Part shown: positions 1-64,000 of the stretch, piece after piece
Numbering within the stretch: the first letter of the stretch is position 1
How the letters are laid out: every line of letters begins with the position of its first letter
Source of the DNA: Abditibacterium sp.
GTDB lineage: Bacteria; Armatimonadota; Abditibacteriia; Abditibacteriales; Abditibacteriaceae
DNA: 64,000 bases
Direction: 5' to 3'
NCBI GenBank assembly: GCA_965199495.1
Contig: CBDASK010000003.1
Location: 64,001-128,000 of the forward strand
The notes under the pieces: model-generated
Seen by the model: only the letters and a program-made list of their open reading frames with translations
What the model was told of the DNA's origin: nothing
Databases searched by the model: none
Translations under genes and position numbers: made by a program

Positions 1-2736
1 AGCCCCAACGCGATGCAGAAAGTGTTGGGCAACGCCGTTTCGTGGCGCGGCATCGCCGTCGAAAGCGCCGATTTCCAATGGCACAACGCGCCCGCAGACG
101 TAAAAATCCGAGGCTATCGTCCGTCTTCAAAGCCGACAAAAACAGTGGATTCGTGGGTTGCTTATGTGCTTCCGGCCCATTCCGAAACTCTGGTTTTCAT
201 CAACGATCTGGGCTGGGACAAAAGCGCGACCTCGCGCATTGCCGAACTTCAACGTACGTCGCCGTTCACCACCGCGTTCGTTCTGAATTTCGCGGACGAC
301 GCCGCGCGCGCCACGTTTTTCCGCGAACAAAATTTCGAGACCGTTCCGACGCGTTTGATTTCCGAACTGCCCAAACCGGCGCGCGCCATCGGCACGCCGC
401 ACGTCAGCAACCGCACAGCGTTCGATGCGCAATTGCATCAAATCCAGGCGCCATCGGGCGGTGTGGCGGCGTCGTTCGCTGCGGGCGATGACGGTTCGGA
501 TGCCGACTTTGAGAATCTGAAAATTTGGGCGCGCGCCGCGCCGCTCGACGCGAAAAATTGGCCCGATTTCAAGCGATTGTATAAAGCCATCGAAGCGCGG
601 TTGTGGCCGCCGATGGGCCGTTTTCGTTGGGACGCAACCGAAGCCGATTTCGCCGCGACGCCGATTCCGAGTGAGCGAGATTTGGAATTGTTGGGCGTTT
701 TGATGGGCCGCTTGGACGAACACAACGCGCAACGCGGCGCGGGCCAACCCGTCGCGCCGCAACCGACGATTGCGCAATGGGCTTTGAGTGCCGTTAGCAA
801 TTTAGTCGGTCGCCCCAATGCAGCCACGGCGAGCGGGCCAAGCGCCAACACGCTTGCTTATATGAAGCGGCGCGCGACGAAATTATTGACATTTTTGCGC
901 GGTAACCAAGATTTGTCCGAGCGACGCCGCCATGCGCTCGCGCCTTTGGTTTGTGGCCTATTGCAACGCGATAAATGTCTGGATATTTCGGAGACTTTGG
1001 TGGGGCGTTTGAAGTTGGGCGAAACCGAGGTTTTGGCCGCTCATCCCGCAGCGATTGCGCGCGTGTGGGCGAATATAACGGTGCCATTGACCATCGCGCG
1101 TTGGTCTTACGATTGGCTGGAAGAACACCAACAAATTATCGAGGTTTCGCCAGTGCAGTTGCGACGCTTTGTCGAGTTGCCCGATGTGAATTGGACGCTG
1201 AAACTCGCGCCCGCCGCGTTGCAAAAAGATCAGATTTGGCCGCGCGATTTTGGTTTGCGAGATTTTTCGCGCGTCTTGCAGGGCAACGCGCAAAATATGA
1301 CGAACGGCGTTTGGGTCAACACGCAATTTTTGCAGCGACGCGACGAAATCGTGAATTTATTCGCGCGTTTCCCGCAACTCGAACTTGACAAACGTTGGTT
1401 GCGCGATTCGATTTCGCAGGTCAGTGACGAAATCACGCTCGATTGGCTGGCGCCGTGGCTGAACGAGTGGGCGCGCGACGGCGAGTTTTCGCTGATCGAA
1501 AAAATGTCGCCCGACCTGCAAAATCGCTTCAACACGGCAATTGTCGCGGTTTTTTCGCAGGGATTATCGCTGGAAAAATGGCGAGAACTCACGAACGCGC
1601 CGGAATTGTTGCCATTGCTGGCGCCCGCGCTCCAACAAATGTCGATTTCGAGTAAAATCGCCGATTATATTTGGTCGTTGCCCGCCGACAAACGCGATCC
1701 GATTTTGAGAGCATTGGAAGAGAATCCGGCGTTGTTACCGATCATCGAAGACCACGCGCGCCGTTTGGATTGGGCGTTCATCGCGCCACTTTCAGCAGTG
1801 CAATGGGAATGTTTCGCGCGGACAGTGTCCGCGACTTTTCCCGACGGAATTAGCGCCGACGATTGGGCGCAAATCGCCGAATTACCGTTTGAAGCGGGCC
1901 ACAAATTTTTGCCATTGGGCACCGGATTCTGGCAGTTTGTTTTGCCGCTTGAAAGCGAAAATCGCGCGCGGTGGATCGCGCGCGTCGGAGCAGAGCGCGC
2001 GAGTCGCGAGTTCGCCAGCCAAAGCGCGGCGATTTTCGAGGAATTGCTCGATTCGGATGAGACGGGTTTGGACGAATTGGGCGACGCGTGGCTCGATGCA
2101 CAGTTGTCGCAAATCGCGTTTGATAGCGAACTCATCATTAAATTGGCGCAAAGCAACGTTTCGGATTGGCAAGCGCGCGCGTTGTCGCATTTGCGTTCCG
2201 CCGAACTGCGCTTGCCGGTGGCTCTTCGTCTGATGGAAAGCGAACTGCCGATTTTGGAGCGTGTGGCCGCGCCGTTTTTCTCGGACGAAAACAAGAACTG
2301 GAGCGAGCGTGTTCTGGCGCTCGCCGATTCGCCGAAAATAGCGGCGCGCGCCCTCGCATTGCAATTGTTGGAAGAATTTCCCCGGCGTTGGACGCCCGAT
2401 TTGTTGCGCCAGTTGGCGCAGCACGATGACGCGGGCATTCAAGCGTTTGTCGCGGCGCAATTGAAAAATGCGCCCGCTAAAGTCGTCGAATCCAAGGCGA
2501 TTGAAACGTTCGATAGCGCGATAATTAACGCGCGCGGGCGAGGGCGACGGGCCAAAGAAAGCGTGAAAGCGCGCGCGGGTAAGTTTGACCGCGAAACGTT
2601 GCTCGAAGCCGCGCGCAACGGCGCGCCGCGCGACCGCGAATGGGCACTGCGACAATTGGTTCTGGCGTCATTGGCGGGCGAGAACGTCGAAGGATTAGAT
2701 GTCGCGGGCGCGTTTGCGAAGGCGGATTCGCGATAG
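1..2736 (+). CDS. Large alpha-helical HEAT/ARM-repeat-like protein, probable retron type XIII accessory protein; probably 5'-truncated by the window edge
   Basis: The frame is open from base 1 (first ATG at 13). The Leu/Trp-rich helical C-terminus (ADSPKIAARALALQLLE...LLRQLAQHDDAGIQAFVAAQL...RGRGRRAKESVK) resembles ARM/HEAT proteins found next to SWIM and RT genes. Co-oriented with both. Confidence 0.6.
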   Translation, partial: SPNAMQKVLGNAVSWRGIAVESADFQWHNAPADVKIRGYRPSSKPTKTVDSWVAYVLPAHSETLVFINDLGWDKSATSRIAELQRTSPFTTAFVLNFADDAARATFFREQNFETVPTRLISELPKPARAIGTPHVSNRTAFDAQLHQIQAPSGGVAASFAAGDDGSDADFENLKIWARAAPLDAKNWPDFKRLYKAIEARLWPPMGRFRWDATEADFAATPIPSERDLELLGVLMGRLDEHNAQRGAGQPVAPQPTIAQWALSAVSNLVGRPNAATASGPSANTLAYMKRRATKLLTFLRGNQDLSERRRHALAPLVCGLLQRDKCLDISETLVGRLKLGETEVLAAHPAAIARVWANITVPLTIARWSYDWLEEHQQIIEVSPVQLRRFVELPDVNWTLKLAPAALQKDQIWPRDFGLRDFSRVLQGNAQNMTNGVWVNTQFLQRRDEIVNLFARFPQLELDKRWLRDSISQVSDEITLDWLAPWLNEWARDGEFSLIEKMSPDLQNRFNTAIVAVFSQGLSLEKWRELTNAPELLPLLAPALQQMSISSKIADYIWSLPADKRDPILRALEENPALLPIIEDHARRLDWAFIAPLSAVQWECFARTVSATFPDGISADDWAQIAELPFEAGHKFLPLGTGFWQFVLPLESENRARWIARVGAERASREFASQSAAIFEELLDSDETGLDELGDAWLDAQLSQIAFDSELIIKLAQSNVSDWQARALSHLRSAELRLPVALRLMESELPILERVAAPFFSDENKNWSERVLALADSPKIAARALALQLLEEFPRRWTPDLLRQLAQHDDAGIQAFVAAQLKNAPAKVVESKAIETFDSAIINARGRGRRAKESVKARAGKFDRETLLEAARNGAPRDREWALRQLVLASLAGENVEGLDVAGAFAKADSR

Positions 2737-2973
2737 GTTTCGGAACTGGCATTGAACCATGAAGCGCCTCTGACTCACACCCCCTCTGACTTCGTCATCT
2801 CCCCCTCCGAGAGGGGAAGAATGCCTCATTAGGGTGAAGAGCTTACCTGGTAAATACGAAGCGGCGAAAGTTAATTCGGCATTCTTCCCCTCTCGGAGGG
2901 GGAGATGACGAAGTCAGAGGGGGTGTGAGTCAGAGGCGCTTCATGGTTCAATGCCAGTTCCGAAACCTATCGC
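2730..2973. repeat. Perfect inverted repeat with 96-bp arms (2730-2825 / 2878-2973) and a 52-nt loop; REP/CIR-like core
   Basis: Arms read as exact reverse complements. The left arm includes the upstream TAG stop. The core ccccctctgacttcgtcatctccccc contains a small TGAC-TTC-GTCA hairpin. Confidence 0.95.
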
Positions 2974-2987
2974 CAGGAAAATTTATC

Positions 2988-4703
2988 ATGGAAATCACAC
3001 AATCTTACGCCACGCCTTCGACCGCGCAGCCACGCGGCGACGGTCTGGGTTTTTCGCTTTCGACCGAGGCCGCGCGGCCCGGCGTGCATCTCGAAGCTCT
3101 GGTCAAAAAATCGCGTTCCTACGGGCGCGTGATGCTCGCTTTACACCGCGTCGTTGCGGGCGACGCGCGTTTTCAAGAAGCCGATCATTCGGCCTATCAA
3201 GCGTGGGTGCGCGGCCAATATCTGCTCGAATTGGCGCAAGACCAGAAGCAATTGCAACAGAAATTGCCCGCGTTACAGCAGGAATTGGACGAGATTAAAA
3301 CGCAATTGCAACCGCTCGACACGCGCTCAAACGAACTTTATCTGGAACTGCAAAAGTTGGGGCGCGAGGGCAGCAAATCGTTTTACGAGGCTCAGCGCAA
3401 CTACTGGCAATATCTCTATCGCGCCGATAAAGCGTTATGGTGGGTTTTGGATCCGGTGGTTTCGGTTCATCCCGACGCCACGCTTTTCGAGGTGTTTTCG
3501 CGCGACGAATCGAGTTACGGTTGCGTGCGCGTGCCGACCAAAAATCTCGATGTTGTGGGCGACGTGGCTTATGGCACGACGAACGTGGATTATTCGCAAG
3601 CGTTGGCCAACGAAATGGCGCGCGTGCGCGATTACAGACGCGCATGGTTGGGCGTTGGACAAACGGGCATCAGCGTGGCGACGACGGCGGGCGCGCGCGT
3701 TGAAAAGAAGATTGATTTGCCGCCTTCTTGGGTGCGCGGCTTTTTGCAAGTCCAAAGCGCGAGCGCGTTGGCGACGATAAATTTGTCATTGTCGGCCACC
3801 GTCGTCGCCGAAATTTTGCGAGTGTTGAATGCACGCCGCGAAGACAAAGGCCCGCGCTCGCTGAAATTCGATTTAAAACCGGGGCAGTTGCCGACAATCG
3901 AAATCGAACCGTGGGGCGAAATCGTGCGCGAAACGCAGTTTAAATATGCGGGAAAAACCGCGCAAACCGTGCGGATTTGGGGACGGCGGCGCTTATCGGT
4001 TTTGAGCGAAATGTTGCCGCACGCGCGCGAAGTCGAGGTGCGCTTGCTGGGCGACGGCTTGCCGTCGTTCTGGGCGTTGGAACTCGAAGGCCATCGTTTC
4101 GAGCTGGGTTTGTCGGGCTGGACGACCAACGATTGGAGCGCCGCCGCGCGTTTCGATGCGCTCGCTTCGAGCAGCCACGTCGGCGACGAACTGTTGAAGA
4201 CGGCGGCGCGCGAGTTAGAAAAGGCGCTGATTTTGACGCCGGTTCAACTCGCCGAAATCACCGATTCCAATCGCGCACAGGCGACGAGTGCATTGCAAAA
4301 GCTATGCAGTCAGGGCCGCGCGATGTGGGATTCGGTGATTAAATCGTATCGCTGGCGGCAACTGTTGCCGTTCGCGGCGCCCGAAACGCCGCTCGATACC
4401 AAAGCGAAATCGGCGGTGCGTTGGGTTGAAGGCGGCAAAGTGAAAGTCGCTAAAGTTGACGATAAAGAAATCGAAAAAGACGATTTCTTGAAGCGTTACA
4501 ACGCGCCCGATGTTCAGTTTTGGGCGGCGGAAGTGAACTCGGAAGGCGGCCAGTTTAATCCGTTGTGGGCCAGCGACGCCGATGGTCGCGTGAAATTTTG
4601 GCAATGCACCTGCGGCGAGTTTCGCCGCGACAAAGGGCGCGGCGGGCCGTGCGCGCATTTGCTGGCGGGCTTGGGACAGGTCGAAGCGGAGGGAAAACGA
4701 TGA
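2988..4703 (+). CDS. SWIM zinc-finger protein (571 aa)
   Basis: C-terminal CxC..CxH motif CTCGEFRRDKGRGGPCAH; conserved blocks LDPVVSVHPD, FEVFSRDESSYG, TTNVDYS, EKKIDLPPSWVRGFLQVQSA. ATG at 2988 follows AGGAAA; the longer ORF start at 2925 lies inside the palindrome. Confidence 0.85.
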   Translation: MEITQSYATPSTAQPRGDGLGFSLSTEAARPGVHLEALVKKSRSYGRVMLALHRVVAGDARFQEADHSAYQAWVRGQYLLELAQDQKQLQQKLPALQQELDEIKTQLQPLDTRSNELYLELQKLGREGSKSFYEAQRNYWQYLYRADKALWWVLDPVVSVHPDATLFEVFSRDESSYGCVRVPTKNLDVVGDVAYGTTNVDYSQALANEMARVRDYRRAWLGVGQTGISVATTAGARVEKKIDLPPSWVRGFLQVQSASALATINLSLSATVVAEILRVLNARREDKGPRSLKFDLKPGQLPTIEIEPWGEIVRETQFKYAGKTAQTVRIWGRRRLSVLSEMLPHAREVEVRLLGDGLPSFWALELEGHRFELGLSGWTTNDWSAAARFDALASSSHVGDELLKTAARELEKALILTPVQLAEITDSNRAQATSALQKLCSQGRAMWDSVIKSYRWRQLLPFAAPETPLDTKAKSAVRWVEGGKVKVAKVDDKEIEKDDFLKRYNAPDVQFWAAEVNSEGGQFNPLWASDADGRVKFWQCTCGEFRRDKGRGGPCAHLLAGLGQVEAEGKR

Positions 4704-6133
4704 GCGATTGGCGCAAACAAATCAAAGAACTGGGCAAACGCGAGTTTCAGCGGCGCGAAATGGAACGGTTGGGTTTCTGGCCGCCGCCCGCGCAGGGTTC
4801 CGACCAAGCGCGCGATGTGCAAAGCCAATTGAGCGCGCTCAACGTCGAAATGCGCGCCGTGGCTGATCGTAGTCGGCCCCTGCGATTGCGCGAAAATCAA
4901 ATCGAAAAAGAATTGTCCGAAGCGGGCAATCTCGAAGCGCAACTCGCCGAAATTCGGCGGCGCCGCATCGAACGCGTTAAAGCCGCGCGATTGGAAAAAC
5001 GCGCGCGCCGCGAACGCGAAACCGTCGAAAAACGCGCGCGCGACCAGCAATGGCGCGCCGAGAATCTGCCGTTTTTAGGACGCGGCGTCTCCAAACGCCT
5101 GAACTTTGCCGAGCCGTCCGACGCCACGAAACTGGGCGAAATCGGATTGCCGGTTTTGAACAATCCCGCCGACGTGGCTGCTCTGTTGGAAATCACGATT
5201 CCGCAGTTGGCGTGGCTCTGCTATCATCGCGAGGCGGCGCCGATTGACCATTATTCGCGCTTCACGATTCCAAAACGCAACGGCGGATTGCGCGCGATTT
5301 CGGCGCCGCGACCGTATTTAAAAGCGGCGCAAACGCGCATTTTGCGCGCGATTTTGGAACTCGTGCCGCTTCACGAGGCGGCGATGGCGTTTCGGCCCGC
5401 GCGCAATATCGGCGATAATGCGATGATTCATTCGCACGCGCAAAGCGGCGGGCCAGCCGTTATTTTGCGCGTGGATTTGAAAGATTTCTTTCCGTCTATC
5501 ACTTTCAAACGCATCGCCGGAGTTTTCGCGCAATTGGGCTATAACGGCGGCGTTGCGACATTGCTCGCGCTGATTTGCACCGAACCGCCGCGCGTCGCGG
5601 CGACGCTCGACGGACAGACCAGCCACGTCGCGTTGGGCGCGCGCTTTGTGCCGCAGGGCGCGCCGACTTCGCCCGCCTTGACCAATATTTTGTGCCGCCG
5701 ATTAGATTCGCGATTGAGCGGTATGGCGCGCGCCTACAATTTTAATTACACGCGCTACGCCGACGATTTGGTGTTTTCTTCGACCAAAGGCGCCGATGCG
5801 ATTCATCTAAAAAATGGCGTGATGCAAATTTTGGAAGACGAAAATCTTGCCGTCAATCCCGATAAAATTGATTTCGCGCGGCGCGGCCAACGCCAGAGCG
5901 TGACAGGTTTAGTCGTCAACGGTGAGCGTGGCCCGCGCCCGTCGCGGCGCGATTTGCGGCGGTTTCGCGCCGTCATGCACGATATTGGGTGCAATGGCGC
6001 CGATGCGGTTTCCGAGAAAATGGGTCAGAGCGCGCTGTGTTGGGCGCGCGGTTATCTGGCGTTCGTGCAGGGGTGCGCGCCCGAAATCGCGAGCGGTTTG
6101 CGCGAAAAATACGCGAGTGTTTTGACGGTATAA
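4700..6133 (+). CDS. Retron-type reverse transcriptase (477 aa) with an N-terminal coiled-coil extension
   Basis: IPKRNGGLRAISAP, NAMIH (retron NAxxH), DLKDFFPSI, PQGAPTSPALTN, YTRYADDL, QSVTGLVVN (retron VTG). ATG at 4700 overlaps the SWIM stop codon (ATGA). Confidence 0.93.
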   Translation: MSDWRKQIKELGKREFQRREMERLGFWPPPAQGSDQARDVQSQLSALNVEMRAVADRSRPLRLRENQIEKELSEAGNLEAQLAEIRRRRIERVKAARLEKRARRERETVEKRARDQQWRAENLPFLGRGVSKRLNFAEPSDATKLGEIGLPVLNNPADVAALLEITIPQLAWLCYHREAAPIDHYSRFTIPKRNGGLRAISAPRPYLKAAQTRILRAILELVPLHEAAMAFRPARNIGDNAMIHSHAQSGGPAVILRVDLKDFFPSITFKRIAGVFAQLGYNGGVATLLALICTEPPRVAATLDGQTSHVALGARFVPQGAPTSPALTNILCRRLDSRLSGMARAYNFNYTRYADDLVFSSTKGADAIHLKNGVMQILEDENLAVNPDKIDFARRGQRQSVTGLVVNGERGPRPSRRDLRRFRAVMHDIGCNGADAVSEKMGQSALCWARGYLAFVQGCAPEIASGLREKYASVLTV

Positions 6134-6141
6134 TCTTTTCT

Positions 6142-7356
6142 ATGAAATTCACGGTTTTCATCGCCAGCATTTTGGCGTTCGCCGCTCCCATTGCTCACGC
6201 GCAGGATGCGTCTAACGTCAACGGCTATAGCGCGTTAGTTGAGGCCGGAAAACTCATCATGCCCGATGCCAGAGACGAAATGCGCGACCTCGTGCCGCCC
6301 GCCGAAAATCTGGCGCGCCAAAGGGCATCGGTTGAGCGCAATGCAATCGCGTTGGTTTTAGCGCGCGAGGCGTTGGCGCAACCAATTACGATCCCTGCGC
6401 CTGAAAGTCCGCAGAATATCAGCGCAGAAAGTCTCATAGATTTTCAAAAGTTAGCGCGCCAATTTCTCGCGGAATCAGACGTGCGCTTGGCCAATAGTGA
6501 CGCGGCGGGCGCGCTCGATTCGCGTTTGACGATGCTGCAACTCGGTCGTGCCACCGCGCATGATGCGCCTTACACTCACACGCTGGTTGGCCTGAGCATC
6601 GAAGGCATGGCGCGCAAAAACATCGAGTTCGTCGCGGCCCGGTTGGATGCGCCGCAAATTCGCGCGGCGCTGATTCGATTGGATTCGATCAACGCACAAA
6701 GCACAAATTTAGTCGCCGTTCTAAGAGTCGAGAAACCGTCAACGCTACGAGCCGTCGGCGCGGCGTTATCCGCCGTCACGCCGCAAGACTTGAACAAATC
6801 AAAGGCCATACTCGCGACACCCGAAGGCCGCCGTGAAGCCGGGCTTTCGGACGAAGAGGCCAAACTTTCCGTCGAGTTGTTAGAAATGAACGCGGAATTG
6901 GTCAAAGCGAAAATTGGCGAGGCCTTCGATTTTTATATCGCGCGCGCAGACTTACCCTATCAACAATCGCTTTCCAATTTCCCCAACCCCAACCCAGCGA
7001 CTGACGTGTTTTCAGACAAATTTAAAGATCCGCTAATACGCTTTGTTTTTGAGCGCAATCGCGTTAACAATGATTGGCTACGCGCCGCGCTCGAACTGCG
7101 CGCCATCCAACTGGAAACCGGCCAATATCCAGCGAGTTACGACGCCGGAACCGATCCGTTTTCTTTCCCCACTGCGTCCTACATTTACCGGCGTGAAGCC
7201 GACAAATATCTGCTTTATAGCGTCGGGCCTGACGGCAAAGACGAGGGCGGCGCCGAAATTCAGACGCTGCAAACCAACTCGCAAACCGGAGTCAATAGCG
7301 TCAATAGCGTTTTGAACACCAACTCGCTCGGTGACATCGTTGCCCCAATATTTTAG
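6142..7356 (+). CDS. Secreted hypothetical protein with a C-terminal GspG-like tail
   Basis: Signal peptide MKFTVFIASILAFAAPIAHA; C-terminal DPF...YLLYSVGPDGKDEGG; TATAAT 7 nt upstream of the ATG. Confidence 0.7.
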   Translation: MKFTVFIASILAFAAPIAHAQDASNVNGYSALVEAGKLIMPDARDEMRDLVPPAENLARQRASVERNAIALVLAREALAQPITIPAPESPQNISAESLIDFQKLARQFLAESDVRLANSDAAGALDSRLTMLQLGRATAHDAPYTHTLVGLSIEGMARKNIEFVAARLDAPQIRAALIRLDSINAQSTNLVAVLRVEKPSTLRAVGAALSAVTPQDLNKSKAILATPEGRREAGLSDEEAKLSVELLEMNAELVKAKIGEAFDFYIARADLPYQQSLSNFPNPNPATDVFSDKFKDPLIRFVFERNRVNNDWLRAALELRAIQLETGQYPASYDAGTDPFSFPTASYIYRREADKYLLYSVGPDGKDEGGAEIQTLQTNSQTGVNSVNSVLNTNSLGDIVAPIF

Positions 7357-7363
7357 CACGATA

Positions 7364-9421
7364 TTATCCGCCGACGTGAACGCGCGGACGCCGCGCCGGA
7401 TCAGGTTCGGCTTCGCGCAAAACTTCGTGGGTGACGGGCGGCACGTCGCCCTGACCGAAGACGATGTAGTTGAAGATGTAAACCAGCGGATTGCCTTCCG
7501 TCCACGCGAAATAAACGTGGGGAATGACGCCGGTTTCGTCGCGAATGCGCAGCATCAAAGCGGCGATGGCGTTGGGCACCGTCGTGGCGTAAACGCGCAA
7601 AATTTGAAAGCCGTGACGTTCTTCGCCGCGCACGTTGATGGCGCCCGAAAAGTTGGAGGCGTCCACAACCGTCACTTCGAGAAAGATAATCGGGTCGCCT
7701 TCGGGAATGTGATTGTTCTCACGCTTTTCCAATTCTTTCTCGCGATATTCGGCTTCGTCGCGCGCGCCGGGATGGTTGGCGACGATGCGGATGTGGCCAC
7801 GCGCAGCCTGCTCGATAATTTCCTGCGCTTTAGTATCAATGTTGAACTCTTCGGCGCGCAGTTCGGTGGTGCGATAAACGCGCGATAACAGCGACAACGC
7901 TACGATGCCCGCGATGAAAATCAAGGCGATTTTCAGGCCGCCCGGATCGTCGCGGATGGTGACGGCGGTGGTATAAACGAAAATCGCGCACACGATGCCA
8001 AAACCAATCATCATTTTGGTCTGGCCCGCGCGTTTGGCGCTCATCGTCACGGCGACGGTGGCTGATGTCATCAACGCCAAAACGCCCGTCGCGTAGGCTC
8101 CGGCCTGCGCCTCGACATCGGCGTGAAAGGCGATGGTCACCAGAAAACAGATGCCGGTAAATATCAGCGTGAGCGGGCGCGTGGCGCGCATCCATTCGGG
8201 CGCCATGCCATAGCGCGGCAGATAGCGCGGCATGATGTTCAAAAGCCCGGCCATCGCCGAGGCGCCCGCGAACCACAAAATGCAGATCGTCGAGATGTCG
8301 TAGGCGGTACCGAAACCGTCGCCGAAAATATCGTGCGCCATGAACGCGAGCGCGCGCCCATACGCTTTGCCCGCTGGTTGCGCGGGCACGGCTTCCTGCG
8401 ACTGAATTTCGGGAGTGGTTTCGGTGCGCTCTTGAAATTCGATGGCGGGTTGCGCGAGTTGAGGCGCCTCAAACTCGGCGGGCGGCACGTAAAGCGTGGT
8501 GACGATCGCCGACAAAATCAGCATCACCGACATGATGCAGGCCGCCAACGTCAGTAGTTTGCGCGCGTTGCGAATGCGGCCCGTCGGCTTGTTTTCGTTG
8601 TCGTCGGGATCGCCCTGAATCAATGGCATCACCACGACGCCGGTTTCAAAGCCCGAAAGCCCCAACGCCAAACGCGGAAAAACCAAAAGCGAGGCGCCAA
8701 ACATCGCCAGATAGCCGGAATGTTCGGTAAAAAGTCGCGCTTTCCAACTGGAAATCAGCGCCGGATGATGGACGATCTGCAAGAAGCCACCGCCAATCAC
8801 CACCAAGTTCATCAGGATGAAAACGATGACCAAGGCGACCGCAATGCCGATGGCTTCGCCGAAACCTTTCAAGAAAACCGCGCCCAGCAAACTAATAAGA
8901 AACAGCGTAATCAACACGTTTTCGCCGTGCAGAAACGCGGGCGCGAACGGATTCTCGACGACGTGCGCCGCCGCGTCCGCCGCCGACAAAGTGATGGTAA
9001 TAATGAAACCGGTCGCCGCGAAACCGATGAGGGCCAGCACGAACATTTTGCCCTGCCACCATTTCAGCACGGTTTCGAGCATCGAAATCGAGCCGTCGCC
9101 GTGCGGCGATTCGTAGGCCACGCGCCGATACATCGGGAGCGCGCCGAACAGCGTCAAAATCACCAGAATCAGCGTGGCAAACGGCGCGAGAGCGCCCGCC
9201 GCCAGCGCCGCAATGCCCGGCTGATAACCCAATGTAGAAAAATAATCCACGCCCGTCAGGCACATCACTTTCCACCACGCGTGCGTATGTTCGACTTTGG
9301 ATTCGGAAATGCCGGGGCCTTCGTGCGTGCCGTCAACACGATGAGAGCGAGGGCCATCGGGCGAATCGTGTTGCGCGCTGGGCGAATCGGCTTGCAGTAA
9401 CCACTTACTAAATGCGGACAT
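7364..9421 (-). CDS. APC-superfamily permease (amino acid or KimA/YdaO-like cation transporter), paralog 1
   Basis: About 12 hydrophobic segments; motifs [15 protein letters not shown] and [12 protein letters not shown]; soluble C-terminal domain. Confidence 0.8.
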
Positions 9422-9532
9422 GAGCCAAAAGGATAAGGGATAAAGGCCAGAGCATAAAGGATTTTTCTAAGAAATCGCAAATTTATTTCAATTTCTCGAT
9501 AAGATTCCAATGGTCAGACTTTATCCGTTACC

Positions 9533-11566
9533 TTATCCGCTCACATGAATCATCGGGCGGCGTTCGGGAATCGGCTCGGCTTCGCGCAACACTTCGTGGG
9601 TGACGGGCGGCACATCGCCCTGACCCAAAAACAGATATTTGATCAGGAACAACAGCGGGTTGCCCTCGCTCCATGAGAAGTAGGCGTGCGGCATTCCGCC
9701 CGTTACATCGCGAATATGCAGTAGCAACGCCGCGATGGCGTTGGGCACTGTTGTCGCGTAGACACACAGAATTTTAAAGCCGAAACGCTCTTCGCCGCGC
9801 ACTACAATTGCTCCGGCGAAATCGGACGCGTCAACGACGGTGACTTCGAGAAAGACAATCGGATCGTCTTTGGGAATGTGGTTGTTTTGGCGTTTTTGCA
9901 GTTCTTTGCGGCGATACTCTTCCTCAGTACGCGCCCCCGGATGGTGCGCGATCATGCGAATATCACCGCGCGCCGAATCGTTGATAATTTCCTGAGCTTT
10001 GTCGTCGAACTTGAACTCTTCGACGCGCAGTTCAGTCGTGCGATAGATGCGCGAAATCAGCGAAACGACGATGATGGCGCCGATGAAAATCGAGGCGATT
10101 TTAATGCCTTCGGGCCGCTCGATGATGTTGTCTGCCGTCGTATAAAAGAAGACGAGCGCGATCAAGGCGAACAGCGCGGTTTTGAGTTGGTTGCCCTTCT
10201 TCTGGACGGCCAACGTCACGGCAAAGGCCGCGCTCGTCATCAAAACCAACACGCCTGTGGCATAGGCGCCGCCCTGCGCATCAACGTCGGCCTGAAATAT
10301 CCACGTCACGATAAAAGCGATGACCGCGAATATCAAAACCAACGGTCTGGTCGCCCGCGCCCAATTGGGCGCCATGCCATAGCGCGGCAGATAACGCGGC
10401 ACGACGTTGAGCAGTCCGGCCATCGCGGAGGCGCCCGCGAACCACAAAATGCAGACGGTCGAAATGTCGTAAACCGTGCCGAAACCTTCGCCCAGATATT
10501 GATGCGCCATATAAGCCAGCGCGCGCCCGTTGGCTTTGCCCGCCGGAGTTGGCGGCACGGCATCCTGCGCCAAAATTTCGGGTTGCGTGTCGGTGGCTGC
10601 CTGATAAGCGATGGCCGGGCGCCCCGGATCGGCGGCGGCAAATTGCTCGGCGGGAATCAAAAGCGTCGTCACCAAACTGCTCAAAATCAGGTAAACGCTC
10701 ATAATTACCGCGACAGTCGTCAGCAGTTTGTGCGTATTTTTAATGCGCCCGACCGGATTGGATTTGGTATCGGTTGCATCGCCTTTGACGAGGGGCATCA
10801 CCACGACGCCGGTCTCGAAACCCGACATGCCCAGCGCGAGTTTGGGGAACAACAGCAGCGAAACCCCCAGAACTGACAAGATATTGGGATGGGGCGCCGC
10901 AAAAATCGCGCTTTTCCACGCGGGCCAGTGCTGCGGCTCGACCGCGATGTGATACAAACCCACACCGATGACCGTCGCGTTGAGCACCAGAAACACGCTG
11001 ACCAAAACGACGGCGATGCCGATGGCCTCTTTGAAACCTTTGAGAAAAACGCCCGCCAAAATCGCGACCAAAGCCAGCGTGATGCCCACGCTATGTTCGC
11101 GCGCCAGATGCGCGGTAATGGGGTTTTCGACGATGTGCGCCGCCGCGTCCGCCGCCGATAAAGTGATAGTGATGATGAAATCGGTCGCCACGAAGCCCAG
11201 CAAAACCAAAACGAACAGTTTGCCGTTCCACTGCGGCAACAGCCTTTCGAGCATCGCGATGGAGCCTTCGCCGTGCGGACTTTTCTCGGCGACTTTTTTA
11301 TACATCGGCAGCGCGCCGAATAAAGTGAGCAAAACCAGAATCAACGTGGCAAACGGCGACAAAGCGCCCGCCGCGAGGGCGGCGATGCCGGGCTGATAGC
11401 CCAAAGTCGAGAAGTAATCCACGCCCGTCAGACAGCCGACCTGCCACCACGGGTGAGTGTGGTCGTGGGCCTGCTCTTCGGAGATGCCGGGGCCTTCGTG
11501 AATGCCGTCGCGGTTGTGATCAGACGAGGAATCTTGTTCGAGGAGCCAGTGAGAAAGTGCGGACAT
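9533..11566 (-). CDS. APC-superfamily permease, paralog 2
   Basis: Same motifs, collinear with 7364-9421 over the full length. Confidence 0.8.
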
Positions 11567-11822
11567 TTTATTTAACTCACCGAGTTAAGAACTTTCCCAT
11601 TGTGCGCGCAATGTAATTTTTTTAATTGAGTGTTGTTTATGAAAATAAGGAACGATGACGCAAATTTTTTGACGCCATTTGTCCGCAAAATTAAGGGGTT
11701 TCAAAGGCAAGAGCGCAAGATTTGCGCGTAGCCCCTCAACCGCGTGAGTTCAGCGATAGTATTCAGAAACGATTTGTTTCGATAAAAATAGAAGACAATG
11801 TTTGAAACCTCACGAAAATGGG

Positions 11823-11847
11823 TATAATCAAGATAGCGCTATCTTGA
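11823..11847 (+). promoter_or_regulatory. -10 box (TATAAT) abutting a perfect 20-bp palindrome, probable LacI-family operator
   Basis: TATAAT at 11823-11828. TCAAGATAGCGCTATCTTGA at 11828-11847 has a central CG typical of LacI operators and lies just upstream of the LacI gene. Confidence 0.75.
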
Positions 11848-11890
11848 GTTGGAGTCATTCTGGACGCAGAGTAACGATTTCCGATTTCTT

Positions 11891-12988
11891 ATGAGTTTCT
11901 CCACACCTTCTGCCTCTCCTTCGGCAACGCGTCGTTCTTTGGGCGCGGTGACGCTCGGCGATGTGGCGCGCGCGGTGGGAGTGGCGCCGATGACGGTTTC
12001 ACGCGTACTCAATGGGCGCGGCAACGTGGCGCCCGAAACTCAAGTGGCGGTGCGGCAAGCGGTCGAAAAGTTGGGTTACGAGCCGAATCGCAGCGCGCAA
12101 CATTTGGCGGGCGGGCGCGACCAGCGCACCATCGCGATTTTGTTGGGCGGGCTGGATTTTGACGTGACGCTGCACAAAGTCGCTGACATTCAACGCCAGC
12201 TTTCGGCGCGCGGTTATAATGTGCCGTTGCATACCTTGGGCGCCTTGGTTCCCTCGCAAAAGAACGAACAAACGGCATTGGCGCGCGAGATTCGGCGTCA
12301 GAAACCGCGCGCGCTGATTTGTAAGTTCGGCGCGCTCGCGGCGGACGCGCAGGAGGAAGTGCGGCGCTATCACCGCGAAGGCGGTCTGGTGATTTCGTTC
12401 AACGAACCGGCAGATTTAGAGTGCGATCAAGTGCTGTTCGACCGCGAAGATAATACCTATCAGGCTGCGCGTTATCTGTTGGAGTTGGGGCATCGCGATC
12501 TGGGTTTCTGGGCTTCCGATATTTCGGTTTGGACGACGGAACCGCGCATTCAAGGATTTCGGCGGGCGTTGCGCGAGTTCGGCGCCCCTGCACGTCCGCA
12601 GTGGCAGTTCAGTGGCGGCAGCCACCTCGCCAACGAACGGAGCGGCGCCGAGCTGGCCGCGCAAATTCTGGCGCTGCCGAAACGTCCGACGGGACTGTGC
12701 ATCGTCAACGATTCGGCGGCGGTGATTTGCGTGGGCGAACTGATGCGCGCCGGTCTGCGCGTGCCCGACGACATCAGCGTGATTTCGCACGACGATTTGC
12801 CCATCGCCCACTATGGCGCCGTGCCGCTCACGGCGGTCTCACATCCCATCGAAGCCACAGCCCGCGCCATTGTCGAACTGTTGTGCCAGCGCATCGAAGA
12901 CGGTTTCGACGGCCCACCGCGCCAGCTCAATCTGCGCGGCGAACTGCGCGTGCGCCAAAGCACCGCGCCGCCGCCAACGCGGGATTAA
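11891..12988 (+). CDS. LacI-family transcriptional regulator
   Basis: [25 protein letters not shown]...[12 protein letters not shown]; sugar-binding domain ending [14 protein letters not shown]...LRVRQST. Confidence 0.92.
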
Positions 12989-13043
12989 AACCAAATTTTT
13001 CCATCTCGACCAAACGCCGAATTTTCGGCCTTCCAAAATTTCC

Positions 13044-13859
13044 ATGATTCACTCCAATTCCTCTCTTTCCTCAGCAACTCAAAAATCGCGTTCGGCGTTT
13101 ACTTTGATAGAATTGCTCGTCGTTATCGCGATTATCGCCATCCTCGCCGCGATCCTGTTTCCCGTCTTCGCGAGGGCGCGCGAAAACGCGCGCCGCTCGT
13201 CTTGCACATCCAATCTCAAGCAGATCGGTTTGGGCGTTTTACAGTATGTGCAGGATTACGACGAGAGTTATCCCTTGGCCGTCACTGGCAGCACTTCGGC
13301 AACTTCACAGCCACCCGTTGGTTGGGCCGATTCGATTCAGCCCTACCTGAAAAGCACGCAGATTTACCAGTGCCCCAGCGACTCGACCGGGCCAACGACT
13401 AATCCCATAACGGTTCAAACTTCCCCAACGCCAGTGGACGCCAGCTATACCGATTACTGGTATAACGCCAATATGAGTAGCGCCGGTGAGGCGACCGGCC
13501 CTTACAATGTGGCGGTCAACATCTCTGCGTTGGCTAATGCTCCACTTACCATTATGGCTGGCGATGGCGAATCGAGAAACGGCACGGCATCTTATCGCTG
13601 CAACGGGGCTGGCTCGGTTGATGGCACGCAATACAGCGATGTATCGAAGCCAGTTAATAGCACAGCTCAGGGTTTCGTATCCACAACTGCCGTGGTGAAT
13701 CGGCACTTGGATGGCACGGTCTTTTTGCTGGCTGACGGGCACGTCAAATGGACTAAAACTAATGGAACCGCTCCCAGAGGTGTGGTTTATCGCGCGCCCA
13801 CCCCATTTGATGGCACCAACGGTTCCGGCGGCGCGCCCACATTTCGCGTTCGCGGGTAA
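13044..13859 (+). CDS. DUF1559-family prepilin-type N-terminal cleavage/methylation protein with H-X9-DG motif
   Basis: [70 protein letters not shown]. Confidence 0.9.
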
Positions 13860-13889
13860 ATCGCCCATCGCCGTTTGTCCGTTTGTTCA

Positions 13890-13927
13890 GCCTCAAAGCG
13901 GCCCCGTCGCTTTGAGGCGTTATTTTT
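13890..13927 (+). terminator. Intergenic stem-loop between the DUF1559 and GH115 genes (terminator or attenuator)
   Basis: gcctcaaagcg/cgctttgaggc stem followed by a T-rich tract. Confidence 0.55.
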
Positions 13928-13930
13928 CCC

Positions 13931-16015
13931 ATGAAGATAAAAATCAATTTTTCTTTCGCGCCGTTGGTGATATTGCTCGCCGGTTGCGCGCAATCAATGC
14001 AATCGGCGCAGGCCGCGCCATTGACGCTGGCACCCGGCGTTTCGATTTACGTCGGCGCCGCGCAGCCCGAACCGATTCAGCGCGCCGCGCGCGATTTGGC
14101 GCGCGATTGCCGCACCGTTTTGGGCGCCGATTCGCCGATCGTTACGACGCGCCCGGCGCAAAACGGCCAGCCGTTTATCGAAATTATCGGGCCAAACGAT
14201 GCGGCCACGCGCGCCGACGCCCGCCCCGAAATCGCCGGGCACGAGGCGCACGGCGTCTTCGCTCAGGGCAGCCACGTCGCCTTACAGGGCGCCGATATGC
14301 GCGGCACTATTTACGCGATTTACACGTTTTCCGAGAAATTTTTGGGCGTCAAACCTTTGTGGTTTTGGGCCTCCCAGCCGCCGTTGCCACAGAAATCTAT
14401 CGCGATTCCCGACGACACCGATATTCGTTTCGGCCCGCCTTATGTGCATTGGCGCGCGTGGTTTCCCAACGATACCGATCTATTTTCGCCGTGGAAGAAT
14501 CGCTCGCAAAGCAATTACGACGCGCTTTACGAGACGATGCTGCGGCTCAAACTCAACTGTCTGGAAGGTAGCGTCGCCGACGACAGCAGTTTCGAGGCGC
14601 CTTATCTTTTGGGCCGCGAAGTCGAGACGGCGCGCGCACGCGGCATCGCGTTTGTGGGCCATCACATTCATCCATTGGGCGCCGATTACAATCAATGGGA
14701 CGAATTCTGGCGCAAAATCGAGCATCGCGAGCCGCCCAAATTGTCGGTCAAAAACGTCGCCGAACTCGAAACCTTCTGGCGCTGGAACGCGCAACTCGCC
14801 CAGAGCAACAAGTTAGAAGAAATCTGGCTCATCGGTTTTCGCGGCAACGGCGACCATCCGTTTTGGCAGGATTTCGCCGATGCGCCCGACGATGACAAAG
14901 CGCGCGCCGACATCATTACCGATATGATGCGCCGTCAAGTCGCCATCGTCAAAGAAGTGACGGGCAATCCAGCGCCCGTGATGCGCACCACGCTTTACAA
15001 CGAACTGTCGGATTTCTACGCGCAGGGACTTTTGCGTCCCCTGCCCGAACCCAATTTGATCTGGACGTTCGTGGCCGCTCGCCGCGACCATTACCCGGCG
15101 CCCGACGCGCAAAACGCCAACGTGCCGCCGGGCCAGCCGGTCGGCTACTATTTTAATTTCCAGTTCAACTCGACCGGCGCGCACATCGCACAGGCCGAGG
15201 GGCCGTGGAAAATGGAGCGCAATTTTCGTTTCATCAACGGCATCGCGCCGCGCCCGTTGGAGTTTTCGGTCGTGAACATGGGCAACATCCGCGAATTCGT
15301 CGGCGAAGGCAGCGCCAACGCCGCGATGATGTGGAATTTCGCCGATTTCAACAGTGACAAATGGCTCAATCAGTTTTGCGCGCAGTATTTCGGCGCCCAA
15401 CACGCCGACGCCGTGGCTGCTTTGTATCGCGACTTCTACAATTCGTATTGGCAACAGCGCCCGACCGAAATGGCCGGTTTCGAGCGCCAGTTTATCTTTC
15501 AGGATTTGCGCCTGAGCCGCGCGATGCGCCAGTTGGTTGACGAACTGAAAAAGCCGCAACCAATGGCGCCCGCCGATTTTTTCAAAGATAACGGCACGTC
15601 GGCCAACGCGCGCTACTACAACATCGATCCGCCTGCCGGACAGACGCGCCTCGACGCTTTCATCGCGGGCACCGACGCTTCGGCGCGCAAACTCACGGCG
15701 ATTGTCGCGCGTGGCGAAACCCTGATGGCGCAACTACCCGCCGCCGACCGCACGTTTTTCAACGATGATTTGCTCACACGCGCGCGCTTTTTGGTGGCGG
15801 CCAACCAGACCGCGCATAATCTGGCATTGGCCACGCGCGATGGCAACGACAAAGCCGACAGAGCCGCGCATTTGAGCGCGGCCCGCGCCGCCGCCGCGCA
15901 AATGCAGAGTGCGCTGGCGCCCGCGCAACACGGCCCGTTCGAGACATGGTATCAGCCCGACCGTATCTTCGGAATCAACGAGCGCGTCAATGATATTAAT
16001 GCGCTGAAGCCGTAA
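13931..16015 (+). CDS. Secreted glycoside hydrolase, GH115-like
   Basis: Signal peptide; GADMRGTIYAIYTFSEKFLGVKPLWFW; YETMLRLKLN; GFRGNGD; VNMGNIRE. Confidence 0.72.
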   Translation: MKIKINFSFAPLVILLAGCAQSMQSAQAAPLTLAPGVSIYVGAAQPEPIQRAARDLARDCRTVLGADSPIVTTRPAQNGQPFIEIIGPNDAATRADARPEIAGHEAHGVFAQGSHVALQGADMRGTIYAIYTFSEKFLGVKPLWFWASQPPLPQKSIAIPDDTDIRFGPPYVHWRAWFPNDTDLFSPWKNRSQSNYDALYETMLRLKLNCLEGSVADDSSFEAPYLLGREVETARARGIAFVGHHIHPLGADYNQWDEFWRKIEHREPPKLSVKNVAELETFWRWNAQLAQSNKLEEIWLIGFRGNGDHPFWQDFADAPDDDKARADIITDMMRRQVAIVKEVTGNPAPVMRTTLYNELSDFYAQGLLRPLPEPNLIWTFVAARRDHYPAPDAQNANVPPGQPVGYYFNFQFNSTGAHIAQAEGPWKMERNFRFINGIAPRPLEFSVVNMGNIREFVGEGSANAAMMWNFADFNSDKWLNQFCAQYFGAQHADAVAALYRDFYNSYWQQRPTEMAGFERQFIFQDLRLSRAMRQLVDELKKPQPMAPADFFKDNGTSANARYYNIDPPAGQTRLDAFIAGTDASARKLTAIVARGETLMAQLPAADRTFFNDDLLTRARFLVAANQTAHNLALATRDGNDKADRAAHLSAARAAAAQMQSALAPAQHGPFETWYQPDRIFGINERVNDINALKP

Positions 16016-16043
16016 GGCGTGAGGCACTCTGCGGGGCTGACGC

Positions 16044-16252
16044 CCAGGGCAAACGCACTATAAAACTTACAAGCAAGTTCTTTGTCATTCTGAGCGTAGT
16101 GAGGGACGAACGAAGTCGAAGAATCCACAGGTCGCGCATCAACTTAGCTTAAATCTCGTCCAGAGTTATGGATTCTTCGACTTCGTTCGTCCCTCACTAC
16201 GCTCAGAATGACAAAGAACTTGCTTGTAAGTTTTATAGTGCGTTTGCCCTGG
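16044..16252. repeat. Perfect inverted repeat with 84-bp arms (16044-16127 / 16169-16252); GTCATTCTGAGC...CGAAGAATCC REP-type core
   Basis: Exact reverse-complement arms between convergent genes; the loop is homologous to that of the element at 53471-53618. Confidence 0.95.
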
Positions 16253-16253
16253 A

Positions 16254-16322
16254 GCTGACGCCCTCTCTTCCAATCGGTGGAGTGCCTCGAAATCATGCCG
16301 ATTGGGAGAGGGCGTCAGCCCC
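16254..16322. repeat. Second hairpin gctgacgccctctc...gagagggcgtcagc
   Basis: Imperfect stem of about 22 bp immediately right of the 84-bp palindrome. Confidence 0.75.
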
Positions 16323-16383
16323 GGAAAACGTTTCAGCTACTACAAAGTTGAACTGTCGGATGAGATGTTAAGGCGCAAAATTC

Positions 16384-19173
16384 TCAAACATCGCTCCATG
16401 CGCCCAACGCAATCAATCGCGACTCGCCACTTTGCGCGGGCGGCGCGTCGTGGCAGGTCACAAAAATAATCTGCAAACTGGCGCCCGCCTCGGCCAAAAC
16501 TTCGCCCAATCCGACGCGGCGCGAACTGTCGCTTTGCGTGAACGGATCGTCCAAAATCACCGGCAAGCGGCCCGACGGCAGATTGCCCGCGATGCGCTGC
16601 GCCAAAATTAAGCGCAATGCAAAAGCGACTTGCTCTTTCATGCCTTCGGAGTGTTCGGCAAACGGCAAATCAATCGTCGAATTATCGGTCGTTGTGCGCA
16701 CGCTTTCGATGCGCGTGCCGCTACCGTCGAACTGCAATTGCGTGGTTTTGCCGCGTAGCCGTGACAGCCACGGCGACAATTTTAAATTAATCGGCCCCGC
16801 CAAATCGTGACTCAAACGCGCGCGCTCGGCTTCGATGGCGGCATATAACAACGCCAATCCGCGCAGGCGCGCTTCGTGAGCGGCGACTTCGGGCGCCCAT
16901 TGTTGAATCTGCGCTTCGAGTTCGGCCAATTTGGTTTCGGGGTCTTGCTCGCACGCGTGACGCAAATCGGCGCGCAGATTCACCAGCGCCTTTTCGATAT
17001 CGCCGCGTTCTCCGGCCAATTCGAGCGCCTGACGCCGCGCTTCTTCGACGCGCCACTGCGAAACGCCGTCGCCCAGTTGTTGGCGCGCCGCCTCGCACTT
17101 TTGGCGTTCGCGCTCGGCGCTCAAAAACGCCGCGCTCAATTCGCCTAAACGTGCTTCGTCATTTTTATCTTCGTCTTCAGCGCGCAAACCTTCGATTTGC
17201 GTGGCGCGTTGTTCCATCGCCGCGCGCAATATATCGGGCCGGTGGCGAATCGCGTCCAGTTCATTTTGCGCGAGTCGCACCTCGTTATCGGCGCCCGCGA
17301 TTTCGTTGCGCGCGCGTTGCGCGAGGGTGCCCGCCGCGCGCTCGGCGCGATGCGCCTCTTCCATGTTCGCCTTGACTTCGCCGCGTTTTAATCCGCGAAA
17401 CGCGATCAAGCCCTCGAACGGTTTGGCGATTTCTTTGAGTTGCGCGAATTCGGCGCGCTCATTCTCGGCGCGTTCGAGCGCTTTTTTCAACACGCCCGAC
17501 CGTTCTTCCTCGCGCCGCAAAGCAGCCACGGCGTCCTCGCGCGCACGGTGCGCCTCGTCATAGGCGCGCCGTTTGGTTTCCCAAACCTCAATCGCATCGG
17601 GCAATTCATGGGTTTCGGTTTTCCACGGGCGCAGCAATTTCTCTAAATTCAACCGCGCGTTTTCTAACTCGACTTTCACTTCTTCCACGCCGCGCGCGCC
17701 AGTCACAAACTTAAAAACTGCGACGCGCGCGATGTCCAGAACGCCGCGCCCAATCGCCAGCAGATTTTGTTTTTCTCCCGCTTGTAAATCCAAATTTTCA
17801 ATCGCGCCGCTATCGGCCTTCCAACGCGCACTATGGTTTTCGTGCGGCGCGATTTCGATTTGCAAGCCTTGCACAGCCTCGCTTTCCAAGCGTTTCAATT
17901 CGTCGAACGCGCCGCGCCATTCGCGCAGCTCGTCCAAGGACGGCGCCTTTTCGAGCGTGCGAAACGCGGCTTCGGTTTCCTGCACGCGCGCGCCCAAACG
18001 TTCCAATTCCTGCAACGCGGCCTCGCCCGCTCTGATGCGCGCCTGCGACTCGAACACGTCGAAAACCGCGCGCCACGCTTGCGCAACTTCCTGCGACATT
18101 TGCCAATCGCTCTCGGCCTGCTGCGCGCTCGCGCGTGCCGCGTCGCCGTGGCTGCTTGCGGCGGCCAGACTTTCTTCCAAAACGCGCACCTTTGATGCGC
18201 CCTGCTCCAATTCGCGCTGCGCCGCCGCCTGTTCACGCTCTAAACGCGCGATTTCCCCGGCGCGCTTTTGCAGATTTTTCTGCGCCAAACCCGCGTCGCG
18301 CGAGGCGATTTGCGCGTCTTTCAAAGCCGCGTCGGCGCGCGATTGCTGCGTCATCAAATCGCCCAATTCGCCGATGCGTTTCTGCGCGCGGGCTTCGCGC
18401 GGCGCGATGATTTCCCAATCCCCTTTCAACTTTTCGATGTCGTCGCGAATCGCCTCGATTTCTCCGGCCAGAGCTTCGTAGTGCGTCTTCTCGGATTGTG
18501 CGCGTTTCAGTTCATCGCGCGCGCGCGCCGCGTCGGTATTGGCGCGCGCGCCGTCAATCGCGCGCGGAGCCAAATCCAACGTCAACTCGCGACGGCGCAT
18601 TTTCTCAATCTCTTCGCGCACGCCGTCCAAACGCCGCGTCAAAGCCAGTTCGCCGTCGCTCCCGACGCCCAGCGTTGAGCGAATCGCGGTTCCACCGTCG
18701 GTCAAAAAATCCACGCCTTCGCCCTGATGCGCGACCAAAAGCGCGCCTTCGGCCAACCCGCGTTCGTCGCCCATGCCGTCGGCGGCGAGCATCATTTTCA
18801 GGCGCGTTTGCGCTTCGCCGCGCTCCAAAACCGTATCGGAATATTGCGGGCGTTTGAGCGTCAAAACGCAACTGCGTTTGGTGGCATCTTCGCTCAAAGT
18901 TTTGGAGAGAATCGCGCGACAATCGGGAAATTCCAACTCGATCTCGACGTGCGGAACCGCAGCCACGTCGTCGGCGGGCACGATGGAGCGAATGGTCTCG
19001 GCCTTGACGCGCGCGCCAGAAACATCGCGGTAGAGCGCCCAATCGAGCGCCTCGACCAAAGACGATTTGCCCGCTTCGTTGCGGCCCTGAATGATGTTGA
19101 GTTGCGGGCCGAACTCGATTTCCAAAAGCCGGTGCGCGCGCCAGTTTTCCAATCTCACTCGATGTAATATCAC
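16384..19173 (-). CDS. SbcC/Rad50-like (YhaN-type) coiled-coil ABC ATPase
   Basis: Walker A GRNEAGKSS; long coiled coil; signature HSEGMKEQ; Walker B/D-loop VILDDPFTQSD; H-switch VTCH. Probable GTG start at 19173; the longer ORF start lies within a palindrome. Confidence 0.85.
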   Translation of the reverse strand: MILHRVRLENWRAHRLLEIEFGPQLNIIQGRNEAGKSSLVEALDWALYRDVSGARVKAETIRSIVPADDVAAVPHVEIELEFPDCRAILSKTLSEDATKRSCVLTLKRPQYSDTVLERGEAQTRLKMMLAADGMGDERGLAEGALLVAHQGEGVDFLTDGGTAIRSTLGVGSDGELALTRRLDGVREEIEKMRRRELTLDLAPRAIDGARANTDAARARDELKRAQSEKTHYEALAGEIEAIRDDIEKLKGDWEIIAPREARAQKRIGELGDLMTQQSRADAALKDAQIASRDAGLAQKNLQKRAGEIARLEREQAAAQRELEQGASKVRVLEESLAAASSHGDAARASAQQAESDWQMSQEVAQAWRAVFDVFESQARIRAGEAALQELERLGARVQETEAAFRTLEKAPSLDELREWRGAFDELKRLESEAVQGLQIEIAPHENHSARWKADSGAIENLDLQAGEKQNLLAIGRGVLDIARVAVFKFVTGARGVEEVKVELENARLNLEKLLRPWKTETHELPDAIEVWETKRRAYDEAHRAREDAVAALRREEERSGVLKKALERAENERAEFAQLKEIAKPFEGLIAFRGLKRGEVKANMEEAHRAERAAGTLAQRARNEIAGADNEVRLAQNELDAIRHRPDILRAAMEQRATQIEGLRAEDEDKNDEARLGELSAAFLSAERERQKCEAARQQLGDGVSQWRVEEARRQALELAGERGDIEKALVNLRADLRHACEQDPETKLAELEAQIQQWAPEVAAHEARLRGLALLYAAIEAERARLSHDLAGPINLKLSPWLSRLRGKTTQLQFDGSGTRIESVRTTTDNSTIDLPFAEHSEGMKEQVAFALRLILAQRIAGNLPSGRLPVILDDPFTQSDSSRRVGLGEVLAEAGASLQIIFVTCHDAPPAQSGESRLIALGAWSDV

Positions 19174-19199
19174 TGCTTCTAAGGATACAAACGTTCTTG

Positions 19200-19353
19200 G
19201 CCACGGTTCTGTCAATCGCATTTTCTTTCGTAGAGACACCGACTTGTCGTGTCTAAAACGTCTGAGGTGCCTTTTTGTTGAAGCAAGTTCTATATTTTAG
19301 ACACGACAAGTCGGTGTCTCTACGAAAGAAAATGCGATTGACAGAACCGTGGC
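19200..19353. repeat. Perfect inverted repeat with 59-bp arms; GTAG-type REP core gtagagacaccga
   Basis: 19200-19258 / 19295-19353, between the SbcD-like and SbcC-like genes. Confidence 0.93.
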
Positions 19354-19358
19354 TTTTT

Positions 19359-20531
19359 TCATCCCGCCAACAATCGATAATACAACGCCAACGCTTCGCG
19401 GCGCGCGTCGGGGTCGTCGCTCCAATTGCGGATTTGTTCGATGCCGCGCAAATCGGCCAAATGCTCGGTTTCCAATTTTTGCCCCAACTGCTCCAATACG
19501 CTCTCTTCCAAACGCTCCAATTTCAATTCGGCGAAATCTTCGATGGACGGACGCTCGTGCAATTGCTCGAACCCAATATCAACGCCCAATAAATTTTTGC
19601 GTTGTTTGGCCAGCCACGTTTGAATTACGCCGTATAAAACAGGCGAAACTTCGCCATTTAACCGCGCGCGCACGATGGTTTGCGCGGGATTGTCGTAATT
19701 GGCGACCTGAGCCGTCAGCGATTCCCAATCGTTTTTACTCGTGATTTCCAATGCGCCCAGATCGTGCAATTCGATGGCGCCCACGCGATGCGGCGTGACA
19801 ATCGGCATCGCGCCGGGATGCTCGATTTCCACTACGAACGCGTTTCCAGTCCGCGAATCGTCGCGCGCGCCGATTTCGGGCGCACCCGCATAATAAGACC
19901 GCGCGCGCGAGGCCGAGTTGTCGGGCGCCGTGGCTGCATGATGGCCGCCCAGCGCCAGATAATCTAAACCGGCGCGCATCGAACAATCGCCCGCAATGAC
20001 GCCCAGCGTGCGTGTTTCGCTGGGCGCATAATCGCGCAGATAACCGTGCGCCAATCCGATACGAAATCGCTCGCCCCGGTCAGCTTTAGGCAGCCACGCC
20101 GTCACGTCGGCGGTGCCGCGTTTGCGCATGACAGGACACGGAAACAGCACCACATTTTCGCCGATTTCGAGCGGTTCGGGCGTGACAAGCGGATGAATGT
20201 GATTTAAACCGGTCAGGCCGCTCCGCCAACTGGCGCTGAACCACACGCTGCCCTCGGCGCACGGGTCGGCGGCGCCGGGAATCAGGTAAACCGGGCACGG
20301 CGCATCACGCAGCAACTCAATTGTTTGTTCGCGCACAGCGTCGGGCGGCGTTTCGGTATCGAAAATGTCGCCCGCGACTATAATAAATTCGGCATGATTG
20401 TCGTTCGCCAACTGCCAGATGCGGCTCACGGCTTCAAAGCGCCACGCGCGCGAACGCGTGGTAGCGGCGCCTAATCCCCAGTAGGTTTGGCCCAGATGCC
20501 AATCGGCGGTGTGAATAAATTTCAACGGCAC
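19359..20531 (-). CDS. SbcD/Mre11-like (YhaO-type) metallophosphoesterase with an atypical motif III
   Basis: FIHTADWHLG, IVAGDIFD, IPGAAD (GNHD expected), LAHG, DYLALGGHH. GTG start with TAAACT 7 nt upstream. Confidence 0.85.
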   Translation of the reverse strand: MPLKFIHTADWHLGQTYWGLGAATTRSRAWRFEAVSRIWQLANDNHAEFIIVAGDIFDTETPPDAVREQTIELLRDAPCPVYLIPGAADPCAEGSVWFSASWRSGLTGLNHIHPLVTPEPLEIGENVVLFPCPVMRKRGTADVTAWLPKADRGERFRIGLAHGYLRDYAPSETRTLGVIAGDCSMRAGLDYLALGGHHAATAPDNSASRARSYYAGAPEIGARDDSRTGNAFVVEIEHPGAMPIVTPHRVGAIELHDLGALEITSKNDWESLTAQVANYDNPAQTIVRARLNGEVSPVLYGVIQTWLAKQRKNLLGVDIGFEQLHERPSIEDFAELKLERLEESVLEQLGQKLETEHLADLRGIEQIRNWSDDPDARREALALYYRLLAG

Positions 20532-20584
20532 AAAATCGAGTTTAACGCGGGCCAAGCGACAATTTCACTGATAGACTTGAAACC

Positions 20585-22483
20585 ATGAATCGCATCCAGC
20601 AATTGCCGCCCGAAGTCGCCAACAAAATCGCGGCGGGCGAGGTGATCGAGCGCCCAACTAACGCGGTCAAAGAGTTGGTCGAAAACTCTTTGGATTGTGG
20701 CGCGCGGCGCATCCAAATCGAAATCGAGGAAGGCGGCAAACGCTTAATCCGCGTGCGCGACGATGGGTCGGGCATGAGCGAATCGGATGTCGTGTTGGCG
20801 TTGCAGCGTCATGCGACCAGCAAAATCAGCGAGGCCGACGATTTGTGGCGCATCTCGACTTTGGGTTTTCGGGGCGAAGCGTTGCCCAGTTTAGCGGCGG
20901 TTTCGCGTTTGGAAATTACCACGCGCGAACACGACAGCGATGTCGGCACGCGTTTGATTGCCGAGGGCGGCGAAATCGTCGAAGTCGAAAACGTCGGCTG
21001 CGCGCCCGGAACCGAAATCATCGTGCGCGGCTTGTTTTATAACACGCCCGCGCGCTTCAAATTTCTCAAGTCCGATAGCGCCGAAGCCGCGCGCATTTCC
21101 GAAATGGTCGGTCATCTGGCGCTGGCTTATCCCGCCGTGGCTTTCACGCTGCACCATAACGGCAAAGAAAGTCTGCGCGTCGAGGCGGGCGGCGACGGGT
21201 TGAACGCCTTAGTTTCGGTTTTGGGGCGCGAAACCGCGCGCCAGATGTTGCCTATTTCGAGCGGAGAAGAATTCCCCAATATGCGCGTGACCGGCTTCAC
21301 GGCGCGCCCGCAATTGACGCGCGCCAATCGCAAAGGCCAACTTTTGTTCGTCAACGGGCGCCTGATTCAATCGCGCGCGTTGCAGCACGCCTTTGGCGCG
21401 GCCTACGAAGGTTTGATTCACGGGCGCGACCGTTTTCCCGTCGGCGTGGTTTTCCTGCAAGTCGCGCCCGGTGCGGTTGATGTCAACGTGCATCCAACGA
21501 AATCCGAAGTGCGATTCGCCCGCGAAGGCGAAGCGCATCACGCCTTGCGCGTGGCAGTGCGCGATACCTTAATCGGCGCGCAGTTGGCGCCGTCGTGGGG
21601 TTTGGACGGCGCCAACGACGGTCAAATCGGCGGGCCGTTTGGCGGCAAGCCGGTTGAATCGAGTGGAAGTCAACGCGCCAGTTGGACGCCGAATTATAGC
21701 GCGCCGCAGTATCAGGTGCCGGATTTCAGCGATACCGATAATTATTCTACGCCCGGCGCCTTAGCAGCCACGCCGCCTTCGTTCGATGCACCAGCCGACG
21801 AACGCGCGCGTTTTGAAGCGCATTTGCAGGCGATTCGCAATGGAGCCGCGCACGAACCGCATCTGTTTCAGCAAGAGCCGGAGCCGCCGAAACTGAAACT
21901 TCGTCCGCTCGCGCAAATCACCAACAACGCCTATATTCTGTGCGAGGGCGACGACGGTTTGTATATCGTCAACCAACATCGCGCGCACGAGACGATTTTG
22001 GCCGACCGCGCGATAAAAGCCGCGCAGGGCAAAGCCGTCGAATCGCAGCGTTTAGTGATTCCGTTCACGACCGAATGCGGCCCGCGCGCTTTGGCGGCGG
22101 TCGAAGAAAGCGCGCGTTTGGTGCGCGATTTGGGGTTTGAAGTCGAAGGGTTCGGCGGCAATTCGCTGCTCGTGCGCGCGGTTCCATATCTGGTCGCCAA
22201 AGGCGATTACGAGCGCGCGTTCGGCGATTTGCTGGACGAACTCATCGCCGGAACCGGCGGGCGCGATCTGGAAGAACGGCGCAACGCGTTGCTGACGATG
22301 CTTTCTTGCAAAAACGCGATTAAAGCGGGCGACCCATTGGCCCAAGGCGCGATGCAGGGTTTAATTGATGATTTGGTTGAACTGCCCAACCCGGCGATTT
22401 GCCCGCACGGACAACCGATTCTGATCAAGATTTCGACTTATGAACTGCACAAGAAATTCGAGCGCGAATATGCGATGCGATAG
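20585..22483 (+). CDS. mutL: DNA mismatch repair protein MutL
   Basis: NKIAAGEVIERP, KELVENSLD, DDGSGM, RHATSKI, LGFRGEALPS, DVNVHPTKSEV; C-terminal SCK and CPHGQP. Confidence 0.96.
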   Translation: MNRIQQLPPEVANKIAAGEVIERPTNAVKELVENSLDCGARRIQIEIEEGGKRLIRVRDDGSGMSESDVVLALQRHATSKISEADDLWRISTLGFRGEALPSLAAVSRLEITTREHDSDVGTRLIAEGGEIVEVENVGCAPGTEIIVRGLFYNTPARFKFLKSDSAEAARISEMVGHLALAYPAVAFTLHHNGKESLRVEAGGDGLNALVSVLGRETARQMLPISSGEEFPNMRVTGFTARPQLTRANRKGQLLFVNGRLIQSRALQHAFGAAYEGLIHGRDRFPVGVVFLQVAPGAVDVNVHPTKSEVRFAREGEAHHALRVAVRDTLIGAQLAPSWGLDGANDGQIGGPFGGKPVESSGSQRASWTPNYSAPQYQVPDFSDTDNYSTPGALAATPPSFDAPADERARFEAHLQAIRNGAAHEPHLFQQEPEPPKLKLRPLAQITNNAYILCEGDDGLYIVNQHRAHETILADRAIKAAQGKAVESQRLVIPFTTECGPRALAAVEESARLVRDLGFEVEGFGGNSLLVRAVPYLVAKGDYERAFGDLLDELIAGTGGRDLEERRNALLTMLSCKNAIKAGDPLAQGAMQGLIDDLVELPNPAICPHGQPILIKISTYELHKKFEREYAMR

Positions 22484-22755
22484 GCAACAGAATTTCTCGT
22501 TATTTTGCGGGCTAAAGCTCCCAGTCGGGTGGAACAAGCCACTCGCCAGCAATCCTCATCCGATAATCGTTCCCAAAACTCTCTTTTACAGGCAATGGCG
22601 GCGAGAGTTTCCCGTTCAAAACATCGAATTATTGTTGATTGCCGCTCATTACTTAATCGCTTTTGGAGTGCGTTTGCCCTCGGACATGGCTTATGGACGA
22701 GATAGTCTCTTGTTCTGCTGCTTGTTGTCTGAGCATACACGCTAAAATTGACAGC

Positions 22756-23250
22756 TTAGAATGTTACAATCCAGCTTGAGCGAGGAAGTGTCTGTTTAGA
22801 ACGCAAATGCAAGTCGCTGGGCAGAAAGGGACTTGGGCTGAAGTACAAAACCCCACCACTTCTCTTCATCTTTATAGTTGTGTGCCCGTCGCGCGACTGC
22901 AACAGCGCGTTGCTGGCAGTTTTTATATTCAGAGAGTGAAGGTTGGGAATAGCATAAGACAAACCAACCGTCTCCTTGCTACTGCTGTCCCGGCACATAT
23001 ACAGGGTTTGTTTCTGCCCCGTTCTATCTGCTATGACTTCGCTACGGATTACAGCCCAACTTGCACCACCTGCTTTCGACCATTTCTTCAACTTATAGAT
23101 TCCATCTTCACGTTTTATAAGGGTAGTACTCGCGTGATGTTGCCCCTCAGCTATATTAATCCGTATGGTGTCGCTGTTCTGGGGAGACGCTGCTATGCTC
23201 AGCGCGCACATAAAGAAATAGGAAATGATGTCCCAACCAAACTCATTCAT
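22756..23250 (-). CDS. Hypothetical protein in a lower-GC segment
   Basis: 164-aa ORF with a possible signal peptide; atypical composition; no recognisable motifs. Confidence 0.4.
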   Translation of the reverse strand: MNEFGWDIISYFFMCALSIAASPQNSDTIRINIAEGQHHASTTLIKREDGIYKLKKWSKAGGASWAVIRSEVIADRTGQKQTLYMCRDSSSKETVGLSYAIPNLHSLNIKTASNALLQSRDGHTTIKMKRSGGVLYFSPSPFLPSDLHLRSKQTLPRSSWIVTF

Positions 23251-23439
23251 TGCATTGACCTCACTCCATACAGTTTATAATTTCTACAACGCCGCGCGCA
23301 AGCAGCAGAACAATGTTATTAAGCTGACGCTCGGTCAGTCTAATAACAGCCATTACGTTTAGAATAGCACATAAAACCGCTCTTTGCAACCGATTTTCTT
23401 GCGTCGGCATAACACGCCTAAATTGAGTAAAATACCGCT

Positions 23440-23625
23440 ATGGATTCCAATTCAGCCAACCGCTCACAACGCGGCGATGGCGCATCTTTGAGCGAATTTT
23501 TGCGACAGGTAAGCGAGAGTTATTTGCAACGCGTCAATCTGACCGATGGAAAAGCAGTAGACGTTGTGGCGCGCTTCAACACCGACCGGCTGCAAGGCTT
23601 CGACTGGCACGAAACACAACAATAA
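23440..23625 (+). CDS. Small hypothetical protein (61 aa)
   Basis: ATG preceded by TAAAAT at 6 nt; fills an intergenic gap. Confidence 0.45.
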   Translation: MDSNSANRSQRGDGASLSEFLRQVSESYLQRVNLTDGKAVDVVARFNTDRLQGFDWHETQQ

Positions 23626-23677
23626 ACGTTTCGGGCCGCAAAGCTGCGCTAAAATAGAATCACAAGGAGCAAAACCA

Positions 23678-24268
23678 ATGATAGCCGAACCTCAATCAAT
23701 TCCCAGAGCGTGGACGTATGACGAAGTGCGCGACATCAATGACGATGTGCGGCGCGAACTGCACGATGGCGAAATCTACGTTATGCCTTCCCCCAACCTC
23801 AAACATCAAAGCATTATTCTGTATTTGGCCGTTTTGCTGACGCAATGGGCGCGCGCTCACGGCGGAAAGGTTTATCTCTCGCCCGTTGATCTTTACGTTT
23901 CGCCGACCGAATATTACATTCCCGATCTGGTATTTTACTCCGCCGCGCAAATGCGTAACGGCGAAGTCGAACGCGATCCCAATCGCTTGAAAATCGCGCC
24001 CGCGATTGTCGTTGAGGTTCTCTCGCGCTCGACCGCGCGCAACGACCGCACGCTGAAAACGCGCGCTTACGCCAATTTCGGCATCGAGCATTACTGGATC
24101 ATTGATCCGGTCGCGCAAACTCTGGAAGCGTTCGAGTTAATTCAAGGCCGCTATTCGTTGGCGGGCGCGATGGGCGCGGATGAATCTTATGCGCCGCCCG
24201 CTTTTGCTGGCCTCGAAATAGTAGGGGCAGAGCTTTTCCCCGATGATTCGGTTTCATCGCAAGATTAA
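23678..24268 (+). CDS. Uma2-family (DUF820) PD-(D/E)xK endonuclease-like protein
   Basis: RELHDGEIYVMPSP..HQ, IPDLVF, VVEVLSRST..D..LK..YA..GIEHYWIIDP; RBS AAGGAG. Confidence 0.9.
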   Translation: MIAEPQSIPRAWTYDEVRDINDDVRRELHDGEIYVMPSPNLKHQSIILYLAVLLTQWARAHGGKVYLSPVDLYVSPTEYYIPDLVFYSAAQMRNGEVERDPNRLKIAPAIVVEVLSRSTARNDRTLKTRAYANFGIEHYWIIDPVAQTLEAFELIQGRYSLAGAMGADESYAPPAFAGLEIVGAELFPDDSVSSQD

Positions 24269-24270
24269 TT

Positions 24271-24840
24271 ATGTCCCAACTTCCCACTCAACAAACGCTT
24301 CACCCCGAACCCGGCCATAAATCGGCTTCGACCGAAGAACATCGCGCCCAAGCGCCCGCCGTGGCTGCTTGCTTCGTGCTGACGGTTTCCGATACGCGCA
24401 CGCTACAAACCGACAAAGGCGGCGCTTTGATCGAAGAATTATTGACTCAAGCGGGCCACATCGTCACCGAACGGCAAATCGTGCGCGATGAAATTTCGGT
24501 CATCGAGCGCGCCGTGCGCGACGCGATGAACGGGGTGAGCGAACCCGATGCGATTATTGTAACGGGCGGATCGGGCATTTCCAGCCGCGATGTTTCGCCC
24601 GAAGCGTTGCGGCCACTGCTCACCAAAGAAATGCCCGGATTTGGCGAAGTTTTCCGCCTGCTTTCATGGGAAGAAGTCGGCCCGGCGACGATGCTTTCGC
24701 GCGCCTTTGCTGGCGTCATCGGCGGCACATTATTGTTCGTTTTACCCGGCTCAACTAACGCGGTGCGCTTGGCGATGGAAAAGTTGATCGTGCCCGAACT
24801 GGGGCATTTGGTGCGCGAGGCGAAAGGGCAAGAAAAATAA
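24271..24840 (+). CDS. MoaB/MogA-family molybdenum cofactor biosynthesis protein
   Basis: VLTVSDTRT..DKGG, IVRDE, TGGSGISSRDVSPEA, PGFGEVFR, LSRA, LPGSTNAV. Confidence 0.9.
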   Translation: MSQLPTQQTLHPEPGHKSASTEEHRAQAPAVAACFVLTVSDTRTLQTDKGGALIEELLTQAGHIVTERQIVRDEISVIERAVRDAMNGVSEPDAIIVTGGSGISSRDVSPEALRPLLTKEMPGFGEVFRLLSWEEVGPATMLSRAFAGVIGGTLLFVLPGSTNAVRLAMEKLIVPELGHLVREAKGQEK

Positions 24841-24939
24841 TATCTTTTCGATTGACACAATAATTGCGAATTGAGTTATAATAAGAATTGCTCCGCGTTT
24901 AGTTATTGATTACAGCGGGCTTTTACTTTCTTCAACTCT

Positions 24940-27900
24940 ATGTTTTCTCTGCGATTTCTGGCGCCCGCCGCGTTTGCGGCTTTAGCGCTGTGTGGCACAA
25001 CGGCTCGTGCGGCGACTTTTAACCTCACCATTAACGGCCAATCTCCTCAGGCTTTGATTGACGTCATCAATACGGCCAACTCCAACGGTGAGGCCGATAC
25101 CATCAACCTGTCGGGCTATGTGAATTTCACTCAGGCCGATAACACGACTTATGGGGCGACCGGTTTTCCGGTCATCAAAAACGATGGCGGACTTACCATC
25201 AACGCCACGCCTTCGACGTTTATTGGTCGCATCGCCAACTCCAACAATCCCAAGGTTCGTATTTTCGCGATTGGGCCGGGCGCCAAAGTCGTTATCAACG
25301 GTTTGCGTTTTGCCAACGGTAGCGCCGGAGCGGGGAGCGGCGAGTCGGGCGACGTGGCTGCTAATCGGGGCGGCGGCATTTACAATGGCAACGGCGGCGA
25401 TTTGACGCTCAATGGTTGCGACTTCGATTACAACACGGCAGTCGCTGGCGCCGCCGTATTTAATGGAGCGGGTGCCTCGTTAAAAGTCACGGGCGGTGAA
25501 ATCAGACAAAACACTGCCGATGCCGACGGCGGCGCCATCTTCAACGAAGCGGGCACGGTTTCGGTCGAGGGCGCTCAATTCAATGGCAACAGTGCCAACG
25601 GCGTTGACGCTGTCATCGGTGGCAACGGCGGTGTGTTGTGCAATCGCAGCAACGCCGCCAATGGCACCTCGCTTGGAGCGGGCATTTTGACGGTGCGTGC
25701 TTGCAACTTTGGCGTGGTCAACGGCAACGTGGCGCGACGCGGAGCCGCCATCGCGACGGAAACCGGCAGTCAGACCAACGTTCAAAGCAGCTATTTTAAT
25801 ACGAATAGCGCGCGCTTCGGCGGCGCTATTTTCACGCAATCGGCCCTGACCATCGCCAACAGCACTTTCGACGCCAGCAATGCCAGCGTCGAAGGCGGCG
25901 GAATTTATAGCGAAACCGCCGCCGCCAGAGCGCAAATCAGCAACAGCACTTTCGCCAATAACCGGGCGGACGGGTTGGGCGGCGCCGTGCGCATCGCGGG
26001 CGGCGAGGTGGCCTTTGAAAGCTGCACCGTCAACCGCAATAGCTCGTTCAACAACACGACTGGCGGACTCTCTACCGCAGCGGGCACCATCGCCAGCGTG
26101 CGCAACACGATTATCGCGGGCAATTCTGGCGGCGATGTCGCTACCTCTGCGACATCGGGAGAGACTATCGAGAGCGGTGGCTATAACCTGATCGGAATCG
26201 GCAATGCCATATCGGGCTTCGGCGGGCCGAGCGATCAGACGGGCGTGACCGATCCAAAAGTTAATACTTTGCGCCGCAACGAAGGAGCCACGCCGACCAG
26301 CGCTTTGCAATTCGGCAGCCCGGCGATTGACCAAGGCAAAAGCGCATTGAGCACTGACCAGTTGGGCGTGCAGCGTCCCAACGACATCGCTTCGATTCCC
26401 AACGCACCGGGCGGCGATGGCAGCGACATCGGCGCCGTCGAATTCGATCAGGCGCAGAACACGGGAGCGCACAGCATCCTGCTCGTCAACACCACGACCG
26501 ATATTGACGATGGCGTGTGCGGCCTGAAAAACTGCACGTTACGCGAGGCCATCGCAACCGCCAACGCCAACCCAAACGTAATCGCCATCGTGTTCGGCGC
26601 GAAGGTCTTTGGCGATTCGCGCCAGACCATCACGCTCAATGGCACCAGTTTGACGCCCATTTCCAGCGGCATCGGCCTGATGATCGTGGCGCCCGAAGTC
26701 GGCGTGGTTATTGACGGAGCGGGCACAAGCGGCATTTTTGTGATCGCGCAGGGCGGGCGCGCGACATTGCGCAATCTGACCATTCGCAACGGCAACGACC
26801 GGACGGGGGCGGGCATCAACAACAAGGGCACACTCAACGTCGTCAACTGCACCTTGAGCGATAACATCGTGCTGTTTGATGGCGGCGCCATCTACAACGA
26901 CTACGGCACGCTCGATGTGTTCCAATCCACCCTGACGGACAACAGCGCCAGAGACGGCAGCGCGGTCTATAACTTTCGCGGCACGGCCACCATTCGCAAT
27001 TGCACGATGGTTTCCGACCGCACGCTCTACTCCACGCAGAACTTCCCTTCCAACTCCAATCAGGCGGTGATGACGGTTTCCAACTCCATCGTCGCGGGCG
27101 ACGAGGCGGTTACTTCCATCAGTCCGGGATCGAGCGGCGCGACCAGCAGTTTTCAGTCGGGCGGCTACAATATCGTGAGCGGCGGCGCGTCCATCAACTC
27201 CTTCAAAAAGCCCGGCGATCAAATCAACATCGCGGCGCCCGATATTCTTCTGGGGGCATTGGCCGAAAACGGTGGCCCGACGCCGACCGTCAAGTTATTG
27301 GCGGGCAGTCCGGCCATTAATCACGGCGATCCGGCATTCACTGGCGATTTCGACCAACGCGGCACGGGCTACCAACGCATCATCGCCGGACGACTCGACG
27401 TTGGCGCTCTCGAAGCGCAGACCGCTCTTCCCAGCGTGACGGTGACGCTGTCGCCCGCCGCACCCAAAACCAATGACACTTTAACTGCGACGGCAGTCGG
27501 CAATTCGCCCACTAATGGCTCGCTGACCTACAGCTACCAATGGTTTCGCAACGGCACGCCAATACCGAACGAAACCGAATCAACGCTGCAACTTTCCAAG
27601 CCGGGCAACGGCGACAAAGGCGACGTGATTGCGGTGACGGTGCGCGCTTCGGACAGCCAAGGCACATCTGATCCCGCCAGCGCGCAGGTGACGGTCGTCA
27701 ACAGCGCGCCGGTCGCCATCAGCAGTCAGGGCACGGTGCCCGCCGATACCGAAAAAGCCTTCGTGTTGCGCGCCTTCGATGCCGACGGCGACGCGCTGAC
27801 GTTTCAACGCGTGGGCGGCCCGAAAAACGGCGTAATCGCCGATATTCGCGTTGATCCCGCCGACGGCCAGCTCAAACTGTTCTACAAAAGTCGTCCTTTT

Positions 27901-28644
27901 TATGGCGGCGTAGACGTAATTCGCTTTGTGGCGCGCGATAACGACGGCAAACTTTCCAACGAATCCACGCTGGGTATTACCGTCCAATACACGCCGCCGC
28001 CTCCGGTCAACCGCGCGCCGGTGGCTGGTGACACCAACATTGATACCTACGTCGGCGATGCGGTCGTCAAAGGTCTGCTCGGTTCCGACCCCGATGGCGA
28101 CGCGATCACGTTTCGCATCGTCAACAACGCCAAGTATGGCAGCAGCGAAATCAAGCGCGACACCGACGGGCAGTTCAAGCTGTTCTACACCAGTTTGAAT
28201 CGTTTCTACGGCAACGACCGCGTGACTTATATCGCCATTGACAGTCGCGGCAAAGAATCGAACCTCGCGACGATCAACATCCACTTTATCAACCGCGCGC
28301 CCTCGGCCCAGAACAATAATCTCAGCGTGGCTTCGGGCGAGTTGGTTTCGCAGTATCTGTTTGGCACCGACGCCGATAACGATGCGTTGACTTTCCGGTT
28401 GGTCAACAATCCGCAATACGGCACCGGCGCGATTAAGCGCGATGAGCAGGGCAACTGGCGCGTGTATTATCAATCGGTGCCGGGCTATGTCGGCGCCGAC
28501 CGCATCACGTTTATCGCGATTGATCCATTCGGCAAAGAATCGCAGGTGGCGACCGCCAATATTAACGTCGTGCGCGTCGGGCCAGCGCCTTCGGCACCGG
28601 GCGCAATTCACGTTGCGCCAGCGCCGTCGAGCGGCAAGTCGTAA
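24940..28644 (+). CDS. Large secreted beta-helix (GGAI-repeat) surface protein with CSLREA-like and choice-of-anchor-Q motifs and C-terminal Ig/cadherin-like repeats
   Basis: Signal peptide; GGAI repeats; CTLREAI; LAENGGPTPT..LLAGSPAI..DQRG..DVGA; NRAPVA..DPDGD modules. Confidence 0.82.
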   Translation: MFSLRFLAPAAFAALALCGTTARAATFNLTINGQSPQALIDVINTANSNGEADTINLSGYVNFTQADNTTYGATGFPVIKNDGGLTINATPSTFIGRIANSNNPKVRIFAIGPGAKVVINGLRFANGSAGAGSGESGDVAANRGGGIYNGNGGDLTLNGCDFDYNTAVAGAAVFNGAGASLKVTGGEIRQNTADADGGAIFNEAGTVSVEGAQFNGNSANGVDAVIGGNGGVLCNRSNAANGTSLGAGILTVRACNFGVVNGNVARRGAAIATETGSQTNVQSSYFNTNSARFGGAIFTQSALTIANSTFDASNASVEGGGIYSETAAARAQISNSTFANNRADGLGGAVRIAGGEVAFESCTVNRNSSFNNTTGGLSTAAGTIASVRNTIIAGNSGGDVATSATSGETIESGGYNLIGIGNAISGFGGPSDQTGVTDPKVNTLRRNEGATPTSALQFGSPAIDQGKSALSTDQLGVQRPNDIASIPNAPGGDGSDIGAVEFDQAQNTGAHSILLVNTTTDIDDGVCGLKNCTLREAIATANANPNVIAIVFGAKVFGDSRQTITLNGTSLTPISSGIGLMIVAPEVGVVIDGAGTSGIFVIAQGGRATLRNLTIRNGNDRTGAGINNKGTLNVVNCTLSDNIVLFDGGAIYNDYGTLDVFQSTLTDNSARDGSAVYNFRGTATIRNCTMVSDRTLYSTQNFPSNSNQAVMTVSNSIVAGDEAVTSISPGSSGATSSFQSGGYNIVSGGASINSFKKPGDQINIAAPDILLGALAENGGPTPTVKLLAGSPAINHGDPAFTGDFDQRGTGYQRIIAGRLDVGALEAQTALPSVTVTLSPAAPKTNDTLTATAVGNSPTNGSLTYSYQWFRNGTPIPNETESTLQLSKPGNGDKGDVIAVTVRASDSQGTSDPASAQVTVVNSAPVAISSQGTVPADTEKAFVLRAFDADGDALTFQRVGGPKNGVIADIRVDPADGQLKLFYKSRPFYGGVDVIRFVARDNDGKLSNESTLGITVQYTPPPPVNRAPVAGDTNIDTYVGDAVVKGLLGSDPDGDAITFRIVNNAKYGSSEIKRDTDGQFKLFYTSLNRFYGNDRVTYIAIDSRGKESNLATINIHFINRAPSAQNNNLSVASGELVSQYLFGTDADNDALTFRLVNNPQYGTGAIKRDEQGNWRVYYQSVPGYVGADRITFIAIDPFGKESQVATANINVVRVGPAPSAPGAIHVAPAPSSGKS
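28003..28583 (+). repeat. 581-bp near-identical direct repeat, copy 1
   Basis: Collinear without indels with 31691-32271; scattered, mostly synonymous substitutions. Confidence 0.92.
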
Positions 28645-28658
28645 AAATTCGGAGTAAC

Positions 28659-28698
28659 AAAAAAGGGCGGCGACTTTTTCCAGTCGCCGCCCTTTTTT
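28659..28698 (+). terminator. Rho-independent terminator
   Basis: aaaaaagggcggcgact/agtcgccgccctttttt. Confidence 0.85.
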
Positions 28699-28786
28699 AG
28701 TTATCTGGCGAAAGTGGTGTTGGCAAGGCGCGGTTTGTTTTATAATGGAATTCGCTGCTTTTTTGTGGCGTTTTTATTTAACAAAT

Positions 28787-31700
28787 ATGTTTCCCCTGCG
28801 ACGGGCGCTTTTCGCGCTTGCCATTTCGATGGCCGTCCCTGCCTGTGCGGCACAAGCCGCCACTATAACTGTTGATCGAACCGATGACGCCGATGTTTCA
28901 GCGTGTTCGACGGCTGCCAACGATTGCACATTACGCGGTGCGATTAACAAAGCCAACAATACGGCGTCCAATCCCGGTGCGGATACAATTGTTTTCGCCA
29001 GCAATGTGCGCGGTGCGATTGTGCTTTCTAACGGCCAACTGCCTTTCGTTAGTGAGATATTGAATATCACTGGCCCCGTCGTAGGCGCGTTAGCTTTGGA
29101 TGGGAACTCGAAAAACCGAATTTTTCAGGTTCTTCCCGGCGCAAGTTTCACGATTAGTAATTTGACTTTGCGTAAGGGCGCTGCTGGTAGTAGCGACGAT
29201 GGCGGCGCCATTTATAGCCAGGGCAATCTGGACGTTAGCAACTGCGTTTTCGACGGCAACTCCGCGTCCTCTGGGGGAGCGATTATAAGTGGCACGCTTA
29301 CTCTGACGGCGAGCCGCTTCATCAACAATAGGGCGATTGGCGCAGGCGGCGCCATTTATGGATCGGGTGCCGTTGTGACGGACTGCGTTTTCGCAGATAA
29401 CATAGCTAACACCAGTGGCGGCGCCTTTTCAGGTGGTTCGCTTCAGATGAACAACTGTTCTTTTACTAGTAATCTCAGCTTGGTTTCGGGTGGAGGCATG
29501 GATGTTTATGGGCCAGCGACCATTTCCAATAGCACTTTCGTTAATAATCAGGCGCGCAACGGTGGCGGACTTTCGCTTTTCGGCAATTCTTCGACCGTTC
29601 AGAATTGCACTATCACTGGCAATAGCGCGACGGTTAAAGGTGGTGGCGTTTACACTTATGGCGAACATTTGCTGGACAGCGTGACCATCACCGACAATGT
29701 GGCGCCTCCCAATCAGGGCGGCGGAGTTGCGGCGACGGGCGGCACCAATCAACGCGTTGAAATTAAAAACTCGATTGTCACCGCCAGTCGCTCCGGTGGC
29801 GATGTGGATTACGTGTTCGATTTGCCCCGCGAAAATACCAATGAGGTCGTCAGCCTCGGACACAACCTGATTGGCAGCGGCAACGCGACAGTTTCATTCA
29901 ACCAAAGCGGCGATCAAACCGGCGTCACCGATGCCAAACTCGGCCCACTCGCCGGTAACGGCGGCGCGACGCAAACCATCGCGCTTTTGGCGGGCAGTCC
30001 GGCGATTGACGCGGGGCAAACCACTCTCGCCACCGATCAACGCGGCGTGGCTCGTCCGCAGGGCGGCGCCGCCGACATCGGCGCTTACGAATTATCAGCC
30101 ACGCCGCCGACAACCGAAATACCGAGTTTGATCGTGACGACGCTCGACGACGTGGATGCCAACGATGGCCAAAATTCGTTGCGCGAGGCCATTAACTATG
30201 CGAATTCAAAAGAGGGCGCGGATGTCATTACCTTCGCCAATAATTTGACAGGCACGGTCAGGTTGAATGCGCAGTTGCCCACGATTTACGATGCGCTTAC
30301 GATTCAAGGCGCGGGCGCCAGTGTATTGGCTATTGATGGCAGCGGCGCCCGTCTGTTGCGCATCGCCAGTAACGCCAGCGCCACTATCAACGACTTGACG
30401 CTTTCTGGCGGCAAATTTTCGCCCGACGACGGGCGCGGCGGCGCCATTCTCAACGAAGGCAATCTCAGCATGAATCAGGTCGCGGTCTCCAACAATCGCG
30501 GCATCGAAGGCGGCGGCATCGCCAACCTCAACGGCGTCTTGACGATGACCGGCTGTCTGTTAAATAACAACGTGGCTCTCAACAGTGGCGGCGGCATTCT
30601 CAATAATAACGGGCAAGTCACGCTCATCAATAGCACGGTTAGCGGCAACAGCGCGATTGGTAACACCGCCGACGCTGCTGGCGGCGGTGGCATTGATTCG
30701 TTCGGTAGCGCCGCGACGGTGCGCCTCGAATGCGTGACTTTAGCGAACAACAGCGCGTCCAATGTGGCGGGCGGCAACCGCGCGGGCGTGTGGATCGAAG
30801 AGGGCGCGCTCACGATTCACAATTCGGTTTTGTATGGCAACGGCACGAGCGACGTGCAAAACGAGGCGGGCACGCTCAGCAGTTCTGGTTACAACATATT
30901 CGGCGTTGTGAACAATAACGCCGGTTTGGTGGCCAGTGACCGCGTGGGAGTCAATCCGCAAATCGGTGGCTTGGCCGACAACGGCGGGCCGACGTTTACG
31001 CACGCGTTGCTGGCGGGCAGCCCGGCGATTAATACCGGCGACCCGAATATCAAAGACGGCTTCGATCAGCGCGGCGGCGGTTTCCCGCGCGTGCGCGGCG
31101 GCATCATTGATGTCGGCGCCTTTGAAGTGCAAAGCGATGCCGCCACGCCAATTGTCAGCCTCAGCCCACAAAACCCGACGACCGATCAGAAGCTCACAGC
31201 CACGCCGAGCGGCTTCGATGCGGGCGCGGTTTACAGTTACCTCTGGAAGAAGAATGGCGTCCTGATTCCCAACGAAACTTCGGGCACGCTCGACCTGAGC
31301 AAACCCGGCAACGGCGATGTCGGCGATATTATCACTGTCGAAGTCACTTCTGGCTCAGTTGTGCGCACGGCGGGCGTGAAAGTGATCAACCTCAATCGCG
31401 CGCCTGTCGCTTTCAGCCGCAACGTGAGCGCGACCGCCGATGTGGAGGCGTCGTTTGAACTGCGCGGCTCCGATCCCGATGGCAACGCGATTACTTTCGA
31501 GATTACCAAAGCGCCCACCAACGGTCAGGCCGAAATCAAGGTTGACCCGCTCGATGGCAAAATCAAACTGTTTTACAAAAGTCGCCCGCGCTTCAACGGC
31601 GTGGATGTGATTCGCTTTGTCGCCGTTGACACTGCGGGCGCCAAGTCCAACGAAGCGACCTTGGGCATCGCGGTGAAATACAACGCGCCGCCGGTCAACC

Positions 31701-32296
31701 GCGCGCCGGTGGCTGGTGACACCAACATTGATACTTATGTCGGCGATTCGGTTGTCAAAGGTCTGCTCGGCTCTGACCCCGATGGCGACGCGATCACGTT
31801 TCGCATCGTCAATAACGCCAAGTATGGCAGCAGCGAAATCAAGCGCGATACCGATGGTTTCTTCAAACTGTTCTACACCAGTTTGAATCGTTTCTACGGC
31901 AACGACCGCGTGACTTATATCGCCATTGACAGTCGCGGCAAAGAATCGAACCTCGCGACGATCAACATCCACTTTATCAACCGCGCGCCTTCGGCCCAGA
32001 ACAACACGCTGAGCGTGGCTTCGGGCGAATTGGTTTCGCAATATCTGTTTGGCACCGACACCGATAACGACGCGTTGACGTTCCGTCTGGTCAACAATCC
32101 GCAATACGGCACCGGTTCAGTCAAGCGCGATGAACAGGGCAACTGGCGCGTGTATTACCAATCGGTGCCGGGCTATGTCGGCGCGGATCGCATCACGTTT
32201 ATCGCGATTGATCCCTTTGGCAAAGAATCGCAGGTCGCGACCGCCAATATTAACGTCGTGCGCGTCGGGCCGCAACCGTCGAGCGGTAATTCGTAA
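28787..32296 (+). CDS. Paralogous large secreted beta-helix/CSLREA/choice-of-anchor-Q protein
   Basis: Signal peptide; CTLRGAI and NSLREAI; GGAI repeats; same C-terminal Ig-like modules. Confidence 0.82.
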   Translation: MFPLRRALFALAISMAVPACAAQAATITVDRTDDADVSACSTAANDCTLRGAINKANNTASNPGADTIVFASNVRGAIVLSNGQLPFVSEILNITGPVVGALALDGNSKNRIFQVLPGASFTISNLTLRKGAAGSSDDGGAIYSQGNLDVSNCVFDGNSASSGGAIISGTLTLTASRFINNRAIGAGGAIYGSGAVVTDCVFADNIANTSGGAFSGGSLQMNNCSFTSNLSLVSGGGMDVYGPATISNSTFVNNQARNGGGLSLFGNSSTVQNCTITGNSATVKGGGVYTYGEHLLDSVTITDNVAPPNQGGGVAATGGTNQRVEIKNSIVTASRSGGDVDYVFDLPRENTNEVVSLGHNLIGSGNATVSFNQSGDQTGVTDAKLGPLAGNGGATQTIALLAGSPAIDAGQTTLATDQRGVARPQGGAADIGAYELSATPPTTEIPSLIVTTLDDVDANDGQNSLREAINYANSKEGADVITFANNLTGTVRLNAQLPTIYDALTIQGAGASVLAIDGSGARLLRIASNASATINDLTLSGGKFSPDDGRGGAILNEGNLSMNQVAVSNNRGIEGGGIANLNGVLTMTGCLLNNNVALNSGGGILNNNGQVTLINSTVSGNSAIGNTADAAGGGGIDSFGSAATVRLECVTLANNSASNVAGGNRAGVWIEEGALTIHNSVLYGNGTSDVQNEAGTLSSSGYNIFGVVNNNAGLVASDRVGVNPQIGGLADNGGPTFTHALLAGSPAINTGDPNIKDGFDQRGGGFPRVRGGIIDVGAFEVQSDAATPIVSLSPQNPTTDQKLTATPSGFDAGAVYSYLWKKNGVLIPNETSGTLDLSKPGNGDVGDIITVEVTSGSVVRTAGVKVINLNRAPVAFSRNVSATADVEASFELRGSDPDGNAITFEITKAPTNGQAEIKVDPLDGKIKLFYKSRPRFNGVDVIRFVAVDTAGAKSNEATLGIAVKYNAPPVNRAPVAGDTNIDTYVGDSVVKGLLGSDPDGDAITFRIVNNAKYGSSEIKRDTDGFFKLFYTSLNRFYGNDRVTYIAIDSRGKESNLATINIHFINRAPSAQNNTLSVASGELVSQYLFGTDTDNDALTFRLVNNPQYGTGSVKRDEQGNWRVYYQSVPGYVGADRITFIAIDPFGKESQVATANINVVRVGPQPSSGNS
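31691..32271 (+). repeat. 581-bp near-identical direct repeat, copy 2
   Basis: See 28003-28583. Confidence 0.92.
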
Positions 32297-32319
32297 AAAC
32301 TTGAGACGCGATTCAAACG

Positions 32320-32349
32320 GGCGGCGACCCTTTCGGGTCGCCGCCTTTT
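32320..32349 (+). terminator. Rho-independent terminator
   Basis: ggcggcgaccc-tttc-gggtcgccgcc followed by tttt. Confidence 0.85.
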
Positions 32350-32429
32350 GCTGACCCGCAAATCTCACCTTGTCATTAATACGAACTGTAATTGATTTCG
32401 GGTACACTTTGCCACTCATCTCCATTCCT

Positions 32430-34724
32430 ATGAATAAGAGTTATATCCCACAACTTCTCCACAAGACCAGTATTGCTCTGGCGTGCGCGTTACCTTTGCT
32501 GTGCGCGCCCGCCGCGCACGCATGGGCGCCCAAAAAGGCGCCGCTGATGACGAAATGGGCCGCGCAAGTTGACCCCAAAGCGCCGCTTCCCGAATATCCG
32601 CGCCCGCAATTGGTGCGCAAAAACTGGCAGAACCTCAACGGCATCTGGCAATATCAACCGGGCACCGACGGTGAAGCCACGCCGACTGGTCAAAAGCTGA
32701 GCAGCGAGATTTTGGTGCCGTATCCCGTCGAATCGGCGTTATCGGGCGTCATGGAACACCACGACCGCCTGTGGTATAAACGCACTTTCACGGTTCCGGC
32801 CAACTGGCACGGCCAGCAAATCAAACTCAACTTTGGCGCGGTGGATTACGAGGCGCAAATCTTCGTCAACGGCCAGAGCGTCGGCACGCACACCGGCGGT
32901 TATGAGCAGTTTTCCTACGACATCACGCCCTTTTTGAAGGGCAACGGCCCGCAAGAACTCATTGTGCGCGTCTTTGATGCGACCGACAAAGCGGGCGAGC
33001 CGCGCGGCAAGCAGACGCTCAATCCCGGCGGCATCATGTATACGCCAACGACTGGCATCTGGCAGACCGTCTGGCTCGAACCCGTCGCGAAAAACTCCAT
33101 CGTCGGTTTGCACATGGTGCCCGATATTGACGCGGGCAACGTCAAAATGTTGGTCGCCGCGCCCAGCGCCAATGCCAAGACGGTCGCGACCGTGCGCATC
33201 AAAGACGGCAATCGCGTGATTTCAACCGTGCGCGTGCGGCCCAACGAGGACGTTTCGATTCCGATCAAAAACGCCAAACTGTGGTCGCCCGACAGCCCGT
33301 TTTTATATAACGTGGACGTGGCTCTGAGCGACGGTAAGACCCAAACCGATACGGTTTCGAGTTATTTTGGCATGCGCAAAATCTCAACGGGCATGGTGGG
33401 CGGCTTCCGTCGGTTGTTGCTCAACAACAAATTCGTCTTTCAGATGGGGCCGCTCGATCAGGGTTTCTGGCCCGATGGCATTTACACCGCGCCGACCGAT
33501 GAAGCGCTCGAATCCGACATCAAAGCCGAGAAAGAACTGGGCTTTAACATGGTGCGCAAGCACATCAAAGTCGAACCGGCGCGCTGGTATTATCATGCCG
33601 ACAAACTCGGATTGATGGTCTGGCAGGATATGCCGTCGGCCAACTCTTATACGGGCAACCCGCAACCGCTCGACAAACCAGCCTTCCAGAAACAGTTGAT
33701 TTCCACGATTACTTCGCATTGGAACTCGCCCGCGATTGTGATGTGGGTGATTTTCAACGAAGGTCAGGGTTATCACGACCCGGCGCAATTGGTTGGTTTG
33801 GCCAAAAATCTCGATCCGTCGCGTCTGGTGAGCCGCAATAGCGGCACTGATTTCGGCGATGACTTGAGCATCAGCGACATCCGCGACGCGCATTCCTACC
33901 CGCCGCCCGCCGCCCCGCCTTATAACGCGGCACAAGCCTCGGTTTGCGGCGAATATGGTGGTATCGGTTACATCTACAAAGGCCACTTGTATAAGGGCGA
34001 CGACTACAAATACGGGACTTACACCATCGCCGACACGCCCGCCGCGTTGCAGGACGAATACGGCTTATTCACCGACAAACTGCGCCAACTGCGCGATGAA
34101 AAAGGCTTGAACGCGGCGGTTTATACCGAAATCACCGATGTCGAAACCGAAATCAACGGTTTGCTCACCTACGACCGCGTGATGAAAGTTGACCCAGCGC
34201 AGATTCGTCTGGCCAACGCCTTCAAATATCCGGTTCCGATTTATACCCCAGTCGTGCCAACCTCGGCAAAAGAAAGCCAGACCTACCAATACACCTTCGA
34301 TAACCCCGCGCCGGGCTGGAGCGATGCGGACTTCGCCGACGCCAAAAATTGGAAGACAGGTCTGGGTGGTTTCGGCACTGCATTGACGCCGGGCATCGGC
34401 CAGCTGGGCACGGTGTGGGACACGCCCGACATCTGGGTTCGCCGCACCTTTACCCTGCCCAACCTGACGCCGGAGCAGGTGAAACAGCTGGTCATCACCG
34501 ACTATCACGACGAAGATGTCGAGATTTATCTCAATGGCGTTTTGGCCTATTCCAAAACGGGATTCGTCGGCGACTATGAGAACGTCGCCATCACCGATGC
34601 CGCGCGCAATGCGCTGAAAATCGGCGGCGAAAACGTATTGGTCGCCCATTGTCGCCAAACGCAGGGCGGACAATATTTGGACATCGGATTGTCGCTCAAG
34701 CAAATGCCCAAAGCGATGAATTAG
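32430..34724 (+). CDS. Secreted glycoside hydrolase family 2 with a C-terminal sugar-binding-like domain
   Basis: PEYPRPQL..WQNLNGIW, LNFGAVDY, GIWQTVWLE, LDQGFWPDGIYTAP, GFNMVRKHIKVEP, WVIFNEG, GEYGG, ETEINGLLTYDR. Confidence 0.9.
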   Translation: MNKSYIPQLLHKTSIALACALPLLCAPAAHAWAPKKAPLMTKWAAQVDPKAPLPEYPRPQLVRKNWQNLNGIWQYQPGTDGEATPTGQKLSSEILVPYPVESALSGVMEHHDRLWYKRTFTVPANWHGQQIKLNFGAVDYEAQIFVNGQSVGTHTGGYEQFSYDITPFLKGNGPQELIVRVFDATDKAGEPRGKQTLNPGGIMYTPTTGIWQTVWLEPVAKNSIVGLHMVPDIDAGNVKMLVAAPSANAKTVATVRIKDGNRVISTVRVRPNEDVSIPIKNAKLWSPDSPFLYNVDVALSDGKTQTDTVSSYFGMRKISTGMVGGFRRLLLNNKFVFQMGPLDQGFWPDGIYTAPTDEALESDIKAEKELGFNMVRKHIKVEPARWYYHADKLGLMVWQDMPSANSYTGNPQPLDKPAFQKQLISTITSHWNSPAIVMWVIFNEGQGYHDPAQLVGLAKNLDPSRLVSRNSGTDFGDDLSISDIRDAHSYPPPAAPPYNAAQASVCGEYGGIGYIYKGHLYKGDDYKYGTYTIADTPAALQDEYGLFTDKLRQLRDEKGLNAAVYTEITDVETEINGLLTYDRVMKVDPAQIRLANAFKYPVPIYTPVVPTSAKESQTYQYTFDNPAPGWSDADFADAKNWKTGLGGFGTALTPGIGQLGTVWDTPDIWVRRTFTLPNLTPEQVKQLVITDYHDEDVEIYLNGVLAYSKTGFVGDYENVAITDAARNALKIGGENVLVAHCRQTQGGQYLDIGLSLKQMPKAMN

Positions 34725-34738
34725 GGAATTTCGACGTG

Positions 34739-34776
34739 AAAAGGGCCGCAACTGGAAACAGTCGCGGCCCTTTTTT
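34739..34776 (+). terminator. Rho-independent terminator
   Basis: aaaagggccgc/gcggccctttttt. Confidence 0.8.
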
Positions 34777-34818
34777 GGGATGCTCTTTATCATTGATTTG
34801 AGATCCAAAATGTGCCTT

Positions 34819-34983
34819 CATTGTCATTCTGAGCCGGGTGCCCCTTGGGCGGTAGGCACGAACGAAGTCGAAGAATCCATAGGTTGTGATTGAATTTGGC
34901 TTTCGTTGATGCCGTTACGTCATGGATTTTTCGACTTCGTTCGTGCCTACCGCCCAAGGGGCACCCGGCTCAGAATGACAATG
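34819..34983. repeat. Inverted repeat with 62-bp arms (one mismatch), GTCATTCTGAGC family
   Basis: 34819-34880 / 34922-34983. Confidence 0.92.
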
Positions 34984-35016
34984 CGTCCGTGCTGTTACGC
35001 AGCAGGGCGCAAAACC

Positions 35017-37695
35017 TCAATCGTTGGTCTTCGCCGGTTTCATCAAACTTTTGCGCAGTTCGTCCAGCATTTCGCGAATCTCCCCATCGGGAATTTTAAG
35101 TTCTTTGCCGTCCTCGCCGCGTTTGGTCACGTAAAAAGAGTCCTCGGCCTGGCCGCCCCATGTCGTGACTTTGGCGGTGTGAATGTCCAGCTCCAAAGCA
35201 GCCACGGCGCGCGAGGTGTGATAGAGCAAGCCGGGAATGTTGTTGCACACGATGGAAATGACCGTGTGTTCGTCCGACAAATCGTTCTGCGCGCTGATGC
35301 GAACCGGCGTTACGCTCTGCGAAACTTTCTTGCCCGCCGCCTTCAAAACTTCGTCCAATGAGCCGTCGCCGATCAAAACTTCGCGCAGCATCGCGGCCAA
35401 GCGGGCGGTTTGCGAACTGCTCAAATTGCGCCCGCTCGACATAATGTTCAAGCGGTCAACCACGACATCTTTGCCGTTGCCGGGCGCGCCACGGCTCCAC
35501 TTCGAGTTGAGCGCCGCGCCTTCCAAAGTGTAAACCTGCGCCGCCACGATTTCGGCGTTGGCCGCGTGAACCACGCCGCACAAACGACTCAAAAGTCCCG
35601 GTTTTTCGTCGTCGTAAGTCACCACAGTCATTTCGGCGACGTGATGTTCGGGCATCGGATAAAAGTCCACGATGAGCTTTTCTTCGGGCAGTTCGTCCAG
35701 AAACTTGAGATGCGTCGCCATCGTCGGCATCGGCGTGTTGAGAATATACGATGCGGGCAAAGTATCGCTGACTTTTTGTAAGGTGCCGTCGTCCAAATTC
35801 AAGTGGCGCAATTGGCGGCGAAAGCGTTCGCGTTCCTGCTGCACCAAATGCTCGCGCTTTTCGGTGTCGGTCAGAATTTCGGCGCTTTCGGCGCGCGTCA
35901 TCGCCAATAGGCAACGGTCGTAAAGCTCGCGCATCGAACTCAAATCGAGCGGCGAATAAGAGCGCTCGCCGACCGACATCGTGTCGGCCATCGAAAGCAG
36001 ATACAACATTTTGAGCGTCGGAACATCGCGCACGAAACCGATGACGCGCCGAATTGTGGCGGGCGCCGACAAATCGTGCAAACGTGCGCTGCGCGGCATG
36101 ACCAGATGACGCCGAATCAAGATTTTGAGCGTCGCCAAACGTCCCGCCGAAAGGCCCAAGCGTTCGCCGATGCGCGCACCGATTTTTTCGCCCGAAATGC
36201 TGTGGTCGGTGCCCGCCTCGATTTTACCGACATCGTGGAGGAGCGTCGCCAAAACCAGCAATTCGTGATCGTTGACGCCATTCCACAGCGCGGAAAGCGC
36301 GTCGTCTTTGCGGCGTTTCCACCACAGATTATCGAGTTGGCGCACGGCGTAAATCGAGTGTTCGCCCACGCTCAGTTCGTGCGACGGATCGGGCGGCGCC
36401 AGATGCAACATCGCCTGAGTTTCGGGAATCAGCGCCTGCAACACACCGCGCGCGCGCAATTCGGTCAGGATGCCCGCCGCGTTGCCCATATCGCCGATCA
36501 GATCGAAAAACGCGCGCCGCATTTCGGGCGCACGGCGCACCTCGTCGTCAATGTTATGCAGACTATCGTCCAAATCGCGCGACAAATCGGGATCGAGCGT
36601 AAAACCATATTTGCGCGCCAGAGAAAACGGCGTCAGCAAAAGTTCGGGATGATTAACGAGCGTATAGGGATGCGCCGCCGCCAAACTTTGGCGCACCGCG
36701 ACGAAGTGGCTGTCGAGGTTGAGCGGGCCTTCGAGCAACTGTTCCAACACGCGGTCGCAAAAGCGCGCGGCGTTTTCGGCGTGAACATAATAGTCGCCCA
36801 GCAGATTTTGCGCGGCCATGCCGTTGGCGCCGGTATAGTTGAAATCGCGCGCGCATTTATCTTGATAAGGCAAGCGCAAAACGTCGGTTTTGCTTTCGGT
36901 TTGCAAGTGCAGCCACACGCGCAGTTGCAAAAAGAAATCGCGCGCCGCGATGATTTGCTCCGCCGATTTCTGAGTCACGACGCCGCGCAAAACCAGTTCG
37001 GCGAGCGGCGCGTCGGTTTTCAGCAGCGCCGCCGCGCTCCACAACGCGAACTGAATATCGCGGAGCGCCCCGGTGCCATCTTTGAGATTCGGCTCGACGG
37101 CGTATTGCGACAGACCCAAATTCGCCGTGCGCTCGCGGCGCTCGGAGGCTTTTTCCAGAATAAATTCGACGGCGTCCCACGTCGAATAGACGCGCTGGCG
37201 CACGCGGTCGGCCAACTTGCGCGAACCCGAAATGTGGCGCGCCTCCAAGAGCGCCGCCTTGGATTGGTGATCTAAGCGCGCGATGTCCGAGAGCGGACGA
37301 TAGGCGTAGCCGACATCGAGTTTGGCGCCGTCCATCAACACTTCGATAATCAGGCGAAACGCTTCTTTGATAACGGCATCAAGGCACGCATCGTCCTCTT
37401 CGGCGGGCACGAACGCGATGTCGATATCGGAATGCGGACACAATTCGCCGCGCCCATAACCACCAATGGCAATCAAAACCAGATCGTCGGGCGAGGTGTC
37501 GCACGATTCGCGCGTGGACAAAACGTGTTCCCACGCCGCGTCGGTGATGCGCTCCAAAACGCCGTCAATCAAGCGTGAATAGTCGTCCAGCCACGGCGCA
37601 ATCGGCGTGCGCCGCGACGCGCGCTTCCAAAGTTTGGCGCGGCCTTCTTCGATTTGTGCGCGCAATTCCAGCACGAGCGGGGAAACGGGTATCAT
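35017..37695 (-). CDS. glnD: [Protein-PII] uridylyltransferase
   Basis: AIGGYGRGELCPHSDIDI, EPNLKDGTGALRDI, HD domain LLHDVGK, two C-terminal ACT domains. True start probably 37695; the ORF-track extension runs through a palindrome. Confidence 0.93.
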   Translation of the reverse strand: MIPVSPLVLELRAQIEEGRAKLWKRASRRTPIAPWLDDYSRLIDGVLERITDAAWEHVLSTRESCDTSPDDLVLIAIGGYGRGELCPHSDIDIAFVPAEEDDACLDAVIKEAFRLIIEVLMDGAKLDVGYAYRPLSDIARLDHQSKAALLEARHISGSRKLADRVRQRVYSTWDAVEFILEKASERRERTANLGLSQYAVEPNLKDGTGALRDIQFALWSAAALLKTDAPLAELVLRGVVTQKSAEQIIAARDFFLQLRVWLHLQTESKTDVLRLPYQDKCARDFNYTGANGMAAQNLLGDYYVHAENAARFCDRVLEQLLEGPLNLDSHFVAVRQSLAAAHPYTLVNHPELLLTPFSLARKYGFTLDPDLSRDLDDSLHNIDDEVRRAPEMRRAFFDLIGDMGNAAGILTELRARGVLQALIPETQAMLHLAPPDPSHELSVGEHSIYAVRQLDNLWWKRRKDDALSALWNGVNDHELLVLATLLHDVGKIEAGTDHSISGEKIGARIGERLGLSAGRLATLKILIRRHLVMPRSARLHDLSAPATIRRVIGFVRDVPTLKMLYLLSMADTMSVGERSYSPLDLSSMRELYDRCLLAMTRAESAEILTDTEKREHLVQQERERFRRQLRHLNLDDGTLQKVSDTLPASYILNTPMPTMATHLKFLDELPEEKLIVDFYPMPEHHVAEMTVVTYDDEKPGLLSRLCGVVHAANAEIVAAQVYTLEGAALNSKWSRGAPGNGKDVVVDRLNIMSSGRNLSSSQTARLAAMLREVLIGDGSLDEVLKAAGKKVSQSVTPVRISAQNDLSDEHTVISIVCNNIPGLLYHTSRAVAALELDIHTAKVTTWGGQAEDSFYVTKRGEDGKELKIPDGEIREMLDELRKSLMKPAKTND

Positions 37696-37736
37696 GTGAG
37701 GTTTAGTTTGGCTGAAATGCGTTGGAGAGAAATTCG

Positions 37737-37894
37737 TTCGTTTTTGGTTTTGCGTGTCATTTCGAGCGGAGCCGAGAAATCTTGCGGCCCCGCGCCAGCG
37801 GCTTTCACGTTCAGAGTTGTCTGTCATTTCCGCTGGCGCGGGGCCGCAAGATTTCTCGGCTCCGCTCGAAATGACACGCAAAACCAAAAACGAA
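37737..37894. repeat. Perfect inverted repeat with 65-bp arms, GTCATTTCGAGCG..GAGAAATC family
   Basis: 37737-37801 / 37830-37894. Confidence 0.93.
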
Positions 37895-37898
37895 ATTT

Positions 37899-38747
37899 CT
37901 ATTTATTCTGTTTCAACGGCTGACATTTACTACAAAAATGATAACTGCGCGCCGTCTTACTCGCGCCCAAAACGCCGCGCTGGATGATGGTGCCGCATTC
38001 GTCACACGCGTCGCCCGTCCGACCATACATCTGCGGGATAAATTCACCATACTCGCCAAACGTATCTTGATAACCGCCGTCTTTGAGCGTGGCGCCGCGC
38101 GCCAAAATCGCGCGTTCGAGCGTCGGGCGCATATAACTGACCAACTCGCGCAACTTCTCAATCGGGATGGACGAAGCCGCCGTGGCTGGATGCAGGCGCG
38201 CCTGATAACAGACTTCGTCGGCGTAAATATTTCCCAATCCGGCGATGAGACTTTGATCTAAAATCGCCGCTTTAATCTTTGAATTACGCTTGCTGAGTTT
38301 TTGCGCGATTTGTTCGGCGGGAAAATCGTCGTCCAAAGGTTCCGGCCCCAATGTTTCCAAAAACGGTAACTCGACCGCGACACCCAATTTGCCGAAAGTG
38401 CGTGGGTCGGTAAAAATCAAACGTTTGCCGCCGCTCAAGCGCAGCACGCCGTGAACGTGTTTGTGCAAACTTTCGATGTCTAAATCGTCGTTGTTACTTT
38501 CGACGTGCAATTTGCCGGTCATGCCCAGATGAACCAGCAAGTTATCGCCGGATTCGAGCGGAAAATAAATCTGTTTGCCGCGCCGTTTGGCGGCGACTAT
38601 TTTTTGCGATTGCGTGCGCTCAACGAACGCTTCGATGTCGGGCGACGTGATGCGCGGCAATCGCGCCCACGTTTGAATAATGGTTTCGCCGACGATTTGC
38701 GGTTCGAGTTGCGCGCGCACGGTTTCGGCTTCGGGAAGTTCTGGCAC
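37899..38747 (-). CDS. mutM: Formamidopyrimidine-DNA glycosylase
   Basis: N-terminal PELPE after a GTG start, RRGKQ, HLGMTG, DPRTFG, GLGNIYADE, C4 zinc finger. Confidence 0.95.
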   Translation of the reverse strand: MPELPEAETVRAQLEPQIVGETIIQTWARLPRITSPDIEAFVERTQSQKIVAAKRRGKQIYFPLESGDNLLVHLGMTGKLHVESNNDDLDIESLHKHVHGVLRLSGGKRLIFTDPRTFGKLGVAVELPFLETLGPEPLDDDFPAEQIAQKLSKRNSKIKAAILDQSLIAGLGNIYADEVCYQARLHPATAASSIPIEKLRELVSYMRPTLERAILARGATLKDGGYQDTFGEYGEFIPQMYGRTGDACDECGTIIQRGVLGASKTARSYHFCSKCQPLKQNK

Positions 38748-38779
38748 GCCAATGAGTTTATAATGTGCCTCAACCAACC

Positions 38780-38926
38780 GCGTTTTTCTTTCGTAGAGAC
38801 ACCGATTCGGGTGCCCTTTGAGCGGATGTTTAAAATGTCGAAGTCGCTTCATCGGAAAGCAAACCTAATGTTTTAGACATCCGCCCAGAGGGCACCCGAA
38901 TCGGTGTCTCTACCAAAGAAAAACGC
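38780..38926. repeat. Inverted repeat with about 56-bp arms, GTAG-type core gtagagacaccga
   Basis: 38780-38835 / 38871-38926 with a few mismatches; same core and tttcttt flank as 19200-19353. Confidence 0.88.
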
Positions 38927-38935
38927 ATTAGAATT

Positions 38936-39706
38936 ATGATAACTTCTCGCTCCCACGATCTCGTCAAAAAGTGCCGCGCGTTGCAAACCAGCAAAGGGCG
39001 CCGCCAACACAACGCGTTTCTCATCGAAGGTCGCAACGCCGTCGAAGCGGCACTCGACAACAATTGGCCGTTGCACGAAATTTTGGCGTTGCCCGACGAA
39101 ACCGAATTATCCGACCGCGCCCAGAGCAGCAGCCACGTCGTCACGCGCGTCGCCGAAACAGTGATGCAAGCCGCGACCGAAATGCCTGCGCCGCCGCCGA
39201 TTTTGGCGATTGGCGCCCTGCCCGATACGGTTGACAATTTCGACAGCGACGGATTGATTTTGATCATTGACGGCGCGGGCGATCCGGGCAATATCGGCAC
39301 GATGCTGCGCGCCGCCGACGCGGCGGGCGCCAGCCAGATTATTTTAAGTGCGGGCAGCGCCGACGTTTATCAGCCGAAAATCGTGCGTAGCGCGGCGGGC
39401 AGTTTGATGGCGATGCCGCCAATTAATCTGGCGAACCGCGCGCCCGAAAACATCGCGCGAATGTTACGCGAAAAGCAAATCCCGATTGTCACCGCCCAAA
39501 CGCGCGGCGGCGGCGATGCGTTTGAATGGGCGTGGCCGCGCCGTTGCGCCTTGGTATTGGGCCACGAAACGCGCGGCGTTTCGGCGGAGTTTGAAGCGGC
39601 GGGCGCGGGCGTGACAATTCCGATTTACGGGCGCGCCGAATCGCTCAACGTCGCGATGGCGGCGACGGTTTTGTGTTACGCGTGGGCGCAACGTTCGGGC
39701 GAATAA
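38936..39706 (+). CDS. TrmH/SpoU-family RNA methyltransferase
   Basis: FLIEG, DPGNIGTMLRAADAAG, LVLGHETRGVS, IPIYGRAESLNVAMA. Confidence 0.92.
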   Translation: MITSRSHDLVKKCRALQTSKGRRQHNAFLIEGRNAVEAALDNNWPLHEILALPDETELSDRAQSSSHVVTRVAETVMQAATEMPAPPPILAIGALPDTVDNFDSDGLILIIDGAGDPGNIGTMLRAADAAGASQIILSAGSADVYQPKIVRSAAGSLMAMPPINLANRAPENIARMLREKQIPIVTAQTRGGGDAFEWAWPRRCALVLGHETRGVSAEFEAAGAGVTIPIYGRAESLNVAMAATVLCYAWAQRSGE

Positions 39707-39845
39707 GTTCGCAGCCAAAGAGAAATGTCTGTTTCAAGCCGACAAGGTTTATTGCGCCGTGTCAACGGAGGTTGACACTTTTTTCTGGCTGCGAATTTAC
39801 TCGCCCTGACTCTGACTCGTCCGAGACAGCCACGCCGTCGCCGCA

Positions 39846-39917
39846 TCACTCGCCACCGCTTTCGCGCCCCATGCGATATTTAATATCGTAGTTGATGATG
39901 AAATTCAACTCTTCGTC
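39846..39917 (-). pseudogene. Out-of-frame remnant resembling a former methyltransferase C-terminus
   Basis: Reads DEELNFIINYDIKYRMGRESGGE*, starting on the last base of the methyltransferase stop codon. Confidence 0.6.
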
Positions 39918-42900
39918 TAATCATCAAACGAAGTCAACACGACTTGATTATAAAGCCGTTGAATATCTGGCCAAACCTCGGTTAATCCCAAATGTGCCGC
40001 GAAAATCGCGTCGCTTTTATCGGTGACAGCGCGGCATTTAGCGAGATTATAATTGCCAACATTCTTTCCGGCGTTGCGTTTGAAACTGACGTTGGTTTGC
40101 ATTGCTGTTTCCAATTCGGCAACTAACGGTTGTAAGCGCGCGTGAACGTCGTTCGGTATCTCCGCAAGATTCAACGGGAAATTGGCAAACATCCATTTGG
40201 TCACATCGAAGTCGTCGCCCACTATTGCCCAGTAAGCAAATTGAATTTTTCCATTTAAAAACAGAAGCGCGGCTTCTTGGGTTTTCTTGTCAACGAAATA
40301 AACAGTTCCAAACTTGGTGTGACTAATGGGTTTATCGTTCGCGTCGTAGCAAGGCGGCAATTGACGACAAAAGCAAAGCCAGTTATACGCCGACTTTTTG
40401 AAGTGCAACGGATAACTTTTCTGCGAACTGGCTAACGAGGCTTCGATAGTCAAAGGTTTAGCGTTAAGCCGTTCAAATTCTTTAGTCAAAGCGGACGTAT
40501 TTGTTTTGGGAATCAAATCATTCCACGCAGTCGGATTGTAAGCGGAAAAGCTCAGGCTTTCGATAAGATGCGGGCGAAAGTCTTCAAACCAACGGTGCAA
40601 ACGCGTGGTATAATTGGCGCTATCGCCGGTTTTGCTGCCCAGCCAAATGACGTTTCGCACACGCACATCGGCGGCGAAAAGCGCGGCGGGAATGCGCGCG
40701 AACGACGAAAACCAATTGCGTTGATAATCGGCAACGAGCATTTTCCGGCAAGTCTCAAATGTTCCCGAAAAGGAAAGGCTCAACGGAACAATCATACCGG
40801 CGCGACAATTCGCATTGCCGATGTTTTTCACGCGTTCCAAAACCCACGCATAAATATCGCTGGCGCGCTCGGTTTGGTAGCCGCGAACCGTATAAACCTT
40901 TTTCGCGTTCGATGCTGCGACATACGGCGGGTTGCCGATGATTACGTCGAAGCCGCCGTTTTGCAGGACGTTGTAAAATTCGGCACACCAGTGAAACGGT
41001 TGGTGGCTTTCTTTCCAATCGGCGTAAAGTGCGGGTTGCGATTTGGGCATCTGGGCGTAGAGGCCGCCCAGAAATTGATCGAAACTTTCGATGAGATGAT
41101 CGTGGCTTTGCTCCAACGCGCGTTTGGTTTGGAGCGGGATTTGACCGTCGCGTTTTTGGGTTTCGCGGAAGCGTTCGAGGTCGGCGCCGTAAGCGCGCGT
41201 TTCGGCAGCCACGTCGTCCCACGCAATGCCCAGCGCCAGTTGTTCGATGGCGGCTTTGTGGGCTTCTTCGAGCGTGGCGAAACCCACGAGCGTGTTGCCC
41301 GCGCGAATGTTGAAATCAATATCGGGCAGCGGTTGAATGCCCAGATTGGGTTTGTCGCCTTGCGGCGTGGCTTGCGAGGCGAGCTTGAGAAACAGCCGCA
41401 ATTTGCAAATCTCGACCGCCTCGCCCATGATGTCCACGCCATAAAGATTGGAGACCATCATTTTCTTGAAGGTCATGTAACCGCGATTGGCTTCGGCGTC
41501 CATTTCGCGCACTTTGTCGCGGAACTCTTCGACGCGCCCCTTCAACAAATGCGAATGTTTGGCGCTGCGTTCATCGAAATCTTCGACGACTTCATCCATG
41601 CGCGCCAACACTTCGCGGTAGAGCGGCTCCAAAATGTTCATCGCCGCGAACAAAAACGCGCCGCTTCCCACCGTCGGATCGAGGATGGTGACGTTTTCGA
41701 GCGCCTGCCACATTCTCCAAACTTCGTCCTGCGTTTCGAGGTTAGCGATAACATCGCTCATCCAAAGTTCGATATCGAGATTATGCGTGATGAGGTCGGC
41801 GACGGAATCGAATTGGACATTTTCGCCGTCACGCCGTAAATCCCCCGTAGGGGCGGGGTTCCCCCGCCCCAAACGTGCGGCGTCATCATCGTCATGGCGT
41901 TCGACATCGGCGCGCCGAATATTTGCGTCGTTACCATCGGCGTTATGTTTTGGGCGGGCGTTATGTTTTGGTCGGGGGAACCCCGCCCCTACGGGGGATT
42001 TACGGTCGTCATAATTGCGTCCCGTAGGGGCGGGGTTCTCCCGCTCAAAACGTCCATTGGTGTCAACGTTTGGCTCCGCGTCATCGCCCATTTCGCCCAC
42101 CAAAGCGAAATAACGCTGTCGGCGCGCGACGACTTCACGCCAGATTTCGGTGGGCAAACCCAAATCGCTGGTCGCGGTTTCGTTCCAGCGCCCGCGAGCA
42201 GCCACGTCGCGCAGGCCTGCGTGAATAAAGTCGGGCAAATCCAATTCGCAGCCGTATTTGACGGCGCTATAAACGTAGCGCGCCGTGTTGTGGCGCACCA
42301 AATCGAGCGCGCGATTGGCATCGGGCGCGGCCTTTTCAAACAGAAACGGCAGAATCGAATTGCGCGCGATGTAGCCGGTAATATCTTCTTTGGTGTAATA
42401 GGCGCCCATCTGTTTCTGGTTGATGAACTTCTCGAAAACGTAGCCTAAAACGTCGGGATTAATCTCGTTCCCGTCGCGCGTGGGCCGGTCGTCCAAGACC
42501 CATTTATAGGTATCGAAAAACTCGAACAATCCTTTGAAAAACGCATCGTCAATGCCGACGTGGCTGGTCTCGAAGTCGCGCCGCGCGAACAATCCGCCGT
42601 TGAGATAAATCAGATCGCCAAAGACGGCGAATCCGCGTTTATCGTCGTCGCCTTTGCCCGCAAAACGGTCGTCGCGCCGTTTGGAAAGAACCTCGAAAAA
42701 GAGCGGACACAAAAAGCCCCGGTAAAAATCGTCGCCGTCTTGGAGGCGCGCATCGGCGTTGTCGAAGTGGTTGCGCAGATACGCGGTATCGCCCAGCAAA
42801 AAACCTTTGGCCTGCATGAAATACAAAAACATCAAGCGCGTCAGCGTGAGCGAGGCGTATTCGTCTTTGACGCGGCCATCCAAACCATCGAGAAAAGTCA

Positions 42901-43411
42901 AAAGTGCGTCGCGTTGTTTTTTGAAGCCGTCGTAGAATTTCTTGGAAACGTTGTCAACGTCAAAATTGCGATTGATGCGCGCCGCGATTTCGATAATGCC
43001 AAAGCCGCCGCGCTCGCCCGCCTTGATTTCTTCGTCGAGCGAAATGCCCAAACCTTTGAGCCGCGAAATTAAATCGTCGAACGAATGCGAATTGGGATAA
43101 GGCCCGAAGCGATTAAATTTGTTGGCTTTGCCGATTTCGCGTTTGGAAAATTGCCAGAGTTGCGAATTTTCGTCGTGCCAGACGATGAGGTGTTCGGCGG
43201 CAAATTTGGCGAGTTGGTTATCGAGATCGAGCGCAGTTACGCGCGATAATTCGTTTAAATCGGGAAGTTGGCAAACGAAAACGGGCAGTCCGCCTTTGCT
43301 GGCGATGGCTTTAAATTGGTGTCCGTCAATGATTTGGGTTTTGTCGAAATTGTCCCAACCAAGTTGGATAAAAAGTTCTTTAAATTTGTGAGAACAAAGC
43401 AATTCGCGCAT
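39917..43411 (-). CDS. Large N6-adenine DNA methyltransferase (Eco57I/type IIG-like), no partner helicase or nuclease adjacent
   Basis: YLNGGLF, PDVLGYVFEK, KQMGAYYTKEDIT, ILDPTVGSGAFL (motif I), NLYGVDI, GFDVIIGNPPY (motif IV); lower-GC C-terminal TRD-like region. Confidence 0.88.
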   Translation of the reverse strand: MRELLCSHKFKELFIQLGWDNFDKTQIIDGHQFKAIASKGGLPVFVCQLPDLNELSRVTALDLDNQLAKFAAEHLIVWHDENSQLWQFSKREIGKANKFNRFGPYPNSHSFDDLISRLKGLGISLDEEIKAGERGGFGIIEIAARINRNFDVDNVSKKFYDGFKKQRDALLTFLDGLDGRVKDEYASLTLTRLMFLYFMQAKGFLLGDTAYLRNHFDNADARLQDGDDFYRGFLCPLFFEVLSKRRDDRFAGKGDDDKRGFAVFGDLIYLNGGLFARRDFETSHVGIDDAFFKGLFEFFDTYKWVLDDRPTRDGNEINPDVLGYVFEKFINQKQMGAYYTKEDITGYIARNSILPFLFEKAAPDANRALDLVRHNTARYVYSAVKYGCELDLPDFIHAGLRDVAARGRWNETATSDLGLPTEIWREVVARRQRYFALVGEMGDDAEPNVDTNGRFERENPAPTGRNYDDRKSPVGAGFPRPKHNARPKHNADGNDANIRRADVERHDDDDAARLGRGNPAPTGDLRRDGENVQFDSVADLITHNLDIELWMSDVIANLETQDEVWRMWQALENVTILDPTVGSGAFLFAAMNILEPLYREVLARMDEVVEDFDERSAKHSHLLKGRVEEFRDKVREMDAEANRGYMTFKKMMVSNLYGVDIMGEAVEICKLRLFLKLASQATPQGDKPNLGIQPLPDIDFNIRAGNTLVGFATLEEAHKAAIEQLALGIAWDDVAAETRAYGADLERFRETQKRDGQIPLQTKRALEQSHDHLIESFDQFLGGLYAQMPKSQPALYADWKESHQPFHWCAEFYNVLQNGGFDVIIGNPPYVAASNAKKVYTVRGYQTERASDIYAWVLERVKNIGNANCRAGMIVPLSLSFSGTFETCRKMLVADYQRNWFSSFARIPAALFAADVRVRNVIWLGSKTGDSANYTTRLHRWFEDFRPHLIESLSFSAYNPTAWNDLIPKTNTSALTKEFERLNAKPLTIEASLASSQKSYPLHFKKSAYNWLCFCRQLPPCYDANDKPISHTKFGTVYFVDKKTQEAALLFLNGKIQFAYWAIVGDDFDVTKWMFANFPLNLAEIPNDVHARLQPLVAELETAMQTNVSFKRNAGKNVGNYNLAKCRAVTDKSDAIFAAHLGLTEVWPDIQRLYNQVVLTSFDD
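41834..42050. repeat. Three GTAG-type REP units (gtaggggcggggttcYcccgc) inside the methyltransferase CDS
   Basis: Inverted pair 41834-42005 plus a third copy at 42021-42050; the reading frame stays open. Confidence 0.88.
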
Positions 43412-43810
43412 AGGGCGTCAAGTTTACGTTTTTTCTTTTGTCCACAAAGAACACAAAGGATCAGAGTTCTAAATCACGCCACGTCAATTTAACTTGACAA
43501 TTGGCGGGCGCGCCAAACTGTTACACTTGCAACCGAAAACGGTGTTTTCGCGTGTGGCTGGCCTTTTTGGGAGAAACGACAAACGTTCTCCTCCCAATTT
43601 TTTAGCGCACCGGACGCCGCGCGGCAGGTTTTTCTTCTTTATTCCCGTTGTCAAAGAGGCTCGTCACACGAGCGCACATAGAAAAACTTCAACGCGCGGC
43701 GCCCTTCATTTTGCGGCAGATAACACAATTTATTTGTTTCCGGTGCGCGACTTTGGCTCTTTCCCCTTCGATCATCCCGTTTTCCATTTAACCGAATAAG
43801 GAAAGAAATT

Positions 43811-45769
43811 TTGGAAAATTCCAACAGTCTGGGCGGCGCGCGCATCGCGCTGCTCATCGACTTCGACAACGTGATTCTGGGCATTGACGAACCCGGATTT
43901 GACATCGAACTCGTGGTCAACGCTCTGCGCGAACGTGGCACAATTACCGTTTCGCGCGTTTACGGCGATTGGTATCGCCACTCTCGTCATCGCCGCCGCC
44001 TCATGGAACACGGCGTCGAACTGGTCGAAGCTCCGGCTTTCGGGCCGGTCATCAAAAACTCCGCCGACATCAAAATCGCCCTCGACGGCTACGAAATCGG
44101 CATGACAATGCCGCACATCAACACGTTTTGTCTGGTGTCGGGCGACTCCGATTTTTTGCCGCTCATCAAGAAATTGCAGGGTCTGGGCAAAAACGTTTTG
44201 GTCATCTGCGGCAACCGCTTCACCTCGGATATGTTGCGGCGCAACTGCAACGAGTTCATCTCGTATGAGAATTTATTGGCCGCCTCTTACGGCGCCGACG
44301 AAGACGCCACAACTTTGGAAGGCGCGTTTGCGCTTTTGCATCGCGCGATGGCGGCGCTGCGCGAACGCGGCTCAGAAATTCGGACTTCGACGCTAAAACA
44401 GATGATGATTCAGCTCAACCCGGTGTTTTCGGAGAAAACGTTTGGCTACAACCAATTTCGCGGATTTTTGGATAAAGCCGGGCGCGAAAATCTGATCAAA
44501 CTTGGCCCGCGCGACCGCGTTTCGGGTGAGTTTTACGTTTTGTTGCCCGAAGAAGACGAAGCGCAGGTCATCGAGCAAATCGAGCGCGCCGAACCCGCGC
44601 AGGTCGTCGAAGAAATCGTCGAGGCGCGCCGTGGCAATAATAATCGCAATCGCCGCGAAGACAAAACGCGCGACGAAAAAGAGGAGCGCCCCAATCGGCG
44701 TGCCAAAGAACCACGCGCCGACGAAGAGCCACCGCGCCCACGTTCGCGTCGCGAAGCGCGATTGTTGGCGCATCAGGAACTGGAACAACAGGAAGTCGCC
44801 GAGCCACAAGATACGACGGCTCCAGCAGTTCCGCTCGCCTCGCCGTTGACGCCCGCGACCGATTTTTCGCCCGCCGATGCGAGCGAAACGCGGCAGATGT
44901 CTATCTCGCGCGGCGAACTCTTGTCGCGCGGTTTGCGCGTCGGCAAATTCAAGTTTTCCGGCGCCAAAGGCATCGAGAAAATCGAAGCGCGCGTTGAATC
45001 GGCGGAAGAATCGAGGATCGAACCCGACATCGCGCTGACGCCGCAAGATATGGAAGCGCAAATGACGGAAACGCCAGAGGTGGAAACGGAAGTTGCCGCA
45101 ACGCCCGCAACTGAAATGGCGGAAAAATCGAAACGTTCGCGCTCACGCCGTCGCAAGAAAACGATGGAAGCTGTGGAAAGCCCGGCAACTGAAGCACCGG
45201 CAGATGAAGTGGAAACCATTGAAGTCGAAGCGGCAAACGTCGGGGCGCAACCCGTCGAAACTGACGTAGCGACCGAAAGCGTCACAACAGCAGCCACGCC
45301 GGAGAGCGAAGTTGCGCCCGCCGAAAAAAAGCCGCGTCGCCGTTCGCGCTCGAAAGCCAAAACCAAGACCGAAGAAGCTGAAGCTACGCCAACCGAAACG
45401 GCAACCGACGAAACGTCAGTTGCCGAAGTCGAAGCGACGCCCGAAGCGACAACGCCAGAAAAGCCCAAGCGCACGCGGCGCCGCAAGAAAACCGAAAGCC
45501 AAGAGGAGACTCAACCGATGAACGAATCCGAAAAAGCCGTCGAAGCCGATGGAACCGAACACACCATTTCGACCGAAGCGCTAATCGCGGCCAGCGCCGA
45601 CACGCCCGCCGCGCAAAAGCCGAAACCGCGTAGCCGTCGCACCGCGCGCAAAGCCACCGATGAAGCCGCCGGAGTTAGAACTGCGATTGACGAAAAAATC
45701 GTGACGACCGACGAAACGACGGATAAAATGACGCAAATCCCCGTTCCAGTCAGCGAAGACGAAATGTAA
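43811..45769 (+). CDS. NYN-domain (LabA/DUF88) protein with OST-HTH/LOTUS domain and a long disordered tail
   Basis: ALLIDFDNV, VYGDW, KNSADIKIALD, LVSGDSDFLPL, FSEKTFGYNQFRGFL; about 380-aa E/T/A/K/R-rich tail; TTG start after AAGGAA. Confidence 0.88.
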   Translation: MENSNSLGGARIALLIDFDNVILGIDEPGFDIELVVNALRERGTITVSRVYGDWYRHSRHRRRLMEHGVELVEAPAFGPVIKNSADIKIALDGYEIGMTMPHINTFCLVSGDSDFLPLIKKLQGLGKNVLVICGNRFTSDMLRRNCNEFISYENLLAASYGADEDATTLEGAFALLHRAMAALRERGSEIRTSTLKQMMIQLNPVFSEKTFGYNQFRGFLDKAGRENLIKLGPRDRVSGEFYVLLPEEDEAQVIEQIERAEPAQVVEEIVEARRGNNNRNRREDKTRDEKEERPNRRAKEPRADEEPPRPRSRREARLLAHQELEQQEVAEPQDTTAPAVPLASPLTPATDFSPADASETRQMSISRGELLSRGLRVGKFKFSGAKGIEKIEARVESAEESRIEPDIALTPQDMEAQMTETPEVETEVAATPATEMAEKSKRSRSRRRKKTMEAVESPATEAPADEVETIEVEAANVGAQPVETDVATESVTTAATPESEVAPAEKKPRRRSRSKAKTKTEEAEATPTETATDETSVAEVEATPEATTPEKPKRTRRRKKTESQEETQPMNESEKAVEADGTEHTISTEALIAASADTPAAQKPKPRSRRTARKATDEAAGVRTAIDEKIVTTDETTDKMTQIPVPVSEDEM

Positions 45770-45803
45770 AAAATGGATAAAGGCGAGAAGCACAACAGTC
45801 GGT

Positions 45804-45949
45804 CTCGCCTGTCATTTCGAGCGGAGCCGAGAAATCTTGTGCCCGCGCGGCAGCGCAAGTTCAAGCGATTTTTACGTTTAAGCTCGCGCATCTTTTCCGC
45901 TGGCGCGGGGCCGACAGATTTCTCGGCTTCGCTCGAAATGACAGGCGAG
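45804..45949. repeat. REP doublet, GTCATTTCGAGCG family, with asymmetric inner arms
   Basis: Terminal inverted repeats ctcgcctgtcatttcgagcg..gagaaatct; the interior matches the reverse complement of 50772-50905. Confidence 0.88.
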
Positions 45950-45986
45950 GTCAGAAGCTCACTCCTTACCTTTTTACCCATTCCAC

Positions 45987-46940
45987 ATGTCTCCCGCCGA
46001 ACTCAAAACCCAACTCGTCGCGCGCGCGCAGGAATTGGGTTTTGTCGCGTGTGGCGTCGCGCAGGCCGCGCCCTCGCAGACAGCTTCACAATTAGAAAAG
46101 TGGCTGGGCAGCAGTTATCACGCGGGCATGGCGTGGATGAACAAGCCGGAATCGAGGGAAAAACGCGCCGACATTCGCCAAATGTTGCCCAACGCGCAAT
46201 CGGTCGTCGCTGTGGCGATGTTGTATCGCACCGACGCCGAGTGGGACGCCGAAACGATGGGCGAAATCGCGCGTTACGCACGCGGCGACGATTATCACGA
46301 TTGGATGAAAGCACGTTTGCACGAACTGCTGGCGTGGGTTAAAGACGCAAGCGGTTGCCAAGGTTTGGCGTGTGTAGATACGGCGCCGGTTTTAGAACGC
46401 GAATGGGCGCAACGGGCGGGCATCGGTTGGATCGGCAAAAATTCGCTGTTGATGAGCCGCGCGTTCGGCTCCTACGTTTTGCTGGGCGAACTGGTTCTCG
46501 ACATCGAATTGCCGCCCGACGAACCGCACATCGAAGAGTTTTGCGGCACCTGCACGCGCTGCATTGACGCGTGTCCGACCGACGCGCTGATCGAGCCACG
46601 CGTGCTGGATTCCAACAAATGTATCGCGTATCACACGATTGAAAATCGCGAATTGGCGACGATTGTGTTGCGCGAAAATTTCGGCGACCAAGTTTTCGGT
46701 TGCGATATTTGCCAACAAGTTTGTCCGTGGAACCAAAAAGCCGAGCGCGATGAAGTTTTTTCCGATGAACCAGAAAAATGGACGCGCCCGCAAATGCCCG
46801 CTTTGCACGAATGGATTGATATTCCACAAGACGAGTTTTCGGCGCGCTTGAAAAATAGTCCGATTAAACGCGCCAAACGGCGCGGCATGCGGCGCAACGC
46901 GGCGCGGGCGTTAAAGAATCGGCGAGAAAGCCAAATTTAA
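45987..46940 (+). CDS. queG: Epoxyqueuosine reductase
   Basis: IARYARGDDYH, VDTAPVLERE..RAGIGWIGKN, CGTCTRCIDACPT, FGCDICQQVCPWN. Confidence 0.95.
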   Translation: MSPAELKTQLVARAQELGFVACGVAQAAPSQTASQLEKWLGSSYHAGMAWMNKPESREKRADIRQMLPNAQSVVAVAMLYRTDAEWDAETMGEIARYARGDDYHDWMKARLHELLAWVKDASGCQGLACVDTAPVLEREWAQRAGIGWIGKNSLLMSRAFGSYVLLGELVLDIELPPDEPHIEEFCGTCTRCIDACPTDALIEPRVLDSNKCIAYHTIENRELATIVLRENFGDQVFGCDICQQVCPWNQKAERDEVFSDEPEKWTRPQMPALHEWIDIPQDEFSARLKNSPIKRAKRRGMRRNAARALKNRRESQI

Positions 46941-46950
46941 ACTTTTGTTT

Positions 46951-47152
46951 TTAACCACAAAGAGCACAAAGAGTGTTTGATGCCGCTTGAGTTGAGGCGT
47001 AAATTAGAAGTTGGCGGGCCGTTTTTCTTTTTAGTTGGTGACTCGAAACTTCTTCTTGACCAACTAAAAACAAAAAATCAACGGCCCACCAACTTCTAAT
47101 TTACGCCTCAACTCAAGCGGCATCAAACACTCTTTGTGCTCTTTGTGGTTAA
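46951..47152. repeat. Inverted repeat with about 73-bp near-perfect arms (about 90 with a bulge), ttaaccacaaagagcacaaag type
   Basis: 46951-47023 / 47080-47152, between convergent genes. Confidence 0.92.
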
Positions 47153-47178
47153 TTTAAGTCGTTCATTCAGCTTACAAG

Positions 47179-47520
47179 TTAGCTTTCGTCGCGGGCGTGA
47201 ACGTGCGCGGGCGGGGCCGTGGCTTCGACGGCGGAGAAGGCTTCGATGATTTTATAAGTATGGCTGGCGCCCTGCGGCACGACCCACGAATCGCCGGTTT
47301 CGAGCGTCACCATTTGGCCTTCGAGATGCAATTCGGCTTTGCCGCTCAACACGTAGCCAACGGTTTCGTATTCGCGCGACTCGGCGGGTTTGGGTTCGCC
47401 GGGTTGTTCGTTTTCCCACAAACGCATCGCAACGGATTTGCCCGACGCGAGATATTTCTGTCCCATCTGACCCTGCGGCGAGTTTTGGGAATCCACTTTA
47501 GTAACAGTTGTATCGCTCAT
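47179..47520 (-). CDS. Cupin-domain protein
   Basis: GQKYLASGKSVAMRLW, YETVGYVLSGKAELHLEG, GDSWVVPQGASHTY. Start at 47520; the longer ORF overlaps the tRNA. Confidence 0.85.
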   Translation of the reverse strand: MSDTTVTKVDSQNSPQGQMGQKYLASGKSVAMRLWENEQPGEPKPAESREYETVGYVLSGKAELHLEGQMVTLETGDSWVVPQGASHTYKIIEAFSAVEATAPPAHVHARDES

Positions 47521-47630
47521 GATGTTTTGTCTCCGATATTTTTCGGGAGAATCGAAGTTAGCCCTTGCAAAGAATGTTCCGAGCGGGTAAAATTTCCCCT
47601 TGTTCGCAAACGCAAGTTTGTGACACGCGG

Positions 47631-47714
47631 GCCTCTGTGGCGGAATTGGCAGACGCGCTGGACTCAAAATCCAGTTCCCGTGAGGGAGTGTCGGTTCGAT
47701 TCCGACCGGAGGTA
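47631..47714 (+). tRNA. tRNA-Leu(CAA), CCA not encoded
   Basis: Acceptor stem GCCTCTG/CGGAGGT; D-arm GGCGGAATTGGCAGACGC; anticodon arm CTGGA-CTCAAAA-TCCAG; long variable arm; GGTTCGATTCC. Confidence 0.96.
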
Positions 47715-47735
47715 GTTTCAAATTCATATAGGCCC

Positions 47736-47782
47736 AAACAAAACCCGCGCACTTTTTACAAAGTGCGCGGGTTTTTGTTTTT
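47736..47782. terminator. Bidirectional Rho-independent terminator
   Basis: aaaacccgcgcacttt/aaagtgcgcgggtttt between the tRNA and the convergent Rrf2 gene. Confidence 0.85.
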
Positions 47783-47794
47783 CTGCGTCCGATT

Positions 47795-48232
47795 CTAAGG
47801 CTCCGCTTTTACGGTGTCACCAATTTTCTCGGCGACATCGGCGAGCGTGATAGCGGAAAATTCGCGTTCGACGGCGGCGGCGGCGGTTCGCGAAATGTCG
47901 CGCAAAACGCCTTCGATTTCGCGTCCGACGCAACAGGCCTGAGCGGGCGGATTGGGATGACTGCCAAAGGTCTCGATGTCACCAGCCACGGCGTGATGGA
48001 TTTCGGCGAGCGTGATCTGATGCGCTGGCTTTTTCAAACGCGTGCCGCCGCCGGGGCCACGCTGCGTCTCGACCAAACCGGCGGTTTTGAGGTCGAGCAA
48101 CATGCGCCGGATGACCACCGCGTTGGTGTTGATGGTGAAAGCCAGCTTTTCCGACGAGAGATTCTCGTCGGGAGAAAGCGCCAACACACTGAGTAAATGG
48201 ACGCCAAAAGCGAACCGACAGTTTGCAGCCAT
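47795..48232 (-). CDS. Rrf2-family transcriptional regulator
   Basis: RFAFGVHLL, SSEKLA..INTNAVVIRR, LVETQRGPGGG, ITLAEI. Confidence 0.9.
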   Translation of the reverse strand: MAANCRFAFGVHLLSVLALSPDENLSSEKLAFTINTNAVVIRRMLLDLKTAGLVETQRGPGGGTRLKKPAHQITLAEIHHAVAGDIETFGSHPNPPAQACCVGREIEGVLRDISRTAAAAVEREFSAITLADVAEKIGDTVKAEP

Positions 48233-48276
48233 AGCGATAATTTGGGACGCTTTTAGTTAAGACAACAAATGTAAAG

Positions 48277-49353
48277 TTAACAAGAGCGTTTTAAGTCGCG
48301 ACTTTGATTTCGGTTAATGGGTGGAAGTTGCGCGCGCCCCCGACATTTTGCTGCGCCTAACGCCACAACGATCAAAACCAGCGGCAAATACGTTGACCAG
48401 CACAAAGGCGCGCACCACGCGGCGGCAACGGTAAGGAGCGCCACCCGCCAACGTATTTCCAAACGTTTCGTCGCCAGCAACGTTGCCAATGGCCCGCCGA
48501 TGGAAGCGCCGCTCAGCCACAATTTTGGCAAACCCACGAGCGGCCCACCCGCATAGTGCCAACCCAACAACGCAGCCACGCGCAAGACGCCCATCGAAAA
48601 CGAATAATTATCGGGATTAAAAGTGCCCTGCCCGGCAATCGGCAAAACCGCGTGCGCCCATTGCGCATACGAATCGGGGCCGCAAACGAGGGCGCCCAGC
48701 ACCAGACCCAACGCGCCGACGACGATGGCGCCGCCCCAAATCTGCGCGCGACCTTCGTCTTTGCCGACCGAAAATAATGGCCACGCCGCGTAAATTTTGA
48801 TTAGGCTCGCGACGCCCAAAACGGCGCCACTGCCCGCGCGTGGCTCCTTGGCACGCAAAGCAATCGCCCACACGCCCCATGCGCTGAGAAACCATAACAA
48901 CGGATCGATTTGGCCCAGCGCAAGCGCGCGCGCTGAGCCGGGAAACACGCGAATCAGCGCCAGCCAGCCGATAAAGCTCCAAAAGCCAAATCGTTCGCTC
49001 AATAAGCTCAGGCAAAGAGCGAAGCCCACAAATGACGCGACTAAACCGAGCGTCCAAATTTTGGCAAAAGTCAGCCACGGCAAGCGACCCATCGGCGCGA
49101 TGGCGGCGGCGAACGGCGGTGGATACAAATACTCGAACGGTTTGGAATCGGGGCCGTAATGGGGGCGCGGCGTATAGAGCGGACGACCCGCATTGACGTT
49201 ACGCGCGGCGCGAAAATAAAGCACCATGTCGCGCCTTTGGTCGGCGCGATAAAACGTCGGAATCGCCGCGTGTTGAATCCATAACGCGATTAAAGCCAGC
49301 GCCAGAAGGCGCGCGAGCCAGACGAGAATGAGGCGCGGCAGGAGAGATTGCAT
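48277..49353 (-). CDS. GT87/DUF2029-like membrane glycosyltransferase
   Basis: Polytopic; D..LY..AA, YLYPPPFA, LGQID, IKIY, P..W..Y. Confidence 0.78.
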   Translation of the reverse strand: MQSLLPRLILVWLARLLALALIALWIQHAAIPTFYRADQRRDMVLYFRAARNVNAGRPLYTPRPHYGPDSKPFEYLYPPPFAAAIAPMGRLPWLTFAKIWTLGLVASFVGFALCLSLLSERFGFWSFIGWLALIRVFPGSARALALGQIDPLLWFLSAWGVWAIALRAKEPRAGSGAVLGVASLIKIYAAWPLFSVGKDEGRAQIWGGAIVVGALGLVLGALVCGPDSYAQWAHAVLPIAGQGTFNPDNYSFSMGVLRVAALLGWHYAGGPLVGLPKLWLSGASIGGPLATLLATKRLEIRWRVALLTVAAAWCAPLCWSTYLPLVLIVVALGAAKCRGRAQLPPINRNQSRDLKRSC

Positions 49354-49485
49354 TGGAATTTCGCTGGAGATTCGCACGATGTTCGCCCGAATCTCCAGCG
49401 CGCATTTAAGTCAATTTAGCTTGCCATCCCAAGCGAACTTTGCAAAGCGAACTCTGGCGCGTTTATCGCTCATGCGCGCGGCTCT

Positions 49486-50736
49486 ATGTCCGCCACCAAC
49501 GCCTGGATTAACGCACTGGAACAGCTCGATAACGTCGCCACGCGCATTAACCTCGAACCCAATTTGCACGCGCGTTTGCGCCAACCGCAACGCGCCCTCG
49601 AAGTTGCGATTCCCGTGGCGATGGACAATGGCAGCGAGCAGATTTTTACCGGTTATCGCGTGCAGCACAACTTGGCGCGCGGCCCGGCCAAGGGCGGCAT
49701 GCGCTATTCGTTGGCCGTTGACCAAGACGAAGTCAAGGCTCTGGCGATGTGGATGACGTGGAAATGTGCCGTCGTTTCGATTCCCTACGGCGGCGCCAAA
49801 GGCGGAGTGACGGTGGATACCAAAGCTTTGTCGCCCGCCGAGTTGGAGCGTTTGACGCGCCGTTTTGTCGCCGAATTGTTGCCGATTATCGGGCCGGAAA
49901 AAGATATTCCCGCGCCCGATGTCGGCACCAACGCGCAGGTCATGGCGTGGATGATGGACGCTTATTCGAGCTATTTGGGTTATAGCGTGCCGAGCGTGGT
50001 GACCGGCAAACCGCTCTCGATTGGCGGCAGCGCGGGCCGCGAAGAAGCCACCGGGCGCGGCGTGGCTATCGTCGCGCGCGAGATGGCGCGTCGCACCGGT
50101 CTGACTTTGTCGGGCGCCAGCGTCGTGGTTCAAGGCTTTGGTAACGTCGGCGGCGCGACGGCACAAATTCTCAGCAAAGAATTCGGTTGCCGCATCGTCG
50201 GTATTTCCGATGCGAGCGGCGCGTTTTACCATCCCAAAGGTTTCGACATCGCCGATTTGCTGCAACGCGCGCCCAGCCACGGCAGCTTGCCCGCGCCCAT
50301 GCCCGGCGACAAAGTCAACGCGGACGAGTTTTTGAGTTTGCCCTGCGACATCTTGATTCCCGCCGCGCTGGAAAACCAGATCACGCGCGACAACGCCGCG
50401 CAAATTCGCCCAAAAATGATCGTCGAAGCCGCCAACGGCCCGACGACGCCCGCCGCCGACATCATTCTGCGCGAGAACGGCGTGACGGTCGTGCCCGACA
50501 TTTTGGCCAACGCGGGCGGCGTGACCGTGAGTTATTTCGAGTGGGTGCAGGGCCGCGACGAATATTTTTGGAGCGCCGAAGAAGTCAATTTGCGTCTGGA
50601 GAAAATTATGGTCAACGCGTGCAACGAAGTCTGGACAATCGCGCAACGAGAAAACGCCGATTTGCGCATGGCGGCCTATATTTCGGGCGTGGGCCGCGTC
50701 GCCGAAGCGATTCGCACGCGCGGAATTTATCGTTAG
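49486..50736 (+). CDS. gdhA: Glutamate dehydrogenase (Glu/Leu/Phe/Val family)
   Basis: GYRVQHN..RGPAKGGMRY, GGAKGG, DIPAPDVGT, GREEATGRG, QGFGNVG, EAANGP, NAGGVTVSYFEW. Confidence 0.93.
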   Translation: MSATNAWINALEQLDNVATRINLEPNLHARLRQPQRALEVAIPVAMDNGSEQIFTGYRVQHNLARGPAKGGMRYSLAVDQDEVKALAMWMTWKCAVVSIPYGGAKGGVTVDTKALSPAELERLTRRFVAELLPIIGPEKDIPAPDVGTNAQVMAWMMDAYSSYLGYSVPSVVTGKPLSIGGSAGREEATGRGVAIVAREMARRTGLTLSGASVVVQGFGNVGGATAQILSKEFGCRIVGISDASGAFYHPKGFDIADLLQRAPSHGSLPAPMPGDKVNADEFLSLPCDILIPAALENQITRDNAAQIRPKMIVEAANGPTTPAADIILRENGVTVVPDILANAGGVTVSYFEWVQGRDEYFWSAEEVNLRLEKIMVNACNEVWTIAQRENADLRMAAYISGVGRVAEAIRTRGIYR

Positions 50737-50771
50737 AAAGTTGTTGTTTTTAGAAGTCACGCATCTATCTC

Positions 50772-50905
50772 CGCCCGTCATTTCGAGCGAAGCCGAGAAA
50801 TCTTGCGGCCCCGCGCCAGCGGAAATGCTGCGATAGCCTGATTGCTCTGAACTTGCGCTACCGCGCGGGCAAAAGATTTCTCGGCTTCGCTCGAAATGAC
50901 GGGCG
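50772..50905. repeat. REP doublet, GTCATTTCGAGCG family
   Basis: cgcccgtcatttcgagcgaagccgagaaatctt / aagatttctcggcttcgctcgaaatgacgggcg. Confidence 0.88.
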
Positions 50906-50943
50906 AGGCCAATTGCGTAACTCCAACTAAACTGACTTGCACC

Positions 50944-51423
50944 TCAATACGTCCGGCTGCCCGCCGTTGCGCGCCAGAAATGGAGCAAATCCAAACATTC
51001 GTCGCGCAGAAAATCGGGCGCGATTTCGACTTTGCTGCCGCCCAACTCTTTCATCTGAAAATTAGAAATCGTCAGTTCGTTAAAACCCAGCGCCTGCACA
51101 TCGGCGATAGACGTGCCGTAATAAATCTTGGCGACGCGCGCCCAGTTGAGCGCGGCGAAACACATCGGGCACGGCTCGGTCGTGGTATAAACATCGGCGC
51201 CTTCGAGCAGATGCGTTTCCAATTGCGCGCACGCCGCGCGAATCGCCTCGACTTCGGCGTGCGCCGTCGGATCGTGATGCGCCAGAACGTGATTGCTGGC
51301 AACCGCTAAAATTTCGCCGTCGCGCACGATGCACGCGCCAAAAGGCCCGCCCGCGCCGCGTGCGACGCTTTCGCGCGCGGCGTCTATCGCGGCGCGCATC
51401 CAGATTTCGGGAGAATTGTTCAT
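50944..51423 (-). CDS. Nucleoside/guanine deaminase (cytidine deaminase fold)
   Basis: GGPFGA, DPTAHAE, EPCPMC. Confidence 0.9.
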   Translation of the reverse strand: MNNSPEIWMRAAIDAARESVARGAGGPFGACIVRDGEILAVASNHVLAHHDPTAHAEVEAIRAACAQLETHLLEGADVYTTTEPCPMCFAALNWARVAKIYYGTSIADVQALGFNELTISNFQMKELGGSKVEIAPDFLRDECLDLLHFWRATAGSRTY

Positions 51424-51474
51424 AGTCCAATTGAAGTAAAATTAAGAGGCGCCACCGCCCGCTCAGATTTTTTC

Positions 51475-53433
51475 ATGGCCACTTTATCTTTCGAGTCCAA
51501 TCCCGTTTTGATCCGCGAATTGCGCGCCAACCTGCGCAACGCGCGCGCCTTTGGCCTGTTGGCGCTTTATGTCGCGCTTTTGGGCGCCGTCGTGACGGCC
51601 AACTTTCCCGGCGATACCGCAATTGACCTGCAATCCGATGGCGGCGCGCGCGGGCGCGAATTGTTCTCGTGGTTGTTTGGTGGCCAAATCGCGCTCATCT
51701 TGGCAATTTTGCCCGCGCTTTCGACCGGCGCGTTAGCCCAAGAACGCGAGCGACAAACGTTGCAACCGCTGATTCTGACGCCGCTCTCGCCGCTGCAAAT
51801 CGTGTGGGGCAAAGCGGGCGGCGTATTGTCTTTGGTCGGTTTGATGTTGCTGGCGACTTTGCCGTTGACTTCGCTCTGTTTTTTGCTGGGCGGCGTGGAT
51901 ACCGGCATGCTCGTCGCGGCTTATTCGGCGATTCTGGGGTTGGCGGTTTTTACCACAGGTTTTGGGCTTTACTGCTCGGCGCGCTGGCAAACGGCGACGC
52001 GCGCGCTGATGACCTGCTACGCTCTTTTACCCATCGTCATCGCTTTGGTTATGGTGGCGTTGCCGTTGGGCGCGCTGTTTTCGGGATTATTCTGTCTGTT
52101 TTTGCTGTTTTACGGATTGGTGCAACTGTTCCAGAAAGGCCGCGAAGCGCCGCTCGCCCAGCGGTTCGGGCGCGTTTACGGCAGCGCGATTTATGGGGCG
52201 ACGCCGCTCATTTTTCTCGGATTATTGTGGCTGATGTGGGCCGACCGCAACATCGGTTTGATCGTGATCGGCATCGGTTTCGTGCTGTCGTATTTCGTGA
52301 TGGTGACGCAGTGGGGTTTGCTGCAAACCGCGCGCGAACTGATGACGCGCGTTGACCCCGAAGCCTCGGCGCGCCAGAAAGTTGAGGAGTTCAAAGAAGA
52401 TTGGCGCGCCGCCATCGCCCCACCGGTCTACCTGCCGGGCGATGCAGCCACGTCGCCCTCGTCCGCAACGCCAACGGGCGAATGGGCGCCAATTGATACC
52501 GCTCCCAAACCCGCGCCCCACCCGACAATCGCGCCCGCTCCGGCGCCGGTTGTTGCCAAAAAAGCGGCGGCGACTTATGGCGTGACGCCATTTTTGTCGG
52601 ACAACATGAACCCGATTTACGCGCGCGAATTGCGTTCGGGTTTGCTGGGCAAGTTTCAATATCTGTTTAAATTTGGCTACGGAGTCACGCTTTTGAGCGA
52701 AGTTGGGCTGTTGCTGTTTTTGCTGGCTGGATTGTGGAATCCCGATTGGCTGGTCGTTGATTTGGCCGGGCCGTTTGTGTTGTGGGGCCGCTTGCACTTG
52801 GCGCTCTTGATGATTTTCGCGGCATGGTTTGGCGCGCGCGCCATCGCGCCCGAACGCGAGGGCCAAACGTTGGCGCAGCTTTTCACGATTCCCCTGCCCG
52901 CGTCCAAAATCGTCGGTGGCAAAATGGGCGCGGTCTTGACGTTCACGCTCTACGTGTGGATTTTGGCGGTGCCGCTCGCTTTGCTGTGCGGAATGTTGGA
53001 CTTGGTGCCGTGGAAATTGGCGCTTCGATTTATCTGCGCCGAAGTCGTGCTGGGGCTGGCGGCGGCGGCTTGGGGTTTGTATTGTTCGTTCCACTCGGAG
53101 ACCGTGCGCCGCGCTCTGGCGATGAGTCTGGGCGGCGTGGCTGCTTTGCTGGTGGCGCATACCCTCGTTTCTCCGTTGTGGAGTTTGTTGGCTACCCTCA
53201 AAGTCGTGAGCGGCACGGTGGGCGCGCAATTCTGGCGTGGGCTGTTTCCGACTTCGTTGGTATTCGGGCCAAATGCCACCAATCTGGGCAGTGGTTTAAG
53301 CGTGGTGTACGCTCCCAATAGCGCGATTGCCTACCCGCTGTTGCCGTGGCCGTTGGCGATTTATCTGGTTTTAGCGATCGTTTTGCTGGCGCTGACGGCG
53401 CGCGATTTTCAAAAGCTGGCGCGCGAATCGTAG
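51475..53433 (+). CDS. ABC-2-type permease-like membrane protein with two homologous halves
   Basis: NPVLIRELR/NPIYARELR, ERERQTL/EREGQTL and IVWGK/IVGGK duplicated; Pro/Ala-rich linker. Confidence 0.8.
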   Translation: MATLSFESNPVLIRELRANLRNARAFGLLALYVALLGAVVTANFPGDTAIDLQSDGGARGRELFSWLFGGQIALILAILPALSTGALAQERERQTLQPLILTPLSPLQIVWGKAGGVLSLVGLMLLATLPLTSLCFLLGGVDTGMLVAAYSAILGLAVFTTGFGLYCSARWQTATRALMTCYALLPIVIALVMVALPLGALFSGLFCLFLLFYGLVQLFQKGREAPLAQRFGRVYGSAIYGATPLIFLGLLWLMWADRNIGLIVIGIGFVLSYFVMVTQWGLLQTARELMTRVDPEASARQKVEEFKEDWRAAIAPPVYLPGDAATSPSSATPTGEWAPIDTAPKPAPHPTIAPAPAPVVAKKAAATYGVTPFLSDNMNPIYARELRSGLLGKFQYLFKFGYGVTLLSEVGLLLFLLAGLWNPDWLVVDLAGPFVLWGRLHLALLMIFAAWFGARAIAPEREGQTLAQLFTIPLPASKIVGGKMGAVLTFTLYVWILAVPLALLCGMLDLVPWKLALRFICAEVVLGLAAAAWGLYCSFHSETVRRALAMSLGGVAALLVAHTLVSPLWSLLATLKVVSGTVGAQFWRGLFPTSLVFGPNATNLGSGLSVVYAPNSAIAYPLLPWPLAIYLVLAIVLLALTARDFQKLARES

Positions 53434-53470
53434 CGGAGAAGTCGCCTTCACGCTCAGCATAGACGCTCTC

Positions 53471-53618
53471 ATTGTCAAGGGTGCGGCGTGAAGAATGAAC
53501 GAAGTCGAAAAATCCACGACTCTGGATGAGACCAAAGCGAAGTCAACGCGCGACCACTGTATTTTTCGACTTCGTCCCTTCGACTTCGTTCGTTCCTCGC
53601 GCCGCTCCGAATGATAAT
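53471..53618. repeat. Degenerate REP doublet related to 16044-16252
   Basis: gaacgaagtcgaaaaatcca / tttttcgacttcg; the reverse complement of its loop aligns with the 16128-16168 loop. Confidence 0.7.
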
Positions 53619-53702
53619 AAAGCGCGATTCAGCATTTGCACACAGCGTTAATTAACGACGGATTTGCCTCACGTTGGCCAAAAATCTGGCGCTCTCAGTT
53701 TC

Positions 53703-56700
53703 ATGAAATTCTCTTTGCCCCTCGTCAACAATTCGCCGCAGGCTTCGGCGTGGCACGGGCGCGCGACTTGGGGCATGACGCTGGGGCTGATTATCGCGCT
53801 GACGTTGCTGTTGCTGCTGCGCCCCGGATTTCTGGGCGGTGTAACGGGCGCGCTCGAATATGACACGCTCGATTTTTGGTTTCGTTTGCGCGCCGAGCGG
53901 CCTTCGGAAGCAGTCGCGGTGCTGGCCGTGGACGAAGCGACGGTGCGTCGCTGGCAGGGCCGCACATTCGATGGTCACGACCTCGCCACGCTGGTGCGCG
54001 CGTTGGATAAAGCGGGCGTGCGCGCCATCGCGCTTAACTTTCCGCAACTGGGCGACTTGAAATTACAGGTCAATGGACAAGACGAATTGGCCGCCGCCAT
54101 GCGCGCCCAGGGCGCGGTGACGTTGCCGCTCCAGTTCGGGTCGGAAGAGTGGCGGATTCCGGCGATACCGCGCGGCAAAAGCGAAATTTGGACGCCCGCC
54201 AACAACAATTATCAGCAAAGACCCGGCGTGCAACGCTTTGCCCTCGCGCCCGCAAAGAACGAGGAATTGGCGACGCTCGCGCCGCAGATGAACGGAAAAT
54301 GGGATTTGCGAGCCGCCTCGGACAAATTACTCAATGCGGCGGCGGGCGCGGGACACCTCAACTTCACCTTCGACCGCTTCGGACGCGCGCGCCAGTTGCC
54401 GATGTATATGGGACATAACGGCCTGTTTTATCCGGCATTTGCGATGGAAACGGTGCGCGTCGCGACCAAGGGCAAAGTCTCCAACGAGGGCACATTCCTG
54501 CTCAACTATCCGTATGGCCGCGATTCCACGATGACGCAGGACGGCGCCGAAACGGTGGATCAGTCGCCGATCAATCAGCCGTTTTCCATCGTTTCGATAG
54601 ACGATGCGCTCCGCGATCCGCGTTTGCTCAAACCGATGAAAAATCGTGTGGTTGTCGTGGGCGTGACGGCGCCGGGCTTGTCGTCGCGCTATCCGACACC
54701 CGATGGCGCGCGCATCTCCTCGACCGAACTGCACGCCATCGCGATGGAAAACCTGCTGTCGGGCGCCATGCTGCACCGCGCGCCCGAAATCATGCTGTGG
54801 ATATTCACGCTTTTGCCCGCCATCGTCGTGGGCGGGTTGGCCTCGTCGCGCCCGCCCGCGTGGAGCGGCATCGTCGCGCTCATCTGCATCGTCACCATCG
54901 CTTTGGCTTCGCTGGGATTGTTTACCCAAAATTTGTGGCTCGACACCACGGTGCCGTGGCTGACTATCGCGTTGACGTTCGTGGTTGGCGTTATCGGGCG
55001 CGCGCGGCGCCAGGAACGTGAGACGACGCACATCCATTCGACCGTTGAGGCGCTGACCAACGTGTCGGACATCGTGGCGGCTCAGACGCGCGGGGACGAT
55101 CTACTCGACCGCGTTTTGCATTTCGCCGCGCAGGTCTTGAACGCCCAAGGCGCCTCGGCGCTGTTGCTCGACGAGGCGGGCGAAGAGCTGACGTTTTGCG
55201 CGGCGTTGGGCACACACTCCGACCGGTTGCTGGGATTGCGCGTCAAAATGGGCGAGGGCGTTGTGGGCCGCGTCGCGCAGAGCGGACAAGTCGCTATCGT
55301 CAACGACGTGTTGGAAGACGAGCGCTTCACCAAGCGCATTGACGCGCGCACCGGCTTCAACACGCAAAGTTTGCTGTGTGTGCCGCTTAAAGCGCAGGAG
55401 CGGATTTTGGGCGTCATCGAAGTCGTCAATCGCACCGATGGCTCGACTTTTTCGCGCGCCGACGCCGAAGTTTTGCAGGCCGTGGCCAATCAGGCGGCGA
55501 TTGCCCTCGATAACGCGCGTTTATACGACCGCTTGGAACAGCGCGTCGAAGAATCGCAGGACGCCTTGGCCGTTGCCAACCGGCAGTTGCAGGCCGATAA
55601 AACGTTGTTGCAAACCGTGTTGCATTCGATGACCGATGGCGTCGTCGTGACCGATGGCGAGGGGCAAATTCAATTGATCAATCCCGCCGCGCAGATGCTG
55701 GTGCCCGAACTGGAGCGCGATGTTCTGGGAGAAAAACTTTCGCTGGTTTTGCAAGATTTTCCTCTGGGCGCTACTCAGATAAATAGCCTCTATTTAACCG
55801 GCGACGACACAGCCACCGGCAGCAACCCGGTGACGATTTATCGCGGCGGGGCCGAAGCGGTGCGTTCGATTGAGGGACGAGTGGCGCCGTTGCAAACGCC
55901 CGATGGCGATTTCGGCGGTTTGGTCGCGGTCTTTGCCGACATTACCCAACGTAAGCAAGTCGAACAGGCCAAAAGCGATTTCGTCTCGTTCGTCGCGCAC
56001 GAAATGCGCTCGCCGTTGACTTCGATTTCAGGATTTTCGGCGATGCTGCAACGCTCTGAAACCGGTTCTGCCGAAAGTAAATCGGCCCTGCCTGCCGCCT
56101 CGCGCGGTCGGTTTCTGGGCCTGATTCACAGCGAAGCCGAACGATTGACGCGCCTGATTAACAACTTGCTCGATGTCGCGCGTTTGGAAGCCGGACGCGC
56201 CATCGAAATCAATCTCGACGAGTTCGATTTCGCGCCGCTCGCCCGCCTCGCGTTGGAATCGCAGCGCGCCTATTCGAGCCGCCACACGCTCGTGGCTGAC
56301 TTGCCGCCCGACCTGCCGCCGCTCTCTGCCGATGCCGACAAGGTCACGCAAATCTTGATCAATCTGACTTCCAACGCGCTGAAATATTCGCCTGGCGGCA
56401 CGGTGACTTTGCGCGCGCACGTTTTGGAAGGGGAAACAGAAGAGCAAAAGTGGCTCGAAGTTTCCATCAGCGATCAAGGCCCCGGCATCGCGCCCGAACA
56501 ACGCGAGACATTATTTTCGCGATTCGGTCGCACGCCCGCCGTAGCCACCGGCACGGGCGCCCGTTCTAAACCGACCGGCACGGGGCTGGGTTTGTTTCTC
56601 ACTAAATATTTGGTCGAGGCGCACGGTGGCAAAATTTGGGTCAAAAGCGAAACCGGCGAAGGCGCGACTTTCGTTTTCACTCTGCCCATAGCCCACAAAA

Positions 56701-56714
56701 TAGAAAACGCGTAA
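53703..56714 (+). CDS. CHASE2-GAF-PAS sensor histidine kinase
   Basis: CHASE2 plus 3 TM segments, GAF (SLLCVPL..LGVIEVVN), PAS, H-box AHEMRSPLTSI, N/G boxes NALKYS, DQGPGI, GTGLGL. Confidence 0.92.
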   Translation: MKFSLPLVNNSPQASAWHGRATWGMTLGLIIALTLLLLLRPGFLGGVTGALEYDTLDFWFRLRAERPSEAVAVLAVDEATVRRWQGRTFDGHDLATLVRALDKAGVRAIALNFPQLGDLKLQVNGQDELAAAMRAQGAVTLPLQFGSEEWRIPAIPRGKSEIWTPANNNYQQRPGVQRFALAPAKNEELATLAPQMNGKWDLRAASDKLLNAAAGAGHLNFTFDRFGRARQLPMYMGHNGLFYPAFAMETVRVATKGKVSNEGTFLLNYPYGRDSTMTQDGAETVDQSPINQPFSIVSIDDALRDPRLLKPMKNRVVVVGVTAPGLSSRYPTPDGARISSTELHAIAMENLLSGAMLHRAPEIMLWIFTLLPAIVVGGLASSRPPAWSGIVALICIVTIALASLGLFTQNLWLDTTVPWLTIALTFVVGVIGRARRQERETTHIHSTVEALTNVSDIVAAQTRGDDLLDRVLHFAAQVLNAQGASALLLDEAGEELTFCAALGTHSDRLLGLRVKMGEGVVGRVAQSGQVAIVNDVLEDERFTKRIDARTGFNTQSLLCVPLKAQERILGVIEVVNRTDGSTFSRADAEVLQAVANQAAIALDNARLYDRLEQRVEESQDALAVANRQLQADKTLLQTVLHSMTDGVVVTDGEGQIQLINPAAQMLVPELERDVLGEKLSLVLQDFPLGATQINSLYLTGDDTATGSNPVTIYRGGAEAVRSIEGRVAPLQTPDGDFGGLVAVFADITQRKQVEQAKSDFVSFVAHEMRSPLTSISGFSAMLQRSETGSAESKSALPAASRGRFLGLIHSEAERLTRLINNLLDVARLEAGRAIEINLDEFDFAPLARLALESQRAYSSRHTLVADLPPDLPPLSADADKVTQILINLTSNALKYSPGGTVTLRAHVLEGETEEQKWLEVSISDQGPGIAPEQRETLFSRFGRTPAVATGTGARSKPTGTGLGLFLTKYLVEAHGGKIWVKSETGEGATFVFTLPIAHKIENA

Positions 56715-56878
56715 AGTCGAGATTTAGGGATGAATCTTGAGAGAGTCATTATTTTAGTCGCAAATTTTAGGTGTTTCCAGTGTTTTCGGCATCGTATTTG
56801 AAATAACGAGGGCCGAACCGCGCTTTGAAAAATAACTTTTGAAATTTCAATCGCCCCAACTTTCGGAGGAACACAAAA

Positions 56879-57841
56879 ATGGCTGATACAATGAACGATA
56901 TGAACGATGACAATGTGCAACATGGGATTGACGACAACCCGCACGATGACGGTAAAAAAGGTTTGGAACTGGGCGCCTTAGGCGGCGGCACCGTCGGTGC
57001 AATTGCTGGCATGGCCGCAGGGCCGATTGGCGCGATTGTGGGCGCCATCGTCGGCGGCACGGCTGGCTCATTGGCTTCGGGCGCGGCGGTTGACGCCGTT
57101 GACGCAATTGACAACGACAACACCGTAACCGGCATCGGCATCGGCAGCGGCGCCACCCGCGATGTGGAAAACACCAGCGGCGTGACCAGCGAGCAGTTGC
57201 ACACTCACGGAAGCGGCGTGACGAGCGAGCGTTTGCATGCTGGCAACGATGTGCCCGGTGTTCAGACCGGCGGTGTAACCACAGCGGGTGCCGACACGCG
57301 CGGCATCATGGAAAAAACCGCCGATGCCATCACTGGCGACCGCACCGACGACAAAACCGGCGGCCAAGTGCTCGGCGATGACACTTTATCTGGCACAACC
57401 GGAGCTATGGGCGCAACTGGAATTATGGGCGCAACTGGAACTATGGGCGACACCATTCGCGACGGCGCGACCAAAGTCCAATTGGCCGCCGAAGAGTTGC
57501 ACGTAGACAAAGCCCGTCAGCAAGCGGGCGAAGTCGAAATTCACAAAGAAGTCGTGGAAGAACAGGTCGAAATCCCGGTCACTTTGCAGCACGAGGAAGT
57601 CGTCATTACTCGTCACGCCGTGAACCGCGATCTGGCGCCCGGCGAACGTGTAGCTGATATGAACGAAGATGAAGTCGTGCGCATTCCCGTTACGCAAGAA
57701 GTCGCCAACGTTACCAAAACCGCGCACGTTGTCGAAGAGGTCGAAGTCGGCAAGCGTGTTGTCAGCGAAGATCAAACCGTGTCGGGCACCGTCCGCCACG
57801 AAGAGATTGACATCAACGACACCACCAAACATAACCGCTAA
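56879..57841 (+). CDS. YsnF/AvaK (DUF2382) domain protein with an N-terminal glycine-zipper segment
   Basis: LAAEELHVDK...GEVEIHKEVVEE...EEVVI...EEVEVGK...VRHEEI; RBS GGAGGA. Confidence 0.85.
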   Translation: MADTMNDMNDDNVQHGIDDNPHDDGKKGLELGALGGGTVGAIAGMAAGPIGAIVGAIVGGTAGSLASGAAVDAVDAIDNDNTVTGIGIGSGATRDVENTSGVTSEQLHTHGSGVTSERLHAGNDVPGVQTGGVTTAGADTRGIMEKTADAITGDRTDDKTGGQVLGDDTLSGTTGAMGATGIMGATGTMGDTIRDGATKVQLAAEELHVDKARQQAGEVEIHKEVVEEQVEIPVTLQHEEVVITRHAVNRDLAPGERVADMNEDEVVRIPVTQEVANVTKTAHVVEEVEVGKRVVSEDQTVSGTVRHEEIDINDTTKHNR

Positions 57842-57856
57842 TATTTTAGCGCGAAT

Positions 57857-57889
57857 AAAAAGGCACTCGCGAAAGCGGGTGCCTTTTTT
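57857..57889 (+). terminator. Rho-independent terminator
   Basis: aaaaggcactcgc-gaaa-gcgggtgcctttttt. Confidence 0.85.
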
Positions 57890-58010
57890 GTTTGTGGAAT
57901 TGGTTTGATAGAGAGCCTGTGCCCGCTTTCGCGGACAGGTTGCCTAACCAATTTGTCATTAGCTAAATTTCAAGCGTAATAGAGGCGCGAGCGCTTAACT
58001 AAGAAGCGCT

Positions 58011-58694
58011 TTGAAATTACCTTCTCTTTTCGCTTTCGTAGCGGCTTCCACACTTATCGCCGGACTTGGCGCGCAGGCCCAACAATCTGACGCTCCTACT
58101 CCGAGTGCCGTGCCAGTGGCTGTTATGCCCAACGCGTCGAATTACGCTTTTGATGCGACCGCGCCGTCCGATGTATCATCTCTCAATCGCACGAGCGGTC
58201 GCGATTCTTCGTTGGCCAAGTTCGCGTCGGGCGCGGGCACTTATCTCTTTTTGGGCGCGGGCACGTTGCTTCCCTTGGTCGAAGACGGCAAAGACGGTCA
58301 ACAACACGCGATTCGCACGGCGGACGCGTTGATTTCTTCGACGATAATCGCCGAAGGTTTGAAGCGCGTTGTCCACAAAAAGCGTCCCGACGGCAGCGAT
58401 TATCAATCGTTTCCATCGGGCCACGCGACGGCAGTTTTCGCCGTCGCCACCATGCAAGCGCACTATCATCCCAAACAGGCCATTCTTTGGTATGCCGGAG
58501 CGACCGCCATTTCCGCCTCGCGCGTCACGTTGCGCAAACATGACACATTCGATGTTTTGGCCGGAGCCGCGCTGGGATATGCGGGCGCGCGTCTCGAACT
58601 GGGCCAGAATCGCGGTTTGATTTTGCGACCATTCGTTCATCAAGGCGCGCCCGATAATCGCGTGACAGGCGTGAGCGTTTCCAAATCGTTTTAG
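58011..58694 (+). CDS. PAP2-family phosphatase
   Basis: K......RP, SFPSGH, SRV....H...DV motifs; signal peptide. Confidence 0.88.
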   Translation: MKLPSLFAFVAASTLIAGLGAQAQQSDAPTPSAVPVAVMPNASNYAFDATAPSDVSSLNRTSGRDSSLAKFASGAGTYLFLGAGTLLPLVEDGKDGQQHAIRTADALISSTIIAEGLKRVVHKKRPDGSDYQSFPSGHATAVFAVATMQAHYHPKQAILWYAGATAISASRVTLRKHDTFDVLAGAALGYAGARLELGQNRGLILRPFVHQGAPDNRVTGVSVSKSF

Positions 58695-58862
58695 GATTCG
58701 TCAACTTGGCAGTTCGCAGGCTTTTAAGCTACGAAAAGGGGAGGGAGCCAACTGCACAACTACTATAAATTTATAACAGCTTTAATAGCGGGTCACACGC
58801 GTAAAGTTGATGTAGACAACGCAAACTCAGAGTTACGTCTGCTCTACTCATCCACTTTTCGT

Positions 58863-59690
58863 TTACTCGAACTCTTTGAGCGCCTCTTCGCCGACTTCGT
58901 CCGTCCACACTTTGAAGCCGGTTAAGAGCGCGCTGCCGTAACTCGTCGTCAGCGCGCAATCGGTGGCGTCGCGGCCATAGGCCATCACGATGCGACCGAT
59001 GCGGCGCTTGTTGTGGCGCGCGTCCATCGTCCACCAACGGTCGCCCAGATAAACCTGAAACCAGCCGCTAAAATCCATCGGCGCCGTGCTTTTGGGCACG
59101 CCGATGTCGCCCAGATAACCCGTCGTATAACGCGCCGGAATGTTCATGCAGCGACACAAAGTCAGAGCCGTATGCGCGAAATCGCGACACACGCCGACGC
59201 GCTCGGCGGTCACGTCGAACGCCGATTTGGTCGGGCGCGCGAAGGCGTAACCGAAGGTGACTTTTTCGTGAACCCAATTGCAAATCGCTTTGACGCGGCC
59301 CCAACCCGGCTCGGTATCGCCGAACAAATCCCAGGCGAGCGGCACCATCTTGTCCACTTCGCAGTAGCGCGAGTTGAGCAGAAATTGCAGGCACTCGTCG
59401 GGCAAATCTTCGACGGGATGCTGAATTTCGCCCTCGCCGTCAGGGCCGGGCAAACCGCTATCTTCAACAATGCCGTCGGCCCACAGGCGCAACCGTCCGG
59501 CGGGCGCTTTGATGCGCGTGCAGATATTACCGAACGAATCGGTGAATTGATGAACCGGAATTTCTGGTTCGATAAGAGAACGATAGGCCTTTACGTCGCC
59601 TTGACGGTCGGGCTGAATATCGAGCAAAAGGGTCATGGCGACCGGCTCTTTGAGGTCGAATGTGAGATCGTAACCAACGCGAATAAGCAT
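58863..59690 (-). CDS. Transglutaminase-like protein
   Basis: GVCRDFAH, IPARYTTGYLGD, MDFSGWFQVYL, GRDATD. Confidence 0.9.
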   Translation of the reverse strand: MLIRVGYDLTFDLKEPVAMTLLLDIQPDRQGDVKAYRSLIEPEIPVHQFTDSFGNICTRIKAPAGRLRLWADGIVEDSGLPGPDGEGEIQHPVEDLPDECLQFLLNSRYCEVDKMVPLAWDLFGDTEPGWGRVKAICNWVHEKVTFGYAFARPTKSAFDVTAERVGVCRDFAHTALTLCRCMNIPARYTTGYLGDIGVPKSTAPMDFSGWFQVYLGDRWWTMDARHNKRRIGRIVMAYGRDATDCALTTSYGSALLTGFKVWTDEVGEEALKEFE

Positions 59691-59973
59691 GAATTTTCCA
59701 GTGTGAGGCTTGACAGCAGCCACCAGTAACCACCTTTAGAAATAAGTGGCATCCCGCGCGGCATTAAATTTCCTGTCAAGCAAAGTCTATTGCGCCAATC
59801 GCGGTTTAGAAGCCGCGAATTGAACGCGTTGGCGAGTATACTTTCGCCTTGTTAAATCGGTGTTTCGGGAAAATAAGGAACTTATAGCGGGGAACGAGAA
59901 GTTATGGCGAGCGAAGTGTTGACGCCTTGGTTCGCCCGTTCTCCTGCTCCCTTATTCTTGCCTCTATAAAAAT

Positions 59974-60726
59974 ATGTCATATTGTTTAGGAATCAAAACG
60001 CACGAGGGCATCGTGATGGCTTCGGACTCGCGCACGTCGGCGGGCGATCAAGTTTCGGTCTGCCAGAAGATGTATGTTTTCGAGAAGCCCGGCGAACGCG
60101 TTTTCACGCTCGTCACGTCGGGTTCGCTGTCGCTTTCGCAATCGGTGATTACGCTACTTCGTCGCGATTTCGAGGACGGCAAAGGCTTGGCCGCGTGCGA
60201 AGAGATGTATGACGCCGCGCGCGTGGTGGGCGATGTGATTCGCAAAGTGGACGAAATTGACCGCGAGAATTTGGAGCGCGACAAACTGCGCTTCAATGTG
60301 CATTTCATTCTGGGCGGCCAAATTCGGGGCGACGGCCACGAACTTTATCTGATTTATCCGCAGGGCAACCCGCTTTGCTCTTCGACCGACGCGCCCTTTT
60401 TGCAAATCGGCGAAACCAAATATGGCCGCCCAATCTTGGATCGCGGCATCAAATACGAATCCACGACTTTGGAATCCGCGACTAAATACGCTTTAATTTC
60501 GATTGATTCGACCATGCGCTCCAACATGACCGTTGGCCCGCCAGTTGATTTGCTGATTTATCGCAAAGATAGTTTCAAAGTCAGCGCGCAACGCCGTTTT
60601 ACGGCATCCGATCCTGAACTCAAAGATATTCATCTGAAGTGGGAACAATCGCTGCGCAAAGCGATTATCGAACTGCCGCCGATTCATTTCGACGGTTTGG
60701 ATAGCGTGAACGAAAACTCTTTTTAG
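59974..60726 (+). CDS. Anbu-like proteasome beta-type protease
   Basis: MSYCLGI...ASDSRT, LIYPQGN, FLQIGETKYGRPILDR, DSTMRSNMTVGPP. Confidence 0.88.
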   Translation: MSYCLGIKTHEGIVMASDSRTSAGDQVSVCQKMYVFEKPGERVFTLVTSGSLSLSQSVITLLRRDFEDGKGLAACEEMYDAARVVGDVIRKVDEIDRENLERDKLRFNVHFILGGQIRGDGHELYLIYPQGNPLCSSTDAPFLQIGETKYGRPILDRGIKYESTTLESATKYALISIDSTMRSNMTVGPPVDLLIYRKDSFKVSAQRRFTASDPELKDIHLKWEQSLRKAIIELPPIHFDGLDSVNENSF

Positions 60727-60731
60727 AACGG

Positions 60732-61691
60732 TCAAAACAACAGTTCCGCGATGAGTTCGTCGGACAAACCGGCGCGATTGCGCAGCCAATCGCGGAGCGG
60801 CAAGCGCAGTTCGAGTTGATCGTGAAACGAGGGATGGACGACAAATTGCCGCTCTGTGGGCGAGTCGAGATGCAAACAAAAAAGCCGCGTGCCCGCCCTG
60901 ATGTCGGCTTCGTGGCGAACCGGGTCGGGCGTGGGTTCAAAGTAACGCAAGAACTCTTCCCACAGCGCGCTGCGCGGATGGTCGAAGCCGTTGAACCCCC
61001 AGTTATTTTTGTAACCGTAATAGCCAAAATCAATGCGCGCCGCCTCATCGGGCCGCGCGATGACTTTGGCGCCCGCGCCCTTCACGTTGGAGCGTTTCCA
61101 GATGGTATCTAACCATTGCGGGTCTAATTTCCAGGCCAACTGGCTGAGGTTTTCGAGTTCTTGCATATCGCCGCGAGCGCATTTCAAGTGCAACGGGCGA
61201 ACGCCCGGCCCCAGTTCGCCTTCGGGATTAAACGCGAAAGGAATCTGCGCCTGATGCAGTTCCCAACCGAAATCGCCTTCGTAGCATTTCAACGCGGCTA
61301 ATTCCAAAGAGCGTTTGATGGTGTCGTGTTCGCGCTCCAAACAGCCGAAATAATAACAACGGGTCGGCGTTTCCACTTGCTGATCGGGGCCACGAAAGCG
61401 CGCCAGTCCCATGTCGCTTTCGCGCAAAAATACCGCCAACTCGTCCGACATTTCGATGCGTCGCCCGACGTTATCGCGCGTAAGCGCATCGCGCCACAGA
61501 TGTTCCAACGCCGGGCGCGTCCATGCAGCCACGTCGCCCGCATCCATCGAAGGCCACACGGCGAAACGCCATTGCTGTGGCTCATCAAGCGTCGCGTCCC
61601 AGAATTCGAGCGTGTCGTCGCGCACTTCGAGCGTCCACTCGCGCGTTTGCCCCAGAAACGTGCCAGTCGCGGTAAAAGTCGGGAACATCAC
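60732..61691 (-). CDS. Hypothetical protein
   Basis: 319-aa ORF with host-like composition; no motif recognised. Confidence 0.6.
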   Translation of the reverse strand: MMFPTFTATGTFLGQTREWTLEVRDDTLEFWDATLDEPQQWRFAVWPSMDAGDVAAWTRPALEHLWRDALTRDNVGRRIEMSDELAVFLRESDMGLARFRGPDQQVETPTRCYYFGCLEREHDTIKRSLELAALKCYEGDFGWELHQAQIPFAFNPEGELGPGVRPLHLKCARGDMQELENLSQLAWKLDPQWLDTIWKRSNVKGAGAKVIARPDEAARIDFGYYGYKNNWGFNGFDHPRSALWEEFLRYFEPTPDPVRHEADIRAGTRLFCLHLDSPTERQFVVHPSFHDQLELRLPLRDWLRNRAGLSDELIAELLF

Positions 61692-61731
61692 GTCAAAGTT
61701 TAAGCAACACAGCCAAATTCGCTAACCTTAA

Positions 61732-62760
<1,029 letters not shown>

Positions 62761-62761
62761 A

Positions 62762-63024
62762 ATGAGTTTAAAAGGACAAAGCCTTCGTTCTCTGGAACAA
62801 GATAAAAATTCGGTTGTAACGACAATCCGCGCCCAACTAATTTTGGGTTTACCAGCAATACTCGTTTTGTTGCTGTCGGTTACCTTCTGTCGGGATTCAA
62901 CAGCGATGTGCGCTTGTTGGCGAAATTGGCAGCAGTCGCTTCTTGTGTTTGGCTGTTAATCAATTTCCGCTATTTCTACCGACTGTGGCGCATCCGTCGC
63001 GAATTGGCGAGTAGACCCTCCTAA
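62762..63024 (+). pseudogene. Small two-TM membrane protein apparently split by a frameshift
   Basis: MSLKGQ...LILGLPAILVLLLSV from 62762; another frame continues DVRLLAKLAAVASCVWLLINFRYFYRLWRIRRELASRPS* to 63024. Confidence 0.4.
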
Positions 63025-63033
63025 CAATGCCAT

Positions 63034-63744
63034 TCAGTCCATACGCAAATCGCGGATGAAATCGGCTTCGCGCGTCACTTCATCGGGATCGGCGCTAATT
63101 TCGTCCACGACAATCGCTTTGAGCTTTTCCCAAACTTCGTCTTTACCGTCGGATTTTTCCCAGCCCTCGTTGATTCCGTAATTGATTTTCATCACGGCTT
63201 TCGTTGTTTCGCCAACTGAAACGCAATCGGCGGGCAGTTCGACCGCCTGATTTTTACTCCATTTGTATGTCAAATAACAAAGTACAAAGACTACAGCGTA
63301 ATAGAGATAGCTCAGTTCCTGCGTATAATTAAAGAAGAAAGGCCCAGCAGCCAACGATACAGCCACGGCGAGCCAGCACACATTGGCGAGCCAGCACACA
63401 TTGCGCACCCAACGCGGTTTTTCTAATGCGGGCAAATTAACTTGTGCTTTCTCGCCCCATTCCTTCCACATTTGAGGCCGATTGGATGCGGGCAATAATA
63501 CGGCAATCGGCGTCGCGGGCGCGATGGATTGGCGCGGCGCGACCGCCAAGTCAACGAGCGCGCGACGCAGTTGGTAAAACGTCGCGCTACTGGCGCAACG
63601 ACTGGGTTTCAATACGCCGGTTTTAGCGAGAATCAGCGTGTGAAGCTGGCCAACTGTGCTGATATACGAAGCCTCTTCGTCTTCGATTGTGATGGCGAAT
63701 TCTTCTTCGACACGCATCATTAATTCAACAATTTCAAGTCCCAT
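63034..63744 (-). CDS. Membrane protein with two ACP half-domains in permuted order
   Basis: N-terminus LEIVELMMRVEEEFAITIEDEEASYISTVGQL; C-terminus VWEKLKAIVVDEISADPDEVTREADFIRDLRMD; two TM segments between them. Confidence 0.75.
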   Translation of the reverse strand: MGLEIVELMMRVEEEFAITIEDEEASYISTVGQLHTLILAKTGVLKPSRCASSATFYQLRRALVDLAVAPRQSIAPATPIAVLLPASNRPQMWKEWGEKAQVNLPALEKPRWVRNVCWLANVCWLAVAVSLAAGPFFFNYTQELSYLYYAVVFVLCYLTYKWSKNQAVELPADCVSVGETTKAVMKINYGINEGWEKSDGKDEVWEKLKAIVVDEISADPDEVTREADFIRDLRMD

Positions 63745-63766
63745 ACGATTATTTTAATCGAAAAGT

Positions 63767-63899
63767 AAAATCATTAACCACAAAAACGCAGAATTCACAA
63801 AAGGCACAAAAAGAATAAAGAAATGGCTTTATATTCAACCAGTATTTCCAAACTATTTGTGCCTTTTGTGAATTCTGCGTTTTTGTGGTTAATGATTTT
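63767..63899. repeat. Perfect inverted repeat with 44-bp arms, ttaaccacaaa type
   Basis: 63767-63810 / 63856-63899. Confidence 0.9.
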
Positions 63900-63918
63900 G
63901 ACTTTTGGGTTTTGTGGA

Positions 63919-64000
63919 TTACGCCAACTCAATCGAAAACACTTCGACGGCGCGCGATTCGACATCGAACAACGCAAACCGAGCGTAGTTTCATCGCGCG
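63919..64000 (-). CDS. Possible 3' end of a gene entering from the right edge (metallophosphoesterase-like tail)
   Basis: YARFALFDVESRAVEVFSIELA*. An in-frame TGA lies just upstream, so continuity is uncertain. Confidence 0.25.

Follow-up and report, generated by a model that had tools for sequence, protein, structure and literature searches.

A type XIII retron of Abditibacterium sp. with a phage-related WGR-PARP gene in its operon

A type XIII retron, assigned from the matches of its reverse transcriptase (RT) and SWIM protein to PADLOC models, was found at the left edge of a 64,000-nucleotide stretch of Abditibacterium sp. DNA (the window). The operon extended beyond that edge and included a gene for a WGR-PARP related to phage proteins. 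The type itself was already known; the version with a phage-related PARP in the operon (the variant) is new. From its sequence features, whether the PARP is the regulated, NAD-consuming anti-phage output of the retron appears to be an evenly balanced question.

Operon structure and assignment to type XIII

The operon was read on the + strand in the order promoter, msr-msd RNA, WGR-PARP, ARM protein, SWIM protein and RT. The window, which starts at C3:64001, truncates the locus, with a further 3.9 kb lying to the left. This part contained a sigma-70-type promoter (C3:60079-60107, L001:10079-10107; TTGACA-17-TAAAAT, 11 of 12 matches) in a region alignable in relatives, the ncRNA (C3:60120-60399, L001:10120-10399) and the gene for the 437-residue WGR-PARP_reg-PARP protein (C3:60502-61815), all on the + strand. 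The three co-oriented frames described in the first-pass annotation were present in the window, also on the + strand. The first (1-2736) was open at the left edge and gave the last 911 of the 1289 residues of the ARM protein, whose true start, C3:62867, lies 1134 nt beyond that edge. It was followed by the SWIM gene (2988-4703, 571 aa counted from the ATG) and the RT gene (4700-6133, 477 aa), coupled by the reported ATGA overlap at 4700-4703. The right boundary placed at the RT stop holds, because a TATAAT at 6129-6134 spans the stop, 7 nt 5' of the ATG at 6142, and the downstream DNA differs among the three chromosomal sites of the variant. The earlier view of three proteins and no toxin proved incomplete, as an intact WGR-PARP gene occupies the interval from ncRNA to ARM gene; the leftward extension that had been suggested gave the expected promoter and ncRNA, while the WGR domain was on the PARP and absent from the ARM N-terminus.

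The ncRNA expected of a type XIII system was located as a predicted element with an a1/a2 stem, two msr stem-loops and an msd hairpin of ~50 bp, giving a predicted msDNA of ~165-175 nt. Compensatory changes were found in 59 of 102 consensus pairs across seven genomes, and the predicted DNA strand gave a folding z of -14.7. The element had one copy in the genome and matched no Rfam family, with sub-threshold hairpin matches only. Using a sequence-only profile, homologues were found directly 5' of the ARM gene in the ordinary type XIII loci of the phylum, which places the PARP of the variant inside the operon. The WGR-PARP very probably belongs to the retron operon.

In the present genome (G000) the interval from PARP to ARM contained a thioredoxin-like gene (C3:61892-62446, 3' of PARP), a dispersed repeat following it and two weak terminator-like sites; the gene and the repeat, both of which lie outside the system, were seen at this position in this genome only. 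In five other genomes the PARP-ARM gap was 87-322 nt and the ARM-SWIM gap 24-111 nt. A palindrome with 102-nt arms between the ARM and SWIM genes (2730-2973) was ruled out as the retron RNA, being a dispersed REP/MITE-like repeat (87 blastn pieces in the genome, itself included), and a second palindrome 5' of the ARM gene was ruled out as ncRNA on the same ground. The flanking genes were of housekeeping type, and inspection by eye recognised no integrase or further defence gene in the flanks.

The RT scored 462.6 bits against the PADLOC model RT_XIII and 295.2 against the next RT model. The motifs noted at first were confirmed as NAMIH (240), YADD (353) and VTG (401), and so was the N-terminal extension containing EMERLGFWP, since Pfam RVT_1 begins at residue 190. 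The SWIM protein matched SWIM_XIII (E 1.9e-157) and the C-terminus of the ARM protein matched WGR_XIII (residues 1047-1233, E 3.5e-8), in agreement with the type XIII membership first proposed. A HEAT/ARM accessory gene lay 5' of SWIM, and the synteny of ARM, SWIM and RT was conserved among relatives. In a tree of 48 RTs built without the reference retrons Mx162, Mx65, Sa163 and Ne144, the variant RTs formed one clade (support 1.0); this and the PARP tree were made with FastTree, with no monophyly test.

The myxobacterial retrons, which were the first to be described, belong to type XIII. The type (RT clade 10; Mxa1/Mx162, Mxa2/Mx65, Sau1/Sa163, Nex2/Ne144; PMC7736814) is among the most widespread, with 143 of 1,286 candidates (PMC13712802). 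The variant shares with it the RT type, a SWIM protein with DEDE residues, a winged helix and CxCx12CxH, the upstream HEAT/ARM gene and a long-hairpin msr-msd RNA. It differs from the type as described in the portions of PMC7736814 drawn on here in that a WGR-PARP gene separates the ncRNA from the ARM gene and that a PARP-neighbour domain and a dead rIIA take the place of the ARM N-terminus, and from its type XIII relatives in a SWIM protein without BRCT.

Conservation and distribution of the WGR-PARP

The WGR, PARP_reg and PARP domains were each above the Pfam cut-off, with an intact YGR motif and an intact triad H316-Y351-E419, the latter present in all six variant PARPs from genomes. With dN/dS values of 0.04-0.09, and the lowest dN among PARP, SWIM and RT in two of four genome pairs, the PARP is judged from sequence to have an intact catalytic site and to be strongly constrained by purifying selection. 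The same architecture, YGR motif and H-Y-E triad are found in Herpetosiphon HaPARP, C. difficile CD160 CdPARP and phage XacN1 (BBA65562.1). WGR-PARPs of this architecture are activated by DNA in vitro (PMC5966428, PMC8120803), and the in vivo activity of bacterial PARPs is described as poorly documented (PMC8120803). In the consulted portions of the descriptions of bacterial and phage WGR-PARPs no link to a retron is reported, unlike the variant PARP, which sits in a retron operon.

Intact PARP was found in seven of the 28 genomes of the order (in one of these, G155, it is split over two contig ends), each time in the retron operon between ncRNA and ARM gene, and the short variant SWIM occurred in the same seven. 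Within the genus the variant locus was patchy (7 of 13 genomes) and occupied three different chromosomal sites. In an eighth genome, G134, PARP and retron were lost jointly; what is left are the promoter, an ncRNA that lacks the hairpin and 81 residues of the PARP. Promoter, ncRNA, PARP, ARM, SWIM and RT are shown to form a conserved cluster that is kept, moved and lost together.

Among the ordinary type XIII loci of the phylum none of 17 had an adjacent PARP (three reach a contig end), and in the phylum of G165 an in-operon PARP was found in one of 21 fetched type XIII loci. As an adjacent PARP is lacking in most type XIII loci, the core functions, or once functioned, without it. Outside the genus the RT was present in six of seven PARP genomes versus 17 of 144 overall, the kin among these not being independent.

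Scaffold, SWIM protein and phage relatives

The ARM protein consisted of a small helical domain (residues 1-87) related to proteins encoded beside PARPs, an rIIA-like GHKL region (residues ~105-505) and a C-terminal HEAT/ARM region as in type XIII, with 33-39% identity to the C-termini of ordinary ARM proteins. Its N-terminus, where a WGR domain had been anticipated, was instead this PARP-neighbour domain and dead rIIA-like ATPase. Pfam WGR was absent from the ARM protein (P0001) and from all four ordinary ARM proteins of the phylum scanned, and on that ground a role of the PARP as replacement for a WGR lost from ARM was discounted. An N-terminal WGR (cluster 216_1) is the majority form of type XIII and is not obligatory (PMC7736814).

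The 1-87 domain was conserved among the variants (62-83% identity, dN/dS 0.04-0.32). A relative was found beside or near the PARP in eight of 39 PARP loci (E<=1e-5), in at least three PARP clades, and was absent from 28 of the 39 even at weak E, many of these being short or duplicate contigs. Pairs of PARP and small-domain gene also exist without a retron. The stand-alone form bears an AbrB-like part, so the role of the domain may be regulation through DNA binding rather than attachment to the PARP. Searches for it in viral contigs and annotated phages gave nothing useful, none of 25 stand-alone relatives matched PHROGs, and an Atlas search gave scores of 0.77 only. A complex model of PARP with ARM 1-87 scored 0.33 against 0.01 for the best control. 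Among solved pairs 116 of 157 reached the mark applied, as did 2 of 215 mismatched ones; 18 of those solved pairs and both mismatches scored <=0.60. Contact agreement between runs was at least 0% and partner pLDDT at least 69. The modelling weakly suggests that PARP may bind ARM 1-87.

The rIIA-like region matched phrog_612 (E 5.8e-18), and Foldseek gave rIIA (E 4e-27) and TRAP1/Hsp90 (E 1e-14), identifying an rIIA/Hsp90-like fold. Of the GHKL ATPase motifs, all four retron proteins aligned have lost the Asn of the N box, the Asp of the G1 motif DxGxG and the ATP lid (G2), which are intact in both phage rIIA proteins. Fold and reading frame were kept, and identity among variants was 32-44%. 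The region shares with T4-type rIIA the GHKL/Hsp90-like N-terminal and middle domains over ~400 residues, and differs in the lost ATP-binding motifs, in a C-terminus replaced by the retron ARM region and in the absence of an rIIB gene among the ORFs of the operon.

In the PARP tree the variant PARPs nested with P0146 and the PARP of phage G416 (support 0.987). P0146 and P0014 may lie on one contig, equal numbers being the sole basis (both JGI, 2 contigs, longest 15,465). The genome of G416 (221 kb) contained relatives of the PARP, the ARM 1-87 domain and the rIIA region, with that of ARM 1-87 directly 3' of the PARP. When five virus records were compared with the ARM rIIA profile, its rIIA gave the best match (E 9.7e-58 vs 8.6e-31 or weaker). 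That gene was at the opposite end of the contig, which is linear, with at least 9.5 kb between it and the PARP pair; capture of the parts as one block is thus at most a possibility. An rIIA gene lay within the fetched flank in three of 39 PARP loci, two of these apparently being one phage, and neither phages FBKp34 and XacN1 nor 14 viral loci had a PARP beside rIIA. The most likely origin of the WGR-PARP is acquisition by the type XIII retron from a large phage; as the PARP tree was midpoint-rooted, the direction of transfer is one that we infer.

The phage-derived PARP, small domain and dead rIIA might all be baits that capture counter-defence partners such as rIIB and trigger the ancestral type XIII core. 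The lost ATPase motifs on a retained fold and frame suit such a role, as does the description of rIIA as a counter-defence GHKL protein (PMC7824862), but the PARP, with its triad intact and dN/dS <0.1, is not degenerate as a bait would be, and this reading was considered very unlikely. It fits the rIIA part, for which it is compatible with a PARP effector.

The model of the SWIM protein (pLDDT 81.7) predicts that residues 33-380 fold like PCNA, as a two-domain clamp matching 3aix_A (Z 20.2, rmsd 2.9, 231 aligned; Foldseek E 1.7e-8) with a coiled-coil insert. The coiled-coil stretch noted previously appeared in it as a long helical hairpin (83-146). A winged helix (399-462) and the SWIM finger CxCx12CxH (C540, C542, C555, H557) follow; the C-terminal BRCT found on both ordinary SWIM proteins scanned was missing. 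The acidic residues D155, D163, E168, D201 and E239 fit Dx7Dx4Ex30-32Dx37E and were invariant in all 44 aligned SWIM proteins.

SWIM was proposed as a putative nuclease by Mestre et al. 2020 (PMC7736814), and this DEDE site could make it the true effector, with the PARP a passenger or independent cassette borrowing the promoter. The invariance of the site would suit this, as would the PARP-small-domain pairs without a retron and the lack of an adjacent PARP in most type XIII loci. We nevertheless judge it improbable: the DEDE residues lie in the PCNA-like fold and not in an RNase H-like transposase fold, the conserved PARP-neighbour domain is fused to the retron scaffold, and the PARP moves and is lost with the retron.

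The clamp fold, the BRCT of the ordinary SWIM proteins, the co-occurrence of PARP and type XIII in trans and the housekeeping flanks, together with one PARG and three macrodomains also encoded in the genome, would fit domesticated DNA-damage or replication-stress signalling, in which RT-msDNA, the clamp, BRCT/WGR and PARP act as a break sensor with reversible PAR and no phage killing. The patchy presence, the G134 deletion, the three sites, the existence of phage genes related to the added parts and the faster evolution of the rIIA region relative to residues 1-87 are, however, more like conflict genes and argue against such signalling, which we regard as unlikely.

Proposed output of the retron

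In the mechanism proposed for a PARP output, a type XIII retron would have taken up a WGR-PARP and fused the usual neighbour domain of the PARP and a dead rIIA to the front of its ARM scaffold. The RT would copy the msd into hairpin msDNA, and the PCNA-like SWIM protein and the scaffold would hold the hairpin and its ss/ds junction, while ARM residues 1-87 dock the PARP in an inactive state. When the msDNA is cut, modified or unloaded by a phage protein, or when such a protein binds the rIIA-like bait, a DNA end would become accessible to the WGR domain, and the active PARP would then consume NAD+ and ADP-ribosylate targets, causing arrest of the infected cell (abortive infection). The full picture of a retron turning phage counter-defence genes on phages, with an msDNA-gated, partner-tethered PARP, a dead-rIIA bait and a PCNA-like clamp, is put forward tentatively, the odds being somewhat against it. 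The housekeeping flanks and the remark by Mestre et al. 2020 (PMC7736814) that type XIII is for the most part vertically inherited count against a PARP output.

Hydrolysis of NAD+ is among the outputs known for retrons (PMC12673091). Retron-Eco1/Ec86 (type II-A) would share the proposed logic of an msDNA-controlled, NAD+-consuming effector (PMC12673091); it differs in its RT clade and as a three-part system with an N-glycosidase, where the variant has a PARP, a clamp-fold protein and a large scaffold. No retron with a PARP was found in the literature searched, subscription journals lying outside the search, and no demonstrated type XIII effector in the portions of that literature consulted. 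The term 'PARP' occurs 0 times in the main text and eight supplements of PMC13712802, the supplement rows seen giving at most four domains per locus.

If correct, the proposal would describe a retron whose effector is a PARP and a bacterial parallel to break sensing by PCNA, BRCT and PARP; it would also give bacterial PARPs a biological role and reveal a defence operon assembled from phage-type genes. The variant gives type XIII a concrete enzyme that can be assayed simply, by PAR blot or NAD+ level, with an active-site mutant as control, so that the function of these retrons can be tested directly. Together with a Polyangiales locus and the co-occurrence in trans, the proposal would suggest that type XIII generally acts by ADP-ribosylation. 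That locus (MAG L065), from a separate lineage, has the order PARP-macrodomain-ARM-SWIM-RT with an ADP-ribosylglycohydrolase adjoining, its PARP and RT both falling in other clades than the variant. The PARG and macrodomains of the Abditibacterium genome fit reversible signalling as well as killing.

Extent of the locus and its retron RNA

The first-pass annotation described a three-gene type XIII locus within the window. The sequence bore out the three co-oriented ORFs, the ATGA overlap between SWIM and RT, the motifs of the RT and the −10 box at its stop codon. The window (C3:64001-128000) cuts the locus: the first ORF extends beyond the left edge, and the non-coding RNA and a PARP gene lie wholly to the left of it. 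The ARM gene, encoding a HEAT/ARM scaffold of 1289 aa, starts at C3:62867 on the plus strand, left of the window edge. The promoter, ncRNA and WGR domain sought further left were found there as a 390 nt hairpin leader behind a near-consensus promoter, followed by a plus-strand gene for a 437 aa WGR-PARP_reg-PARP protein (C3:60502-61815). A thioredoxin-like gene, also left of the ARM start, was confined to this genome (G000); the operons of G125 and G084, for example, are free of any inserted gene. The type assignment was borne out by PADLOC, which gave an RT_XIII match of 462.6 bits for the RT (next model 295.2), a SWIM_XIII match for the SWIM protein (E 1.9e-157) and a WGR_XIII match at the ARM C-terminus (E 3.5e-8), in agreement with the type XIII definition of Mestre et al. 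(PMC7736814). Type XIII retrons are already catalogued, and their PARP-bearing form is probably new. No such form was found in the literature searched outside subscription journals, or by a term search of the text and supplements of PMC13712802; the supplement of PMC7736814 may list such neighbours.

The leader hairpin is a single copy in the genome, and two other long palindromes nearby are dispersed repeats. Seven genomes share the layout of the leader: an outer a1/a2 stem leads into GGCA, which never varies, and two msr stem-loops come before a hairpin of ~50 bp. The hairpin varies in sequence while its pairing is kept, and 59 of 102 consensus pairs show compensatory change. The seven genomes are kin, and other processes may also keep the two arms of a hairpin alike, so these pairs are structural support and not proof of msDNA. 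The leader is read as the retron RNA (msr-msd), with a predicted msDNA of about 165-175 nt. Ordinary type XIII loci, of which 17 were examined in the phylum, lack a PARP between ncRNA and ARM; in 5 of them the sequence profile of the leader matched just upstream of ARM (E≤1e-5), and all seven upstream regions that were folded shared the leader layout by eye. The position of these homologues directly before ARM indicates an ancestral order ncRNA-ARM-SWIM-RT, and hence that the PARP gene sits inside the operon.

Two tandem msr-msd units with differing hairpin sequences lie upstream of ARM in a second, ordinary type XIII retron of G000 (L043:13540-14200, C3 ~1,625,500-1,626,200, minus strand), and likewise in a type XIII retron of another genome, G046 (L035:8890-9500). 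The REP/MITE-like dispersed repeats (window 2730-2973; L001:12492-12627; L043:7480-7790 and 9760-10020) have palindromic arms that continue, almost perfectly paired, beyond the repeat into neighbouring unique DNA, and at window 2730-2973 this pairing reaches the last codons of the ARM gene.

The SWIM, PARP and ARM proteins

The structural model of the SWIM protein, built on 44 sequences with a pLDDT of 81.7, revealed a PCNA-like two-domain fold at residues 33-380 (Z 20.2, rmsd 2.9, 231 residues), besides the SWIM finger and a winged helix. Mestre et al. described a DEDE motif, which was invariant here in 44 of 44 rows. Its position inside the clamp fold speaks against descent from a transposase; the motif may have a catalytic role. 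Ordinary SWIM relatives carry a C-terminal BRCT domain (2 of 2 scanned), whereas the variant SWIM protein has none. A reading in which the PARP is a passenger beside a DEDE effector appears rather unlikely. The PARP has an intact YGR and H-Y-E, with dN/dS of 0.04-0.09 in four pairs.

In a PARP tree of 58 sequences, 26 of them taken from 157 matches, the variant PARPs shared a group (support 0.987) with another PARP, P0146, and with the 49% identical PARP of G416, a 221-kb IMG/VR phage record; the remaining PARPs of the phylum and those of Polyangiales fell elsewhere. For the RTs, a FastTree tree was rooted on the divergent G071 and built from 48 stretches, those shorter than 250 aa being dropped. 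In it the seven variant RTs formed one clade (support 1.0), whose sister was the phylum's ordinary type XIII group (0.997).

The C-terminal part of the ARM protein is the type XIII ARM region, and the remainder contains two further parts. Residues 1-87, conserved at 62-83% identity, belong to a family with 116 cluster representatives, mostly small proteins. We take this small domain to be winged-helix-like, and many of the listed relatives to have an AbrB-like C-terminal part, judging by eye. Both sequence and fold relate residues 105-505 to phage rIIA, but the ATP lid, N-box Asn and G1 Asp are lost. This is the most divergent part of ARM relative to G000 (32-44% identity) and also in 3 of 4 pairs, with dN/dS of 0.13 and 0.44 where measurable. 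That the system is purely a bait module is improbable.

The phage record G416 holds relatives of these parts. The gene directly after its PARP carries the small domain, the profile of that family matching ARM 1-87 at 99.6%, and is followed by DUF2828 and macrodomain genes; its intact rIIA, at the opposite end of the linear contig, was the best match to the ARM rIIA-like region among five virus records (cluster and rIIA: L118:10001-16874 and L144:4465-7579). The DUF2828 protein is presumably Ro60/TROVE-like, and the rIIA gene is followed by a probable rIIB, by eye. Of 39 PARP loci, 8 have a small-domain relative adjoining or close to the PARP (E≤1e-5), and three more have a weaker match. These loci come from three or more PARP clades, and some are chromosomal pairs with no adjacent retron. 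This recurrence indicates that the retron scaffold is fused to a recurrent PARP neighbour. Complex prediction of the PARP with ARM 1-87 gave a score of 0.33 against 0.01 for the best control, with at least 0% of contacts in agreement and a partner pLDDT of 69 or more, weakly supporting binding between the modelled partners. Of 157 solved pairs, 116 reached the score mark, as did 2 of 215 mismatched pairs; those that reached it at 0.60 or below were 18 of the solved pairs and both mismatches. The retron-free chromosomal pairs of PARP and small-domain/AbrB-like genes, from two PARP clades (L137-L140 and L142; G103, G130, G121, G087, G040), may represent a toxin-antitoxin or autoregulated module not yet described.

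Distribution and loss

Within the order, 8 of 28 genomes matched the PARP query P0002, and every one of them belongs to the genus Abditibacterium. The PARP-ARM-SWIM-RT operon lies on a single contig in six, and in G155 it is spread over two contig ends with breaks within ARM and SWIM, which may reflect decay or assembly error. The short variant SWIM protein occurs in the same seven genomes. The eighth, G134, retains at the G000 site the promoter, a hairpin-less ncRNA and residues 53-133 of the PARP, followed by the next housekeeping-type gene, indicating that the system was lost as a unit. Flanking DNA defines three chromosomal sites (G000/G134; G072/G084/G151/G155/G156; G125).

Two tandem paralogous membrane genes on the minus strand (window 7364-9421 and 9533-11566), which we assume to be amino-acid-permease-like, also flank the deleted site in G134. 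An extra SWIM_XIII-matching gene lacking at least the first 100 model positions is present in G125, G151, G084, G156, G155, G033, G161 and G162. A PARP missing two catalytic residues (P0147) and an ARM protein stopping after the rIIA region (P0009), both from ENA with a longest contig of 14,742, are possibly one decayed or mis-assembled operon copy.

Candidate mechanism and possible wider links to ADP-ribosylation

Bacterial PARPs of WGR-PARP_reg-PARP architecture require DNA for activity, according to PMC5966428 and PMC8120803. In retrons the msDNA serves as the sensor of the effector, which in Eco1 hydrolyses NAD(P)+ (PMC12673091). PMC7824862 describes rIIA as a GHKL protein of counter-defence, and reports that a few jumbo phages encode PARPs. 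The simplest joining of these elements, to which we give about an even chance, is that the PARP would be held on the ARM scaffold and gated by msDNA, that the clamp-fold SWIM protein would sit on the msDNA hairpin, and that the dead rIIA-like region would act as bait. Reversible damage signalling through ADP-ribosylation, for which G000 encodes a PARG and three macrodomains, is considered unlikely. The bacterial PARG gene adjoins a macrodomain gene at G000:C3:4086611-4088556, far from the PARP.

None of the phylum's 17 ordinary loci (0 of 17) has a PARP gene next to it, which counts against a general PARP rule. Across the phylum, the PARP occurs in 11 of 151 genomes and the RT in 21 of 151, with 10 of the 11 PARP genomes having the RT; outside the genus the two genes are not adjacent. 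In a Polyangiales MAG the order is PARP-macrodomain-ARM-SWIM-RT, and the opposite strand carries an ADP-ribosylglycohydrolase gene; its PARP stands at 24% identity, and PARP and RT both fall in other clades. Of 251 genomes of its phylum, 4 have the PARP family and 32 have SWIM_XIII, and all four PARP genomes have both; these four are close kin in the RT tree, with one operon only and the genes of the others ~11 kb apart, 85 kb apart or on different contigs. Kinship weakens these co-occurrences, which serve as leads. In the Polyangiales group, type XIII retrons that have PARP, macrodomain and ADP-ribosylglycohydrolase genes in or near the operon are at L065:1530-11091, L084, L094 and L148, and in L148 a PARP-macrodomain pair lies apart from the retron.
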